Assembly: GCA_977020255.1 (NCBI GenBank)
Contig: CDROCS010000253.1
Location: 3,782,001-3,846,000, forward strand
Origin: Obrimoposthia wandeli
Lineage: Eukaryota
Direction: 5' to 3'
Length of the DNA stretch: 64,000 nucleotides
Made by a program: the position numbers and the translations under genes. Below the pieces are notes generated by a model. That model made no database searches. It was not told the DNA's origin and saw only the letters and a program-made list of their open reading frames with translations. Positions 1 to 64,000 of this stretch are shown here, in pieces (position 1 is the stretch's first letter; each line of letters begins with the position of its first letter).

Positions 1-1553
1 GTATATTCATCACAAAGACCGTGATAACACTTACTAAGAATTGGGTCTAACTTAACGCGTAAATCTGCCGTTGCTTGGTCAGCCGGAATAGAGCCACCTT
101 TTGCATATAACGCAGGAATACCAACGTTAGCAAAAGCGAAATGATCAGAGCGATAGTAAATGCCTGCCGCTGGTCTTGGATCACCCGAAATTATACGGTT
201 TTGTTTGACAGCCGCTTTCGTTAAAAAGTTATCAAGTTCAGATTGCCCTAAACCATATACCGCAACATCTTTACTCTTACCATTAGCATTTAGTGCATCC
301 ATGTTAATGTTAGCAACGGTTTTAGCTGCAGGGATCACTGGATTTGCTGCATAAAACTTAGAACCAAGTAAGCCCTGCTCCTCTGCCGTTACCGCTAAGA
401 ATGTTACTGAACGATCAGGTCGATTCGGTAATTTTGAAAAAGCTTCTGCTACTTCAATCAAAGCTGCCGTACCTGTCGCATTATCACGGGCACCATTATA
501 AATTTGGTCGCCTGTTTTGGTTAAATCTGTACCTAAGTGATCCCAATGCGCTGAGTATAAAATATGCTCGCCCGCTTGTTTTTGACCAGGTAAAGTTGCA
601 ATAAAGTTATATGAAATTGAATTTTTGATAGTATTTTTAACAGTAATAGAGGCATCTAAATTACCCATATCAATATTAAAACTGCCTTGTGCGGCGCGTT
701 CTTTCATTTTATCAAAATCTAGACCTGCTTTTGCAAATAACTCAGCGGCAACAGTACTGTTAACCCAACCTTCCACTGCAACGCGATCTTTATTTAAATC
801 GTCACGTTGAAAACTAAATTGCGGACCAGTCCAAGAATTTTTAACTACCGACCAGCCATATGAAGCCGGTGCAGTTTCATGAATGATAATTGCCCCTTCA
901 GCACCTTGACGGCTCGCTTCTTCATATTTGTAAGTCCAACGACCATAATAGGTCATGGCATTACCATTAAAAACATCAGGGTCTTGTGTAGCGAAACCAG
1001 GGTCATTAACTAAAATAACAACCGTTTTACCCTTAACATCAAGATCTTTATAATCGTTCCAGTTGTATTCTGGCGCATTAACACCGTAACCCACAAAAAC
1101 AAGCTCAGAATTTTTAAGCTGTTCTAATTCACTGATTCGAGCACTACCCATGACCATATCAGTGCCGTGCTGGTAATTTTTACCACCAATGGACAATGTC
1201 ATATCGCTTGACGCTTCAATGGATACTAACGGTACTTCTTGTAAAAAGCTGTCACCATTACCTGGCTTAAAGCCAATAGCAGTAAACTGCTCAGTTAAAT
1301 ATTCAAGAGTTAGTCTTTCACCTTCGCTTGATGGCGCACGACCACCAAATTTATCAGAAGATAATACTTTTACATGGTCAATTAATTGCGCAGTATTAAT
1401 GCTGTCATAGCTAGCACTAATATCTTGGGCGCTATTCCCTTGTAAAGAGTTAACTTGCGAAGCACTAACTTGTGAAGAGTCATCAGATTTTGTGGCAACA
1501 CAACCTACCAATACTGCTGCCGATAAAATCGATAATCCAATTTTTTTTATCAT
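1..1553 (-). CDS. M28 family metallopeptidase lipoprotein (3' end runs off the window)
   Basis: Manual translation from ATG at 1553: MIKKIGLSILSAAVLVGC (lipobox), then AHWDHLG, NGARDNATG, TAEEQGLLGS, NMDALN and YRSDHF zinc-ligand motifs. Absent from the ORF track because it has no stop in the window. Confidence 0.9.
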   Translation of the reverse strand, partial: MIKKIGLSILSAAVLVGCVATKSDDSSQVSASQVNSLQGNSAQDISASYDSINTAQLIDHVKVLSSDKFGGRAPSSEGERLTLEYLTEQFTAIGFKPGNGDSFLQEVPLVSIEASSDMTLSIGGKNYQHGTDMVMGSARISELEQLKNSELVFVGYGVNAPEYNWNDYKDLDVKGKTVVILVNDPGFATQDPDVFNGNAMTYYGRWTYKYEEASRQGAEGAIIIHETAPASYGWSVVKNSWTGPQFSFQRDDLNKDRVAVEGWVNSTVAAELFAKAGLDFDKMKERAAQGSFNIDMGNLDASITVKNTIKNSISYNFIATLPGQKQAGEHILYSAHWDHLGTDLTKTGDQIYNGARDNATGTAALIEVAEAFSKLPNRPDRSVTFLAVTAEEQGLLGSKFYAANPVIPAAKTVANINMDALNANGKSKDVAVYGLGQSELDNFLTKAAVKQNRIISGDPRPAAGIYYRSDHFAFANVGIPALYAKGGSIPADQATADLRVKLDPILSKCYHGLCDEY

Positions 1554-1593
1554 AATTATTATACTTATTCTGTGAAAAAAGATGGTCGGAGTA

Positions 1594-1905
1594 TATACCC
1601 ATTATCATTCAAAGTGCAGGATTTCAGTGGGAATTAAAATGACTTTAAGCAAGGAAAATAATTTAAGCATAGTCATTCTATGGTTTGATTATTTAACGCA
1701 GTATAAAGTGATTTTAAACCCATCAAAGAAGCGCTTGAGCAACATCACTTCATCGTTGCTGTGATTTATAATGACGCTACATGGATGTAGCCTATTAGAG
1801 AATGCAGGTGCATATTCTCCTGAATAACCCTTATTGCATCACAGCGCCTTAAATTGAAATTGCTCAAGTACTCTGAAACATGCATCTTGATTGGTAACGG
1901 GTATA
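1594..1905. repeat. ERIC-like/MITE-like intergenic element (312 bp)
   Basis: Imperfect terminal inverted repeats TATACCCATTATCATTCAAAGTGCAGG and CATGCATCTTGATTGGTAACGGGTATA, with internal hairpins. Same architecture as 19859-20172. Confidence 0.8.
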
Positions 1906-2095
1906 AAGGGTCTCAAAACAACTAACCAGTATCGAGATGTAAATCTCCGCAAGACAACAAACACAAACTGTCATGGTCAGTTTCCACAAGAGTAAATAAT
2001 CCCCTCACATGCTAATAGATTTTAAATGCTCGCTAGTTTACAGTAACCAAATCGTTCATAGTCATACCAATCAAACATTTACCGATAAGAATATA

Positions 2096-2416
2096 ATGAA
2101 AGAATCCTTAAAAGAACTCTCTGAAATAGTCGCCAAAGCCAATGATATATTTTATGACCGTAATAAAAATGTTGATACCCTCATGGGCATCATGGATAAA
2201 ACATTACGTAAGCAAGGCATGAACGCAGATGCAATAACAATAGATTGTATCGCTATCAATAAGAAAATTGTCTTGGTACTTCATGATAGTAAGCCTGATC
2301 GAGTCGACATTGCCCTTGGTGATAAAGCAGGCGTGGTTCACTCGTCAACTGAGCATGAATTAAAAAACGTTAGCATTGCCCAAATACTCGACATGATGGA
2401 AGAGAACTTTCATTAG
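2096..2416 (+). CDS. hypothetical protein (106 aa)
   Basis: ORF track 2009..2416; ATG at 2096 (MKESLKEL...) is the more plausible start. No recognisable motif. Confidence 0.7.
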   Translation: MKESLKELSEIVAKANDIFYDRNKNVDTLMGIMDKTLRKQGMNADAITIDCIAINKKIVLVLHDSKPDRVDIALGDKAGVVHSSTEHELKNVSIAQILDMMEENFH

Positions 2417-2427
2417 AGTTTCGCTGT

Positions 2428-3026
2428 ATGAAAAATAAATTATTGAATGGGCAACACTTATCTCTCGATGATCAAGTTGATTTATTATCTGAGTTCGTAA
2501 TGACACTTGATAGAATGCCAAAAATATTAAGAGAAATCAGTAATCTTCCTAACGCATGGGTTGGTGCAGGAATCATATTTCAAAATGTATGGAACGTAAT
2601 CCATGAATATGAACTTGATACATATATAAAAGATATTGATGTTTTATATTGGGACGAGAATGATTTAAGTTGGGCATCGGAGAATAACTATATTTGCTCA
2701 TTAACTGAATCTTTCTCTGATAGTAGTATCCCAATCGATATAAAAAATATTGCTCGGGTACATTTATGGTATGAGGAGCGCTTTGGTATACCAAAGACTC
2801 AATATCGTAGCATTCAAGAATCAATATCTACATGGCCTGTTATTGGTGCATGTAGGCAATGCGGATGAAAAAAGGGAAATTAGAGTTTATAGCACCATAC
2901 GGCTTCCAAGATATGTTTTCCCTTAGTGTCAGGCCAAATAAAGTATTGGTAAATAAAACTATTTATAAAGCCAAAGCGTTCAAATGGAAAGAACAGTGGC
3001 CGAAACTATCAGTAGAAAACTGGTGA
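2428..3026 (+). pseudogene. nucleotidyltransferase-family (DUF925-like) protein, frameshifted near 2853-2856
   Basis: N-part has WVGAG...VWN and IKDIDVLYWD, and IDIKNIARVHLWY, then stops at 2868. The -1 frame continues AMRMKKGKLEFIAPYGFQDMF...KWKEQWPKLSVENW* to 3026, which fits the expected C-terminus of the family. Confidence 0.75.
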
Positions 3027-3030
3027 TCGT

Positions 3031-3130
3031 TCATAACAAACTGTTAAACAAAGACAAAATACTGTTGGCTTTTGCTTCTCCGTCGCTTATTCTACGCACC
3101 TGAATTTAGCTCATGATTTGGGCGTTAAAC
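3031..3130 (+). other. attC-like recombination site (degenerate)
   Basis: Starts TCATAAC (inverse-core-like) 5 bp after a stop codon and ends GGC-GTTAAAC, a match to GTTRRRY. About 100 bp long; the right arm is shared with three other sites. Confidence 0.6.
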
Positions 3131-3167
3131 TTTTTAAAAATAAACATAACAGTTAAGGATTGTATAT

Positions 3168-4025
3168 ATGTCAGCATTGATTCTAGATGGAAAAAGCGTT
3201 GCTAAAAAGTCTGAAGAAGATTTGCGTTCAAGAGTTGCACGCCTTAAGGAGTTGAGTGACGGCGCCATTCCTATCTTAGCTACAATTTTAGTAGGAAATG
3301 ATCCTTCATCAGCAACCTATGTAAAAATGAAGGCCAATGCTTGTACCCGAGTTGGTATGGATTCATTAAAGGTTGAAATGTCAGAAGACACAACAACAGC
3401 AGAGTTACTGGCTGAAATTGAAAAACTTAATGCCAACCCAAATATTCATGGCATTTTATTACAGCACCCTGTTCCATCACAAATTAATGAAAGACAATGC
3501 TTTGATTCGATAGACTTGTCTAAAGATGTTGATGGGGTAACTTGTTTGGGTTTTGGTCGAATGGCAATGAATGAAAAAGCCTATGGAAGCGCAACGCCAA
3601 AAGGAATTATTCGACTTTTAGAAGCATATAATATTCCGCTAGAAGGTAAACATGCCGTTGTTGTTGGCAGAAGTCCAATCCTTGGTAAACCCATGGCAAT
3701 GATGCTGCTTAATAAAGACTGCACTGTGACTATTTGTCATTCCAAAACAAATGATCTTGATCAAATTATAAAAACTGCAGATATTATTGTCGGCGCTGTA
3801 GGTAAACCAGAATTCATAAAAGCTGATTGGATTAAGGATGGTGCTGTAGTGATAGATGCTGGATATCATGAAGGTGGTGTCGGAGATATTGAATTACAAC
3901 CCCTTGTCAATCGTGTTGAAGCGTATACCCCTGTACCTGGTGGTGTCGGGCCAATGACAATAAACACCTTGATCTATCAAACTGTTGAAGCATGTGAATT
4001 TAAATTAAAAAATAATGAAGACTAA
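3168..4025 (+). CDS. folD: bifunctional methylenetetrahydrofolate dehydrogenase/cyclohydrolase (atypical clade)
   Basis: [57 protein letters not shown] motifs. Confidence 0.95.
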
Positions 4026-4030
4026 TTAAA

Positions 4031-4066
4031 GACTAACAAATTTTTCCTCTAAATGAGGTGTTATGT
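4031..4066 (+). other. internally deleted attC-like remnant
   Basis: GACTAACAAA joined directly to a right arm TTTTCCTCTAAATGAGGTGTTATGT, which resembles the right arm at 8044-8068. Confidence 0.45.
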
Positions 4067-4232
4067 CAGTTTGCTTAAGTTTGTGTTTTTGTTGTACGAA
4101 GTAAAAATAAAGCAAGGTAAGACACTAAATTAAGTGTCTTACCTTGTGATTGAGAGCAACACAGCCTTGGTCTATTTTAGCCAGTACAAGTAGACAATAA
4201 TTGAATTGGTATTAACTTTATAGAGGTAAATA

Positions 4233-4643
4233 ATGCTTTCCAAAGAAAAACTGAGCGAGTTCCTAAAAACTGAATTCCCTCAAACTAAATGTTCTATTGA
4301 CGAAGTAGGAAATCAGAGAGCGACCGTTAGACATCAGGTTGGACAAGATGAATTACGTCCCGGTGGTACCGTCTCAGGTCCAGTAATGATGACTACTGCT
4401 GATGTTGCTTTGTACGTGGCAATTCTTGGTGAGATTGGGCTTGTGCCGCTCGTCGTAACAACCAACTTAACCATTAACTTTCTTCGTAAACCTTCATCTG
4501 AGAAGGATATTATCGGCAAGTGTTCATTGTTAAAAATAGGAAAAACACTGATAGTTGGAAAAGTTGAGTTGTATTCTGATGGCGAAGTAGAACCAGTAGC
4601 CCATGTTATTGGTACTTACTCAGTACCATCAAAAAAAACCTAA
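4233..4643 (+). CDS. PaaI/hotdog-fold thioesterase
   Basis: LRPGGTVSGPVMM..AD, VTTNLTINFLRKP, KIGKTL motifs. Confidence 0.9.
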   Translation: MLSKEKLSEFLKTEFPQTKCSIDEVGNQRATVRHQVGQDELRPGGTVSGPVMMTTADVALYVAILGEIGLVPLVVTTNLTINFLRKPSSEKDIIGKCSLLKIGKTLIVGKVELYSDGEVEPVAHVIGTYSVPSKKT

Positions 4644-4890
4644 CAAACTAAGTCATTTAAAATGATACATAACAATTAGATGTTCTTACCTCGCTATTTT
4701 ATTCGACTCAATTTTACCCATTAGCTAGGGAACTAAATATTCATCGTATTACATAAGCATACGGTGAGTTTAGGTTAACACTTTTAAATCAGTTAATGGG
4801 TAGCTTATTAATTTAACGGCTTGTTGTCTCACTTTGTTCAATAAAATAGCTGCTATTTAATGAACAGGTTTTCTAGTAAGAAACTATTAC

Positions 4891-4915
4891 TTAGCCCATT
4901 ATTTGGGCATTATAT
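4891..4915 (+). other. attC-like right-arm remnant
   Basis: TTAGCCCATTATTTGGGCATTATAT closely matches 3106-3130 (TTAGCTCATGATTTGGGCGTTAAAC) and lies 18 bp before the next ATG. Confidence 0.45.
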
Positions 4916-4933
4916 GAATTAGGAATTTGAGTT

Positions 4934-5209
4934 ATGGAATCCATTTTAGCTTTTTTAATTGTGTTTTATTTAGTTGCTTTTGCTTATGACAAAACAATTG
5001 ATAATGAGATTAAAAGCAACCAACAATTAGCAGATAAGTTAACCGAATTTAAATATTTCCATTCATTTCAATCACGACCTAAAGCGCTTTCTTCCGTGTT
5101 AAGCTTCCAGTTTTTTGGTGTCTCAACTGCTTTAAATATTGTTGGTAGTGTTTTTTCTTTAATGATGTATTTCGGCTTAGGATTTGGTCTATATTTACTC
5201 GCTCAATAG
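4934..5209 (+). CDS. small hypothetical membrane protein
   Basis: 91 aa with hydrophobic N- and C-terminal segments; AGGA RBS at about 4920. Confidence 0.6.
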   Translation: MESILAFLIVFYLVAFAYDKTIDNEIKSNQQLADKLTEFKYFHSFQSRPKALSSVLSFQFFGVSTALNIVGSVFSLMMYFGLGFGLYLLAQ

Positions 5210-5260
5210 CTCTCAACAGCCATGTACCGTAATTATTATGTAAGCTTTTAAAATGGATAA

Positions 5261-5866
5261 TTGATGAACTTTGATATATCAAAATTAGGTGTTCAGGAAA
5301 AGTATCGCCTGTTAAATGGCGGTGTAACCCCACGACCCATTGCTTGGATTAGCACCCGTTCGAAAGATGGTATTGATAACCTTGCACCCTACTCATTCTT
5401 TACTGTTGCAAGCTGTAATCCACCAGTACTGCTCTATACACAAGTGACTCAACGAAGTGGCATTGATAAAGATACCTTACAAAATTTAAGAGAAACAGGT
5501 GAATGTGTGATTAATATTGTTAACACTCATTTATTAGAACAAATGAATGCAACCAGCGCTAGTATTGCCATTGATGCAAGTGAGTTTGAGCTAGCAGAAG
5601 TGAAGCAAAGCACTAGCTATAAAGTAAATCCTTTTTCGGTTACTGACTCACCCATTCGTTACGAATGTACCTTAAGAGAAATTATTTCTATTGGTGATTT
5701 ACCCGCAGGAGGTACGATTGTACTTTTAGATGTGAAATCTGTTTATGTAAGAGATGATCTTTACAGTGATGAAGGTATTAACCAAGCGTTAATTGATTCG
5801 GTTGGTAAAATGGGTGGTGATGGTTATAGCCCTACTTCAAACTATGTTGCTCTTAATCGACCTTAA
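5261..5866 (+). CDS. flavin reductase family protein
   Basis: VTPRPIAWIST, NLAPYSFF, KDTLQNLRETGECVIN, VGKMGG motifs. Confidence 0.9.
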   Translation: MMNFDISKLGVQEKYRLLNGGVTPRPIAWISTRSKDGIDNLAPYSFFTVASCNPPVLLYTQVTQRSGIDKDTLQNLRETGECVINIVNTHLLEQMNATSASIAIDASEFELAEVKQSTSYKVNPFSVTDSPIRYECTLREIISIGDLPAGGTIVLLDVKSVYVRDDLYSDEGINQALIDSVGKMGGDGYSPTSNYVALNRP

Positions 5867-5871
5867 CAAGC

Positions 5872-5900
5872 AAATATCACTCCTTATCTGAGTGATATTT
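5872..5900 (+). terminator. hairpin after flavin reductase gene
   Basis: 11-bp stem AAATATCACTC/GAGTGATATTT, flanked by CCTTAAC (containing the stop codon) and GTTA. Confidence 0.6.
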
Positions 5901-6068
5901 TAGTTATTAAGAATCAGCTGTTTTTGTTAGCCGTCTTCCTATAGAATCCGCCCTATAATTTTTACTTATTAAGATTCTCCAAAACAGAGAAGTCCCAAAT
6001 GGAGAAATCCAAAAGTAAAGTTTAATTAACAACACCTTCTTATCCCTTTCTAAAATGATGCAAAATAA

Positions 6069-6938
6069 ATGAATGATATAACGATAGCGACCCACAACGG
6101 TAATTTTCATGCAGATGATGTTTTCAGTATCGCTGCACTTAAGAATATATTTTCTTCTTTTACACTCGTACGCACCCGTGATTTAGAGATTATCGGCAAG
6201 GCAGATATTGTGATTGATGTAGGTGGTGAATATGATCCCGATACTGGCCGTTTTGATCATCATCAACGTGGTGGTGCCGGTGAGCGCGAAAATGGTATTC
6301 CTTATTCTTCATTTGGTTTAATTTGGCAGAAATATGGCCTTAAAATATGCCAAGGTAACCAAGAAGTAGCCAATAGTGTTGATGCCGGTTTAGTATCAAC
6401 AATTGATGCTATTGACTGTGGTCATGTTGAAGGTGTTGCCCAAGGTATCAGCCTTAGCCAAACTATTTCAATGTTTAACCCAACGTGGCAAGAAGATAGC
6501 CACTTTGATACTTGTTTTGATGAAGCCGTTGATTTTGCATCACGCGTATTAACACGATTCATAGCTTCTGCTAGCGGCGGCATTAATGCTAAAGACATTG
6601 TCGCTAAAGCGATTGATAATGCAGAAGACTCAAGAGTCATAGTGTTAGAAAAGTATACTCCGTGGAAAAGAACAGTTCATGCCTTATCTGAAGAGGCGTT
6701 ATATATGGTTTACCCATCACCTTCTGGCCAATGGCGAATTCAAACCGTACCTGTTGAACCTGGTTCATTCGAAGATAGGAAACCACTACCTAAACAATGG
6801 GCTGGTTTATCTGATGATGCGCTTAAAGAAGTTACTGGTATTGATGATGCAATGTTTTGCCATAATGGTTTATTTATTGCGGGTGCAGCATCATTTGAAA
6901 GCACTATGAAAATGGCATCTATCGCACTTCAAGAATAA
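6069..6938 (+). CDS. MYG1 family protein (DHH-type metal-dependent hydrolase/exonuclease)
   Basis: THNGNFHADDVF, DVGGEYD, FDHHQR, YSSFGLIW, MFCHNGLFIAG motifs. Confidence 0.9.
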   Translation: MNDITIATHNGNFHADDVFSIAALKNIFSSFTLVRTRDLEIIGKADIVIDVGGEYDPDTGRFDHHQRGGAGERENGIPYSSFGLIWQKYGLKICQGNQEVANSVDAGLVSTIDAIDCGHVEGVAQGISLSQTISMFNPTWQEDSHFDTCFDEAVDFASRVLTRFIASASGGINAKDIVAKAIDNAEDSRVIVLEKYTPWKRTVHALSEEALYMVYPSPSGQWRIQTVPVEPGSFEDRKPLPKQWAGLSDDALKEVTGIDDAMFCHNGLFIAGAASFESTMKMASIALQE

Positions 6939-7108
6939 TGACAGTGCTATGTACTCGCTCAACTTAAAATACTCGTTTCATAAAATTTGAGCGAATTATA
7001 ATCAAAGCAGATTTTTTGTTAAGAGTTATAGTTCTACTTCATACGATGTAGAGCTATAACCGATCTTAAAGAAAATTAATCAAGCTGAGCAGTTTCAAGG
7101 TTTAACTG

Positions 7109-7603
7109 TTACAAATCTTTCCATTCTTTCAATTTTACTGGTGCTACAGCTTCCACTTCCGTTGCTGCCACTTCTTCTATTTCAGCTACTCCGTCTAATT
7201 CTTCTAATAAGGCTTCTATTTCAGCTTTTAAGTCTTTATCAGCAATTTTATTACTGTTGATTTTAGCATTTTTTAGATGTTCAATGGCGCTTGATTTATC
7301 ACCTAATTCTACTTGCAATGACGCAATTGCAAAAGCGATTGATGAGAGAAAATCTTTTGAATTAATGGCTTCAGCTTTAGATAATGCTTTCTCGTAGATA
7401 GTAATTGCTAATTCAAGATCGTCAGTAAAGTCAGCAAGCGTTTCCCACTGTACTGGATGGTCTTTATCACTATCGTCATTATCGTCACATACTTTCTTTA
7501 ACTCAGCGTAACATTCATCAAAGCGAATTTGATTTTTTCTATGCACCGCTTGCATTAAGTCTTTAGCTAAAGAGTGCACGTGCTTGTATATTTTTGTATT
7601 CAT
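7109..7603 (-). CDS. tetratricopeptide-repeat-like helical protein
   Basis: A/L-periodic helices (AITIYEKAL, AIEHLKNA) and an acidic tail. Confidence 0.65.
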   Translation of the reverse strand: MNTKIYKHVHSLAKDLMQAVHRKNQIRFDECYAELKKVCDDNDDSDKDHPVQWETLADFTDDLELAITIYEKALSKAEAINSKDFLSSIAFAIASLQVELGDKSSAIEHLKNAKINSNKIADKDLKAEIEALLEELDGVAEIEEVAATEVEAVAPVKLKEWKDL

Positions 7604-7754
7604 GGTTTACCTTACTTTATATTTTTCATAAAAATCTTACGGGGATTATAACGTAAAACTAAACAGGCTGTTTGATCAAAATATTGAATCACAGTGAAAA
7701 CTTGGTTAGTGTCGTTGAAACAAACAAACTAAAACCTTCAGATAGAGGCATTGT

Positions 7755-7967
7755 ATGAGCAATATAATTATAGAATCAATTATTACTTGTCCTGAATGCG
7801 GCTGTAATAAAAAAGAAGTTATGCCTACCGATGCATGTCAGTATTTTTATAAATGCAGCTCATGTCACGCTGTCATTAAACCACTCGCTGGTGATTGTTG
7901 TGTTTATTGCTCATTTGGCACCGTTAAATGCCCTTCCATTCAAGAAAAAAAGGCGTGTGGTAATTAA
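7755..7967 (+). CDS. GDCCVxC-domain small cysteine-rich protein
   Basis: ITCPECG...MPTDACQYFYKCSSC...KPLAGDCCVYCSFGTVKCP. Confidence 0.85.
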   Translation: MSNIIIESIITCPECGCNKKEVMPTDACQYFYKCSSCHAVIKPLAGDCCVYCSFGTVKCPSIQEKKACGN

Positions 7968-7970
7968 TTG

Positions 7971-8068
7971 GTATAAAATGCCACTAAACAGAAACAAAAC
8001 AGATGGCTAGGTTCTTTTCATATGTACTTTAGCCGCCATTATTTTAGCCTCTTAATGAGGTTTTATAT
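7971..8068 (+). other. attC-like site (both cores mutated)
   Basis: Left arm ...AAACAGAAACAAAACAGATGGCT resembles 3045-3070; right arm TTAGCCTCTTAATGAGGTTTTATAT. Lies directly between two + strand ORFs. Confidence 0.5.
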
Positions 8069-8086
8069 TTCTTCTGGATACCTATT

Positions 8087-8371
8087 ATGAATTTAGATAA
8101 ATCAACAAAACGTATAGCAAAGAGAGTCAAAAAAGGATTTCAGGGTTACCCTCAAATTTCACTGGCTTATTTTGGTGAATCAGTTAACTGCGCAACCCAA
8201 GTAGTTGTCGCTTTTATCCAAGAAGAAGGCGCAGCGCCCCAAGAACAAACATTCTCCAGTAAAGACGATGCGAGAAAAGACGAAACGATTCAAACGACCT
8301 TATTAAAAATTATCGAGCGAGCAGATGCAAAAACAGTGTTAGAAATTGCCGGCATTGAAATTATTAAATAA
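8087..8371 (+). CDS. hypothetical protein (94 aa)
   Basis: Clean ORF with a basic N-terminus (KRIAKRVKKGFQGYP); function not recognised. Confidence 0.7.
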   Translation: MNLDKSTKRIAKRVKKGFQGYPQISLAYFGESVNCATQVVVAFIQEEGAAPQEQTFSSKDDARKDETIQTTLLKIIERADAKTVLEIAGIEIIK

Positions 8372-8381
8372 AAGTCGCGGA

Positions 8382-8470
8382 ATATAACATAACTGGACAA
8401 TGCGGGCTTTAACTGTTGGTAAACTCCGTCTATTCGCTTTTAACCAGCAATTATTTATTCCCTTATTTTA
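8382..8470 (+). other. attC-like remnant
   Basis: ATATAAC start, CTGTTGG and AACCAGCA paired arms, and a TTATTCCCTTATTT right-arm fragment. Confidence 0.35.
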
Positions 8471-8485
8471 AGCACGGAGAGTTAG

Positions 8486-8818
8486 GTGAAGAATTTACTT
8501 AAAAGTATTCAGTATGACATGTTAGATTTTATTGAAGGTGAGGATGAAGCTGATTATACCTCAGAGGACGTCAAGCTTTGTATCACACATCTGCTAGAAT
8601 TTATGTCGTCTATGGCGTCTGAAGCACAAACAACAGATAGCGCTATAGACCATGTGAAAGCATTAGTTTTGTCTCTAAACGCGTTAAATGATGAGTGTAA
8701 TGACAGTTTAATAGAAACAGATCAACGCGAAGATATTTGTGAGTTCATTCAAAAAGTAATCTCTGCTGCAAACATAACGTTTGTCGGGGATATCACAGAA
8801 GAATGGAGAGAGTGGTAA
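8486..8818 (+). CDS. acidic hypothetical protein (110 aa)
   Basis: GGAG RBS and GTG start; helical and acidic, ends DITEEWREW. Confidence 0.7.
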   Translation: MKNLLKSIQYDMLDFIEGEDEADYTSEDVKLCITHLLEFMSSMASEAQTTDSAIDHVKALVLSLNALNDECNDSLIETDQREDICEFIQKVISAANITFVGDITEEWREW

Positions 8819-8954
8819 AAGATTAACAAGACTAAAGCGGAAATGCTAACCATTAGCAAAATTCCGCATTACCTTTTTATAGGTATTTTAACTACTGAGC
8901 TTATCTTGATGATGTAGAGCCTGAGCGATTCCAGAGGTATGTGGCATTTATAAC

Positions 8955-9356
8955 CTACCCTATAGATAGAGGAGCAAGGATTTCTTCTGGAATGGGTTGT
9001 AAACGTTTTTGTTTATCTAAGCAAACCATTTCAATATCGCCAATAACAGCTGGTTTACTCGCATTGGGACGCCATAACTCTTGTCGCCATAAGGTCTTAT
9101 ACTTCCCCTCAAATTGGTAACTGGTACGAACATCGCAAATTTCAGCAAATTCGACACCATCTTGAAAAGTTAAGTTGGCTTTATATACGGCAAAACCTAG
9201 CCCTTTTTCTTGCCATAATGTTGCCAATCTATCACTGTCAATCACGTGTTCACGCGCACGTTCAAAATATTTGAGGAAATTTGGGTGATATACGACACCA
9301 GAATGGTCGGTATCTTCATAATATATTTGTACGGGATGATGGTAAATTTTACTCAT
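8955..9356 (-). CDS. acyl-CoA thioesterase (YbgC/4HBT hotdog family)
   Basis: YYEDTDHSGVVYHPNFLKYFERAR signature. Confidence 0.9.
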   Translation of the reverse strand: MSKIYHHPVQIYYEDTDHSGVVYHPNFLKYFERAREHVIDSDRLATLWQEKGLGFAVYKANLTFQDGVEFAEICDVRTSYQFEGKYKTLWRQELWRPNASKPAVIGDIEMVCLDKQKRLQPIPEEILAPLSIG

Positions 9357-9408
9357 TTAAATTCCATATATTTTGTTCAAAAGTGGCTCAAAAATAACTA
9401 CCGACTCA

Positions 9409-10551
9409 CTAACTACTAACTACTAAAGATAGTTTAAGTTGCTTCATGCCTTCTTCTATTGATATGAGCGGTGTGTAGCCTAAATCTTTTTTGGCAGCGC
9501 TTATATCAAAATAATGACTAGTAGAAAGTTGTCTTGCAACAAACCGCGTCATTATTGGCTCTTTTTTTATATTCAATATTTTATAAAAACACTCTAACGT
9601 CGTACCAACAGCATAAGCAACAGCGCTGGGTACTCTTTTTGTCACCGGTGGTAAATCAACACAATGAAGAATGTTATTAAGCATGGTGGCCATAGTGATT
9701 GGCTGATCGTTGCTAATAAAATACGCCTTACCTATACAAGTCGCTTTGGGTTTGTTCAATGCTACTGCAGCTAATATATGCGCATAAGCGGCATTATCAA
9801 CAAAGATGGTATCGACCAGTTTATCTTCTTTTCCAACAAGTTTTAGCTTACCTGCTCGGGCACGTTCTAATACTCGAGGTACAAGATGGGGATCGTTTGG
9901 CCCCCAAATTAAGTGCGGACGGAGCGCCACGGTTTTTAAAGGCTTCTCTTTCAAACCATGTGAGGCAGATAACACTAGTTGCTCAGCTAACGCTTTAGAC
10001 TCACCATAAAAATTTAAAAAATTATCAGCATAAGGTTGCGATTCATCAATACCAGCCTCATCAACGCCAGCAAAAGTGACACTCGGTGTACTGGTATAAA
10101 CCAAGCGAGTAATGGCAAGTTCTTGACAGGCTTGGATAATATTCTTGGCACCTTGCACATTCGGTTTAAAGTAATCATCTTTACTACCCCAAACGCCAGC
10201 TTTAGCTGCCACATGAAACACAAGGTCGCATGACTGCATGCTCTCTTTAAGACGAGAAAAATCAGTAATATCACCTTGCACCATAGTAACGCCCATTTGG
10301 GTCAGTTCTGGATAATGGCCTCGGGCAAAACCTGTCACCTTAATATCAGCTAAACGCAGTAATCGACAAATAGCTTTCCCCAAAAAACCGCCAGCTCCTG
10401 TAACAAACACATGGTTAGTTTGTGCTGCTAGTTCGCTTAGTGGTTGTTGAACAGCCTCGGTAAAATTGGCTATAACATCGATGTTGTTATGGCTATTACT
10501 TTTGGCTTTGGAATGAGCTGGAATAGCGCTTTTTTGCGAATGTTCAATCAT
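9409..10551 (-). CDS. oleD: 2-alkyl-3-oxoalkanoate reductase (extended SDR)
   Basis: TGAGGFLG, YTSTPSV, YGESK (YxxxK), LRPHLIWGP; position in the operon. Confidence 0.9.
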   Translation of the reverse strand: MIEHSQKSAIPAHSKAKSNSHNNIDVIANFTEAVQQPLSELAAQTNHVFVTGAGGFLGKAICRLLRLADIKVTGFARGHYPELTQMGVTMVQGDITDFSRLKESMQSCDLVFHVAAKAGVWGSKDDYFKPNVQGAKNIIQACQELAITRLVYTSTPSVTFAGVDEAGIDESQPYADNFLNFYGESKALAEQLVLSASHGLKEKPLKTVALRPHLIWGPNDPHLVPRVLERARAGKLKLVGKEDKLVDTIFVDNAAYAHILAAVALNKPKATCIGKAYFISNDQPITMATMLNNILHCVDLPPVTKRVPSAVAYAVGTTLECFYKILNIKKEPIMTRFVARQLSTSHYFDISAAKKDLGYTPLISIEEGMKQLKLSLVVSS

Positions 10552-10576
10552 GGTTGAGCTCTAGTTATACGCTAAA

Positions 10577-12349
10577 TTAGTCAAGTTCATCTTGTGCCCA
10601 TAAGGCAAGCTTTTCACGAAATATCTTAGCGTTATGACGTATATCCACAGGGAAGTTTTCATGGATTAAAAAGTGTGAAATCGCGGATGTTTGTTTATGA
10701 GCAAGTGCAGATACTTTTAACGCTGAGAAGAGGATTGCCTCATCAAAATCTTTATTGTTTTTAGCTTCATCCGTTAACTCAACACAAAGTAACGGCACAC
10801 TTCTACGGTTAATTTTAACACCTACTAAAGCAGTGCGTTTTACTAAATTATGGGTATTAAATATTCGCTCACAAGGGATAGAAAATAAAACCTTCTTATC
10901 GGTTTCAACCCGATGCGCTTTACGTCCACACATCCATAGAGCACCAAATTCATCAAGATAGCCCAAGTCGCCCATACGATGACGAACTACCTGACCAGTA
11001 GAATCAGCACAGTTAGAATGAGCATCATTAGAACCAGCATCAAGAATTTTCGCCTGTGCAGTTGCCGATGCGCGATTATAATATTGTTGGCTAACCATAT
11101 CGCCTTTAACGACGATTTCACCAATGGTGTTCGCAGGCAAGGCTAAATCGTCATGCCATGTTTCAATCACATTGTCGTTAATGTCAATAATACTGATATC
11201 GACGCCATTTACAGGAGTACCTACACAAATACCACCGCCATTGTCAGTTATGTGGCTCGTTGCAAGTAAATCTGCGCTGGCTATTTTAGTCAGCGGTAGC
11301 GATTCGGTAGCGCCATATGACGTTAGCACAGGTACATTGTCGCTAAGTAGTTGGGTAAATCGCTCTATAGAGGTCAGGGTTGCAGGTGCGCCCGCAGAAA
11401 TCACTCTTTTTAAACTCTTTAACTTAACAACGGGTTTATTAGTTCCGGCTTGCCCTAATACTTCTATCAGCGCTGGATTGGCAAATAAGTTTGTGCATTG
11501 ATATTTTTCAATGGCCGCAAAGATAAAAGCAGGATTTGCTTTAATCGGTTTACTGGCATCCATATCAGGAACAATTGAGGCCATGCCTAGTGCAGGACCA
11601 AATAATGAAAATAATGGGAAGGTTGCTAAATCACGTTCGCCAGGCTTAATGGCATAATCTTCTTTTAACGCAGTAATTTGTGCTTCAAACATTTTATGGC
11701 TATAAACCACACCTTTAGGCGTACCGGTACTACCACTGGTAAATAGAATGGCTGACATAGCATCATCGCTAAGTTTCACCATATCAAATGAGCTTGTTTT
11801 TTTAGGTGCTGGGTTCTTTTCTACAGGGTAACGAGTTAACAACTTAGTTAAACTCATGCCACCCATAAGTGAAGCGAACACATTTGCGCCAGCACCAGAA
11901 CCGGCTTCAGTAACCGTTAAGAGTTTTTTAACGCTGGTTTTACCCCAACCAAATAATAATCGGGCTATGTGGGCTTTAGGGATCCCAATAAAAGCATCAG
12001 GCGCAGATTCAACAAAACATTGTTTAAGGTTTTTAATGCCCATGCCTGGATCAACTAAAATAGGGATAATACCTGCTTTAAATAACGCAAACGTTAAGGA
12101 GAAAAAATCAATACTTGGGGTGACCATTAACACCGCTTTCATGCCTGACTTTAGGCCATAAGCATTTAACGCATAGGCAATTTCATCACTACGTTGGTGT
12201 AAAGAAACAAAATCAATTTCTTGATAATTAAGTTTGCCTCGTTGGCTTTTTTGTACCGCAACAGCTAACGCGTTGGGCGTTGCTATTGCTGCATGTGCGA
12301 GATGGCGACATAAATTAGCTTGATTGGACTTATCCATGGTCTCTGTCAT
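10577..12349 (-). CDS. oleC: olefin beta-lactone synthetase (AMP-dependent ligase)
   Basis: [52 protein letters not shown]. Confidence 0.92.
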
Positions 12350-12406
12350 TTACACTTTACCTATTAAATAAGTCCTACTAAATGATACCAATCGGACTAA
12401 TTTATT

Positions 12407-13354
12407 CTAAGCTAATTTGGCTTCGCTTGTTTTTAAGAAATCATCTATTAAGGGAACGACTTCATCACTAGCATCTTCTAGAATATAATGACCACAATCA
12501 TCAAAAGCATGAACTTGTGCATCAGGAAAACGTTGTTGCCATTCATCTAAAAAGTGTTTATCAAAAACGAAGTCTTTTAAGCCCCAACAAACTAATACCG
12601 GTAGCTTTTTAAACTGCGCTAAACTGCCCGCAATATCAGAGACTAATTGATAATTTCTATCCGCTGGTTTTAACGGAATATCCTGAATAAAGCGCAAGGT
12701 TGAAATACGATTTGTCCAAGAATTAAAAGGTGCTACATAAGCTTCGCGTACTTCTTTAGACATTGCTTTTCGCTTTACACCAATATATGAAGCAACACTT
12801 GAAAAAGCATTGAAGCCTCTCACTAGTGCAGTTCCTACAAAAGTATTACGGCCTAACCATAAAGCAGGTGGTAGCTTTTTAGCTTTAGGTAAATGAAAAG
12901 CGCCAGTGTTTAAAATAACCAGACGTTTGATACGTTCAGGATAGCGCGCAGCATAACCCATACCAATCATTCCGCCCCAATCATGTACCACTAGCGTAAT
13001 ATTTTCTTTTACGTCTAAATGTTCAAGTAATGCTTCTAGGTCATCTATACGATTCGCTAGGGTGTAATCATAACCGTCATCATCGGGTTTATCAGACAAA
13101 CCACAGCCAATATGATCTGGCACTATACATTGGTGATTCTTACTTAATTGGCTAACTAAATTACGGTAATAAAAAGACCAACTTGGATTGCCATGAACCA
13201 TTACAACTGGAGAGCCCTGCCCTTCATTAACATAATGATATTGATGACCATTACGATTGATAAAATTGCGGGTAAAGGGAAATAGTTTTGTTAACTTCTT
13301 TTCTAGCATACTTTCTAACATAACATTTGACATAGTTTTTGACATAGTTACCAC
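12407..13354 (-). CDS. oleB: beta-lactone decarboxylase (haloalkane-dehalogenase-like alpha/beta hydrolase)
   Basis: HGNPSWSFYYR, PDHIGCGLSDKP, VHDWGG (nucleophile Asp), GHYILED. True start may be a downstream Met. Confidence 0.9.
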   Translation of the reverse strand: MVTMSKTMSNVMLESMLEKKLTKLFPFTRNFINRNGHQYHYVNEGQGSPVVMVHGNPSWSFYYRNLVSQLSKNHQCIVPDHIGCGLSDKPDDDGYDYTLANRIDDLEALLEHLDVKENITLVVHDWGGMIGMGYAARYPERIKRLVILNTGAFHLPKAKKLPPALWLGRNTFVGTALVRGFNAFSSVASYIGVKRKAMSKEVREAYVAPFNSWTNRISTLRFIQDIPLKPADRNYQLVSDIAGSLAQFKKLPVLVCWGLKDFVFDKHFLDEWQQRFPDAQVHAFDDCGHYILEDASDEVVPLIDDFLKTSEAKLA

Positions 13355-14397
13355 TTAAGCCCCAACATCATACAATTTAAGCCACTGCCTATCCCTAAAA
13401 AGCTAACATTATCGCCTTTTTGTAAGAAACCTTGATCATGAGCCATAGCGGCGGTTACCGGTAAAGAAACCGTACCCATATTGCCAAGTAACTTAAACGT
13501 TGGAAATTCTTTTTCAGGGTTAATGCATAAGGCGGTTAGCACTTTCTTTTGATTCGCGGCGCCCACTTGATGGCAAATAACTTTATCAACGTTTTCTTCA
13601 ACCCATTGACGTTGTTCTAAAAAATGTTCCCAGGTATCTTTCGCTAACGAGACACCCTCTTTAAGTAAACTTACAGCGTCAGTACGCATAAATTCACGGA
13701 ACAATTGTGGGCCCACTTCTTTTAAACCCCATTGACACAAATTATTATGTTCGGGTGCCGATAAGTGACTGGCCCCTAATAATTGATGATTACGGTCGGT
13801 ATCTAGATGTAAACTACCATCGGTAAGTAATACCGCAACAGCGCCTGATCCACCCGTTAATGTCGCTAAAGAGCGTGCATAATTTTGCATCGTTGGGTCG
13901 GCGAGCATGTCATCGATGGTTACATCAACAATATGACGTGCTGATTCACACGAAACCACAAGGCCAGCTTTAATTTGCCCAAGTTCAATACGATTCGCAA
14001 TATCTAAAATACCCGATAGCACACCTAAACAGGCATTACTGATATCATAAATTGCTGTGTCTTTTAACACGCCAAGTTTAGCTGCTATTCTGCACGCTGT
14101 AGCTGGCTCGTGTTGATCACGACAGACACCGGTATAAACAACTGCGCCTATATCTGCCGCAGCGATGCCTGTTTCATTCATTGCTTTTTGGGCAGCAACA
14201 ATAGCGCCATCTGAAAGAATATGATCTGTTGGCCACCAACGGCGTTCATCAATCCCAGTTAAGGCAGTGAGTTGCCCCATTGGAATACGAAACTTTTGAT
14301 ATAACGGGGTCAAACGAGATTCAAGCTCTGCACTGGTTACCACTTCAGGGGCCAGTTCATAAGCTAAGCTATTAATAAAGACGCGGGAATATTTCAT
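13348..14397 (-). CDS. oleA: long-chain acyl-CoA condensing enzyme (thiolase/FabH fold)
   Basis: HEPATA (Glu), SNACLG (Cys), ICHQVG (His), LGNMG (Asn), LGIGSGLN. Confidence 0.92.
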   Translation of the reverse strand: MKYSRVFINSLAYELAPEVVTSAELESRLTPLYQKFRIPMGQLTALTGIDERRWWPTDHILSDGAIVAAQKAMNETGIAAADIGAVVYTGVCRDQHEPATACRIAAKLGVLKDTAIYDISNACLGVLSGILDIANRIELGQIKAGLVVSCESARHIVDVTIDDMLADPTMQNYARSLATLTGGSGAVAVLLTDGSLHLDTDRNHQLLGASHLSAPEHNNLCQWGLKEVGPQLFREFMRTDAVSLLKEGVSLAKDTWEHFLEQRQWVEENVDKVICHQVGAANQKKVLTALCINPEKEFPTFKLLGNMGTVSLPVTAAMAHDQGFLQKGDNVSFLGIGSGLNCMMLGLKW

Positions 14398-14730
14398 TTA
14401 GGTGACTGTTGCTTATTATGTCTAGGTTATCTGTAGCAATACAATTTTAAATCCATCGATGTATTGAGGAAACATGCGAACTAAGTAACCAATGTTAATT
14501 ATTTATGACTCTGGGGCGCCATTTGAGCAAGAATATGCCAAGGATTCAACCAAAAATATGATTTATCGGTAATCTACCGTAAATTATATTAAATTATTTA
14601 AGTTATCCTAAGTTAACTGTAATTAACCAATGTCATGATGATAAATTATCTAAGCCCACATAATGAGAGCCTAGATAATTCAAGACAAGTATTGGTAGTT
14701 AGCGCATGATTTATCTTTCTCTTCAACTCT

Positions 14731-17700
14731 CTATTCAGTTAAATATTTTGTTCGAGGTAATCTCACCACCGACAATACAACCAAAGCGAACAAAACAAAG
14801 AAGGAAAAACTACCACTGCTCGATTTTTCAGGGGTAACTTCAAGTGAAATAGTATTGTTGTCAACCACGGCTATGCCGCCAGGATCATCAATCACACCAT
14901 TAGCAATGCCATCTGCATCATTTGCGCCGCCATCTTCAATGAATAATTTTAAACAAGTATCTCCAACATTAAGGCCTGCTTGATAAAGCTCACTGTGTGG
15001 TGGCGGACAAACACCATTAACAGCCTTACTGGTGGCAATTACGTTATTACTGTCTTCAGCAAAATCTGCCCATTGCTGTTCAGCGTTTACCTTACGATAA
15101 ACAGAGTATTCAACGATAGCAGCTGATAGGGGTAAAACAATGGCAACTGAGCGACCAAAAGGGGCTATGTTGTGTATTTCAAAATCAAAATAGCCCATTG
15201 TATTCGTTAAACTATCTTGTTCAACTAAACCTGTAGCCAAAATTTCTTGTTGCGTAAGCGCTATACCATCAGAGCTTTGCAGCAGCGCAAACTTACCCAG
15301 TTTTAATCGCAAGCCTGGCTCAGTTTCCGCTAACTTTACTAATGCCGCATTAATATGTAATGGCTGTAAGTATGGAATTGTTGAATTATCCATGTAAGCG
15401 GGCAATCCGTCTGAGTCTTCATCGCTAAAGCCTTCAACCAAATCACTCATGCCATCTCTATCACTATCTAAACCACGTAATGTTCGTTGAGTCGCCAATA
15501 AAGCTAGGTAAACCTGCTTAGTTTGTGACAGCTCTTCTGTACCGCTATTGGTGGTATTACCGCTATCAGTGACTGTGACGCTAAGATTAATAAGGCTTTT
15601 ATTCTCTTCAGGTAGATTCAAACCATCGACGGGGAAGACAAGTTGTAATTTATCCGTTGAAAGCACAGCATTTAAATAGTCAGGAATTTGCCAGTCAATT
15701 TGATGAGTATCTTGAACATTAGAGTCTTTAATACTCAAAACGACCGTCACTGCACCATCATTACTAGCAACGCTAGGTACCTGTACGCCTTTTTGCCAAA
15801 TTGCTAGACTAATAGTTGGTGCAACATTACCTTCTGTAATTGTGATGAGGTGCTTAGCGTGGACACCAGCATTTACCCCTTGTTTAAAGCTAAGAATAAG
15901 TTGTTCATCACCCTCTACTTGAAAATCATTATTCACATTGATATCAATAAAGCCTGAGGTGCCCTGCGCTATCACGATCTTGTTATCGCTAATAGTGTAA
16001 TCCGCATTATCGACAGTACCTGTGATTGTTAATGGTAGTGTCACAGGGTAAGCAGGCGCTTCACCGGATAACACCACTTCTACTTGGGCAATACCACCTT
16101 CAGCAACAATTTGTGCAGAGGAGAAGTTCACTAACGGATGAATATTTAATACCTGTTTCACTTCGGCCAAATTGCCGGCATTATCTACTGCTCGCCAAAG
16201 AATAGGAATTAAACCAGAGCTGACATTTTTAGCACCCGTTTCAAAGCCTAAGGCCGTTAAACCACAACAGTTTTTGCCATCAAGACCATCACGTACTGTA
16301 ATGCTGGTTAAGTCGATTAATCGCTGTAAGTCTAATCGAGTAAAGGTATGATCAGCATATATGTGTACTGACTGTGGTGGCGTAATAATTGGCGCGTAAT
16401 CATCCCGCAAAGGATGGCTGCCTGCTAACGCTTCTGCTACGTTGCTAACACCATCAGAGTCAGTATCGTATAGTCCATCTTCATCATTAAGCGGATCAAA
16501 GTTATATAAAACTTCAAATTCATCACTCATGCCATCACCATCATCATCTAAATCAGCATTATTACCCACAAGATCGCCATCAGTATCTAAATGTTCTTTG
16601 GCATCTAGTGGTAGCTGATCTTCAAAATCTAATACACCATCATCGTCATCATCACTGTCAAAAACATTACCTAAACCATCACCATCAGTATCAAATGCTT
16701 CAACGGGGTTATTAGGAAATGCATCTTCAATATCTCTGACGCCATCATTGTCATCATCACTATCGCTGTTATCACCTAAGCCGTCATTATCAGCATCAAG
16801 CCATTCAGTTTTATCAAGAGGAAATAAATCAATACTATCTGATCGCCCATCACCATCATCGTCGGTATCGGCATTATTACCCGTACCATCTCGGTCAGTA
16901 TCAAACCATTCTAGTGGATCAGTATCAAACGCATCTATCGCATCAGAAAAACCATCATTATCATCATCACTGTCAGCATTATCGCCGACACCATCGCCAT
17001 CGCTGTCGAATTGCTCGTTAGCATTTAGTGGATATCTGTCATCGCCATCTAAAACGCCATCACCATCATCATCGAGGTCAGAGTTGTTACCGATTTCATC
17101 ACCATCAGTATCAAGCCATTCAGCTGAAATTAAAGGAAAGGCATCACCACCATCTAGAATACCATCATTATCATCATCGCTATCAGCAAATCTATTTCCT
17201 AGACCATCACTGTCAGTATCTAACCATTCAGTAGGATCTAATGGAAAGGCGTCAGTTGCATCAGGTTCTACATCTCCATCATCATTAAGATCGGTAACAT
17301 TTGGAATACCATCACCATCAGTATCTGTAGTTGCTAGCATTTGAAAGGGAAAAGCATCATTGCCGCTATAAACAGGATCTGAAAGGTCACTATAATTACC
17401 AGAAGAAAATAGTCCATTGGTTATAGTATCGCCATCAATATCGGTGTCTCCTCTATCACCTACGCCATCACCATCAAGATCTTTTTGTTCACTGAAGTCT
17501 AAAGGGAAAACATCACTTACATCCGGTTCTCCATCACCATCATCATCACTATCAGCAAAAGTATTTCCTAGGCCATCGCCGTCAGTGTCTATATATTCCG
17601 CTGCTGTAAACGGAAATGCATCATTACCAGTAAAGACTGTGTCTGATGGATCAGTGTAATTTCCTGAGGTGAATGGGCCATTGGTTACACCATCTCCATC

Positions 17701-18819
17701 AATATCATTATCGCTTTTATCCCCTAAACCGTCGCTATCAGTGTCTTTTTGCTCACTAGCAAGAAAAGGAAAAGCATCATTGGTGTTTAGTACTCCATCA
17801 CCATCAATATCAGGATCACTATTATCGCCTAAACCATCCGTATCTAAATCAAGATGTTCTGTGCTATCTAATGGAAAAATATCGATGCTGTCTTGAACAC
17901 CATCACCGTCATCATCATCGTCAGCATTGTTACCTATGCCGTCATTATCGGTATCTAGCGTTTCTAATGGGTCGAGTGGCATATCATCGTCAACATCAAG
18001 AACGCCATCACCTACACCAGTCACATCATGTGTATCATCATCAGTATCAGTATTGTTACCGATACCATCACCATCGGTGTCAAACCACTCAGTATTATCG
18101 TAAGGAAAAACGTCAAGGGTATTTACAATGCCATCATTATCAATATCAGGGTCTTGCGCATTACCCATGCCATCACCATCGAGATCGGCATTAACATTAA
18201 AGTCTAATGGAAAGGCATCATCACCATCGTTTACACCATCACCATCATCATCTATATCAGCATTGTTACCAATACCATCTAAGTCAGTATCTATTGTTTC
18301 AAGGGGGTCAAGAGGGAATTGATCGTAAACATCAAGAACACTGTCATTATCATCATCAGGATCGTCATTATTACCTATGCCATCAAGATCAGAATCCAAG
18401 CTTTCTTGCCTGTTGAGTGGGAATACATCAAGTAAATCAGGTACACCGTCGTTATCATCATCGGTGTCAGTATTGTTACCTATATTGTCATTATCGGTAT
18501 CAAGCCATTCACTGGGATCTTTTGGCAGGGGATCATGTATATTGATAGCTAAGTCGCCATCATCGTTATTATCATCACCAAAAGGAAAACTATAACCATT
18601 ATCAAGACCATCACCGTCAATATCAGGATCGGAATTATTGCCAACACCGTCAAGATCGGTGTCAATCCATTCAAGTGGATCAGTAGGGAATAAATCGATG
18701 GCATCATCATAGCCATCACCGTCTGTATCTACGGCAAAAGCACTGGTACTAATGACCAGTGTAAGTATGCTTAAAAATTTAAAGGTACGTATTTTATACT
18801 TCAACACACGTTTCTCCAC
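14731..18819 (-). CDS. large secreted thrombospondin type-3 (DxDxDG) repeat protein with Ig/Calx-beta-like domains and a GlyGly-CTERM-like tail
   Basis: Signal peptide ending AFA; dozens of DxDxDG...DAFPxDxxE repeats over about 800 aa; beta-rich domains; EDGGANDADGIANGVIDDPGG; C-terminus SSSGS followed by a hydrophobic helix and RLPRTK. Confidence 0.85.
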   Translation of the reverse strand: MEKRVLKYKIRTFKFLSILTLVISTSAFAVDTDGDGYDDAIDLFPTDPLEWIDTDLDGVGNNSDPDIDGDGLDNGYSFPFGDDNNDDGDLAINIHDPLPKDPSEWLDTDNDNIGNNTDTDDDNDGVPDLLDVFPLNRQESLDSDLDGIGNNDDPDDDNDSVLDVYDQFPLDPLETIDTDLDGIGNNADIDDDGDGVNDGDDAFPLDFNVNADLDGDGMGNAQDPDIDNDGIVNTLDVFPYDNTEWFDTDGDGIGNNTDTDDDTHDVTGVGDGVLDVDDDMPLDPLETLDTDNDGIGNNADDDDDGDGVQDSIDIFPLDSTEHLDLDTDGLGDNSDPDIDGDGVLNTNDAFPFLASEQKDTDSDGLGDKSDNDIDGDGVTNGPFTSGNYTDPSDTVFTGNDAFPFTAAEYIDTDGDGLGNTFADSDDDGDGEPDVSDVFPLDFSEQKDLDGDGVGDRGDTDIDGDTITNGLFSSGNYSDLSDPVYSGNDAFPFQMLATTDTDGDGIPNVTDLNDDGDVEPDATDAFPLDPTEWLDTDSDGLGNRFADSDDDNDGILDGGDAFPLISAEWLDTDGDEIGNNSDLDDDGDGVLDGDDRYPLNANEQFDSDGDGVGDNADSDDDNDGFSDAIDAFDTDPLEWFDTDRDGTGNNADTDDDGDGRSDSIDLFPLDKTEWLDADNDGLGDNSDSDDDNDGVRDIEDAFPNNPVEAFDTDGDGLGNVFDSDDDDDGVLDFEDQLPLDAKEHLDTDGDLVGNNADLDDDGDGMSDEFEVLYNFDPLNDEDGLYDTDSDGVSNVAEALAGSHPLRDDYAPIITPPQSVHIYADHTFTRLDLQRLIDLTSITVRDGLDGKNCCGLTALGFETGAKNVSSGLIPILWRAVDNAGNLAEVKQVLNIHPLVNFSSAQIVAEGGIAQVEVVLSGEAPAYPVTLPLTITGTVDNADYTISDNKIVIAQGTSGFIDINVNNDFQVEGDEQLILSFKQGVNAGVHAKHLITITEGNVAPTISLAIWQKGVQVPSVASNDGAVTVVLSIKDSNVQDTHQIDWQIPDYLNAVLSTDKLQLVFPVDGLNLPEENKSLINLSVTVTDSGNTTNSGTEELSQTKQVYLALLATQRTLRGLDSDRDGMSDLVEGFSDEDSDGLPAYMDNSTIPYLQPLHINAALVKLAETEPGLRLKLGKFALLQSSDGIALTQQEILATGLVEQDSLTNTMGYFDFEIHNIAPFGRSVAIVLPLSAAIVEYSVYRKVNAEQQWADFAEDSNNVIATSKAVNGVCPPPHSELYQAGLNVGDTCLKLFIEDGGANDADGIANGVIDDPGGIAVVDNNTISLEVTPEKSSSGSFSFFVLFALVVLSVVRLPRTKYLTE

Positions 18820-18990
18820 GGAGAGTATTATCTGGAATTAAAACCAGATATTTATGTCAAATAACTTAGCAAAGCTATAAGGCATAAAGGGATAGAATAA
18901 GTTTAACTGCAACAATCCGTTTGCAGGTTTTCTTTATAACGGCCAATGTACATCTAACTTGAATAATTAATGTGTTACTAACTCGTAACA

Positions 18991-19596
18991 TTAGTAGCCA
19001 ACTTGACGACCAAAGCGATAATTAAAGCCGATAAATACAGTACTGATACTGCCAAAATCAGAATAGCTAGGATAATGTTTGAAACCTATATGCATAGCTG
19101 AGTTTTTGGTGAAGCTTTTTTGAAGGGAAATGGACATAACAGGATTGATATCGCCTTGCTCAGCAAAGTAAACATCATCTAATTTAAGATCCGGATCAGG
19201 AATTAGTTTATTTTCGCTGAGGTTAATGGATGCGCCCAATTGAAATTCAAGCATAAGGCTACTGATAAATTTATCATAAGACTTAGGGTAATAACGATAA
19301 GCTAAAGAGAGATCTACTGTTTGGAGGGTAAAATCAAAACCTGCTTTATCCCAGACCTTACTTGTTTCATCCAAGTCGCTAATCGCTACGTTTTCAAGGC
19401 GATTGTAACTTACCTGCCAATTAAACGCCTTTTGATTAAAAAATTCATCACCTATTGAAAGGCTATAACCAAAGCTTTTATCTTGATCAACTTTATGAAG
19501 TTGCACTGAGCTTTCTAATGCATGAGTTTTACTGGTCAAAAGAACAATAAAAAGACATAACACTTGAGCGATATACGGACGTTTTTTCGTGGTCAC
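18991..19596 (-). CDS. outer-membrane beta-barrel protein (OmpA-barrel-like)
   Basis: Signal peptide (THA), alternating aromatic beta-strands, ends FIGFNYRFGRQVGY. Confidence 0.7.
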   Translation of the reverse strand: MTTKKRPYIAQVLCLFIVLLTSKTHALESSVQLHKVDQDKSFGYSLSIGDEFFNQKAFNWQVSYNRLENVAISDLDETSKVWDKAGFDFTLQTVDLSLAYRYYPKSYDKFISSLMLEFQLGASINLSENKLIPDPDLKLDDVYFAEQGDINPVMSISLQKSFTKNSAMHIGFKHYPSYSDFGSISTVFIGFNYRFGRQVGY

Positions 19597-19858
19597 TATT
19601 TTATACTCCTGCCAACATTTTGTCGGTTTTAAAGGATGACTAATAAATAGAGTTAAGCAATTATCACACCAAAAAATTAATACTTATTTTATCAATAGCG
19701 TTTCAACTAAATTATTCAGCGCTCGGATATAGTGATAGGGGATAGGAGGTTGGGGTTCGCATTACCATTTGGACTGCCATTGAGAGTGGCATTAGCACAG
19801 ATAATGGCGGTAAATTGACGGATAAATTTTTATTTTATTAGCACCTGCGTGCTTTATC

Positions 19859-20172
19859 GATACCCGTTCCACTTGAAGATACAGGATTCAGCTGGCATTA
19901 GAAACGCCTTTAGGCAAGGCATTGATTGAAGAGCATAGTTATTCTATTGTCGAAATCAATAACGCAGCATAAAGCGTTTCTAAACCAGCCTCTTGTGGAA
20001 GGCTGAGCAAATCATACTCTGCGTTACCTTTATTTTTAAGGACGCTACATGGATGGTGTTCTTAGTGAATGCAGGAGCACATTTTCCTGAATGACCCTTA
20101 ATAAAAAAATGTGCCTTGATTATGAATCGCTCAGACTTCCTGAAATGAGCATATTCAAGTGGAGTGGGTATA
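19859..20172. repeat. ERIC-like/MITE-like intergenic element (314 bp)
   Basis: Ends GATACCCGTTCCACTTGAAGAT and ATATTCAAGTGGAGTGGGTATA; internal layout is collinear with 1594-1905. Confidence 0.8.
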
Positions 20173-20198
20173 CACAAACAAGCAGGTGCTAATACGGC

Positions 20199-21962
20199 TT
20201 AACGCCCTAGCACAACACCTTCTCGACGTGGATCCGCCCCGCCAACAAGTCCATCTTTAGTGACTTCAATTGCATGTAAACCACTATTCAAGGCTCGAAC
20301 GTTAACTTTATGTCCTCTTGCTTCAAGCGCTGGTTTTAGTTTAGCTATATCAGTATCTAGCTCTAAGGTAGTCACATAATTTCGGTTAGTCACCTTAGGC
20401 AAATTAATGGCTTGTTGCACATTAAGTTGCCAATCTAAAACACCTATAATTGTTTGCGCAACATAGTTGATAATACGACTACCACCGGGTGAGCCTAAAA
20501 TTAAGCGTAATGAATTATCTTGATTAAACACCATCATTGGCGCCATAGAGCTGCGTGGTCTTTTCAATGGTTCAACACGATTAGCTACCCATTTTCCATC
20601 ACGCTTTGGTGCCAATGAAAAGTCAGTTAATTGATTATTTAAGATAAAACCCTGCACCATTAATGCCGAGCCAAAACCATTTTCAATACTACTAGTCATT
20701 GATATGGCATTACCTTGCTTATCAACAACAACTATATGAGTGGTAGATGGTCTCTCAATGGCATTATCATTGGCAAGTACTACACTATTTTGTGGACTAC
20801 CTGCGCTGGCTTGTCCCATATCTCTTTTGTCATTGATTAAAGCAGCACGTTTAGCAATGTAATCTTCGGCCAATAACCCTTTAACGGGCACACTAACAAA
20901 ATCACTGTCGGCAATATATTTATTTCTATCAGCAAAGGCTAATCGTGAACTCTGTGTTAATAGATGTATTGCATGTAAAGAATTAGGTGGGTATTGAGCC
21001 AGTTCAAATGACTGTAATTGCGCTAAAATTTGAATAACACTGATACCACCCGAGCTTGGCGGCGCCATGCCACACACTTTAAATTGATGGTAAGGACCAC
21101 AAACAGAAGCGCGTTCTTTCGCTTGATATTTTTTCATATCATCAAGGCTTAACAGTCCAGGTGAAATAGCTGAGTTTTGCACCTTTTCAACAATTTTTTT
21201 CGCTATCCAACCTTGATAGAAAACGTCCACGCCCTCGTTAGCAATACTACGTAATGCTTTAGCGAGTTTAGGATTTTTTAAGGTATCACCTGCTTTTATG
21301 CCAATACCATTAGGTGAAAAATAATTTTTAATCTCGGGTAAAACATGAATACCTGGATTGAAATTCATACCCAGTAACTTTTCCAAACGCGGCGAGACAA
21401 TAAAGCCGTTTTCAGCTAACTCGATCGCAGGCTGAAATAACACTGCCCATGGTAATATACCAAAGTTTTCATGCGCTTTATTGAGTGCAGCAAGTAACCC
21501 CGGAACACCAACAGACTTACCTCCAACAACGGCATCAGCCCAATTTAAGGGTTTACCATTGTCATCTAAAAACAACTCACTTGTGGCATTTTGTGGCGCA
21601 GTTTCTCTGCCATCAAAAGTCGTTAGTTTTTGGTTTTTATTGTGCCAATGCAGCATAAAGGTACCACCACCAAGACCCGAGGATTGCGGTTCAACTAAGC
21701 TCAGTACCAGTTGAACTGCAATAGCAGCATCAACAGCACTACCGCCTTTATCAAGCATTGTTAATCCTGCTTTACTTGCATAAGGATTGGCAGCAACTAC
21801 CATATATTGCTTAGACAAAACGGCTTTCTTTTGATTAAAGCCAGTTGCGGCTTCGGGTTCACGGACTTCACGTTTAGCCAGCGCAGCCTGACTTATTAAA
21901 AGGTGGGTAACAATAAATGCGAGTGTAGAAAGTCGTAATAAAAATGAATGATGAATCATCAA
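20199..21962 (-). CDS. ggt: gamma-glutamyltransferase
   Basis: LVEPQSSGLGGG, DGRETAP, PPSSGG, STTHIVVVD (Thr nucleophile), KRPRSSMAP, GSPGGSRII, GGADPRREG. Confidence 0.95.
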   Translation of the reverse strand: MMIHHSFLLRLSTLAFIVTHLLISQAALAKREVREPEAATGFNQKKAVLSKQYMVVAANPYASKAGLTMLDKGGSAVDAAIAVQLVLSLVEPQSSGLGGGTFMLHWHNKNQKLTTFDGRETAPQNATSELFLDDNGKPLNWADAVVGGKSVGVPGLLAALNKAHENFGILPWAVLFQPAIELAENGFIVSPRLEKLLGMNFNPGIHVLPEIKNYFSPNGIGIKAGDTLKNPKLAKALRSIANEGVDVFYQGWIAKKIVEKVQNSAISPGLLSLDDMKKYQAKERASVCGPYHQFKVCGMAPPSSGGISVIQILAQLQSFELAQYPPNSLHAIHLLTQSSRLAFADRNKYIADSDFVSVPVKGLLAEDYIAKRAALINDKRDMGQASAGSPQNSVVLANDNAIERPSTTHIVVVDKQGNAISMTSSIENGFGSALMVQGFILNNQLTDFSLAPKRDGKWVANRVEPLKRPRSSMAPMMVFNQDNSLRLILGSPGGSRIINYVAQTIIGVLDWQLNVQQAINLPKVTNRNYVTTLELDTDIAKLKPALEARGHKVNVRALNSGLHAIEVTKDGLVGGADPRREGVVLGR

Positions 21963-22678
21963 GTTTCCTTAAGGGATTTTTTCGCGGGTATAAAAGATAA
22001 TTGGAATTGGTTAAATTGGTCAAATTTTTCAAGTAGTGGCTGATATTTTCCTGCACGTTCAGGCGTAACCTGCGCAGAATCATGATCCTGTTCTGCTAAG
22101 TCATTACCCTGCTCTAAGAGCGCCAAAGCATAACAGCTTGCCTCTAAACTAGATAAGGCATTTTTTTTTGCTACTTTTCGAATAAGGTATTTGCCCGCAT
22201 TCGCTAAATAATCAGGCAGGCATACTTGTAATAATTGTTGTAATTTTGTCGACAACATAAACATGCGGTAAGCTTTTTTCCAAGTACCATCAAGAATAAC
22301 TAAACAAAGGGGCTTGGCTTTAAGTTTAGCTTTGCCTTTAGTTTTGCTCTCTGGATTTTCATTGCTCTGCTCGCAATTCGATAATTGTCTTACTAAATGG
22401 TGATTAAGGGTTTTTGCTTGTTCACCGGGATACAGTAAAACGAGCTGATACTGCTCCATTAGTTGTAAGAAACAGGCTTCATCATCAACATTTTCACCGA
22501 CGATAACTTGGCAAGATTGCAATGATTTAGCTAATAAAGCAACGGTCCCTTTTGTTTGTGATACTTCACTAGGGTGCTGTAGTACAACAACATGAATATC
22601 ATTTGCTATCTCTGTAGTAAAAGTACAAATACAAGATTTTTGGGGCCGTTGACAACTCAGGCAAAGTGTTCGAGACAT
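21959..22678 (-). CDS. DTW-domain tRNA-uridine aminocarboxypropyltransferase (TapT/YfiP-like)
   Basis: N-terminal CxxC..CIC, LQHPSE, LLYPG, LDGTWKKA, LSSLEA; overlaps the ggt start by 4 bp. Confidence 0.9.
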   Translation of the reverse strand: MSRTLCLSCQRPQKSCICTFTTEIANDIHVVVLQHPSEVSQTKGTVALLAKSLQSCQVIVGENVDDEACFLQLMEQYQLVLLYPGEQAKTLNHHLVRQLSNCEQSNENPESKTKGKAKLKAKPLCLVILDGTWKKAYRMFMLSTKLQQLLQVCLPDYLANAGKYLIRKVAKKNALSSLEASCYALALLEQGNDLAEQDHDSAQVTPERAGKYQPLLEKFDQFNQFQLSFIPAKKSLKET

Positions 22679-22723
22679 AGAAGAGTAAAATAAAACGCAA
22701 TTAATAAAGCAGTCATTGTATAC

Positions 22724-22764
22724 TTAATTAGTGATTTATAAAGTCTTTATAAATCACTAATTAA
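22724..22764. repeat. perfect 20-bp inverted repeat with a 1-nt spacer
   Basis: TTAATTAGTGATTTATAAAG-T-CTTTATAAATCACTAATTAA. Confidence 0.9.
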
Positions 22765-22837
22765 TAAACACTCGATAAATCACTGATAACTTTTAACGAC
22801 TAACATTTAACTATACCTTGACTCATACCTAAATAAA

Positions 22838-23443
22838 ATGATATTGACACTTAAAGACCTTCCCCTGAAAAAACAACAGAGTATGCTCGTTGCTATCATC
22901 GCTTTGTTCGCTATCTTGGCTTATTTTTTCAATAATGCTGTGAGTGACCTTTTCGTCTATCAATATCAATTAATTAACCAAGGTGAATTATGGCGACTAT
23001 TCACTGGTCATTTTCTTCATACCAACGGTTTTCACCTGCTATTAAATTTAGCCGCATTAATCCTTCTGTGGGCATTGCATGGCAATTTTTATAGTATAAA
23101 AAATTACAGTTTACTCTTTATTACATCGGCTTTAATGTGCAGTGCAGGAATGTTTTATTTCTCCCCTGAGATTCGTCAGTATGTTGGGCTTTCAGGCGTT
23201 TTACACGGAATTTTCGTTTTTGGCGCCATCATGGACATTCTGCATAACGATAAAACTGGCTACTTATTATTTGTTGGCGTCTGGCTAAAAATAGCGCATG
23301 AACAATTTTACGGGGCAAGCGAGCAAGTATCGACATTGATTGATGCTAATGTCGCAATCGATGCCCATTTATGGGGAGCGGTAGGCGGATTACTCTTTAG
23401 CTGTTGTTATATGTTAATGGTTAAAAATAAAAAGGATAAGTAA
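22838..23443 (+). CDS. rhombosortase (rhomboid-family intramembrane protease)
   Basis: GELWRLFTGHFLHTNGFHLLLN, YVGLSGVLHG (catalytic Ser), AHLWGAVGG (catalytic His). Confidence 0.85.
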   Translation: MILTLKDLPLKKQQSMLVAIIALFAILAYFFNNAVSDLFVYQYQLINQGELWRLFTGHFLHTNGFHLLLNLAALILLWALHGNFYSIKNYSLLFITSALMCSAGMFYFSPEIRQYVGLSGVLHGIFVFGAIMDILHNDKTGYLLFVGVWLKIAHEQFYGASEQVSTLIDANVAIDAHLWGAVGGLLFSCCYMLMVKNKKDK

Positions 23444-23451
23444 TAAGCGCC

Positions 23452-23494
23452 AATAAAAAAGACCAAAGGTGTAAACCATTGGTCTTTTATTATT
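23452..23494. terminator. bidirectional intrinsic terminator between the rhombosortase gene and galE
   Basis: AAAAAAGACCAA...TTGGTCTTTT stem with A/T tracts on both sides, between convergent genes. Confidence 0.7.
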
Positions 23495-23529
23495 TTACAT
23501 TAGTCAGCACTTTACACCTTTATTAGTTT

Positions 23530-24552
23530 TTAAAAACCATTTGGGTTTTCAGATTGCCAACGCCAAGTATCTTCGATCATGGCAGTTAAATCGAGCTTAG
23601 CTTGCCAGTCTAACAATTCATTAGCTAAAGATGCATCAGCATACACAGTCGCTAAATCCCCTGCTCTACGCGGCACTATTTGATAAGGAATAGCTTGTTT
23701 ACTAATGTCTTTAAAGGTATTCACTATCTCTAAAACAGAAGTACCGTTACCTGTACCTAAGTTAATCGCCTGGCAGCCTTTAACCGTACCTTTAGCATGG
23801 GCTAGACTTTCCAACGCTTTTACATGACCTTGTGCTAAATCAACCACATGAATATAGTCGCGTACACCGGTGCCATCTTGCGTATCATAATCATCGCCAA
23901 ACACTTGTAACTGCGCTAAACGCCCTACTGCAACCTGCGCCACGTAAGGCAATAAATTATTAGGAATGCCGTTAGGGTTTTCACCAATCAAACCTGATTG
24001 ATGTGCTCCAATCGGATTAAAGTAGCGTAAACAAGCAATTGACCAAGACGCATCACTTTTGGCTAAATCAAATAGAACATGCTCAACCATCAACTTAGTT
24101 TGCCCATAAGGATTAGTCGCTGAAGTAGCCATGGTTTCGTTTAATGGTGAAACGTTATTACCATAAACGGTAGCAGAAGAACTAAAAACTAAATTCTTTA
24201 CCTGATGCCTAGCCATAACCTCTAATAAAGTTATCGTACCAGAAACATTGTTTTGATAATAAGCTAAAGGTATTTCACTTGACTCACCTACGGCTTTTAA
24301 TCCAGCAAAATGAATTACCGCGTCTATCTTATGCTGATTAAATACCTGCTCTAAGGCATCAGTATCACAAATATCTGCTTTGATAAACGTGACGGTTTTA
24401 TTAGTGATTCTCTCAATGCGTTCAAGTACTTTAGTTGACGAGTTCGATAAATTATCAACAATAACAATTTCTTGCTCATTGGTACTTTGTAATAATTCAA
24501 CAACTGTATGACTACCAATATAGCCGGTACCGCCTGTGATCAATAAACTCAT
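23530..24552 (-). CDS. galE: UDP-glucose 4-epimerase
   Basis: TGGTGYIGSH, HFAGLKAVGES, FSSSATVYG, NPYGQTK, LRYFNP, GVRDYIHV. Confidence 0.97.
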   Translation of the reverse strand: MSLLITGGTGYIGSHTVVELLQSTNEQEIVIVDNLSNSSTKVLERIERITNKTVTFIKADICDTDALEQVFNQHKIDAVIHFAGLKAVGESSEIPLAYYQNNVSGTITLLEVMARHQVKNLVFSSSATVYGNNVSPLNETMATSATNPYGQTKLMVEHVLFDLAKSDASWSIACLRYFNPIGAHQSGLIGENPNGIPNNLLPYVAQVAVGRLAQLQVFGDDYDTQDGTGVRDYIHVVDLAQGHVKALESLAHAKGTVKGCQAINLGTGNGTSVLEIVNTFKDISKQAIPYQIVPRRAGDLATVYADASLANELLDWQAKLDLTAMIEDTWRWQSENPNGF

Positions 24553-24773
24553 TATCTATCCTTTTATGGGTTTAACAAATAAATGAAAACATTAATAACA
24601 GTGCTAACCATCATAAATATTTTTATTCTAATGCAACTATTTTACAGTTGATTTTCAGTTTTCGGAAGTAAATATATCCGTACTTCTGTTCTTTTTTGTA
24701 CTTGACACTGCCAACGTTGTCTTTTGATATTTTTGTTCTAGACTTAAATAAAATAGACCATAAGGATTTGATC

Positions 24774-26807
24774 ATGTTTGAATTTTGGCGTTTTCAACCC
24801 ATTAGCCATAGCAGCCATCAGTTATTACCTTCTGAATATAGCCCTTTATTAGTTTCTCTATCAATTATTGTTGCCATACTTGCTTCTTACTCTACTTTAG
24901 TTATTCTCGACCGTGTTAAAGCTTCTGACAATCAAAAAATTATTAACTTGTGGCTATTGTTTGGCTGCTTTGTCATGGGTATGGGTGTTTGGGCAATGCA
25001 TTATACCGGAATGTTGGCTTTTATTATGCCCGTTCCTATGTTCTTTAGTCCATTGACCACTGCTTTTTCTGTATTACCTATATTTATTGGCTCTTACTAT
25101 ACTTTACGCAAGATAGCCCAAAGTAAATTTGATGTTGTTAATATCCAATTATCTGCATTATCCCTCGCTTTAGCTATTGGATCTATGCACTTTATTGGTA
25201 TGGAAGCAATGCAATCTGACGCAATTATGGTATACAATGTTAAGTTATTTTTTATTTCTATCCTTGTGGCACATGTCCTAGCAACAATCACGCTATACCT
25301 TATAGTATTACATACTAAAATAGCTCGTCACCCCTTAATTCTTCGTATTTGTTGCGCTGTAGCCATGGGTGGAACAGTATCTGGTATGCATTATACCGCA
25401 ATGATATCGGTTTCTCTTTATCTACCAGACAATGTACAAATAGCCATAGGAGCTACTTCGCATGACTCCTTAGTCATTCCTATCGCCATTGCTGGGATCA
25501 TTTCCCTATTAGTTGTCACTACAATATTGTGCGCCTTTATTGACAAGCGATTACAAGCCGCTGAACTTTCGGCAAAAGAAACTGCTATTCGAGAAAATGA
25601 CATTGTAGAACATTTACCTGATGGTCTACTGATTATTGATTTAAATGGGAGAATTGTCTCTGTAAATACTGCCGCTGAGAATATGTTCAACTTATCCGGT
25701 AGTGCAATGAAAGAGCTTATGATAGAAGATATCATCCCTTCAATAACATATTCTCAACTGGTTGATGATGTTGCTTTGTTCGATAATTTATTTTCAGGCC
25801 AAATCATTCTTATAGAAGGTATAAAGAAAAACGGTGATACTTTTCCTATTGAAGCTCACTTTTCAAAAATGACCTTAGTAATCGACTTTAAAATTATGTT
25901 TAGCTGTGTAATGCGTGATATCACGGAACGAGTACAGCTTGAAAAACAGTTAAGCCAAACTAACAAGTTAGAGTCAATAGGACAACTTGCAGCAGGTATT
26001 GCCCATGAAATTAATACACCAACCCAGTACGTTACTGATAATACAACCTTTTTAAAAAGTTCTTTCGCAAGCTGTATTGATGTTATTCGACTTTGCCAAG
26101 ATATCTGTAACAAATCAGCAGAAAACATTACAACAGAAGATTTAAATACTGTTAATTCCCTTATATCTGATACTGATATTGAATTTATTTTAGAAGAAGC
26201 CCCAATAGCTATCACACAATCATTAGAGGGATTACATAGAATTACCACGATAGTACAAGCGATGAAATCATTCTCACATCCAAGTAAAGGAGAAATGCAA
26301 CTGACAACTATCTCTGAAGCGATTGAAACAACAATTACAGTGGCGCGAAATGAGTGGCGGTATATCGCAAAGTTAGTAACACAATATGATGATGATATTC
26401 CTCAAATCATGTGCATTAGAGATGAGCTTAATCAAGTTTTTCTTAATCTTATTGTCAATGCAGCACATGCCATTGAAGAGAAAGCAAATATACAAAGTGG
26501 TGAAATAAAAATTTTGGTTTCTAAGCAAAAAGAAAATATCATTATTAAGTTGATAGATAATGGTGCCGGTATGTCTCCAGAGGTAATGGAACGTATATTT
26601 GACCCGTTTTATACGACTAAAGGGGTCGGTAAAGGTACGGGTCAAGGGCTTAGTTTAGCTTACTCTGTTATTGTAGAGCGACATAAAGGTCAGATTGAAG
26701 CACATTCTGAATTAGGTGAAGGAACTACTTTTATTATTTCTTTACCTATTGATAATAAATCAAGTCAGGAAAAACTGTCAATGCAATTAGAAAAGGACTT
26801 TATATGA
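24774..26807 (+). CDS. MHYT-PAS sensor histidine kinase
   Basis: MHYTG, MHFIG and MHYTA motifs in transmembrane helices; a PAS domain; H-box GIAHEINTP; NLIVNAAHA, DNGAG, FDPFYTTK, GTGQGLS. ATG at 24774 follows a TAAGGA RBS. Confidence 0.92.
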   Translation: MFEFWRFQPISHSSHQLLPSEYSPLLVSLSIIVAILASYSTLVILDRVKASDNQKIINLWLLFGCFVMGMGVWAMHYTGMLAFIMPVPMFFSPLTTAFSVLPIFIGSYYTLRKIAQSKFDVVNIQLSALSLALAIGSMHFIGMEAMQSDAIMVYNVKLFFISILVAHVLATITLYLIVLHTKIARHPLILRICCAVAMGGTVSGMHYTAMISVSLYLPDNVQIAIGATSHDSLVIPIAIAGIISLLVVTTILCAFIDKRLQAAELSAKETAIRENDIVEHLPDGLLIIDLNGRIVSVNTAAENMFNLSGSAMKELMIEDIIPSITYSQLVDDVALFDNLFSGQIILIEGIKKNGDTFPIEAHFSKMTLVIDFKIMFSCVMRDITERVQLEKQLSQTNKLESIGQLAAGIAHEINTPTQYVTDNTTFLKSSFASCIDVIRLCQDICNKSAENITTEDLNTVNSLISDTDIEFILEEAPIAITQSLEGLHRITTIVQAMKSFSHPSKGEMQLTTISEAIETTITVARNEWRYIAKLVTQYDDDIPQIMCIRDELNQVFLNLIVNAAHAIEEKANIQSGEIKILVSKQKENIIIKLIDNGAGMSPEVMERIFDPFYTTKGVGKGTGQGLSLAYSVIVERHKGQIEAHSELGEGTTFIISLPIDNKSSQEKLSMQLEKDFI

Positions 26808-27931
26808 AAGTCATGTTTGTTGACGATGAACTTATGATTCTTCATGGTTTGAAGCGGGCCTTTTTTAGAAGTAAATGGGAGTTACTCTTTGCTGATAGCG
26901 CTAATAAGGCGCTACAAATATTAGAGCAAGAACCAGTAGACTTTATTATTTCAGATATGCGTATGCCAGGTATGAACGGCGCCGACCTTTTAGAAATAGT
27001 ATCTGCATTATACCCACAAATTGTTAGAATTATTCTGTCAGGACATTCTGATGAAGAAGCAGCAAAAAAAGCAAGTTTTGTGGCGCATCAGTGGTTTAAT
27101 AAGCCTTGTCAACCTAAGTTGTTACAAGACGTTTTAAACCATATTTACCTGATACGAAACTCGTTACCCAACGTAACGGTACAAGAGATGGTAGGTAAAA
27201 TAAAAACACTGCCTTCACCGCCAAAAATATATATGAGATTAAGTGCTTCATTAAATGATAAGTCTCTTGATATGCAAAAAATTTCTGAAATTATTGCTGA
27301 TGATCCAGCGTTAGTAGCTAAAATTTTACAGTTGACAAACACTTCTTTTTTCTCAAATGGTAAGCAAGTTAAAAGCCTTGCCGAAGCAATAACACGCCTA
27401 GGTATTGATTTGGTTTGTAGTATTGTTATTGCTGCAGAAACTTATGATAAAACTAATGAAATTCTCGGTTATTCTATTGCTGATGAACAGAAACATTGTT
27501 TATCAACTGCCCGCTTAGCCGCCTCTATGGTTGAGCCATCGATTAGACAAGAAACAATTTTGGTTGGCTTATTACATAATATCGGTAAATTTATTCTGTG
27601 TGAGCTATCACCAGATACCATGGCAAGCTATATTAAACAGCGAGTTATAGGTGGTGATAATATAGCGCTAGAGCAAAGGCTATTTAATGCTGACCATACG
27701 CAGCTCGCGGGATATTTATTACACTTATGGAATTTTTCATATAATCTAATTGAAAATATTGTTCTTCACCATCAGCCACTAAAACTCATGGAGGGAAATT
27801 TTGGTTCTGGGGCGGCGGTTTATGTCGCAAGTAGATTATTGCGACAACAAGAAATTGATGAAACTTTCATTGAGCATTTTAAGATTACCGATAAAATAGA
27901 GCTGTGGAAGGATAAAGCAATGGAGCATTAA
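26804..27931 (+). CDS. response regulator, REC + HDOD
   Basis: FVDDE, ISDMRMP, ILSG, NKP receiver motifs; LPSPP, DPALVAKIL, GLLHNIGK, DHTQLAGYLLHLW HDOD motifs. Overlaps the kinase stop. Confidence 0.9.
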   Translation: MKVMFVDDELMILHGLKRAFFRSKWELLFADSANKALQILEQEPVDFIISDMRMPGMNGADLLEIVSALYPQIVRIILSGHSDEEAAKKASFVAHQWFNKPCQPKLLQDVLNHIYLIRNSLPNVTVQEMVGKIKTLPSPPKIYMRLSASLNDKSLDMQKISEIIADDPALVAKILQLTNTSFFSNGKQVKSLAEAITRLGIDLVCSIVIAAETYDKTNEILGYSIADEQKHCLSTARLAASMVEPSIRQETILVGLLHNIGKFILCELSPDTMASYIKQRVIGGDNIALEQRLFNADHTQLAGYLLHLWNFSYNLIENIVLHHQPLKLMEGNFGSGAAVYVASRLLRQQEIDETFIEHFKITDKIELWKDKAMEH

Positions 27932-27973
27932 TCTAGTTAAGTTTGACGTTGACTTGATAGCTATAACCGAGAC

Positions 27974-29119
27974 TCAATCATTTTTTATTTCTTGGCATAT
28001 GGTAACCGTTAAATTACCTTTTAATGCACCGTTTTCAATGCAATGAGAAATAATTCTTCGTAACGGTTCAGATATCTCTTGTCCTTTAGAAGCAACTAAT
28101 AAACCAGCGCCTGTACAAATATCTTCTTGGATGATCATATTTTCTGTAAGCTCAGTTAAACTTATCAACTGTTGAGATGTTTCAGAATTCGAGCCGATGG
28201 ACGCTTTAAAAGCAGTTAATATCTTAGGATCATAAAATTGACTTTGCTCGCTCAGTTGCATGCTGGCTTGATTTATCGTTGAACCCTCATTTTTAAAGCG
28301 TAAAAAATCGAGTACTACTTTTAACATTCTAGCGCCGTAGGGGATATCTTCACCTTTGACATCATCATGGGGAAATCCTTCGCCATTAAAGCCTTTATCT
28401 TGATATAATATTGCATGAGCAATCTTATTCATTCGTGGTATTTTACTAATGAGATCAGCAGCTAAACAGGGATGATGTTCGATCATATTACGTTGTTCTA
28501 ATGAAAGTCCTTCGCTGCTTTTACTTAAACCCGATTCTGGGAACATAACACAGCCCAACTGAGATAGCTGTATCATGGGCTCAAAGCTCCAGCTAAGAGG
28601 CATATTCAATGACTCAGCTAAATCCAACATATATTTTTTTACTTGAACCGTATGGGCAAATATTTTAGGGTTAACTATCGTTAACATTTCTGTTAGCACA
28701 TTAATCATGCCTTTTAATGTCTTATTAAGTAATACTTTTTCAGCAATGATTAAATTATATTGCTCTATACCTGCTTCGATCAACGTACATAGGTCTTGAT
28801 GGTCACATGGTTTATTAATAAAACGAAATATATCTCCAATATTGAGAGCATCAATTGCCGTTTTCTGATCAGCATTCCCTGTTAACATCATTCGAACTGT
28901 ATTGGGAGATCTGAGTTTAATTAGCTTTAATAATTCTATACCATCCATTAAGGGCATTTGCATATCAGTAATGATTACTGCGTACTTCTTTTTAGCCATT
29001 AGCGTTAGGGCATCAGCTCCACTTTGAGCGACATCAAATTTGAATTTATTTCTTAAGTTTCTTCGATAAGAATTTAAAATATTAACTTCGTCATCAACAA
29101 GTAAAATCCGATTATTCAT
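27974..29119 (-). CDS. response regulator, REC + degenerate HD-GYP domain
   Basis: LLVDDE, ITDMQMP, MLTG, INKP; C-terminal YQDKGFNGEGFP...GEDIPYGARMLKV. Start set at 29119 (MNNRILL). Confidence 0.85.
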   Translation of the reverse strand: MNNRILLVDDEVNILNSYRRNLRNKFKFDVAQSGADALTLMAKKKYAVIITDMQMPLMDGIELLKLIKLRSPNTVRMMLTGNADQKTAIDALNIGDIFRFINKPCDHQDLCTLIEAGIEQYNLIIAEKVLLNKTLKGMINVLTEMLTIVNPKIFAHTVQVKKYMLDLAESLNMPLSWSFEPMIQLSQLGCVMFPESGLSKSSEGLSLEQRNMIEHHPCLAADLISKIPRMNKIAHAILYQDKGFNGEGFPHDDVKGEDIPYGARMLKVVLDFLRFKNEGSTINQASMQLSEQSQFYDPKILTAFKASIGSNSETSQQLISLTELTENMIIQEDICTGAGLLVASKGQEISEPLRRIISHCIENGALKGNLTVTICQEIKND

Positions 29120-29302
29120 ATTTTGTAGAGCCTTAAAAATAGCAGTATAAATCGGAGGGAAACCATTGAAACTCCTTTTCAACTAGGCGTAGGTTTGCTA
29201 TTAAATAACTGAGTTTGTTTAAATTTATGCACTAAATTAAGTCTATGCATTAAGTTAACATTGTGCCAATTTTATCGACGGATATTCAGCGAATGAAATG
29301 AC

Positions 29303-30304
29303 TTATAGATAATACTTTGCCACAGTATCAATAAATTCACTCAGTAGCTCACTTGGCAATGCATTAACACCTGCCGCTGCTGCCCTGCCACCACCTGTTG
29401 GAAATTGAGAGCAAATATCGCCCGCACCTTGTTTGTTATTCAAGGGCGCGCGTAAACTGACAGTATAACTGGGTGTATTACTGGCTGAATCACTGTCCTG
29501 CCCTTCGTTTGGCTTATTTTCATTATTTAAAGTCAGTACAATATGAGCTCTATCCGGTGCTTGGTTGGCTAAGTTATTACCAAATACGCCACTAACTCGC
29601 CTTGCCCATGCTTCATCAGCTAGTTGTACCACTTTTACGCTAGTTTGTTCACTGATTATTCTAGCTGATTGTGCTTTAGCCATATCGGCTAAATAAGCAG
29701 TTTTCAGCTGACTAAAAATAGAGTTTACTTGATTAATTAACACAAAAGGGTCGGGATATTCAATCAATGCTTGGTATAGTGCTGCAGGATGAAAATGTAA
29801 ATCACTTAACTCCTGTCCATAGCCATTATAATTGATATAAGTCCCTAACTCATTAAGCTGCTCTTGCAGGAGTTCAGATAAGCCTACCTTCTTCGCTAAA
29901 GCACTTGCACTCACATGCATATTATCGCCAAAAGCGGCGGCAATTGCCCAATGGCTGTATTGGCCATGCAAAAAGTCATTTATTAACAAACTAGTGCAAG
30001 TATTCGCATCAGTATTAAGTAATGTAGTTAACTTGTTCGATTTTGGAATATCACCTGTTCTGTGGTGATCAACATAAAATACTTCAATTTGGCTATCGAG
30101 TAGCGCTTGTAACACCTGATTATTCTTTTCCAAAGAAATGTCTAACACTGTCACTGAAGTCGCTTTGGTGACATTTACTTGTTTAAGCAGGCTAATATCA
30201 CGTTTAACGCCCGTAATTAGCACTGACTCTTTAGGAGCGGCTAAGCGTAACTGCAGTAAAGCAATAATGCCATCGGCATCGCCATTAAATACATCATAAT
30301 GCAT
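29303..30304 (-). CDS. DHH/DHHA1 family phosphoesterase
   Basis: NGDADG, VLDIS, YVDHH, AFGDN, and the DHHA1 motif SLRAP...GGGRAAAAG. Confidence 0.85.
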   Translation of the reverse strand: MHYDVFNGDADGIIALLQLRLAAPKESVLITGVKRDISLLKQVNVTKATSVTVLDISLEKNNQVLQALLDSQIEVFYVDHHRTGDIPKSNKLTTLLNTDANTCTSLLINDFLHGQYSHWAIAAAFGDNMHVSASALAKKVGLSELLQEQLNELGTYINYNGYGQELSDLHFHPAALYQALIEYPDPFVLINQVNSIFSQLKTAYLADMAKAQSARIISEQTSVKVVQLADEAWARRVSGVFGNNLANQAPDRAHIVLTLNNENKPNEGQDSDSASNTPSYTVSLRAPLNNKQGAGDICSQFPTGGGRAAAAGVNALPSELLSEFIDTVAKYYL

Positions 30305-30338
30305 GGTAAAATATCCTTGACTAATATTTAACTGGTTC

Positions 30339-30968
30339 TTAGCTTAGCGTCGCTTCACTAATGAAGCCCTGCTCAATTAAGTAACTGACAATTTGTTCTG
30401 CACATTGCTCAATAGATTGCTCTGCTGTTTTCACATGAATTTGCGGCGAATCCGGCACATCGTACGTAGAGTCAATACCGGTAAAGTCTTTTATCTCACC
30501 CGCTCGCGCTTTTTTATATAGCCCTTTAGGATCACGCTGCTCACACACGCTGATAGGCGTATCAATAAATACTTCAATAAACTCGCCCTCTTCAAGCTTG
30601 GCTTTTGCTAACGCTCTATCACTGGCAAAAGGGGAAATAAACGCGGTTGACACAATCAGACCTGCATCAAGAAATAACTTGGCAACTTCTGAAATACGAC
30701 GAATATTTTCAATGCGTGCTTCATCACTAAAACCTAAATCACCATTAAGACCGTGACGAACATTATCACCATCGAGTAAATAACTATGACAACCCAATTT
30801 AAACAACAAAGCATCCACGGCATTAGCTACAGTAGATTTACCTGAGCCACTTAAACCGGTATACCAGAGTAACGCAGGTTTTTGCTGTTTTAAATTAGCG
30901 CGTTGTGTCTTGCTAATTTGTTGGTTATGCCACACGGTATTTTCTGTTTTCATATTAGCTGTTGTCAT
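30339..30968 (-). CDS. cysC: adenylyl-sulfate kinase
   Basis: [44 protein letters not shown]. Confidence 0.97.
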
Positions 30969-31073
30969 TCTAGGTAAACTCTATATTGGAGTGTAATCAA
31001 GGTCATTAATTAGTTAGTTTCATTAAGCTAAAAAAGTTAATAAAAATATTTAACAACCAAGTTAACAGGAAAA

Positions 31074-32816
31074 TTAAAACGGATAAACAATGGGAATTAC
31101 CAAAATTACCGTTACGCTATAAATTAGTGAAATAGGTAAACCAAAACGAACAAAATCTTTTAATTGGTAATTACCCGCGTTATACACCATGACATTAGTT
31201 TGGTAACCATAAGGGCTGATAAAACTACCACTTGCAGCAAAGGCTACCGCCATCACAAAGGGAGTTGGGTCTACGCCAAGCCCTAAGGCAATATTATAAG
31301 CAATAGGAAAGGCTAATGCTGCTGCAGCGCTATTGGTAATCAACTCAGTCATTATCAGCGTTAAAAGAAAGATACTAACAAAAGCGATATAGATACTTTG
31401 ACCGTGTAAAAACCCTTCAATATTTTGCGCCAACATAACGGCAATGCCGGTATTTTCAATGGCTGAAGCTAACGTTAATGCACCTAATACAATCATCCAA
31501 ATTTCTAAGGGAAAACGGCGTTTTATTTCATTCACTGAGAGTGAATCACTGAAAATTAAAAAAGCTAAGTAGATAAATAAACAACTAAGTAAAGGCAATG
31601 GCGTAAAAACGGATACTAGAATACTGGCGATAAACCCCCAAACAGTGGTGTAATCACGCCAACCACTAAGCATATTGTCAGCCTGATGGCCTGATAATAT
31701 GTAAAAGTTTTTAGATAAATTAGGTCTAGTAGCAAAATCTTGCCCTACCGCTAACACCAGAAAATCACCCGGTTGCAGTACGATATCACCCAACTTGCCC
31801 GATAATGCACTGCCTTCTCGGCGAACCGCAACAACAGCTGCATCAAAACGCGCTCGAAAGCCGGCTTTTTTTAAGGTTTTTCCCGCGATAGTTGAATCGG
31901 ATTTAACCAGTACTTCGGTTAAATTATCCCGTAATAAATTATCTCGGAGTAAATTACCTTGCTCCGCATATAAATTCAAACCATCAAACTGCTGCAATGT
32001 CAGAACTTTTGAAATATCACCACTAAAGATGAGTTTATCTTGAGCTTGTACGCATTCTTCTGGGCACACTGGTGAAATTAATCGCCCCTGACGTACTATT
32101 TCAACGAGGAATAAAGAGTCTAAATTCCTCAGACCATTTTCTTCAATACTTTTACCAATTAAAGTAGAAGCTTTTGCTACCTCGGCTTCGAGCAAATAAT
32201 CATTTGTTGCTAAATCATCATCCACTAAGTTAGGTAAAGTTCTGCTACGCACTAAAATAACAAATAAACATAAAACAAAAGCGGCTAGACCAATTAAAGT
32301 AAAATCAAAAAATCCAAAACCTTGATGGCCCTGTTTAATCAATAAGCTGTTTACAATAAGGTTAGTAGAAGTGCCTACTAACGTCAGCGTTCCCCCTAAG
32401 ATTGCAGCATATGATAACGGTAATAAAAGCTTGCCGGGATTAATGAGTTTATTTTTTTTCACTGTATTAATGAGTGTTGCCACCACCGCGGTGTTACTCA
32501 TAAGCGCTGAGGCCAAGGCAGTACCGAGTAATAATCGTAAGGTCGACTTTACTTTTGAGCCGTTAAAAACACTGGCAGATAAGCGTCGTAAAATACTGGT
32601 TCGTTCAAAAGCAAAAGAACACAACACCAGTAAAACAAGAGTGACAAGACCTGGATTAACGGCATTTGTTAAAATGTCATCAACGCTGACAAACGACAGC
32701 GCCAAACACAACAATACCGTCACAGAGAAAACGCGTTCTGGTACTTGGCTGTATTTAACTAAGCTGATAAAAGTGGCAACAAACACACCTATCATCAACC
32801 ACTGTTCAATTGTCAT
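31074..32816 (-). CDS. SLC13/CitT-family permease with TrkA-C domains (putative sulfate transporter)
   Basis: SNTAVVA, LGGTLTLVGTSTNL, central RCK_C repeats, TELITNSAAAAL, SPYGYQTN. ATG at 32816 is preferred. Confidence 0.88.
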   Translation of the reverse strand: MTIEQWLMIGVFVATFISLVKYSQVPERVFSVTVLLCLALSFVSVDDILTNAVNPGLVTLVLLVLCSFAFERTSILRRLSASVFNGSKVKSTLRLLLGTALASALMSNTAVVATLINTVKKNKLINPGKLLLPLSYAAILGGTLTLVGTSTNLIVNSLLIKQGHQGFGFFDFTLIGLAAFVLCLFVILVRSRTLPNLVDDDLATNDYLLEAEVAKASTLIGKSIEENGLRNLDSLFLVEIVRQGRLISPVCPEECVQAQDKLIFSGDISKVLTLQQFDGLNLYAEQGNLLRDNLLRDNLTEVLVKSDSTIAGKTLKKAGFRARFDAAVVAVRREGSALSGKLGDIVLQPGDFLVLAVGQDFATRPNLSKNFYILSGHQADNMLSGWRDYTTVWGFIASILVSVFTPLPLLSCLFIYLAFLIFSDSLSVNEIKRRFPLEIWMIVLGALTLASAIENTGIAVMLAQNIEGFLHGQSIYIAFVSIFLLTLIMTELITNSAAAALAFPIAYNIALGLGVDPTPFVMAVAFAASGSFISPYGYQTNVMVYNAGNYQLKDFVRFGLPISLIYSVTVILVIPIVYPF

Positions 32817-32867
32817 TATGTTAAGTGTCCACAGGAATATATTCGTCATTTCCGAGGGATTTAATCG

Positions 32868-32916
32868 GACGTGACATGGATGTTACTTATTAGACAATGC
32901 AGGATGCATATTGTCC
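32868..32916. repeat. two-hairpin CATGGATG/AATGCAGG motif (third copy)
   Basis: GACGTGACATGGATGTTACTTATTAGACAATGCAGGATGCATATTGTCC aligns with 1773-1820 and 20041-20087. Confidence 0.7.
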
Positions 32917-33093
32917 TGGGTTCATATCAGTTAAGAGCATGGTTTCTTAATTGATAAAACTAATCATTCACCTTTAAACTGAAGTGTTCAAGTTAAAGAA
33001 AAAAGCACGTAGTTGACGTTAGTCAATGAGTACTTTTGACGTATAAATTGGACGCTACAGTAACAAGGTGAGTGGTTAGTAACTATTAAATAC

Positions 33094-34494
33094 TTACTTG
33101 GTTATGTCGCGTGCACCCCAGTGTGGGAACTGCTTGCGAACTAATGCATTCAACTCTAATTCAAACGACGAATACTCATGCGTTTTTTCATCAATAGCGT
33201 GGTTTATCATGCCCGCACCCACAGTGACATTACTTAATCTGTCGATGATAATGAAAGCGCCCGTGCCTTGATTGTCTTCATAAGCGTCAAAATGTAAGGT
33301 TTCGCCAGCAACAAAGTTAACGATACCGATATCGTTAACCGCTAGCTGTGAGCTAGGTAAACTTTCCATGGTGTTAACGTCATACTTGCTAACAATGCTT
33401 TGCGCATGACCTGTGGTCATTTTGCTACCGTGTTTGATAAAGTACTCACGACCCGGCTCAAGTTCATTCTCATGCATCCATACTACGGTTGCACTGAACT
33501 CTTTGGCTGATACAGGTAAACAGCCTTTTTTAACAATAATTTCGCCGCGACTGATATCAATTTCATCTTCAAGGGTTAGCGTTACCGCCATACCTTTATC
33601 AGCACGTTCTAAATTACCATCATAAGTGACGATTTCTTTTACCACACTTTCTTTGCCTGATGGCAACGCAACAATGGTATCGCCAACGAGTACATGACCT
33701 GAAGCAATAGTGCCGGCAAAACCACGGAAATCGAGATTAGGTCGGTTAACATATTGCACTTGGAAACGCAGTTGGGTGAATTCTTCTTGTTTCTTCACGT
33801 CAATAGTATTAAGTAGCTTCATTAACGTAGCCCCTGGATACCAAGGCATGTTTACGCTTTCGTCTACCACGTTATCGCCATTAAGCGCTGACAGAGGTAC
33901 AAAACGCACATCACTAAACGTTAACGATTCGGCAAATTCACGGTATTCTTTTTTGATTTCTTGGTAGCGCTCTTGCGAGTAATCAACCAAATCCATTTTG
34001 TTTACCGCAACAACAATGTTCTTAATACCTAATAACGAACAAATAAACGAGTGACGACGCGTTTGTGTTTGCACGCCATAACGCGCATCAATCAGGATAA
34101 TGGCAATATCACAAGTTGAAGCACCGGTAGCCATGTTACGGGTATATTGTTCATGGCCTGGGGTGTCGGCAATAATAAACTTACGCTTATCGGTTGAGAA
34201 GTAACGATAAGCAACATCAATAGTGATGCCTTGCTCACGTTCAGACTGTAAACCATCAACAAGCAGTGCTAAATCGATTGCTTCACCTGTTGTACCTGAT
34301 TTTTTAGAATCTTTTTCAATCGCAGCAAGCTGATCTTCAAAAATCATTTTTGAGTCATGCAATAAACGACCAATTAAGGTACTTTTGCCATCATCTACGC
34401 TACCGCACGTTAAAAAACGTACTAGTTCTTTGTTTTCATGTTGCTTTAAATAAGCTTGAATATCGTCTTCAATTAACTCTGACTGGTGACTCAT
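33094..34494 (-). CDS. cysN: sulfate adenylyltransferase subunit 1
   Basis: [42 protein letters not shown]. Confidence 0.97.
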
Positions 34495-34566
34495 AAGGTT
34501 TTCCTTCGGAAATTTTTTATCAAATAAAAGTGCTATAAAGTAAAAGTGGGGCTTAGCTGTTAATAC

Positions 34567-35466
34567 TTAAAAGTAACCTTCCATCTTTTTCTTTTCCATC
34601 GAGCCAGCGCTATCGTGATCTATCACGCGCCCTTGACGTTCAGAGGTTTTCGTTAATAGCATTTCTTGAATAATTTCAGGTAAGGTATTCGCCGTTGACT
34701 CAACCGCGCCCGTTAATGGATAACAGCCTAAGGTTCTAAAGCGTACACTCTTCATTTGTACTTCTTCATCGTCACCAATGGGCATACGATCATCATCAAC
34801 CATGATCAAGGTACCATCACGCTCAACAACAGGACGTTTTTCAGCTAAGTAAAGCGGCACAATTGGAATACTTTCTAAGTAGATGTACTGCCAAATATCA
34901 AGTTCAGTCCAGTTCGATAATGGGAAAACACGAATGCTTTCGCCTTTATTTACTTTACCGTTATAAATATTCCACAATTCTGGACGTTGACTTTTTGGAT
35001 CCCAACGATGGTTTTCATCACGGAATGAATAGACACGTTCTTTCGCACGTGATTTTTCTTCATCACGACGTGCGCCACCAAAAGCAGCATCAAAACCGTA
35101 TTTGTTTAATGCTTGTTTTAAGCCTTGAGTTTTCATAACATCAGTATGCGTAGCACTACCGTGAGTAAATGGACCAATGCCCATTTCAATGCCTTCTGGA
35201 TTTTTATGTACTAGCAACTCAAAATCGTAGTCTTTAGCCATTTGATCACGAAAGGCAATCATCTCTTTAAATTTCCAATCCGTATCAACATGCAATAACG
35301 GGAAAGGAATTTTACCTGGTGCAAAGGCTTTGCGAGCTAAATGTAGTAATACGGCCGAGTCTTTACCGACAGAATACAACATCACGGGATTATCAAATTC
35401 AGCCGCTACCTCACGAAAAATATGGATAGATTCGGCTTCAAGTGTTTTTAAATGGGTTAAATTCAT
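34567..35466 (-). CDS. cysD: sulfate adenylyltransferase subunit 2
   Basis: [41 protein letters not shown]. Confidence 0.97.
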
Positions 35467-35760
35467 TGCTAATACAAACTTTATGAAAAATTAATATCCA
35501 TATAATGCCATAAATAGATATATTTTCTATATAAGAAACGCATTCAATATAACTAAAAGTAATATAGTGGTTCAAGGTAATGCTGTTATTGGGGTATCAA
35601 AGCTTGGTTTAGCTGAAAGGTTAGCGCCGAAAAAATAAGTGCTTACGATATCCGTGACCAATTAAAGTACTGAATTTTTGTCGGGATTAAAATTACTTTA
35701 GACAAGGAAAATAAGTTCAATCTGGTTATTCTATGCTTTGATTATTTAACGCCTATAAAC

Positions 35761-35786
35761 AAAAAGCCAGCATGGCGCTGACTTTT
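35761..35786 (-). terminator. probable comEA terminator
   Basis: AAAAGCCAGC-ATGGC-GCTGACTTTT hairpin 17 bp beyond the stop. Confidence 0.55.
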
Positions 35787-35802
35787 ACATAATGGACCAA
35801 GT

Positions 35803-36141
35803 CTAAATACTTAATCTCACCTTGTTTTGATTAACAATCTTTTCACCAATACCACTAACTTTGGTGAGTTCATTAATTGATTTGAAACCACCAACTTGTT
35901 GACGGTAAGTAATAATGGCTTGAGCTTTAGTATTACCAATGCCCTTTAAGGTGATCAACTGTTCAAATGTTGATTTATTCAGGTTAACTATTTGTTGTTT
36001 TTCTGCTTGTACACTTTGCCCTTGTGCAGCTTGAGCAACACTAGCCTCTTTAGCAAGACCTAATGAAGAGTTAACAAGTAAAATAATGCCTAAAGTTAAA
36101 ACTGAAAGGTTTTTTTTGAGGTGTTTTGACTGAATATTCAT
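35803..36141 (-). CDS. comEA: competence DNA-binding protein (helix-hairpin-helix)
   Basis: Signal peptide; VNLNKSTFEQL..LKGIG..KAQAII.YR...GGF.SINEL..VSGIG. Confidence 0.88.
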   Translation of the reverse strand: MNIQSKHLKKNLSVLTLGIILLVNSSLGLAKEASVAQAAQGQSVQAEKQQIVNLNKSTFEQLITLKGIGNTKAQAIITYRQQVGGFKSINELTKVSGIGEKIVNQNKVRLSI

Positions 36142-36160
36142 CTTTAATTCCTTGTAAATT

Positions 36161-36321
36161 TATACCAATCACACTAATTAATTGCCCACCTTAAATGGTC
36201 TACCTCTACAATTTCTGCGTTGCGCTCAATCCCAATAGCCAGCTATTGCTCAATCACGCGCCTTGAATTTGAAGAGGTATCCTCATTGAATGTTGATCAC
36301 TAACTTAATGTAAATGGTATT
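36161..36321. repeat. TATACC-terminated palindromic intergenic element (about 160 bp)
   Basis: Ends TATACCAATCACACTAAT and CTTAATGTAAATGGTATT; long internal stem TACCTCT...CAATAGC/GCTATTG...AGAGGTA. Confidence 0.7.
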
Positions 36322-36489
36322 ATCCATTAAAAAAAACAACTGAATAGCGTCTAATAAAAAACCTAGTAGCAACTGAACAGTCATTACTAGGTTTAGATGG
36401 ATAACTGACAAAACACAAGTCAATAACACTTTTATTGACTTGTTCATTAAAGGCTAATAATGAGTAAAGTATGACTATTTATTGTTAAA

Positions 36490-37014
36490 TTATTGCCAAA
36501 TAATCTTTGCTAGCTGTTGCTCACCTTCCGCTAAATTCATTTTGATAATTTTATTATTTTCACCAACGGTGATCAAGCGAGGAATACCACCCGAAGCAAA
36601 ACGTTTATAAATACTACGATCATTATCAACAGCTAATGTTACCTTGATGCCACGCTTATTACGCCAAACAGTGACAGTTTCTACATCTTCTTCACGAGCA
36701 ATGGCAATTATTTCAATATCATCACTCTCAAGTAAAGGAGAGTTGTTTAAAGCATTAAGTAGCCGATTAGAATCATGACACCAAGTAGCAAACAAAATAA
36801 CCAATTTCCGTTTTCCTAATTGCTGTAAATCCAGCACCTCACCATCAATAGTGGTAATAGTTTCAATGGGCAATAAATCCCCCGAACTCACGTATTCATC
36901 ATGAACAACAGCATGCGATTGCTTTAATGGCAACGCCTGACAAGCAGACAAAATAACCGCTAAACTAACGGTAAAAAATAAACGTTTTAATTTACTCTCA
37001 GTGGTTTTAACCAT
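36490..37014 (-). CDS. TlpA/redoxin-like lipoprotein with a CxxS active site
   Basis: Lipobox ILSAC; LFATWCHDS; IAIARE; GGIPRLI (cis-Pro region). Confidence 0.8.
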   Translation of the reverse strand: MVKTTESKLKRLFFTVSLAVILSACQALPLKQSHAVVHDEYVSSGDLLPIETITTIDGEVLDLQQLGKRKLVILFATWCHDSNRLLNALNNSPLLESDDIEIIAIAREEDVETVTVWRNKRGIKVTLAVDNDRSIYKRFASGGIPRLITVGENNKIIKMNLAEGEQQLAKIIWQ

Positions 37015-37250
37015 GAAAAATATCCCTAAATAAATTGAATTTTATGAACTAACCTAGACTCGACTTGATAAACATTTCAATACTTTTACAATTCATTAAA
37101 CAGAGTTCAGGTTTACTAGCGAGTATTTAACCCTAAATCCAACTATTTTCCAACAAACAAAACAAAAGTACGTATCTACTAGCGCTTTTGGCATAGCTTA
37201 ATTAGAATAGCTGTCATTATTATTGTAATTATAATTAGTGTAAGGAAATC

Positions 37251-40200
37251 ATGAGCAAAGCAAGCAGCCTGTTGACCCCGATATTGGCCAAGCGCCGTGG
37301 CAAAAATCCTGATAAGAAGAGTTGGCATAATTTACCTGGCAGCAGCAGCAGCTTTGCCCTTTATCAAGCGGCGAAAACAGCGCAAACGCCGATATTATTG
37401 ATTACTAATAATACTCCTCAAGCGTTAAAAATTGAGCAAGAGTTACTCAGTTTAGCAAAAAGTGATCGCCATAATCAGGCTAATATTTGCTTATTTCCCG
37501 ATTGGGAAACACTACCGTATGATAATTTTTCACCTCACCAAGACATTATCTCTCAACGACTTGCTACCTTGTACCATTTGTCGCGTATGGAGTCTGGCAT
37601 TATCATTGTGCCAGTAACCACCCTGGTACAAAAGCTAGCACCTAAACAATACATTGAAGCAAACAGCTTAATAATAAAAACAGGTGATAAAAGAGATTTA
37701 CATCAAATGCGACAGGCCTTGGAAGCAAACGGCTATCGTAATGTTGATCAAGTACTCGAACATGGTGAATTTTCTGCTCGAGGCGCCATTTTAGATCTTT
37801 TCCCTATGGGAAGTAGTAAGCCATTTCGGTTAGATTTCTTTGATGATGAAATTGATGAAATAAGACTTTTTGATCCCGAAAGCCAGCGTTCAAAAGAAAA
37901 GATTGATGAAATTAATTTACTACCCGCGCACGAATTTCCCATTGATGAAGCGGGTATCAACTTATTTCGTAGCCAATTTCGTGAACAATTTCAGGGTAAT
38001 ATTCATAAAGAATCTGTTTATCATCAAGTCAGCAATGGCATATTACCGCCTGGTATCGAGTATTACCTACCACTTTTTTTTGAGAACAATGCTGATAAAA
38101 ATTCTGATAACAAACAAGACACTGAGAAGAGTGCAGCAACGCTAAGTAATACCCTGTGTGATTATTTAACCGATAATACGCTAGTCGTTATTAGCGGTGA
38201 TATTGAACACTCTTTAACGCAATACTGGCTTGATATAGAGTATCGTTATGAAAATAGACGTTACGACCCTACTAGGCCATTATTACCGCCAGAACAGCTG
38301 TTTTTAACCGCTGATACGCTTTACAGCGCATTAAAGCCGTTTGATCGTATCACCATTGCCAAGCCAACCTCAACAGAGCAGAGCCGGACGCAAAGTGATG
38401 TCAATCAAACTGGTGAAGATATTCTTATCACAGAGAATGTTGATGAAAGTGTTGAGGTAAAAAGCAAAAGTAGCGAAATATATTTTGATGTTAAACCGCT
38501 GCCCGATTTAACCATTAACCATAAATTGAAGCAGCCGTTCGAATTAATCAATCAATTCATCGCCAACAAAAATACTCCCAACAAAGTACTTTTTGTTGCA
38601 CAAAGCCAAGGTCGCCGAGAAAGCGTGCTTGAGCTGCTTGAACGTGACAATATCAAACCGGCACAATTTGATAACATCGACGATTTTATCAATGCAGCAG
38701 ATACCCTTGGTATTACCGTAAATAGCTTAACACAAGGTTTTTCCTTTCAAGCAAAAGGTAATAGCCAGAAAAATGCTATTGCACTGGTTACTGAAGCCGA
38801 ATTATTAGGTGATCATGTATCACAAGCAAGACGACGTACTAAAGCGCAAGATTTACAAGCTGATGCCTTATTTAAAAACCTTGCTGAGTTAACCATTGGC
38901 CAACCTGTTGTTCATATAGAACATGGTATTGGTCGGTATTTAGGTCTGCAAACGATTGAAAATGGCGGCATAGTTACCGAATTCCTCGTACTGAGTTATG
39001 CGAACGAAGCCAAACTTTATGTACCGGTAAGCTCTTTACATTTAATCGGTCGATATTCCGGCGCTGATAGTGACCATGCGCCACTGCATAAATTGGGCAA
39101 TGATACCTGGAGTAAAGCTAAGCAGAAAGCGGCAGAGAAAGTCCGTGACGTTGCCGCCGAATTACTTGATATTTACGCAAAACGCGCCAGTAATCATGGT
39201 TATAGTTTCAAACGTGACAAACAAGACTACCAAGCTTTTAGTGACAGTTTTGGTTTTGAAGAAACCTTCGATCAAAAACAAGCCATTAATGCCGTAGTAA
39301 GCGATATGATGTCACCTAAAACTATGGACAGACTTGTCTGTGGTGATGTTGGTTTTGGTAAAACCGAAGTGGCTATGCGTGCTGCCTTTGTGGCGGTAAA
39401 TGATGGCAAACAAGTCGCCATACTTGTGCCTACCACATTGCTAGCTCAACAACATTATGAAAACTTTAGGGATAGATTTGCCAACTGGCCGGTAGTCACT
39501 GAAGTATTATCACGCTTTAAAACACCTAAAGAACAAAAAGAAGTTATCGCTAGAGTTGAGTCTGGCAAAGTTGACATCCTCATTGGTACCCATAAATTAC
39601 TACAAAATAGCATAAAATATAAAGACTTAGGCTTACTGGTTGTTGATGAAGAACACCGATTTGGTGTCAAACAAAAAGAAAAGATCAAACAATTGCGTAG
39701 CAATGTTGATATTTTAACATTAACCGCAACGCCTATTCCACGTACCTTGAATATGGCCATGGGCGGTATGCGTGATTTATCTATTATTGCCACGCCGCCA
39801 GCCAAACGCCTAGCGGTTAAAACCTTTGTCCGCGAGCACGATGAAGCGTTAATCAGAGAAGCTATTTTGCGTGAAACCTTACGTGGTGGTCAGGTATATT
39901 ACTTACATAACCATGTTGATACCATTGATAAAACAGCCGCAGACATTCAAAAATTAGTGCCTGAAGCGCGTGTCATCACCGCCCATGGACAAATGCGCGA
40001 ACGTGAGCTTGAGCGCATCATGAGTGATTTTTATCATCAACGCTTTAACGTCATTGTTTGTACCACTATTATTGAAACAGGTATCGATGTACCCAGTGCC
40101 AATACAATAATTATGGATAGAGCTGACCATCTTGGTTTAGCACAGTTACACCAACTTCGTGGTCGTGTTGGTCGCTCACATCATCAAGCTTATGCTTATC

Positions 40201-40895
40201 TGTTAACGCCCCATGCAAAACGTATCACTAAAGATGCTAAGAAACGTTTAGAGGCTATTGCCTCACTGGAAGATTTAGGCGCAGGTTTTACTCTAGCTAC
40301 CCATGATTTGGAAATTCGTGGCGCGGGTGAGTTGTTAGGTGAAGATCAAAGTGGCTCAATGTGCCAAGTCGGTTTTAGCTTGTATATGGAAATGCTCGAT
40401 CAAGCTGTGGCAGCCCTTAAAGAAGGTAAACAACTGTCATTAGATCAAGTTATGTCTGCACAAACTGAAATTGAGTTACGTGTACCTGCACTGCTACCAG
40501 ATGATTATATTTTTGACGTTAGCCTACGCTTAAGCTTGTATAAACGTATTGCCAGCTGTAAAAACAAAAATGAGTTAGATGATATTCAAGTTGAACTCAT
40601 TGACCGTTTTGGCTTACTGCCTCAACCAAGTAAAAATTTAGTTCAAATTGCCAAGCTACGCCTTAAAGCACAGACCATTGGTATATCACGTATTGAGGCG
40701 AGTGCCACTGGCGGGTCCATTGAATTTAGTAATGATACTAGCGTTGATCCTATGCTAATTATTGGCTTAATTCAAAAAAATCCAGCGGTGTATAGTATGG
40801 CTGGAGCAAGTAAGTTAAAGTTTGTCAAAGCCAATGACGATACTCAAAAACGCTTTACCTTAATTGCTAATATCTTAAATGACTTAGCCAAATAG
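37251..40895 (+). CDS. mfd: transcription-repair coupling factor
   Basis: FPDWETLPYD, PVVHIEHGIGRY, CGDVGFGKTEVAMRA, VDEEHRFGV, TATPIPRT, QLRGRVGR. Confidence 0.98.
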   Translation: MSKASSLLTPILAKRRGKNPDKKSWHNLPGSSSSFALYQAAKTAQTPILLITNNTPQALKIEQELLSLAKSDRHNQANICLFPDWETLPYDNFSPHQDIISQRLATLYHLSRMESGIIIVPVTTLVQKLAPKQYIEANSLIIKTGDKRDLHQMRQALEANGYRNVDQVLEHGEFSARGAILDLFPMGSSKPFRLDFFDDEIDEIRLFDPESQRSKEKIDEINLLPAHEFPIDEAGINLFRSQFREQFQGNIHKESVYHQVSNGILPPGIEYYLPLFFENNADKNSDNKQDTEKSAATLSNTLCDYLTDNTLVVISGDIEHSLTQYWLDIEYRYENRRYDPTRPLLPPEQLFLTADTLYSALKPFDRITIAKPTSTEQSRTQSDVNQTGEDILITENVDESVEVKSKSSEIYFDVKPLPDLTINHKLKQPFELINQFIANKNTPNKVLFVAQSQGRRESVLELLERDNIKPAQFDNIDDFINAADTLGITVNSLTQGFSFQAKGNSQKNAIALVTEAELLGDHVSQARRRTKAQDLQADALFKNLAELTIGQPVVHIEHGIGRYLGLQTIENGGIVTEFLVLSYANEAKLYVPVSSLHLIGRYSGADSDHAPLHKLGNDTWSKAKQKAAEKVRDVAAELLDIYAKRASNHGYSFKRDKQDYQAFSDSFGFEETFDQKQAINAVVSDMMSPKTMDRLVCGDVGFGKTEVAMRAAFVAVNDGKQVAILVPTTLLAQQHYENFRDRFANWPVVTEVLSRFKTPKEQKEVIARVESGKVDILIGTHKLLQNSIKYKDLGLLVVDEEHRFGVKQKEKIKQLRSNVDILTLTATPIPRTLNMAMGGMRDLSIIATPPAKRLAVKTFVREHDEALIREAILRETLRGGQVYYLHNHVDTIDKTAADIQKLVPEARVITAHGQMRERELERIMSDFYHQRFNVIVCTTIIETGIDVPSANTIIMDRADHLGLAQLHQLRGRVGRSHHQAYAYLLTPHAKRITKDAKKRLEAIASLEDLGAGFTLATHDLEIRGAGELLGEDQSGSMCQVGFSLYMEMLDQAVAALKEGKQLSLDQVMSAQTEIELRVPALLPDDYIFDVSLRLSLYKRIASCKNKNELDDIQVELIDRFGLLPQPSKNLVQIAKLRLKAQTIGISRIEASATGGSIEFSNDTSVDPMLIIGLIQKNPAVYSMAGASKLKFVKANDDTQKRFTLIANILNDLAK

Positions 40896-40943
40896 TTACA
40901 ATCAAGATGCATACTTCAGAGTGCTTTGAATGGTAACGGGTAT
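40895..40943. repeat. internally deleted ERIC-like element touching the mfd stop
   Basis: GTTACAATCAAGATGCATACTTCAGAGTGCT matches the reverse complement of the right end of the 1594-1905 element and is fused to TTGAATGGTAACGGGTAT. Confidence 0.7.
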
Positions 40944-41064
40944 GATGGTAAACTTGGGCAAGTAACGTTTTCGCTAAACTTACTTTGCCCAAGCCTCTAA
41001 GCAGTTTTAAAATAAAATTAAGTTAGATCAACTGAATACTTTTATCTTAACATACGGATTTTTA

Positions 41065-42765
41065 ATGAAATACCATTCAATTCTTACCCCTGCATTAACC
41101 TCATTATGCTTATTAACAAGTTGTAATGCTCTGGCTACTGACCGTACTAATGTTAAGGAAGAACGTTGGTTTGAGATTGAAGTTATTCTCTTTAAACATA
41201 TTTCAAATAATTCAGACAATAGCGAACAATTTTCCTCTAATGATTTACGTGTTAAAAAACAAGAAGCACTTGATTTATTAGCACCTTATTTACAACCTGA
41301 TATAGCCTCATTAAAACAGTTGTTACCAAATTGTGAACAACAAGAACTAAAATTACCTTATAACATTACACCAAGTATTTTATGGGCTGATAGTGTCGAT
41401 AGTGAAAGTAACGGAACTGACAGTAGTGATACTGAAACAACAACTCTTCTATCAGAAAATGAACATGGTCAAAATGATACTTCAGCTCAACTGAATAATG
41501 ATAAAGAAGCCCTTTCATCAGGTAATATGTCAGTGACTGTTTTATCCGATGATAAAACAGAGATCGCGAAAGAAAAAATAGAACAAGACTTTGAGCAACA
41601 AAGTAAGCAGGCAGGATACGCCACGATTGAGTTACCTGTTTATAGCCAATACCCAATTAATAGCCAAATGCCATTATGTGTTATCCCCAGTGAATTTTTC
41701 CAGCAGCACTTAAATTCAGAACAGCTCGAACACTTTAGTGTCGATGGTTTTCCCGTAGAAAAACTAAAAAACACGGTCAATGGCCTTGAACAGTGGCAAG
41801 ACGATGAAAGCGGTGAAATCACTTGGGCGAGTAAAACGCCCTACTTAATTAGTCAGGATTCACTACGTTTAAAATCTATTGCTAATCGTATCAAACGAGC
41901 ACGTAATTATGCGCCGTTGTTGCATCTAGGTTGGCGGCAAATAGGTGAAAGTGAAAGAAAAGCAAAAGCAATAAATTTATATGCTGGTGAACACCTAGAT
42001 TTACGTTATCAACAAACAATGGCTAATCAAAAATCTGCTCAGCAGGCACTTGAGATACAAGCTATTTTAGAACAAAGAAAAAAAACTGAAGAATTGATAC
42101 GCAGTCAAATAAGTTTAATTGGCAATGAAACCGCATCAAATTTTACTGAAGAAAGTTCTGAAACGTTTAGCGAATTATCGATTGCAGAAGAGTTACGCCA
42201 ACAAGCAAAAAAGCAACAACTTAATAAACTCTTTCAACAGTTCTCATTATTAGAGAATCAAGAAAGTAGCTCTACCAGCACAAGCATAGATAGCACTGTT
42301 GAGTCAGTAAAAAACAAAGAAACTATGCTAAACGAAGAAAAAACGCAACGTATTATTGCGCAGCTGTCATCTGATATTACAGTAAAAGAACTCTCATTAA
42401 GTGCAAATAACTCAATAGAAAACAACTCAATAGAAAACCAACAGGCTGCCACAGCACCACTACAGCCTTGGTCAATAGATGGACTTTTCAGGGTACACTT
42501 GGATCATTATCTTTATATCGACACCGAGTTGAATATTATTGACTCATCGAATGCCTCATCAGCATTAACTACTAAACAAAAATTATCACAAAAACAGAAT
42601 AAAAAATCAGGTCTAAATAAAGTTATCTCCTTTAAACAAGATCGACGAGTGATCTCCGGAGAAATTCATTATTTTGACCACCCGAACATAGGCATGATAG
42701 TGCAAATTAGACGTTTTGATCCGACAAAACCTGCTGATGAAGCGGTTAGTCAATCAAAAAAATAA
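41065..42765 (+). CDS. csiV: CsiV-family peptidoglycan-binding protein, unusually long
   Basis: RWFEIEVILFK, PLLHLGWRQ, IDGLFRVHLDHYLYID, RRVISGEIHYFDHP motifs separated by long acidic or low-complexity inserts. Confidence 0.75.
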   Translation: MKYHSILTPALTSLCLLTSCNALATDRTNVKEERWFEIEVILFKHISNNSDNSEQFSSNDLRVKKQEALDLLAPYLQPDIASLKQLLPNCEQQELKLPYNITPSILWADSVDSESNGTDSSDTETTTLLSENEHGQNDTSAQLNNDKEALSSGNMSVTVLSDDKTEIAKEKIEQDFEQQSKQAGYATIELPVYSQYPINSQMPLCVIPSEFFQQHLNSEQLEHFSVDGFPVEKLKNTVNGLEQWQDDESGEITWASKTPYLISQDSLRLKSIANRIKRARNYAPLLHLGWRQIGESERKAKAINLYAGEHLDLRYQQTMANQKSAQQALEIQAILEQRKKTEELIRSQISLIGNETASNFTEESSETFSELSIAEELRQQAKKQQLNKLFQQFSLLENQESSSTSTSIDSTVESVKNKETMLNEEKTQRIIAQLSSDITVKELSLSANNSIENNSIENQQAATAPLQPWSIDGLFRVHLDHYLYIDTELNIIDSSNASSALTTKQKLSQKQNKKSGLNKVISFKQDRRVISGEIHYFDHPNIGMIVQIRRFDPTKPADEAVSQSKK

Positions 42766-42845
42766 AGTATCAATATCAAGAATGAGTTCGAGCATTAGAA
42801 TCAAGCTAATATTATTAACAAACAATCACAGTAAAGGTAAGTCAA

Positions 42846-43133
42846 ATGGATAAAGAAATAGAAATTCAAGCGGCAGTATTTCGTCGTTTACTTGCACACT
42901 TAGACTCACGTAAAGACGTACAAAATATTGAGTTAATGAATTTAGCTGGTTTTTGTCGCAATTGCTTTAGTAAATGGACAGTAAATGAAGCGGAAAAATT
43001 AGGTGTAGACGTTGATATTGATACTGCCCGTGAGCAAGTTTACGGTATGCCTTACAGCGAATGGAAAGAAAAACATCAATTGCCAGCAACTGATGAGCAA
43101 ATGGCTCAATTTAACGAGCTAAATAAAAAATAG
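42846..43133 (+). CDS. DUF1244 family protein
   Basis: EIQAAVFRRLLAHL, VQNIELMNLAGFCRNC, VYGMPYSEWK. Confidence 0.85.
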   Translation: MDKEIEIQAAVFRRLLAHLDSRKDVQNIELMNLAGFCRNCFSKWTVNEAEKLGVDVDIDTAREQVYGMPYSEWKEKHQLPATDEQMAQFNELNKK

Positions 43134-43341
43134 ACGTTTAGTTTCGCATGAAATCAGTAACTTTATGTGTCTCAGCTCAGACTAGAGCTAACTATTAGAA
43201 ACATCAGGTTTTCACTATATCTGACAGGCAGCTTTAAGCCTTTAAATATCAGGAATAAATATCAGGCCACCCATAATAACTTGGTTATATTCACCTCTAT
43301 AAACTAGACTTAATCTATCTTTGTTAAGTCTGGTAATTATT

Positions 43342-44322
43342 ATGCCTAAGCCTCGTTCACAACAAATCAGTTTACTTGATACGCAGTATTATCATATTTG
43401 TAGCCGCACAGTACGAAAGGCTTTTTTGTGTGGCATAGACAAAGAAACAGGGGTGAGTTACGAGCATAGGCGCACATGGATTGAAAAACGTATTTTGAAA
43501 TTAGCACAAGTCTTTGCTATCGATATTTGCGCGCATGCTGTAATGCATAATCACTTACACCTCGTTTTACATGTTGATGTAGCGCAAGTAAAAAACTGGT
43601 CTACGGACGAGGTACTTCAGCGTTGGCATCAGTTATTCAAGGGCACACTCTTGACTAAAAAACATCAAAATAAACAAACCCTTGATACGTTTGAAATGGC
43701 GATGGTTGCAAGATCCGCTGACATTTATAAGCAACGCTTAATGAATATTAGCTGGTTTATGCGGGCACTGAACGAGCCAATAGCTCGACAAGCTAACCGA
43801 GAAGATAATTGCACTGGACATTTTTGGGAGGGGCGTTTTAAATCACAAGCATTACTTGATGAAGGCGCTTTATTATCGTGTATGGCGTATGTTGATTTAA
43901 ATCCCGTTCGTGCGGGTATCGCACCTACACCAGAGCAGTCAAACTTCACCAGTATTCAATTACGCATCAAAGCAGCGATAAAAGGTGAACAGCCTCCTTC
44001 GTTATTACCCTTTATAGGGAATGAGCAGCAAGAAAAGCCAACCGGTATTTGCTTTAGCTTACAAGACTACTTAACACTGGTTGATGAAACAGGCCGTCTA
44101 CTTCGTGACGATAAACGTGGTGCTATTAACTTTAAAACAGCGAGTATCTTAGCAAGACTACACATCAGTCATGAAAGTTGGCTAAAACTGACCCGCAGCT
44201 TTGAATCTATCTTCACTGGGGCGGTAGGTACTGCCGAACACTTAGGTGAATTTAGTGCGCATGTTGGCTTGCAACGCACACACGGTATCGCCAATGCGAA
44301 AATCTGTTTAAATAGCGCATAA
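43342..44322 (+). mobile_element. HUH/Y1 (IS200/IS605-superfamily, RAYT-like) transposase gene
   Basis: YYHICSR, HAVMHNHLHL (HUH), FWEGRFKS, CMAYVDLNP (catalytic Tyr). ATG at 43342. Flanked by GCCACCCAT (43266-43274) and ATGGGTGGC (44529-44537). Confidence 0.85.
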
Positions 44323-44568
44323 CCCTCTATATTCATCCGCTGAAAACTGAATGTTATCTGAGGATGGCAGGCTTAGCTGAATTTAAAATAAGCTAAAAAT
44401 CAAAAAACCGTCAAAGAAGTATGATAAACGGCTAGCTAGAGCCCCTTTATTTTAGAATAGGTATTTTATTTAACCAGAAAGACAATAAATTACGTAGCAT
44501 TATTACTTGTAGTTACCATGGGGTTACCATGGGTGGCAAAGTTATACAGCAAAGTTATAATAATAATT

Positions 44569-44685
44569 TTTGATCTGGCAAATCAATGTCGCTTTAGTGA
44601 CTGTGGGCATACGTCAGAGCCTAATTGCGCGGTGCAAAAAGTAATTAGTAATGGAACACTGTCACCAAGGCGTTTGGCAAAATGA
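44569..44685 (+). pseudogene. relic of an RsgA-type GTPase C-terminal zinc finger
   Basis: Manual translation [38 protein letters not shown] has the C-x4-C-x-H-x5-C pattern. No start codon and no GTPase domain upstream. Confidence 0.75.
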
Positions 44686-44829
44686 TAAACCGTGTACAAA
44701 GTGAAGCAAAGCACCTTAAACGAGGCCACTAACGTAGTCATTCATTAAGCTGGAAATAAAAAGAATGGTTGGGTATTAATGATAGGCAGTTACACAGATT
44801 TTGTTACAGGGTCATGCGATGCTGTAATA

Positions 44830-44876
44830 TATACTCTTCGTTACTTCAAGATGCAGGACTCAGCGTCTTGGAGTAT
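44830..44876. repeat. minimal ERIC-like element
   Basis: TATACTCTTCGTTACTTCAAGATGCAGGACTCAGC...GAGTAT; the left end resembles that of 19859 and the termini ATACTC/GAGTAT are inverted. Confidence 0.55.
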
Positions 44877-44897
44877 CATAGCTATAAAACCCAAAGA

Positions 44898-45629
44898 CTA
44901 TGAAAATTGCGCGATTTCATCTTCAGTTAAGTCACGCCATTCTCCTGGGGCTAAATCACCCAAGGTTATGTCTCCTATCTGTTCTCTGTGTAAGCCCACT
45001 ACCCTATTACCTACTGCAGCAAACATGCGTTTAACTTGATGATATTTACCTTCGGTAATCGTCAGTAGTACTTCACTTCGATAAGCGGATTCATCAACCA
45101 AATCAGCTTGTTCTACCCGCGTTAATATTGCTGGTCGAGTGAGCGAGTCTTCGCCTTGAAGCTGAAGTCCACTATCAAACCTAGCGACTAAAGCAGATAA
45201 TTTATCATCATCAATTTCGCTACGTAGCCATACGCGGTAAGTTTTCTGACATTGTTTTTTTGGTGAAATCACATTATGCGACCAACGTCCATCATCAGTG
45301 ACTAAAACTAAGCCAGTGGTATCAGCATCTAATCGGCCCGCAATGTGTAAATCAAAGGCTTTATCGACTTCAATAGAATGTAATACAGAAGGATAAACTT
45401 CATCAACATTCGAGCAAATAGTGTCTACTGTTTTATATAAAATATAATAACGTGAGCCACGTGCGTTAAGTTGCTGGCCGTCAATGGTGATAGTATTGTT
45501 TTCATGTACTTGCATAGCCGCATTTTTAGCGACCTCACCATTAACACGTACCTCACCACTTTTAAGCACTTTTTTAGCTTCAGTTCGGGTCAGTTCGGTA
45601 CTTTTACAAATGAATTTATCTAGGCGCAT
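44898..45629 (-). CDS. rsuA: 16S rRNA pseudouridine(516) synthase family
   Basis: S4 domain MRLDKFI, AGRLDADTTGL (catalytic Asp), EGKYHQVKRMF. Confidence 0.9.
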   Translation of the reverse strand: MRLDKFICKSTELTRTEAKKVLKSGEVRVNGEVAKNAAMQVHENNTITIDGQQLNARGSRYYILYKTVDTICSNVDEVYPSVLHSIEVDKAFDLHIAGRLDADTTGLVLVTDDGRWSHNVISPKKQCQKTYRVWLRSEIDDDKLSALVARFDSGLQLQGEDSLTRPAILTRVEQADLVDESAYRSEVLLTITEGKYHQVKRMFAAVGNRVVGLHREQIGDITLGDLAPGEWRDLTEDEIAQFS

Positions 45630-45746
45630 AATTTAATCGGAAATGAATATATGAAGATAGGTCGCCATTATCCTTATTCACAATTAACAAGCAATGCTTA
45701 ATATAAATAAATTTTCACGTGCGTAACCTAGTCTCTGTGTAATAAA

Positions 45747-45784
45747 AAACGGCACTTACTAAATTAATAGAGTAAGTGCCGTTT
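45747..45784 (-). terminator. intrinsic terminator after roxA
   Basis: 14-bp stem AAACGGCACTTACT/AGTAAGTGCCGTTT with an adjacent A-run. Confidence 0.75.
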
Positions 45785-45824
45785 ATTTGAATCCAGTGAG
45801 CTTAATTAACTAGTGCTAAGTGAG

Positions 45825-46976
45825 CTACTCTACTTCAGCTAAATACCAGTAACCTTGGTTAAGTAATTCAGCCACTAATTCAACAAAAGCAGCGTTACGG
45901 CTCCATTCACTAAGATCATCAGGTAATAATATGACTTTATCGCAAAGTAGTTTCACGCCATTAGCTATATCAGCAGAAAAAGCCAATTCACTGCCATTAA
46001 TATAACAAACGCCTTTTTCTATCGTATCTTCAAAATAGAAAGCACGTAAACCACCTAAGCGTTTAATCGCATGACTATTAAGTAAGTTACTCACTTCAGT
46101 AAGCTCAAATGGCTCATCTGGTACTAATATATCGAGATCATGTTTCGCCGACGTTAAAAACTGACCTGTGAATTTTTTAAAGCTTGTATCATCATCCAAT
46201 AAATTCTGAACTTGCGACTTAATGCTCGCATAATCGTTGTTACTTACTTCGCCACTATGACTAACTACCTGTCTATCCGGATCAGTTAATAACTGGCTGC
46301 CTTTCTCATTATCAATTAAATGATCAGCAAAAGCGCTGAGTACACTTACTGCTGAATTACCACGAAAACCGACAGAAAAGCTCATTGACGTATCAAGGGA
46401 TATGCCTTCATGAGGGAATCCAGGCGGAATATACAAAATATCTCCTGCCTCGAGTTTTACATCGATGATAGCTTCAAAGGCTTCGACATGTAATAGCGCT
46501 TCGTGAGCAGCAAATTCTACATGTTCCCCACTATTTCCAACTCGCCAGTGACGTTTACCTGAGCCTTGGCAAATGAAAGTATCATAGTTATCGATATGTG
46601 GACCAACACTGCCTCCTGGCATAGCAAAACTTGCCATTAAATCATCTAAGCGCCAGTGAGGGATAAAGCGAAATGCTTCAATAATTTCTGCCGCTTCTTC
46701 AGAGAAGTTATCAAGGGCTTGCACTACTAAAGACCAGTTTTTGGTGCCTAAGTGTTCATAGCTTTCAAATGGGCCAAAAGCAGCTTGCCATTTACCATCT
46801 TTTTTATGAACCAAACGAGACTCTATTTGTTCTTCCATCGCAAGACCTGCTAATTCGTCAGCAGCAATAGGGTCAATAAAGTCTTTAAACCCCTGACGAA
46901 TTACTACTGGTTTTTTTTGCCAGTATTCATCGAGGAATTCTTGCTGAGTCATTTGCTTCAAGTTTAAGGTATACAT
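45825..46976 (-). CDS. roxA: JmjC/cupin 2-oxoglutarate oxygenase, ribosomal protein uL16 hydroxylase-like (YcfD)
   Basis: WQKKPVVIR, RFIPHWRLDDLM, GPHIDNYD (HxD), PPGFPHEG, SVGFR. Confidence 0.85.
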   Translation of the reverse strand: MYTLNLKQMTQQEFLDEYWQKKPVVIRQGFKDFIDPIAADELAGLAMEEQIESRLVHKKDGKWQAAFGPFESYEHLGTKNWSLVVQALDNFSEEAAEIIEAFRFIPHWRLDDLMASFAMPGGSVGPHIDNYDTFICQGSGKRHWRVGNSGEHVEFAAHEALLHVEAFEAIIDVKLEAGDILYIPPGFPHEGISLDTSMSFSVGFRGNSAVSVLSAFADHLIDNEKGSQLLTDPDRQVVSHSGEVSNNDYASIKSQVQNLLDDDTSFKKFTGQFLTSAKHDLDILVPDEPFELTEVSNLLNSHAIKRLGGLRAFYFEDTIEKGVCYINGSELAFSADIANGVKLLCDKVILLPDDLSEWSRNAAFVELVAELLNQGYWYLAEVE

Positions 46977-47014
46977 AGTGCTCTCTTTAATTTATTTCAA
47001 TTGGTATACTGACA

Positions 47015-47896
47015 TTAAGCCACGGACATGCCGGCAATTTTATGCCAAAAGCCATTACATTCAGAGATTCCATCGAGTGGCTTTGTCGTTGGGTGAACGA
47101 GTTGCTCTCTAAAGTTATCAAGTTGAGTAAAAGCTGCGGTGCTATCAGCACTAATTCGGGCAATATCAACCCCCATTGATTCAAGGGCTGGCATTTCATT
47201 GATGAGATTATACTGGTAACCCGACAAAGTTTGAATACCATTAAGCACAAAAACTCGTTCTCCTTCACGACTATTCATTCGGCGACCTTCTGGGTATTTA
47301 ATGCAACAATACTCACAATCATCTTTTGCCTTGTCTTCAGAACGCGCGGTAAAGCAACGAGCCGAGTAAGCTAAGGGTAAATACCCCCAAGAAAAGACTT
47401 CACACTCAAACTGATCTCTAATACCAGTATCAGTCGCTTGTTCTAATAATATTTTTAACCAATCGCCACTAAGCTCAACGGGCATTAACCAACGTGTCAT
47501 ACCTTGTTTTAACAAAACTTTGAGGGTTGATAAGTTATAGCAATTAATCGCAGGACCGGCGACAAAAGGCATTTTCAGCTCATGCATTATTTGCACTGCA
47601 CTTAAATCGTTAGCTTCTACCAAAAATTCGCCATTGTCACACAAGCGCTTTAACACTTGTATTTCAGCAGGAGATTCAAGTAAGGTCATGGTTGATATAA
47701 CCACTTGTTTATTGGTTTCTTTGGCAACGTCTTGTGCTAAACCAAGCCAATCTTTAGCGCGCAGTTCACGCCTTTTAGAGCAAACTGTTTCGCCCAAATA
47801 AATAATATCAGCACTCGATTCTTTTGCTTGGTGGTAGAAATCTACCACCTCGTTTTTCGGCCAAAAGAATAGACTCGGCCCTAAAGAAAATTTCAT
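47015..47896 (-). CDS. ubiV: U32-family anaerobic ubiquinone biosynthesis protein
   Basis: MKFSLGP, YLGETVCSKR, RWLMPVELS, LAYSARCFTA, INGIQT-like LNGIQTLS. Confidence 0.92.
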   Translation of the reverse strand: MKFSLGPSLFFWPKNEVVDFYHQAKESSADIIYLGETVCSKRRELRAKDWLGLAQDVAKETNKQVVISTMTLLESPAEIQVLKRLCDNGEFLVEANDLSAVQIMHELKMPFVAGPAINCYNLSTLKVLLKQGMTRWLMPVELSGDWLKILLEQATDTGIRDQFECEVFSWGYLPLAYSARCFTARSEDKAKDDCEYCCIKYPEGRRMNSREGERVFVLNGIQTLSGYQYNLINEMPALESMGVDIARISADSTAAFTQLDNFREQLVHPTTKPLDGISECNGFWHKIAGMSVA

Positions 47897-47918
47897 AGAT
47901 TTTTCCTAAATTTTATTG

Positions 47919-48914
47919 CTATTGCCACTTTCGGTGGTAAGCACCTAATGTAGTTTGTGAACCTTCCGATAAATTGGCTAAGGTATTCATCCAAGCCCCT
48001 TCAACGGCAAAATTTTCTGGGTTCTGCTGATATCTGTCTAACGCCATTCGCCACGTTTTAGCCACTTGTTCAACATAAGCAGGACTACGTTGTCTGCCTT
48101 CGATTTTTACCGATACTATGCCCATTGCAATTAAATCAGGAATAAGCTCTAACGTATTAAGACTGGTTGGCTCTTCTAGCGCATGATAAACATTATTATC
48201 GACTTCAAAACGGCCTTTACACAATGTCGGATAACCGGCGTTTTCATCCGCTTGGTAACGATCGATAAGCACACCATTTAAGCGAGATTCTAAACCTTTA
48301 TCTGTTTCTTGCCAGCGAACATATTTTGCTGGTGAGCAAGCGCCGACCGTATTAGGAGACTCGCCCGTCATATAAGATGATAGATAACAGCGTCCTTCGG
48401 CCATAATACATAAACTACCAAAAGCAAAAACTTCTAGCGGTACTGGGCTACTTTTAGCTAATTGTCTGACTTGCTGCACAGATAAAACTCGTGGCAGCAC
48501 AACGCGCTGAACATCAAAGTTATTTTTAAAGAATTTTATCGCTTCAAGGTTAGTTGTTGAGGCTTGTACTGAAACATGACGCTCAACATCCGGATATTTT
48601 GTTGCTGCGTAATCGAGTACACCTAAATCGGCAATAATTAATGCATCTGTACCAATAGCAACAGCGTTATCAACGGCTTTTTGCCAACGTTCTTCACCAC
48701 CAGCATGGGCAAAAGTATTAATGGCTACATGTAATTTTTTGCCACGTTGATGCACGTAATCTGCAGCTTTTGCTAATTTTCCATCATTAAAATTAAGACC
48801 GGCAAAATGACGCGCATTGGTGTCATCTTTTAAACCGATATAAACCGCATCGGCGCCATTATCTATCGCTGTTTTTAGCGCGGGTAAATTACCCGCAGGA
48901 CAAAGCAATTCCAC
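47919..48914 (-). CDS. ubiU: U32-family anaerobic ubiquinone biosynthesis protein
   Basis: ELLCPAGN, DDTNARHFAGLNF, FGSLCIMAEGRCYLSSY, CSP, LCKGRF, KIEGRQRS. GTG at 48914 is preferred. Confidence 0.93.
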   Translation of the reverse strand: MELLCPAGNLPALKTAIDNGADAVYIGLKDDTNARHFAGLNFNDGKLAKAADYVHQRGKKLHVAINTFAHAGGEERWQKAVDNAVAIGTDALIIADLGVLDYAATKYPDVERHVSVQASTTNLEAIKFFKNNFDVQRVVLPRVLSVQQVRQLAKSSPVPLEVFAFGSLCIMAEGRCYLSSYMTGESPNTVGACSPAKYVRWQETDKGLESRLNGVLIDRYQADENAGYPTLCKGRFEVDNNVYHALEEPTSLNTLELIPDLIAMGIVSVKIEGRQRSPAYVEQVAKTWRMALDRYQQNPENFAVEGAWMNTLANLSEGSQTTLGAYHRKWQ

Positions 48915-48976
48915 ATCAACTCTCAATATACAAACAAAAATTTTCAGCAGTGTATGTTGTTCATCATTGTTATTTA

Positions 48977-48990
48977 TTGATGTGTATTAA
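48977..48990. promoter_or_regulatory. putative FNR box between the divergent ubiU and ubiT
   Basis: TTGAT-GTGT-ATTAA, one mismatch to TTGAT-N4-ATCAA. FNR control of ubiTUV is known in E. coli. Confidence 0.65.
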
Positions 48991-49075
48991 AGAAAACTTG
49001 ATCTGTAATATTAATTTATTTTTAAGCATTGCTAAAATGCTTACTAGTTATTAAGCCGTATTAGAGTAAATAAAA

Positions 49076-49681
49076 GTGCTAAAAATGCTAAGAACCCCCA
49101 CATTATTACCCCTTACCCAATCGATAACGGCAAGTCTAGTTCCCTCCTTGTCACTCGTTGAAAAAAAATTACCATTGAAGTTCAAGGCAAACTTAATCAA
49201 GGTAATGCCAAAAATTTTACAACCTAGTTTACGCTTTGTGCCTTTTAGTGCGCAAAGATCTTTGCTTATTCCAGCATTACATTCTATTTTCAGTGAAGCA
49301 ATTACCGAGGGTGATTTTGAATTTTTACAAGGTAAATGGCTAAAGATTTCAATTATCGATTTACAACTGAATTGGTGGTTAAGCTTTGATCAAGACCGAT
49401 TAATCATGGCTTCGTCTAAAGATAACATTACTGAAGATGTCAGTTTTAGTGCTAACGGTGATGATCTGATACTTATAGCTGGTCGTAAACAAGACCCTGA
49501 TACTTTATTTTTTCAACGTCGCTTAAAAATTGAAGGCGATACTGAACTTGGACTAGAAGTGAAGAATTTAATTGATGCCATTGATATTGAGCAACTACCG
49601 AGTTCTATTCATGACTTAGTGGATTTTAGTGCCAGTTTTTTACAAAATACCCATGATGAATTGGCTTTAGCAAAAAGCTAA
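49076..49681 (+). CDS. ubiT: SCP2-domain ubiquinone biosynthesis accessory factor
   Basis: FLQGKWLKI, RKQDPDTLFFQRRLKIEGDTELGLEVKNL; divergent from ubiUV. Confidence 0.92.
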   Translation: MLKMLRTPTLLPLTQSITASLVPSLSLVEKKLPLKFKANLIKVMPKILQPSLRFVPFSAQRSLLIPALHSIFSEAITEGDFEFLQGKWLKISIIDLQLNWWLSFDQDRLIMASSKDNITEDVSFSANGDDLILIAGRKQDPDTLFFQRRLKIEGDTELGLEVKNLIDAIDIEQLPSSIHDLVDFSASFLQNTHDELALAKS

Positions 49682-49741
49682 AAAAGAACCTGTCGGGCAA
49701 AATTACTCAACAGGTTAGCTTTGAGAGTTAAAAGGGAAAAA

Positions 49742-50611
49742 TCAAGCTAAGCTAGCAGCATAGGCTCTTGCTTTAGCTAAATCTTCTGGTGTATCAACGC
49801 CTTCAACAGGTACATGACTATTTGCTACCGCAACGTGAATCTTCTCACCTTGATATAAAACTCTTAGCTGTTCAAGCGCTTCAACTTGCTCTAACTCACT
49901 TGTTGGCCAATTAACGTAATCTTTAATAAAACCAGCGCGGTAAGCATAAATGCCTACATGTCTTAAGTAAAAATCACCGATAACGCGAATGTTTTCTTCA
50001 GTATTAGCATTCGCATTTAAAAAGCGCTCTCTATCATAAGGGATAGTTGCTCTGGAAAAATATAAAGCATAACCATTTTTATCAAGTATCACTTTAACGG
50101 CATTAGGATTAAAAGCTTCATCAACAGAGCCAATATTAATAGCCAAGGTCGACATACGTGCTACATGACGATTTTGTTGCTGATTAGCTAAGTTATTTGC
50201 TACTTGTGCGATATTCTCCGGTGGAATAAAAGGTTCATCACCTTGCACATTAACGATGATTTCATCGTCACTGAATTGATATTTATCCATAACTTCTGCA
50301 AGGCGTTCAGTGCCCGATTGATGATCAGCGCGCGTTTTACAAACCTCGGCACCAAAGCTACTAACCACTGCAGCAACTTCATCATTGTCTGTAGCGACAA
50401 TCACTTGGCGAGCACCACTTAACAGTGCCTTTTCAACAACCCATTGGATCATGGGTTTACCATTAATGTCAGCTAATACCTTTCCAGGTAAGCGAGATGA
50501 TTGGTATCTCGCGGGTATAACAACAACAAAGCTGGTATTGCTGGTAAGCTTTTCGCTTACTGCTTTGCCTAATACTCGCTGCTCTACTTCTGAGTTGTCA
50601 CTAACAGACAT
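49742..50611 (-). CDS. kdsB: 3-deoxy-manno-octulosonate cytidylyltransferase
   Basis: [46 protein letters not shown]. Confidence 0.96.
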
Positions 50612-50613
50612 GA

Positions 50614-50811
50614 TTAACTATCCTGATCTGTTGGCTGGCTAGCGTTAATTTCACGCGCTTCATTTTCAAGTAATACCGGAATATCTTTTTCTATGCTGTA
50701 AGCTAAGCGATCAAAGTGGCAAATTAGCTCTTGCGCTGCTTTATCATAATCTAACTTACCTTTACATACTGGACAGGCAAGGATTTCCATTAATTTTGTA
50801 TCAAAAGCCAT
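50614..50811 (-). CDS. ycaR: Trm112-like protein (YcaR/UPF0434)
   Basis: [27 protein letters not shown]; conserved position between lpxK and kdsB. Confidence 0.9.
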
Positions 50812-50889
50812 GTTAACTTCTCTCTGGTTAATTTTTTAATAGATGAGCAATACTTTTTATTGCTTAATGTATTACTACTTATATTTTTT

Positions 50890-51933
50890 TTATACTGATA
50901 AATGTATTACTGCTTGAGTTTTATCAATTATTAATTGTTTATCTAGATCACTAAAAGTTGCATCAACGGGTAAATACCACCAGTTTTCTTTACAAAAACC
51001 ATGACACTTAACGGCATCTTTTTCAGTCATTAATAACGGTATATTATCATCAAATTCATTGAAGTCAGCAAGAGTAAAAGCATGATGATCAACAAAACTT
51101 TGTTGATTAATCACCTTAAAATTATTCGCTTTTAGTGTATCGAAAAATCGTTGTGGTGCGCCAATGCCTGCCATTGCATTCACTGAATTATTTAACGCAA
51201 GAAAATCCGTTAAATTAATGCGCTCACCGTTAAGTAAGTTACACAGCTCTGTTGCCACTAATGTCATGTGTAAACACGGATGAGACTTTTCCTGAGAGTC
51301 CTGCACGTCTTTACCATTAAAGCCTATACCGTTATAAATAACTAAATCACTTTGAGGTAAGCGCCACTGTCCTTCTCGCAATGGCCCCGCAGGTAATAAT
51401 AAACCATTACCAAATAACCGTTTACCATCGATAACCACTAACTCGAGATCTCGCACTAAACGATAATGCTGTAAACCATCATCACTAATAATGATATCGC
51501 AGCCTTGCGCAATAAGTAACTCCGCACTAGCGATACGATCACTACCAACCGCAATAGGTACCTGACAACGTTGCTGAATAAGTATAGGCTCATCACCGGC
51601 TTCTAATGAGGTAGAACTTTCATTAAGCAAATAGGGGTAATGGGGCGCTTTGCCGCCATAACCACGAGAGATGACACCTGGCGTTAACCCTAATGAACGG
51701 GTTAATTCAACCAAATATAAAACGATAGGGGTTTTACCATTGCCACCGACACCAATATTACCCACCACAATAACAGGCTTACTTAGCTGATATGATTTTG
51801 ATAAACCAAATTTAAAACTAAGACGCCTTAAAGAACTAATCAGCCAAAATAATGCGGATAAAGGCAGTAACATTGGCACCAACAGCCATTTAGCCGGATG
51901 ATTATCAAACCACACTTTCTCAATTAAGCGCAT
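50890..51933 (-). CDS. lpxK: tetraacyldisaccharide 4'-kinase
   Basis: VVGNIGVGGNGKTP, ISRGYGG, GDEP, SDDGLQHYRL, PAGPLRE, MTEKDAVKC. Confidence 0.96.
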   Translation of the reverse strand: MRLIEKVWFDNHPAKWLLVPMLLPLSALFWLISSLRRLSFKFGLSKSYQLSKPVIVVGNIGVGGNGKTPIVLYLVELTRSLGLTPGVISRGYGGKAPHYPYLLNESSTSLEAGDEPILIQQRCQVPIAVGSDRIASAELLIAQGCDIIISDDGLQHYRLVRDLELVVIDGKRLFGNGLLLPAGPLREGQWRLPQSDLVIYNGIGFNGKDVQDSQEKSHPCLHMTLVATELCNLLNGERINLTDFLALNNSVNAMAGIGAPQRFFDTLKANNFKVINQQSFVDHHAFTLADFNEFDDNIPLLMTEKDAVKCHGFCKENWWYLPVDATFSDLDKQLIIDKTQAVIHLSV

Positions 51934-51945
51934 AGCACACCTCGC

Positions 51946-53754
51946 CTATTCAAATTGGAAGCTATGCAACTGGGCATAAGCACCTTGTTTGGCAAGTAAA
52001 CTTTCATGGTTACCTTGTTCGACAATTTTACCTTGGTCCATAACAATTATTTTATCTGCACTCTCAATAGTCGACAATCGATGGGCAATAACAATTGACG
52101 TACGATTCTGCTGTAATGTTTGTAGGGCATCTTGAATATGACGTTCAGATTCTGTATCTAAGGCACTAGTCGCTTCATCTAAAATCAAGAAGGGTGTATC
52201 ACACAATAAGGCTCGCGCAATAGCGACACGTTGACGTTGACCGCCTGATAGTAAAGCGCCATTCTCACCTATATTGGTTTCAAGCCCTTGCTCCATATGT
52301 TCAGCAAACTCCATCACATGGGCGCTTTTCGCTGCTGCAATAATCTCAGTTTCAGTCGCTTCAGGTTTACCATAGGCTATATTATTGGCTAAGGTATCGT
52401 TAAATAATACAACCTGTTGAGATACATAAGAAAACTGTTTACGTAAATCTTTTAACTGAAATTGTTCAATATTAGTCTCATCAATCAATATCTCACCCGC
52501 AGTCGCATCATAAAAACGTAGTAATAACGAACTGGCCGTTGATTTACCGCTGCCTGAACGTCCCACTAATGCCAAAGTTTCGCCTGGCGCTAAGTCAAAA
52601 GTAAGATCACTTAACGCGAGTTTAATTTCTTGTTCTTTATCGCTTGCTGTCGTTGTCTGAGTATTTTCATAAGAAAAGTCAACATGTTTGAAAGACAAAG
52701 TCCCTGAGGCTCTCTCAAGTTTTTTGTCACCATTATCTTTTTCTTTTTCATGATCGAGTATCGAAAATATACTGACACAAGCCGCCATGCCTTGTTGAAG
52801 TTCACTATTAACATTCGTTAGCATTTTTAGAGGCCTTAACAACATAGTCATATAGGTGATAATACTGACAAAAGTACCTGGGGAGATGCTATCGCGTAAA
52901 CTATCTGAAGTAATAGCATAAAAAACAAAGGCTAAAGCAAACGAGGCTATGATTTGAATAATGGGCACACTGGCAGATTTTGTTGCCTGCATTTTCATAC
53001 GCTGCTGACGATTATGTTTATTGATTTTGGCAAAACGGGCGAATTCTCGTTGTTGTCCACCAAAAGTTAACACGACTTTGTGGCCATTAAAGGTTTGTTC
53101 TGCAGCGGTAGTTACCTCCCCCATCGCACCTTGAATGTTTTTACTGACTTTTCTAAAACGCTTTGACACTATACTGACAATCACTGCGATAACGGGCGTT
53201 ATGAGTAGAAAAATCAATGATAATTGCCAACTGTAATAAAACATCAAGCCAAGTAAACCAATAACAAAGGCGCTTTCTCGCACCATGGTTGATAGTGATT
53301 TACTCACCGAATTTAATACTTGCTCAGTATCAAAGGTTATTTTTGAAATAAGTGAGCCGGTAGACTTTTGATCATGAAAAGATACTGGCATTGACATAAT
53401 ATGTTCAAAAAGTTGTTGCCTTAAATCAGCGACGACATTATTACCGACCCAAGCTAGGCAATAATTAGCGATAAAGTGAGCGATGCCGCGAACAGTAAAA
53501 GCAGCAATAATAAACAATGGCGCCCATTTCATAAAATCAGCATTCGCCCCTGCAAGACCTTCATCAACCAGCGGTTTTAGTTGTGATAGAAAATATACAT
53601 CGATGGCTGCATAACTAAGCATACCAATGATTGCAGCGACAAAACCAAGCTTATAAGGTTTTGCGTAACTAACCAGTCGTTTAAAGTTTTGCCATGTAGT
53701 TACATTGGCTGAGTCAGAAGAAGGTAAGGCGCTTGTTTTTGAAGATGATGCCAT
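51946..53754 (-). CDS. msbA: lipid A ABC flippase
   Basis: Transmembrane domain plus GRSGSGKST, LSGGQRQR, ILDEATSALD, IAHRLST; directly upstream of lpxK. Confidence 0.95.
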   Translation of the reverse strand: MASSSKTSALPSSDSANVTTWQNFKRLVSYAKPYKLGFVAAIIGMLSYAAIDVYFLSQLKPLVDEGLAGANADFMKWAPLFIIAAFTVRGIAHFIANYCLAWVGNNVVADLRQQLFEHIMSMPVSFHDQKSTGSLISKITFDTEQVLNSVSKSLSTMVRESAFVIGLLGLMFYYSWQLSLIFLLITPVIAVIVSIVSKRFRKVSKNIQGAMGEVTTAAEQTFNGHKVVLTFGGQQREFARFAKINKHNRQQRMKMQATKSASVPIIQIIASFALAFVFYAITSDSLRDSISPGTFVSIITYMTMLLRPLKMLTNVNSELQQGMAACVSIFSILDHEKEKDNGDKKLERASGTLSFKHVDFSYENTQTTTASDKEQEIKLALSDLTFDLAPGETLALVGRSGSGKSTASSLLLRFYDATAGEILIDETNIEQFQLKDLRKQFSYVSQQVVLFNDTLANNIAYGKPEATETEIIAAAKSAHVMEFAEHMEQGLETNIGENGALLSGGQRQRVAIARALLCDTPFLILDEATSALDTESERHIQDALQTLQQNRTSIVIAHRLSTIESADKIIVMDQGKIVEQGNHESLLAKQGAYAQLHSFQFE

Positions 53755-53926
53755 TAGTTGTGATTACTCGAGTATTTAACTACCTAAAGGGAAAATTGAT
53801 AAAACATTAATTACATTAATGAAATAACTTTTATCATGCTTACTTTACTAAATAGTATTTTACCGTGAATTAGCGAGACAACCAACAAAAACTATAACCA
53901 CTTTCTAAAGCTATTCCCTCACGTAA

Positions 53927-56503
53927 TTAGTGGCTAAACCAAAACGGTCGTAAATCTTCAACATAACTTTGTGTCCTTATGCCCTCTTCATCAACGGTTA
54001 TGGTAATTTGTCCCAGTTCCGCGCTATTTAGCAATTGAATATTATTATCATGGTAACGTTGACTAACAATAGGTACCGGCATAGTCCAACGATTTAAATA
54101 ACCAGCACTGACTAAGGCAACTTTAGGTGATAATTGACTAAGAAATGCCTGACTTGATGATGTTTTAGAGCCATGGTGAGGGACTTGTAAAATATCAACA
54201 CTAAGCTGAGGGTAAAGTTTTAATAACTTATGCTCTACTTTCGAAGAGATATCTCCGGTCAAAAGTAATTTATTTCCCTGCTGATCACTAATTAAAATAA
54301 CACAAGAATCATCATTTTTTTGCTTGCCGTTATTCTTACCCATATTCTTACCCATATGAATACTTTCATCTGAAGAACTCACCGCTACAGGCCATAAAAT
54401 ATCAAACGTTAAACCTTGCCAATCAAAGCTCTTACTTAGCTGACAATCATTAAGTGGTGTATTACTAATGGTTGGCTTCAAGATAGCTTTGTCATTACTG
54501 ATAATCTCATCAATTGCTATATTGTCACTTAGAATTTTAATGCCGCCAGCATGGTCATTATCACTGTGACTCAATATCACTTTATCTAGTTTATCAATGC
54601 CTGAATATTGTAAAAATGGCAGTATCACCGCATCACTGATAGTAAAGCCACTGGGGTAAGCTGCTCCTGTATCGTATAAAATGGCATGATCATTTCGTTT
54701 GACTAACACCGATAGCCCCTGGCCAACGTCAAAGAAAATGATTTGCCATGAACGAGGAGCATAATACGCTTGGTAATCCATATAATGCTTTGAGGTTTCT
54801 TGTTTTGACCAGAAGTAATGATTTATAAAAGGTAGGCTTGGAAAATGGAAACTTAACAAACTCAGACTTACCGCTAACCCCAGTAAAACAAAAGTACTTT
54901 TTTTAACTCTCTTAGTGCAACGAAATGGCGATAGATAAACAATAACAAAAGTAGTAATTCCCGCGATCAACACAGCCAATTGTTGAGCGAATGAAAGTGA
55001 AATAATTGCATTCGGTAGCTCACTAAGCAACGTAAGGTAATACCACAACCAGCTTAACGATTGCAGTGATAACATCATAAACCATTGTGCTAAGGATTCA
55101 CTTAACGGCATTAGCAACACTGATATGAGCGCTGTAGGTATGCTAATAGCGCTCATCCAAGGCACAGCAATGATATTCGCCAATAAACTCACTAGCGATA
55201 TCTTTTGGAAAAATAACGCGGTAATAGGCATTAGCATCAAGGTTAGTGCCACTTGAATAATAAATAGTCCTTTGAAGAACCGCCAAAGAGAGGTGCCGTT
55301 ATGCAGCCAAGACTTAAATCTCCACAGAGATACAAAGATAATCGCTACCGCATAAAAAGATAGCCAAAAACTAACGGTTAATAAACTAAAAGGACTAATA
55401 ACCAATAAAATAAAGATCGTCAACAAAATTAACCGTTTAGCAGATAACTTTATCCCCACTAAACGACTAACCCAGTATAAGTTTAACATCACCAAAGCGC
55501 GTTGTGTTGGTAAGGAGAACCCAGCTAAATAGGCATATATCGTTGCTAACAAAAGGCTCACAGCAATAGCAACATAACGAATATTAATCCGCTGCCAACG
55601 GGGGTTTCTCAACGGTATATATTGAAAAAACAACATCACGATAAAGAACGCACTACCTGCAAGCAATCCTACATGTAAACCAGAAATAGCAATCAAGTGA
55701 CTAGTTCCTGTCGTTTGTAATACTTGCCAGAGATCAGGGTTAAGTGAACTACGCTCGCCAAAAGCTAATGCCAATAAGATAGGGGTAAGCTTATGATTTG
55801 GCGTCAAGCTTTGATAATGTTCAAATAGCGTTTGCCTCATAGTGCTATTCTTGATGAGTAATTTATTTTTCTGTAAGTTTTTCAACGCTTTTAAGTCTTT
55901 AGTTGCTGTAGACTGATGACTTTTCTTCTTTCTCGGGTTAACCACATACCCTGTTGCGGTAATGTTATGTGCTTTGAGCCAAGTTAAGTAATTAAAGGTA
56001 CCTATGTTGGCTAAACCATGCGCTGGCTTTAGCTTAACGTTCAGAGAAAGTCTTTGCCCTTGGCCAAACTCAAGGCTCGATTTTTGCCAACTTAATCGAA
56101 TAATTATTGGAGTTTCAAGTCGCTGTTCATTTATCTTATCAACAAGAAAGTTAAATCGTTTAGTCAAGTTACTTTTCTGTTTAGCAGATTTTTCCGTTAT
56201 ATTGGCATTCAACATCCTCTTTGGTTCAACTTGAATACTTAGTACCTCGCCTTCAACAAAAAAGGGCTGTTTTTTATGCATGAGATCAATAAGAGGGTTT
56301 GGTAATTGACTATGATAAAGATAAGCTTGAGTTAAGATCCACAAAGCTCCAAACCATAATCCGGAGCTACAACGTAATTTTTTATGGGAATAAAAGCCAA
56401 TAGCAAGACAAAAAAGTAAAAATAGCTGAGAAAGCGCTGGCACTTCCTGCAAAAATAGGGACAATATAGCACCAAGAAAAAATGTCAGTAACCACCAATC
56501 CAT
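53927..56503 (-). CDS. comEC: DNA uptake competence protein ComEC/Rec2
   Basis: GTSHLIAISGLHVG, AGFSLPTQRA, SFWLSF, FDVGQG, YDTG, SHSDNDHAGG, VPHHGSKTSS. ATG at 56503 is preferred. Confidence 0.93.
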   Translation of the reverse strand: MDWWLLTFFLGAILSLFLQEVPALSQLFLLFCLAIGFYSHKKLRCSSGLWFGALWILTQAYLYHSQLPNPLIDLMHKKQPFFVEGEVLSIQVEPKRMLNANITEKSAKQKSNLTKRFNFLVDKINEQRLETPIIIRLSWQKSSLEFGQGQRLSLNVKLKPAHGLANIGTFNYLTWLKAHNITATGYVVNPRKKKSHQSTATKDLKALKNLQKNKLLIKNSTMRQTLFEHYQSLTPNHKLTPILLALAFGERSSLNPDLWQVLQTTGTSHLIAISGLHVGLLAGSAFFIVMLFFQYIPLRNPRWQRINIRYVAIAVSLLLATIYAYLAGFSLPTQRALVMLNLYWVSRLVGIKLSAKRLILLTIFILLVISPFSLLTVSFWLSFYAVAIIFVSLWRFKSWLHNGTSLWRFFKGLFIIQVALTLMLMPITALFFQKISLVSLLANIIAVPWMSAISIPTALISVLLMPLSESLAQWFMMLSLQSLSWLWYYLTLLSELPNAIISLSFAQQLAVLIAGITTFVIVYLSPFRCTKRVKKSTFVLLGLAVSLSLLSFHFPSLPFINHYFWSKQETSKHYMDYQAYYAPRSWQIIFFDVGQGLSVLVKRNDHAILYDTGAAYPSGFTISDAVILPFLQYSGIDKLDKVILSHSDNDHAGGIKILSDNIAIDEIISNDKAILKPTISNTPLNDCQLSKSFDWQGLTFDILWPVAVSSSDESIHMGKNMGKNNGKQKNDDSCVILISDQQGNKLLLTGDISSKVEHKLLKLYPQLSVDILQVPHHGSKTSSSQAFLSQLSPKVALVSAGYLNRWTMPVPIVSQRYHDNNIQLLNSAELGQITITVDEEGIRTQSYVEDLRPFWFSH

Positions 56504-56614
56504 AGTGATATAAATCCTTTTATGTTTTGTGGGTAAACTATCAAACGAATGCCTTACTAACATTACCGATTGCTTTACCACGCTAACTTTTAGCCAAGAG
56601 ACCTTTAGAAGTAT

Positions 56615-57124
56615 ATGCCCAAAAAAATCATAAAACGTATGATGCCAGATCATCAAACGATAAAAGAAAACAAATATCTGAAAATCTTTGGCAATTTACT
56701 CCACAATGCCAATCTTTGGCACCTAAATCGTCACTCTGTTGCTAAAGCCTTTGCTGTCGGGTTATTTTTTGCTTTTATTCCGGTACCTTTTCAAATGGTT
56801 TTGTCGGCTGGTATTGCCATTATAGTACATGCAAATCTACCGCTTTCGATTGCATTGGTTTGGGTAACCAATCCGCTTACTATGCCTTTTATATTTTACG
56901 CCTGTTATTTGGTTGGTACTTGGGTATTATCAGTGCCTGAGCAAGAGTTTGCCTTTCAAGCAAATTGGCAATGGGTACTAGATAGCTTATCAACCATAGG
57001 TCCTGCATTTTTGGTTGGCTGCGGCGTACTTGCTATTATTTTTTCAATATTAGGTTATTTTGTAATACATTCGTTTTGGCGTTATCAGACAATTAAAGCA
57101 TGGAAAAGTCGTCCACACCGTTAA
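56615..57124 (+). CDS. DUF2062 membrane protein
   Basis: LWHLNRHSVAKAFAVGLF, WVTNPLT; typical neighbour of comEC. Confidence 0.85.
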   Translation: MPKKIIKRMMPDHQTIKENKYLKIFGNLLHNANLWHLNRHSVAKAFAVGLFFAFIPVPFQMVLSAGIAIIVHANLPLSIALVWVTNPLTMPFIFYACYLVGTWVLSVPEQEFAFQANWQWVLDSLSTIGPAFLVGCGVLAIIFSILGYFVIHSFWRYQTIKAWKSRPHR

Positions 57125-57144
57125 TTAAGCTTTAATAAATTCAC

Positions 57145-57180
57145 CACAGAGGATACAGAAACCAAATGACGTCCTCTGTG
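57145..57180. terminator. hairpin between the convergent DUF2062 gene and ruvB
   Basis: CACAGAGGA...TCCTCTGTG inverted repeat. Confidence 0.55.
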
Positions 57181-57202
57181 TAGCGCGAAGTGGAGCTATT
57201 AG

Positions 57203-58213
57203 CTATTCAGATGGCTCTTTAGTCAGACCAAAGTGCTGGTAGGCTCTATCAGTAACAATACGTCCTCGAGGTGTTCGCTGTAAAAAGCCTTGTTGAATTA
57301 AAAAAGGCTCTAACACATCTTCTATCGTTTCTCGCTCTTCACCAATGGCAGCTGCAACGTTATCTAAGCCAACAGGTCCGCCCATAAATTTATCAATAAT
57401 GGCATGTAATAGCTTTCTATCCATAATATCAAAGCCTTCACTGTCAACTTCTAGCATGTCTAACGCAGCAGCGGCAGTTTGTTGATTAACAACCCCGTGC
57501 GATTTTATATCGGCATAATCACGCACTCGGCGTAATAAACGATTAGCAATACGTGGCGTGCCGCGAGAACGACGTGCAACTTCAAATGCGCCCTGCTCAT
57601 CGATGGGTAAGTTTAAAAAATGTGCCGAGCGGCTAACAATAGTTGATAGTTCAGCAACATTATAAAACTCAAGTCGCTGCACAATACCAAATCGATCACG
57701 TAGTGGTGACGTTAATGCACCTGCTCGTGTAGTAGCACCAATAAGCGTAAATGGCGGTAAGTCTAATTTGATAGAGCGTGCTGCAGGTCCTTCACCAATC
57801 ATAATATCTAATTGATAATCTTCCATCGCTGGATAAAGTATTTCTTCAACCACAGCACTTAAACGATGGATCTCATCAATAAAAAGAATATCGTTTTCTT
57901 CTAAATTGGTTAACAGCGCTGCTAAATCACCGGCTTTTTCTAATACAGGTCCTGAAGTAGTACGAATATTAACGCCCATCTCATTGGCGACAATGTTTGC
58001 TAAAGTGGTTTTACCTAAACCCGGTGGACCAAATATAAGTAAATGATCTAAAGGTTCGCCACGATTTTTTGCCGCTGGAATAAATATTTCCATTTGCGCT
58101 TTAACATGCTCTTGACCGGTATAATCTTGCAACATTTTAGGACGAATGGCGCGATCTACCCTCTCATCTTCTACTGAAGCAATTGGTTCAATTAAGCGAT
58201 CTGCTTCTATCAT
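57203..58213 (-). CDS. ruvB: Holliday junction branch migration helicase
   Basis: [47 protein letters not shown]. Confidence 0.98.
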
Positions 58214-58249
58214 AGGTTACCTAAATTCAACATGTGATTAATCCGTTTG

Positions 58250-58885
58250 CTATATCATTGATTTTAACGCATTGCGAATAATGTCTTCGCTAGACATTCC
58301 GGGATTATATACGGATTTAACCGCTTTATCTGCTTGTACTTGTTTATAGCCAAGTGATAGTAAGGCATTAATGGCATCACCCTTATTATCACTAATAAAG
58401 GTGCTATCTAGACTCAGTTCTGCAGAAAGTTGTTCTGGTATTACGCCGTCATTACTGACTAAGTGTATTTGTTGTGCTTGCCAGTCTTTTAAACGATCTC
58501 GCATTTCTATAAGTAAACGCTCTGCTGTTTTTTTACCAACACCGGGAATTTTTACAATAGCGGTAATATCATCGTGGCGAACACAACTAACAAATTGATC
58601 AGCAGACATATTTGATAAAATGGCTAATGCTAATTTGGGACCTACACCATTAACTTTTATCAATAATCGGAATAACTTACGCTCAACTTTATTGGCAAAG
58701 CCATAAAGCAATTGTGCATCTTCACGTACGACAAAGTGAGTATATATTGTCGCCTGTTGCTCAAGCTCAGGTAAGGCATAAATGCTAGTCATTGGCATAG
58801 TGACTTCATAACCTACGCCAGCGCATTCAATTAATATTTCAGGAGAAAGTTTTTCAACAAGCGTGCCACGTAAACGTCCAATCAC
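58250..58885 (-). CDS. ruvA: Holliday junction DNA-binding protein
   Basis: [41 protein letters not shown] at 58885 is preferred. Confidence 0.96.
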
Positions 58886-58927
58886 AACAAGTACCAATAA
58901 CTATTATTAATGAATCAGATATTACCA

Positions 58928-58943
58928 CTATATATTTATACAG
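58928..58943. promoter_or_regulatory. imperfect LexA (SOS) box upstream of ruvA
   Basis: Minus strand reads CTGTATAAATATATAG against consensus CTG-N10-CAG; one half-site is mutated. Confidence 0.45.
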
Positions 58944-59066
58944 TAAAGTGATTGGTTTTGCCGATTGGTTAATAACTGGTGTTACGCAGTAGTACTATGA
59001 CTGAACTACATCCCGTCTAAATACGGTCAATTCTTTTACGGATTGAAAGTCCTATAGTGATTGTTG

Positions 59067-59295
59067 TACTCATATCCTTCCAAGGTAAATTGTCGGGCCT
59101 CGCTACGCTCGTGTCGACCTGCAAAAACTAAGCTGCTTTATTACGTAGGTAAATTGTCGGGCCTCGCTACACTCGTGCCGACCTACAAAAGCTAAGCTGC
59201 TTTATTACGTAGGTAAATTGTCGGGCCTCGCTACGCTCGTGCCGACCTACAAAAGCTAGGCTGGTTTATTACGTAGGTCGATGCTTGCCTCGACA
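59067..59295. repeat. GTAG-type REP array: three 64-bp tandem units plus a terminal complete REP
   Basis: Units start at 59083, 59147 and 59211; each has TGTCGG...(C/T)CGACCT(A/G)C, the reverse of a GTAG hairpin. A forward GTAG-GTCGA...TCGAC REP lies at 59273-59295. Confidence 0.9.
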
Positions 59296-59416
59296 AAAAG
59301 AATAATACCAGGACTTTCGCCTATCAATTTGTCATTGACGGTAGAAATTCCTACCTGCATCAGCATGTTCTTTATATCTCTTTTCGGTGGTGATATTGTT
59401 TCTAAGTCCTCTGCCC

Positions 59417-59944
59417 TTAACGTAACCGGCCTCTGACTGTTTTAGTGGCTTGGCCAGCTAATATTGCAATACTGGTATGGCTATGCCCATGACATAGGGC
59501 TACCGCTAAGGCATCGGCGGCATCGGCTTGAGGCGTACCGGGTAACTTTAAAATACTTTTTACCATATGTTGTACTTGGCTTTTATCTGCTGCGCCAGTG
59601 CCAACAACGGCTTGCTTAATTTGCCTTGCTGAATACTCAGCTATGGTTAACCCTGAATTGGTCGCCGCGACAATAGCCGCACCTCTTGCTTGGCCAAGTT
59701 TTAAAGCACCACCGGGATTTACCCCCATGAAGACTTGTTCAATAGCAAACATATCAGGCTTAAATTGAATAATTAACTCAGAGACACCGGCAAAAATAGT
59801 TTGCAAACGTGATGCTAAATCTTCGCCCTGACTCATCGCCTTGATACAACCACTACCAAGATAGGTAAAGCGTTGCTTTTCTTGCTTAATAACGCCATAA
59901 CCGGTAAAACGTGAACCGGGATCAATGCCTAGTATTATTGTCAA
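59417..59944 (-). CDS. ruvC: crossover junction endodeoxyribonuclease
   Basis: [39 protein letters not shown]. Confidence 0.97.
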
Positions 59945-60074
59945 CAGATTGCCTTTTGATTGATATTTTTGGTTTAACTTAATCTTACGTTATATTAATG
60001 CCATAAAAAATGCAGCTAAAACATGGGTTATAGCTGCATTAACATCACTAATTTGAAGTATCATCACAATACAG

Positions 60075-60112
60075 AAAAGTAGCTATTTATCTATTGATAA
60101 GTAGCTACTTTT
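60075..60112 (-). terminator. intrinsic terminator after aspS
   Basis: AAAAGTAGCTA-TTTATC-TATT-GATAAG-TAGCTACTTTT hairpin immediately after the stop. Confidence 0.7.
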
Positions 60113-60118
60113 TTATGC

Positions 60119-61918
60119 TTATTCTTCGTTTTTCTTTTCTTCAGCTTTCTTTGCTTCAAGAACTGCTATACCTAAATCTTTTAACTGTTCAGGATTAGCT
60201 TTACCAGGCGCATTGGTTAGTGGACAAGCCGCTGTATTGGTTTTCGGGAAAGCCATTACGTCACGGATTGAACTAGCACCTGTCATTAACATCACTAATC
60301 GGTCAAGACCAAACGCTAAACCAGCATGTGGCGGAGCACCATATTGTAGTGCTTCTAGTAAGAAACCAAATTTCTCTTCTGCTTCTTCATCACTAATGCC
60401 TAAAATTCTAAAGACTGCTGCTTGCATATCTTGATTGTGGATACGTACAGAGCCACCGCCAAGTTCACAACCATTTAAGACCATGTCGTAAGCATCGGAT
60501 AACGCGCCAACCGGGTTTGCTTCTAACTGCTCAGCAGTTAAATTGGTTGGTGCAGTAAATGGATGATGAATAGCATGCATATGGCCATCTACTTCTTCAA
60601 ACATTGGGAAGTCAACAACCCAAAGCGGTTTCCACTCGCCTTGAAGTAAATCAAGTTCTTCACCTAATTTAAGGCGAAGTGCACCTAAAGATTCAGTAAC
60701 AACATTATACTTGTCTGCACCAAAGAAAATGATATCGCCTGTTGTCGCATTAGTGCGTTTTAATAAGGCAATAGCTTCGTCACTTGATAAGAATTTTAAG
60801 ATAGGTGACTGTAAACCTTCAACACCTGTTGAAAGCGCAGCATCAATATCATTAACTTTTAACCAAGGCATACCTTTTGCGCCGTAAATGCCAACAAATT
60901 TTGTTAATTCATCAAGGCCCTTACGTGAGAATTTAGCGGCACCTTGCGGTAGACAAATAACAGCAACACGACCATTTTCATCGTTAGCAGGTCCTGAGAA
61001 TACTTTAAATTCAACATCTTTTAAAATATCATCAACATCAATGAGTTCTAGTGGGTTACGTAAGTCTGGTTTATCACTACCAAAACGCGTCATTGCCTCA
61101 GAGTAAGGCATACGAGGAAACTCACCTAAATCAACATTCAACATTGTTTGGAATAATTCACGGATCATTTTTTCCGTAACTTCCATCACCTGATCACTAC
61201 TCATGAACGAGGTCTCAATATCTATTTGAGTAAACTCAGGTTGTCTATCGGCACGTAAATCTTCATCACGGAAACATTTAACTATTTGATAGTAACGTTC
61301 CATGCCTGACATCATTAGCAATTGCTTAAACAATTGTGGTGATTGTGGTAAAGCAAAAAATTGGCCTTTATGCGTACGACTTGGTACTAAGTAGTCACGA
61401 GCACCTTCAGGAGTCGCCGCCGTTAAAATCGGCGTTTCAATGTCTAAAAAGCCTAAGTTTTCTAATGAACTACGTACTGCCGAAGTCACTTTAGCGCGGA
61501 AACGTAAACGTTCAGTCATTTCAACACGACGTAAGTCTAAATAACGGTATTTAAGGCGAAGTTCTTCAGAGTTGACTTGGTTAGAGTCTAATGGCAAAGG
61601 CGCAGACTTATTTAAGATGGTAAGTTCTAAGCCTAGTACTTCAATACCGCCTGTTTTCATGCCTTTATTTACTTGGCCTTCAGGGCGAGCACGTACTTTA
61701 CCTTTTATTTGTACACAAAACTCATTACGTAACGTATTGGCTTTTTTAATTACTTCAGGTAAATCAGGATCATAAACAACTTGTACAAGACCTTCACGGT
61801 CACGTAAATCTAAAAAGATCACGGCGCCTAAATCACGACGTTTGTTAACCCAACCACATAAAGTTATTTCTTGTCCAATGTGAGATTCATTCACCTCACC
61901 ACAATAAAGACTACGCAT
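60119..61918 (-). CDS. aspS: aspartate--tRNA ligase
   Basis: [60 protein letters not shown]. Confidence 0.98.
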
Positions 61919-62198
61919 GTATTTTTTGCCCTATACCAATTCTATTAAACATATTAACAAACGCCGTTTTGCGTTTGTCAGGATAATTTTGGCCATATTA
62001 TAAAGCAAAGATTATTAATGTCACCCTAGAACAAGCGGATGGGTAAATTAAAGCACCTACAGGGAGAAAAGCATGATCCAGTGGAATTAGGAATGTCTTT
62101 AAGCAAGCTATATAAAAAAATTCAAAAAAAAACGCTATAAATATAGCGTTGCGAATAAGATCGGTTAAAATAAGCCATTATCGATACTTAACATAATA

Positions 62199-62951
62199 GT
62201 GAATATAGCAAAGAAAATGCCTGATTCTGATACCGATTTAATTTACTCACAAGCACATAAGCAAGTAAAAAACTTTACCTTTGATGCACAAGTTGTTGAA
62301 GTTTTCCCCGACATGATCTCTCGTTCTGTACCTGGCTATAAGACGATTATCGATACTATAGGTCGACTTAGCCAACACTTCGCTCAAGAAGATAGCAACA
62401 TCTATGATTTAGGTTGCTCTCTAGGTGCTGCCACGCTTGCTATGCGTAAAGGCATAACCGCGAACAATTGTAAAATTATCGGTGTCGATAACTCTATCGA
62501 TATGGTAAAGCGTTGTAAAATGCATGTTGAGGCGTTTAAAGGCAATACGCCAGTGACGATTATTGAAGGTAACATTCAAGATATCGACATAGAAAATGCT
62601 TCCATAGTGGTATTGAATTTCACCTTACAGTTTATCGAAAAGCCACAGCGCCAAGCATTACTCAATAAAATAGCCCAAGGTTTAAAGCCTGGCGGTTTGT
62701 TAGTTTTGTCTGAAAAAATATCCAGCGATGACAGCGTTATTGATGATGTATTAATCGATTTACACCATAGTTTCAAACGAGATAATGGCTATAGTGAATT
62801 AGAAGTTGCTCAAAAGCGTAGCGCATTGGAAAAAGTGATGCTGACAGACTCACTTGATGTACATAAACAGCGATTAACACAAGCGGGTTTTCAACATGCC
62901 TCATTATGGTTTCAGTGTTTTAACTTCACCTCACTTATCGCCATTAAGTAA
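62199..62951 (+). CDS. cmoA: carboxy-S-adenosylmethionine synthase
   Basis: [35 protein letters not shown]. Alternative ATG at 62217. Confidence 0.95.
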
Positions 62952-62988
62952 TATAAAGTGCCCCATTCAAACGACTAATTAGAATCCT

Positions 62989-63957
62989 ATGAAACAATTC
63001 AACGAGTTTTACCAAAAAATTGCCACTAATCGTTTAGGCCATTGGCTAAACACCCTGCCTGCACAATTAAGCCACTGGCACGAAAATAACCTACACGGTG
63101 AATTCAAACATTGGCAGAAAACCCTTGATGCATTGCCCGTAGTGGATAGTAATTCAGCCATTGATATCGTTAATACAGTTAAAGTTGGCGAATTAGGTGA
63201 TTTAGATCAGGGACAATTTAAGCGCCTTGAAAATTTAATGAAAAAATTTAAACCTTGGCGTAAAGGCCCTTACCATATTCATGGTTTACACATTGATACT
63301 GAGTGGCGTAGTGACTTTAAATGGGATCGTTTAGCTGAGCATATTAGTGATTTATCGGGTAAATATGTGTTAGATATAGGCTGTGGCAGCGGTTATCACT
63401 TATGGCGAATGCGCGGTGCAGGGGCAGAATTTGTTGTTGGTATTGATCCAACTCAGCTATTTTTAATGCAGTTCAATGCAATAAAGCACTTTATTGATGA
63501 TAGTCCCGTGTATTTATTACCTTTAGGTGTTGAACAACTCCCTGAGCTAAAAGCATTTGATACAGTATTTGCTATGGGTGTGCTTTATCACCGTAGATCG
63601 CCCATTGATTTTCTTTATCAATTAAAAGCGCAATTAGTTAAAGGCGGTGAATTAGTATTAGAAACACTTATAGTCGATGGTGATGAAAATACAGTGCTAG
63701 TGCCGGGTGAACGTTATGCAAAAATGCGCAATGTTTGGTTTTTACCCAGTGAAAAGGCCATGTGTGCCTGGTTAGAGCGATGTGGTTTTAGTAATGTTCG
63801 CGTAGTAAATACTGATATCACCGCATTAGATGAGCAACGAAAAACCGAGTGGATTGATACTGAGTCACTACAAGATTTTCTTGACCCAAATGATAGTAGT
63901 AAAACCATTGAGGGTTACCCTGCCCCTAAACGCGCCATCTTTATTGCTAATGCTTAA
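62989..63957 (+). CDS. cmoB: tRNA U34 carboxymethyltransferase
   Basis: [54 protein letters not shown]. Confidence 0.96.
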
Positions 63958-63970
63958 TAACTAAAACGAA

Positions 63971-64000
63971 TACTCATATCCTTCCAAGGTAAATTGTCGG
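63971..64000. repeat. start of a second copy of the 59067 REP composite (cut by the window edge)
   Basis: TACTCATATCCTTCCAAGGTAAATTGTCGG is identical to 59067-59096. Confidence 0.85.

Follow-up and report, generated by a model that had tools for sequence, protein, structure and literature searches.

A region of about 6.7 kb, at positions 2096-8818 of the 64-kb stretch of DNA that we analysed (the window), is very likely an integron-type gene cassette array in graded decay, with no integron integrase nearby (CALIN). The array is a clear case of a known kind of element, not a new system. In Colwellia its chromosomal position, upstream of the ole cluster, is fixed.

An integron cassette consists of a promoterless ORF and an attC site. 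The integron integrase recombines attC as folded single-stranded DNA, inserting or excising cassettes by cutting the folded strand at G|TT. The attC site, 57-141 nt long, is an imperfect hairpin made up of an R box, an L box that has bulged bases, and a terminal stem-loop that varies. It begins with R'' (RYYYAAC) and ends with R' (GTTRRRY), two inverse core sites that can pair.

Gene content of the region

A search for ORFs and protein families identified ten reading frames on the + strand and one gene on the − strand, confirming the first-pass annotation of this DNA, which had described small, unrelated + strand ORFs with the TPR gene as the sole exception.

2096-2416, + strand: gene A, 106 aa, the first gene after the M28 peptidase
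2428-2868 plus 2859-3026, + strand: gene B, NTP_transf_6 nucleotidyltransferase, frameshifted
3168-4025, + strand: gene C (folD), methylene-THF dehydrogenase/cyclohydrolase (Pfam PF00763 and PF02882)
4233-4643, + strand: gene D, 4HBT thioesterase (Pfam PF03061)
4934-5209, + strand: gene E, small membrane protein
5261-5866, + strand: gene F, flavin reductase (Pfam PF01613)
6069-6938, + strand: gene G, MYG1/UPF0160 (Pfam match)
7109-7603, − strand: gene H, TPR protein (Pfam match), the only − strand gene
7755-7967, + strand: gene I, small GDCCVxC-domain protein (NCBIfam NF041374, 97.5 bits)
8087-8371, + strand: gene J, no assigned family
8486-8818, + strand: gene K, no assigned family

Gene A matched no Pfam or NCBIfam family above threshold; a 58% homologue lies at 18627 inside the cassette array of a related locus (L011; L numbers designate the loci of relatives). 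No attC site follows gene A, and gene B begins after a gap of 11 nt. Gene B contains a frameshift in an A-run near 2859-2868, with PF06042 positions 7-99 and 109-159 in different frames, and its orthologues in L084, L088 and L090 are intact (199-202 aa). Gene B is either cassette cargo that has become a pseudogene or the product of a sequencing error; contigs of four runs confirm the sequence, with 0 differences across the frameshift region in run X1, which is probably the source sample.

Several of the genes recur in other settings. A homologue of gene D (66-67%) is found directly behind F in L027 and L028, an order unlike that of the window. Gene F lies directly behind a 72.9-bit attC site in Shewanella (L047) and inside the L011 array, and several Colwellia (L005, L012, L013 and L014) also carry it outside arrays, in a conserved context. 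The Vibrio copy of F was considered as proof of cassette status and rejected; it is 4.3 kb from the V. breoganii integrase and has no detectable attC site on either side. Gene J is present in the L011 array with its own 51.9-bit attC site.

The spacers contain a repeated right arm

The first-pass annotation had reported a right-arm motif shared by four spacers. Four 25-nt copies are indeed present, at 3106, 4042, 4891 and 8044, all on the + strand and all in spacers. A pattern made of the positions at which the copies at 4891 and 8044 agree, with up to three mismatches allowed, had 5 matches on the two strands of the 64 kb compared with 0.40 expected, and none of 100 shuffled sequences reached 5. 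The fifth match, at 58286, is a poor one with 3 mismatches and is the only one in the other 57 kb. The two left arms that had been likened to each other (3045-3070 and 7986-8008) are aligned to the same part, positions 14-40, of the attC model described below.

TAAC-type left ends had also been listed at 3031, 4031, 4638, 5861 and 8382. All five are present and the first three are supported by the model, whereas those at 5861 and 8382 are not significant. A TAAC within 20 nt of a stop codon was found for 5 of 9 ORFs here and for 10 of the 42 ORFs in the rest of the window (Fisher p = 0.07); by itself this feature is barely above background. The commonness of TAAC near stops, together with our own estimate that about two pairs of 25-mers at 80% identity are expected in 6.7 kb, would favour chance similarity of AT-rich spacers. 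The motif count argues against it, as do covariance-model and nhmmer E-values down to 2e-7 and 8e-11 from models blind to the window, and we regard chance as having a negligible share in the explanation.

A covariance model of related attC sites recognises the spacers

We built a covariance model (R1) from 22 attC-like sites of relatives, with the window unseen in training; the E-values of this home-made model are rough. RNAalifold found no consensus structure or pairs in two MAFFT alignments of the relatives' sites, and the structure was therefore written by hand and tested by pair counts. In the family alignment the R, L and central helices were 62% paired, compared with 29-44% for slid partners, and 23 of 26 paired positions changed on both sides. 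The right arm of the family carries its own covarying 4-bp hairpin (82% paired). As a positive control, the model gave 50.1 and 38.4 bits on two untrained sites of Vibrio breoganii (L025) that directly follow an integron integrase in divergent orientation (TIGR02249, 379.8 bits, cutoff 265). Among the relatives it found 37 matches in 692 kb of loci, all on the gene strand.

A covariance-model search had been proposed as a check of the first-pass reading, and the five best matches in the 64 kb all fell in this region, on the + strand and in or beside spacers (3032-3130, 7972-8068, 4859-4915, 4003-4066 and 4650-4734). An independent nhmmer profile agreed with these matches. The next best match anywhere in the window had 14.4 bits (E = 1.5). 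Thus the pattern is not that of a dispersed repeat of the REP or MITE type, as no match above noise was found in the 64 kb outside 3032-8068. Rfam and tRNA scans of the window returned nothing (0 Rfam hits). Bottom-strand folding, the second proposed check, did not bear out the reading: 3028-3133 folded no better than shuffled sequences (z = −0.19), and the same was true of the minimum-energy folds of most sites, including the window copies. Minimum-energy folding is therefore not a useful test for these AT-rich sites. The sites and related features of the region are as follows.

3032-3130 (99 nt), + strand: near-intact attC of cassette B, with R'' TCATAAC (3031-3037) and R' GTTAAAC (3124-3130)
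4031-4066, + strand: attC of the folD cassette, internally deleted; R'' GACTAAC, right arm ending in GTTATGT
4650-4734, + strand: probable attC behind D, eroded; R'' ACCTAAC (4638-4644), overlapping the stop codon
4859-4915, + strand: attC relic upstream of E; right arm 4877-4915 kept, centre deleted, core ATTATAT
5872-5900, + strand: terminator-like perfect hairpin, then GTTATTA at 5903-5909, the start of the G unit
7972-8068 (97 nt), + strand: attC of cassette I, full length; core TTT for GTT at 8062-8064

The sites differ in their degree of decay

Three grades of decay had been proposed (near-intact, internally deleted and core-mutated), and each was recovered when the window sites were compared with orthologous ones. 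The near-intact site at 3032-3130 scored 45.5 bits (E = 2e-7 for the window; nhmmer E = 7.8e-11), keeps 20 of 26 consensus pairs and, compared over its full length, shares about 87% identity with the orthologous L084:7865-7963 (58.3 bits). Its GTTAAAC fits GTTRRRY, its R'' keeps TAAC, and TAAC and GTTA pair; the other window sites lack such an inverse core. For the folD site, the match at 4003-4066 had 21.3 bits (E = 0.046 for the window and 0.005 for the region), with 34 central model positions missing. The orthologues are full length, about 95 nt (L084 8866-8960 and L088 6866-6960), and the alignment shows that 4031-4066 keeps both ends and has lost about 60 nt that L084, L088 and L090 retain, which at the level of sequence comparison proves an internal deletion.

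At 4859-4915 the model gave 24.9 bits (E = 0.0075) with 41 central positions missing; the right arm (nhmmer E = 0.0047) is orthologous to L001:9506-9552, where the site is split by a MITE. The full-length site at 7972-8068 scored 33.7 bits (E = 8e-5; nhmmer E = 1.1e-3) and keeps about 20 of 26 pairs, and its orthologues in L001, L010, L009, L004 and L006 scored 26-41.5 bits, with GTT kept in L004. The GTT triplet is retained at 3124 and 4060 but has become ATT at 4909 and TTT at 8062, and thus it is not conserved across the array. Because GTT has been lost, the elements at 4909 and 8062 are relics rather than sites. We infer that this loss may have fixed the genes in place.

The remaining junctions gave weaker signals or none. 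The weak match at 4650-4734 (18.6 bits, E = 0.18 for the window and 0.021 for the region; nhmmer 4636-4729, E = 0.33) is probably the faint remnant of an attC site. The spacer at 8382-8470 was not significant (9.6 bits, E = 2.1) and may be the last trace of the attC site of J, and 5872-5909 had no attC model match on the + strand. With no site detected at six of the junctions, E, G, H and K count as cassettes by position only.

We considered whether the motifs serve ordinary gene expression, for example as short terminator hairpins or as elements of promoters and leaders, and have converged on attC right arms. A terminator scan, which also picked out the hairpin at 5872-5900, lists 8046-8062 as terminator-like, and the ends of the motifs precede the E and J start codons by 18-20 nt. 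Conservation among seven orthologues is also higher for the right arm (0.78) and the leader (0.83) than for the left arm (0.66), for the loop (0.60) or for third codon positions (0.65). However, 3032-3130 and 7972-8068 match the site family over their full length, left arm and central stem included, and comparison with orthologues shows that deletions in full-length sites gave rise to the short forms. Moreover, apart from the single poor motif match, the other 57 kb contain no covariance-model match above the 14.4 bits given above, and a promoter scan found 29 promoter-like sites compared with 30.5 in shuffled sequences. The motif was also rejected as a promoter in its own right, with TTAGCC as −35 and TATAT as −10 elements leaving a spacer of 14 nt and with no promoter excess in the scan. 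Convergence is thus very improbable. As a current regulatory role is compatible with an attC origin, only the claim of convergence is rejected; on a related reading, the surviving right-arm hairpins could be under selection as expression signals of genes that are now fixed.

Gene order and sites in relatives

Gene order between the M28 peptidase and oleD was not invariant among relatives. The order in L006 and L009 is M28-A-E-F-H-J-L-oleD, in comparison with which the window has B, C, D, G, I and K in addition. L006, L009 and L017 lack both G and K, seven relatives have H, and 5 kb separates F from H in L010. The distal order E-F-H-J is kept in seven Colwellia loci, with gene I decaying in place: L006 and L009 have an eroded copy, L004 and L002 have lost most of the gene, and the attC site behind it persists. 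Erosion of the gene while its site stays points to vertical decay and not excision.

Intact copies of the repeat were found in arrays of relatives, and the model also recognises sites beside a bona fide integrase, as described above. L011 contains about 30 co-oriented small ORFs and at least 15 sites, and in C. demingiae at least nine good sites with typical cargo lie directly upstream of E-F-G-H-I-J-K. Homology breakpoints coincide with the G|TT crossover upstream of E, at the F/G junction and upstream of folD in its three contexts. Upstream of E, homology with L006 and L009 starts exactly at A|TTATA. At the F/G junction, the sequence between the F stop codon and the GTTAT that follows the hairpin is unrelated among the window, L001, L002 and L004, and homology resumes at this GTTAT.

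The description of the region as a fossil array stood for the distal part, in which gene order is kept. It did not stand for the part from A to E, which is not an old fossil because it differs between species. On this reading, the distal series E-F-(G)-H-(I)-J-(K) has been inherited vertically in order from before the split of these Colwellia species and is now altered solely by ordinary deletion and point decay. The proximal part was remodelled later, and it now carries the two-cassette block B-folD.

No integrase was found near the array

A tblastn search with IntI1 (E ≤ 1) gave no match, either in the 64-kb window or in the loci L001-L023, L082 and L084-L090 of Colwellia, covering up to 10 kb on each side of the relatives' arrays, a search that a badly eroded pseudogene could escape. 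The same query does detect the Vibrio integrase (42% identity). The earlier statement that an integrase is missing is thus borne out over this range. The head of the array here consists of the M28 peptidase (− strand), a MITE and gene A, without the intI, attI and Pc of a complete integron. In C. demingiae, YaeQ, an M28 paralogue and GNAT are followed by DUF885, again with no integrase; its M28 peptidase was rejected as an orthologue of the window's (34%), and its left flank differs because this gene is a paralogue. A C. psychrerythraea contig, looked at for intI at the head, ends inside a second large array.

An integrase encoded elsewhere in the genome might still act on the sites with a GTT core (3032-3130 and perhaps 4031-4066), which would make this a working secondary array. 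The site at 3032-3130 scores like its orthologues in large arrays (43.4-58.3 bits) and keeps an R' of GTTAAAC, the A-E interval varies between close species, and the B-folD block is found in another array of other Colwellia. Mobilisation of CALIN cassettes in trans is possible (Cury et al. 2016, PMC4889954), and our view of the genome is the 64 kb, outside which an integrase could sit. On the other hand, no integrase was found in the Colwellia sequences searched, gene B is frameshifted, and the distal order is frozen across the seven Colwellia loci. In addition, the A/B junction has neither a site nor the 5′ leader of B, so that the upstream end of the B-folD block cannot be recombined. We therefore consider a working array unlikely, though it deserves more weight than convergence or chance.

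We favour a decaying array without integrase. An integrase would once have built it, and the mutated sites would no longer recombine, which would account for the frozen order. The first-pass annotation had named three outcomes that would speak against its reading, namely no covariance-model matches, no intact repeat in the integrons of relatives and invariant gene order, and none of them occurred.

The folD cassette

In Colwellia, folD is found in three contexts, each time behind the same 5′ UTR, which begins at the R' GTTA. These are the window array, a second and large array, and a solitary position in Colwellia sp. 75C3. In the large array, found in other Colwellia, the nucleotidyltransferase-folD pair recurs with full-length sites. 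Between Colwellia species the gene is 88-93% identical, and its identity to the ordinary folD genes of other gammaproteobacteria, which are not cassettes, is 78-80%. It is conceivable, although rather doubtful, that the array folD is Colwellia's own core folD, possibly the sole copy, packaged as an integron cassette.

Discussion

CALINs are clusters of attC sites without an integron integrase (Cury et al. 2016, Nucleic Acids Res, PMC4889954). The array resembles them in having at least 2 attC sites less than 4 kb apart on one strand (those at 3032, 4031, 4650, 4859 and 7972 are all +, with a largest gap of 3.06 kb), no nearby intI or detected intI pseudogene, and cargo unrelated to antibiotic resistance. 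It differs in that most of its sites are probably below the calling level of standard searches, with only two of the five probably passing a strict threshold, and in that it combines several decay states with orthologous arrays in seven Colwellia loci, allowing tracking site by site.

With the sedentary chromosomal integrons of Vibrio and Shewanella (VCR-type) it shares sites of about 90-100 nt with TAAC...GTTA ends, a central stem and an L-box-like helix, as well as small co-oriented ORFs mostly of unknown function, and a model trained on Colwellia and Shewanella recognises Vibrio sites beside IntI. Unlike those arrays, no integrase, attI or Pc was seen here, the sites are far less uniform than VCRs (mean column identity 59%), and the right arm has the covarying 4-bp hairpin. 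According to a 2025 article (Microb Genom, PMC12444791, citing and extending Gillings 2005), Xanthomonas has integrons with inactivated intI and CALINs at conserved loci. The Colwellia array is similar in its conserved chromosomal position and in content that is stable within and different between lineages, as after integrase loss, whereas a dead intI is usually visible beside ilvD in Xanthomonas and no intI remnant was found here.

The literature that we searched contained no description of an integron in the genus Colwellia, and the present results document integron-type arrays in this cold-marine genus. Standard attC searches will under-count arrays as decayed as this one. If the doubtful core-gene reading of folD were true, it would be a case of recent cassette genesis from a housekeeping gene, with an essential function on a mobile unit. 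The folD cassette also offers a starting point for asking how cassettes originate, a problem not yet solved. Site-by-site comparison provides a picture of how mobile cassettes turn into ordinary genes of the chromosome: neutral-rate drift affects the left arm and the loop, central stems are deleted and the GTT triplet mutates, while among the cargo folD, F and J stay, B rots, and gene I rots in relatives.

Layout of the locus

The window is low in GC (about 35-40%) and most closely related to Colwellia genomes; a scan with protein F gave identities of up to 89%. No tRNA genes were found in the window by the tRNA scan, and the Rfam scan returned zero families in it. Between the flanks are ten reading frames on the + strand and a single gene on the - strand:

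1-1601, - strand, M28 peptidase (left flank)
A, + strand, unknown
B, + strand, NTP_transf_6 nucleotidyltransferase, split by a frameshift
C, 3168-4025, + strand, folD
D, + strand, 4HBT thioesterase
E, + strand, small membrane protein
F, + strand, flavin reductase
G, + strand, MYG1
H, - strand, TPR protein
I, 7755-7967, + strand, member of the GDCCVxC-domain (seleno)protein family (NF041374, 97.5 bits)
J, + strand, unknown
K, + strand, unknown
from 8955, - strand, thioesterase, oleD and oleC (right flank)

A MITE-like insertion of 305 bp with terminal inverted repeats of about 30 nt occupies 1596-1900, between the M28 peptidase gene and A. It is missing in five relatives' loci (L003, L006, L008, L009 and L010), and weaker copies occur in the window at 19882-20100, 35664-35759 and 32868-32918. 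The non-coding element at 4075-4214 contains a 14-bp GC-containing hairpin (4113-4146) with a T-run on the - strand. Its counterparts L006:12506-12654 and L009:6309-6458, roughly 70% similar, are found between J and the thioesterase gene on the - strand. This element, inside the D unit, might serve as a - strand terminator or might be a small RNA.

Spacer elements resemble attC sites

The first-pass annotation had described right-arm motifs at 3106, 4042, 4891 and 8044, and all four were found there, on the + strand and in spacers. A pattern consisting of the positions on which the two best motifs agree, allowing up to three mismatches, matched 5 times in 64 kb, where 0.40 matches were expected; four of the five were these sites. 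The five TAAC ends (3031, 4031, 4638, 5861 and 8382) were also positioned exactly, but by themselves they are weak evidence, as 5 of 9 ORFs in the array have TAAC no more than 20 nt from the stop, versus 10 of 42 elsewhere in the window (p = 0.07).

An nhmmer profile built exclusively from relatives' elements matched the window at 3031-3131 (E = 7.8e-11), 7963-8068 (E = 1.1e-3), 4877-4916 (E = 4.7e-3) and 4636-4729 (E = 0.33). We then wrote a structure by hand on an alignment of 22 relatives' sites, consisting of three helices (R box, L box and central stem). Pairing in this structure was 62%, versus 29-44% with slid partners, and 23 of its 26 pairs had changes on both sides. The whole window was searched without filters with a home-made covariance model, R1, derived from this alignment. 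The top five matches were all on the + strand and within the array, in or beside spacers: 3032-3130 (45.5 bits, the best; E = 2e-7), 7972-8068 (33.7 bits, E = 8e-5), 4859-4915 (24.9 bits, E = 0.0075), 4003-4066 (21.3 bits, E = 0.046) and 4650-4734 (18.6 bits, E = 0.18), these E-values being rough. Outside those five, the highest score in the window was 14.4 bits.

Two sites of Vibrio breoganii that were not used in training, just downstream of a divergent integron integrase gene (NCBIfam TIGR02249, 379.8 bits, cutoff 265), served as a positive control; R1 gave them 50.1 and 38.4 bits. In 692 kb of relatives' loci, all 37 R1 matches were on the gene strand. Because of the nhmmer and R1 matches, the Vibrio integrase control and this strand bias, we conclude that the element family as modelled is attC and that the window motifs are predicted attC right arms.

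The right arm has a 4-5 bp hairpin of its own (GCCn...nGGC or CCTC...GAGG; columns 84-87 with 95-98 of alignment A2), which is paired in 82% of cells, covaries and competes with L-box pairing; window examples are at 4895-4909 and 8047-8061. To our knowledge, this hairpin is absent from the usual description of attC.

Gene content and order vary among relatives

Scanning genomes with protein F yielded 80 loci. Gene content between the M28 peptidase gene and oleD proved variable among Colwellia loci. L006 and L009 have the order M28-A-E-F-H-J-thioesterase-oleD, without B, C, D, G, I and K; L010 has 5 kb between F and H; and in C. demingiae (L001) E-F-G-H-I-J-K follow other genes. Seven Colwellia loci (L001, L002, L004, L006, L009, L010 and the window), about 76-88% identical in nucleotide sequence, share the E-F-H-J order, and L017 keeps F-H-J, with E undetected. 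In Colwelliaceae BS250 (L011), F, J and an A homologue occur in a different order. Some 30 small co-oriented ORFs surround them, and the spacers of these ORFs have in common an element of 90-100 nt that ends in ...GGGCGTTA. C. demingiae has at least nine such elements immediately upstream of E, with cassette-typical cargo (GNAT acetyltransferases, a lipocalin, zf-CDGSH and several DUFs).

Homology of genes found in differing contexts begins at the R' core. The sequence upstream of E in the window and C. demingiae is unlike that in L006 and L009, and the break falls at A|TTATA. At the F/G junction, the filler up to GTTAT is unrelated among four genomes, and upstream of folD the leader from GTTA on is common to five Colwellia copies with three different preceding sequences.

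Sites in different grades of decay

The three grades of decay proposed in the first-pass annotation were each recovered by comparison with orthologous sites. The near-intact site after B (3032-3130) matches its L084 orthologue from end to end at about 87% identity, keeps the R' sequence GTTAAAC and scores on par with orthologues in three other arrays (43-58 bits). The folD site measures about 95 nt, its full length, in L084 and L088, but in the window it is internally deleted, with only two ends remaining (4031-4066) and about 60 nt lost. Core mutations are TTT at the crossover triplet of the full-length site after I, where orthologues have ATT except for GTT in L004, and ATT for GTT upstream of E. 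There the right arm is the sole surviving part of the attC; the orthologous C. demingiae site is split by a MITE half copy (L001:9365-9505). The spacer after J resembles the good attC of J in L011, but its 9.6 bits are non-significant. The stem of the hairpin following F is perfect and terminator-like, and the attC model does not match it.

In seven orthologous copies of the I site, divergence of the left arm (0.66) and loop (0.60) was similar to that of third codon positions (0.65); the right arm (0.78) and leader (0.83) were better conserved. This may be why right arms had been noticed first, and the apparent constraint on them merits further work.

Gene I shows erosion in L006 and L009, and in L004 and L002 most of it has been deleted. 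Since its attC stays while the gene erodes, this loss is ordinary decay rather than integrase excision. The gene is being lost in several sister species.

The B-folD block

The nucleotidyltransferase gene and folD are also adjacent in a second long co-oriented array, present in C. demingiae, C. psychrerythraea ND2E and one MAG, with the order UDG, B, folD, 139-aa ORF, ACT, OsmC, LysE, PhzF and more, and an attC after each. In the window the pair is located instead upstream of the ole cluster, and the leader of B and its preceding site are deleted. An A-run frameshift at 2859-2868 splits B, which is intact in orthologues (199-202 aa). It is possibly a sequencing error; the region is identical in a contig of X1, the run from which the assembly was probably made.

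Within Colwellia, folD is 88-93% identical, and the same gene and leader occur in three contexts (window 3168-4025; L084, L086, L088 and L090). Colwellia sp. 75C3 has folD alone with an attC right arm ahead of it. In other genera, folD at 78-80% identity lies in ordinary core contexts with unrelated flanks. These comparisons suggest that folD is a mobile cassette in Colwellia, which merits further work.

At least 28 small genes, all co-oriented, occupy the last 17.6 kb of a C. psychrerythraea ND2E contig (L091, JQED01000056.1) and continue to its end. The assembly breaks within this large chromosomal array, short of its head and of any integrase.

Integrase search and standing of the array

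The claim that the array lacks an integrase was upheld by tblastn with IntI1, which gave no match in the window or in any Colwellia locus examined, including up to 10 kb upstream of arrays. The same search recovered the Vibrio integrase (315 aligned residues, 42% identical) as well as a Shewanella fragment that is IntI-like. An integrase encoded elsewhere in the genome is possible. At L047:2195-3053, Shewanella sp. OPT22 carries a truncated IntI-like or Xer-like recombinase gene of 244 aa, with only 80 bits to TIGR02249, flanked by an attC-F unit and by a cassette with a 72.9-bit attC.

The R1 matches, the decayed sites compared with their orthologues and the negative integrase search bear out the original reading, and we consider it highly probable that the locus is an integrase-less cassette array (CALIN) in graded decay. 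Our literature search found no report of integrons in Colwellia. The CALIN category, its abundance and its likely origins were covered by Cury et al. 2016 (PMC4889954), and, as a parallel to the window, stable arrays at conserved loci following integrase loss were described in Xanthomonas (PMC12444791). Because both are already described, the window array belongs to a known kind of element, of which it is a well-documented further example.
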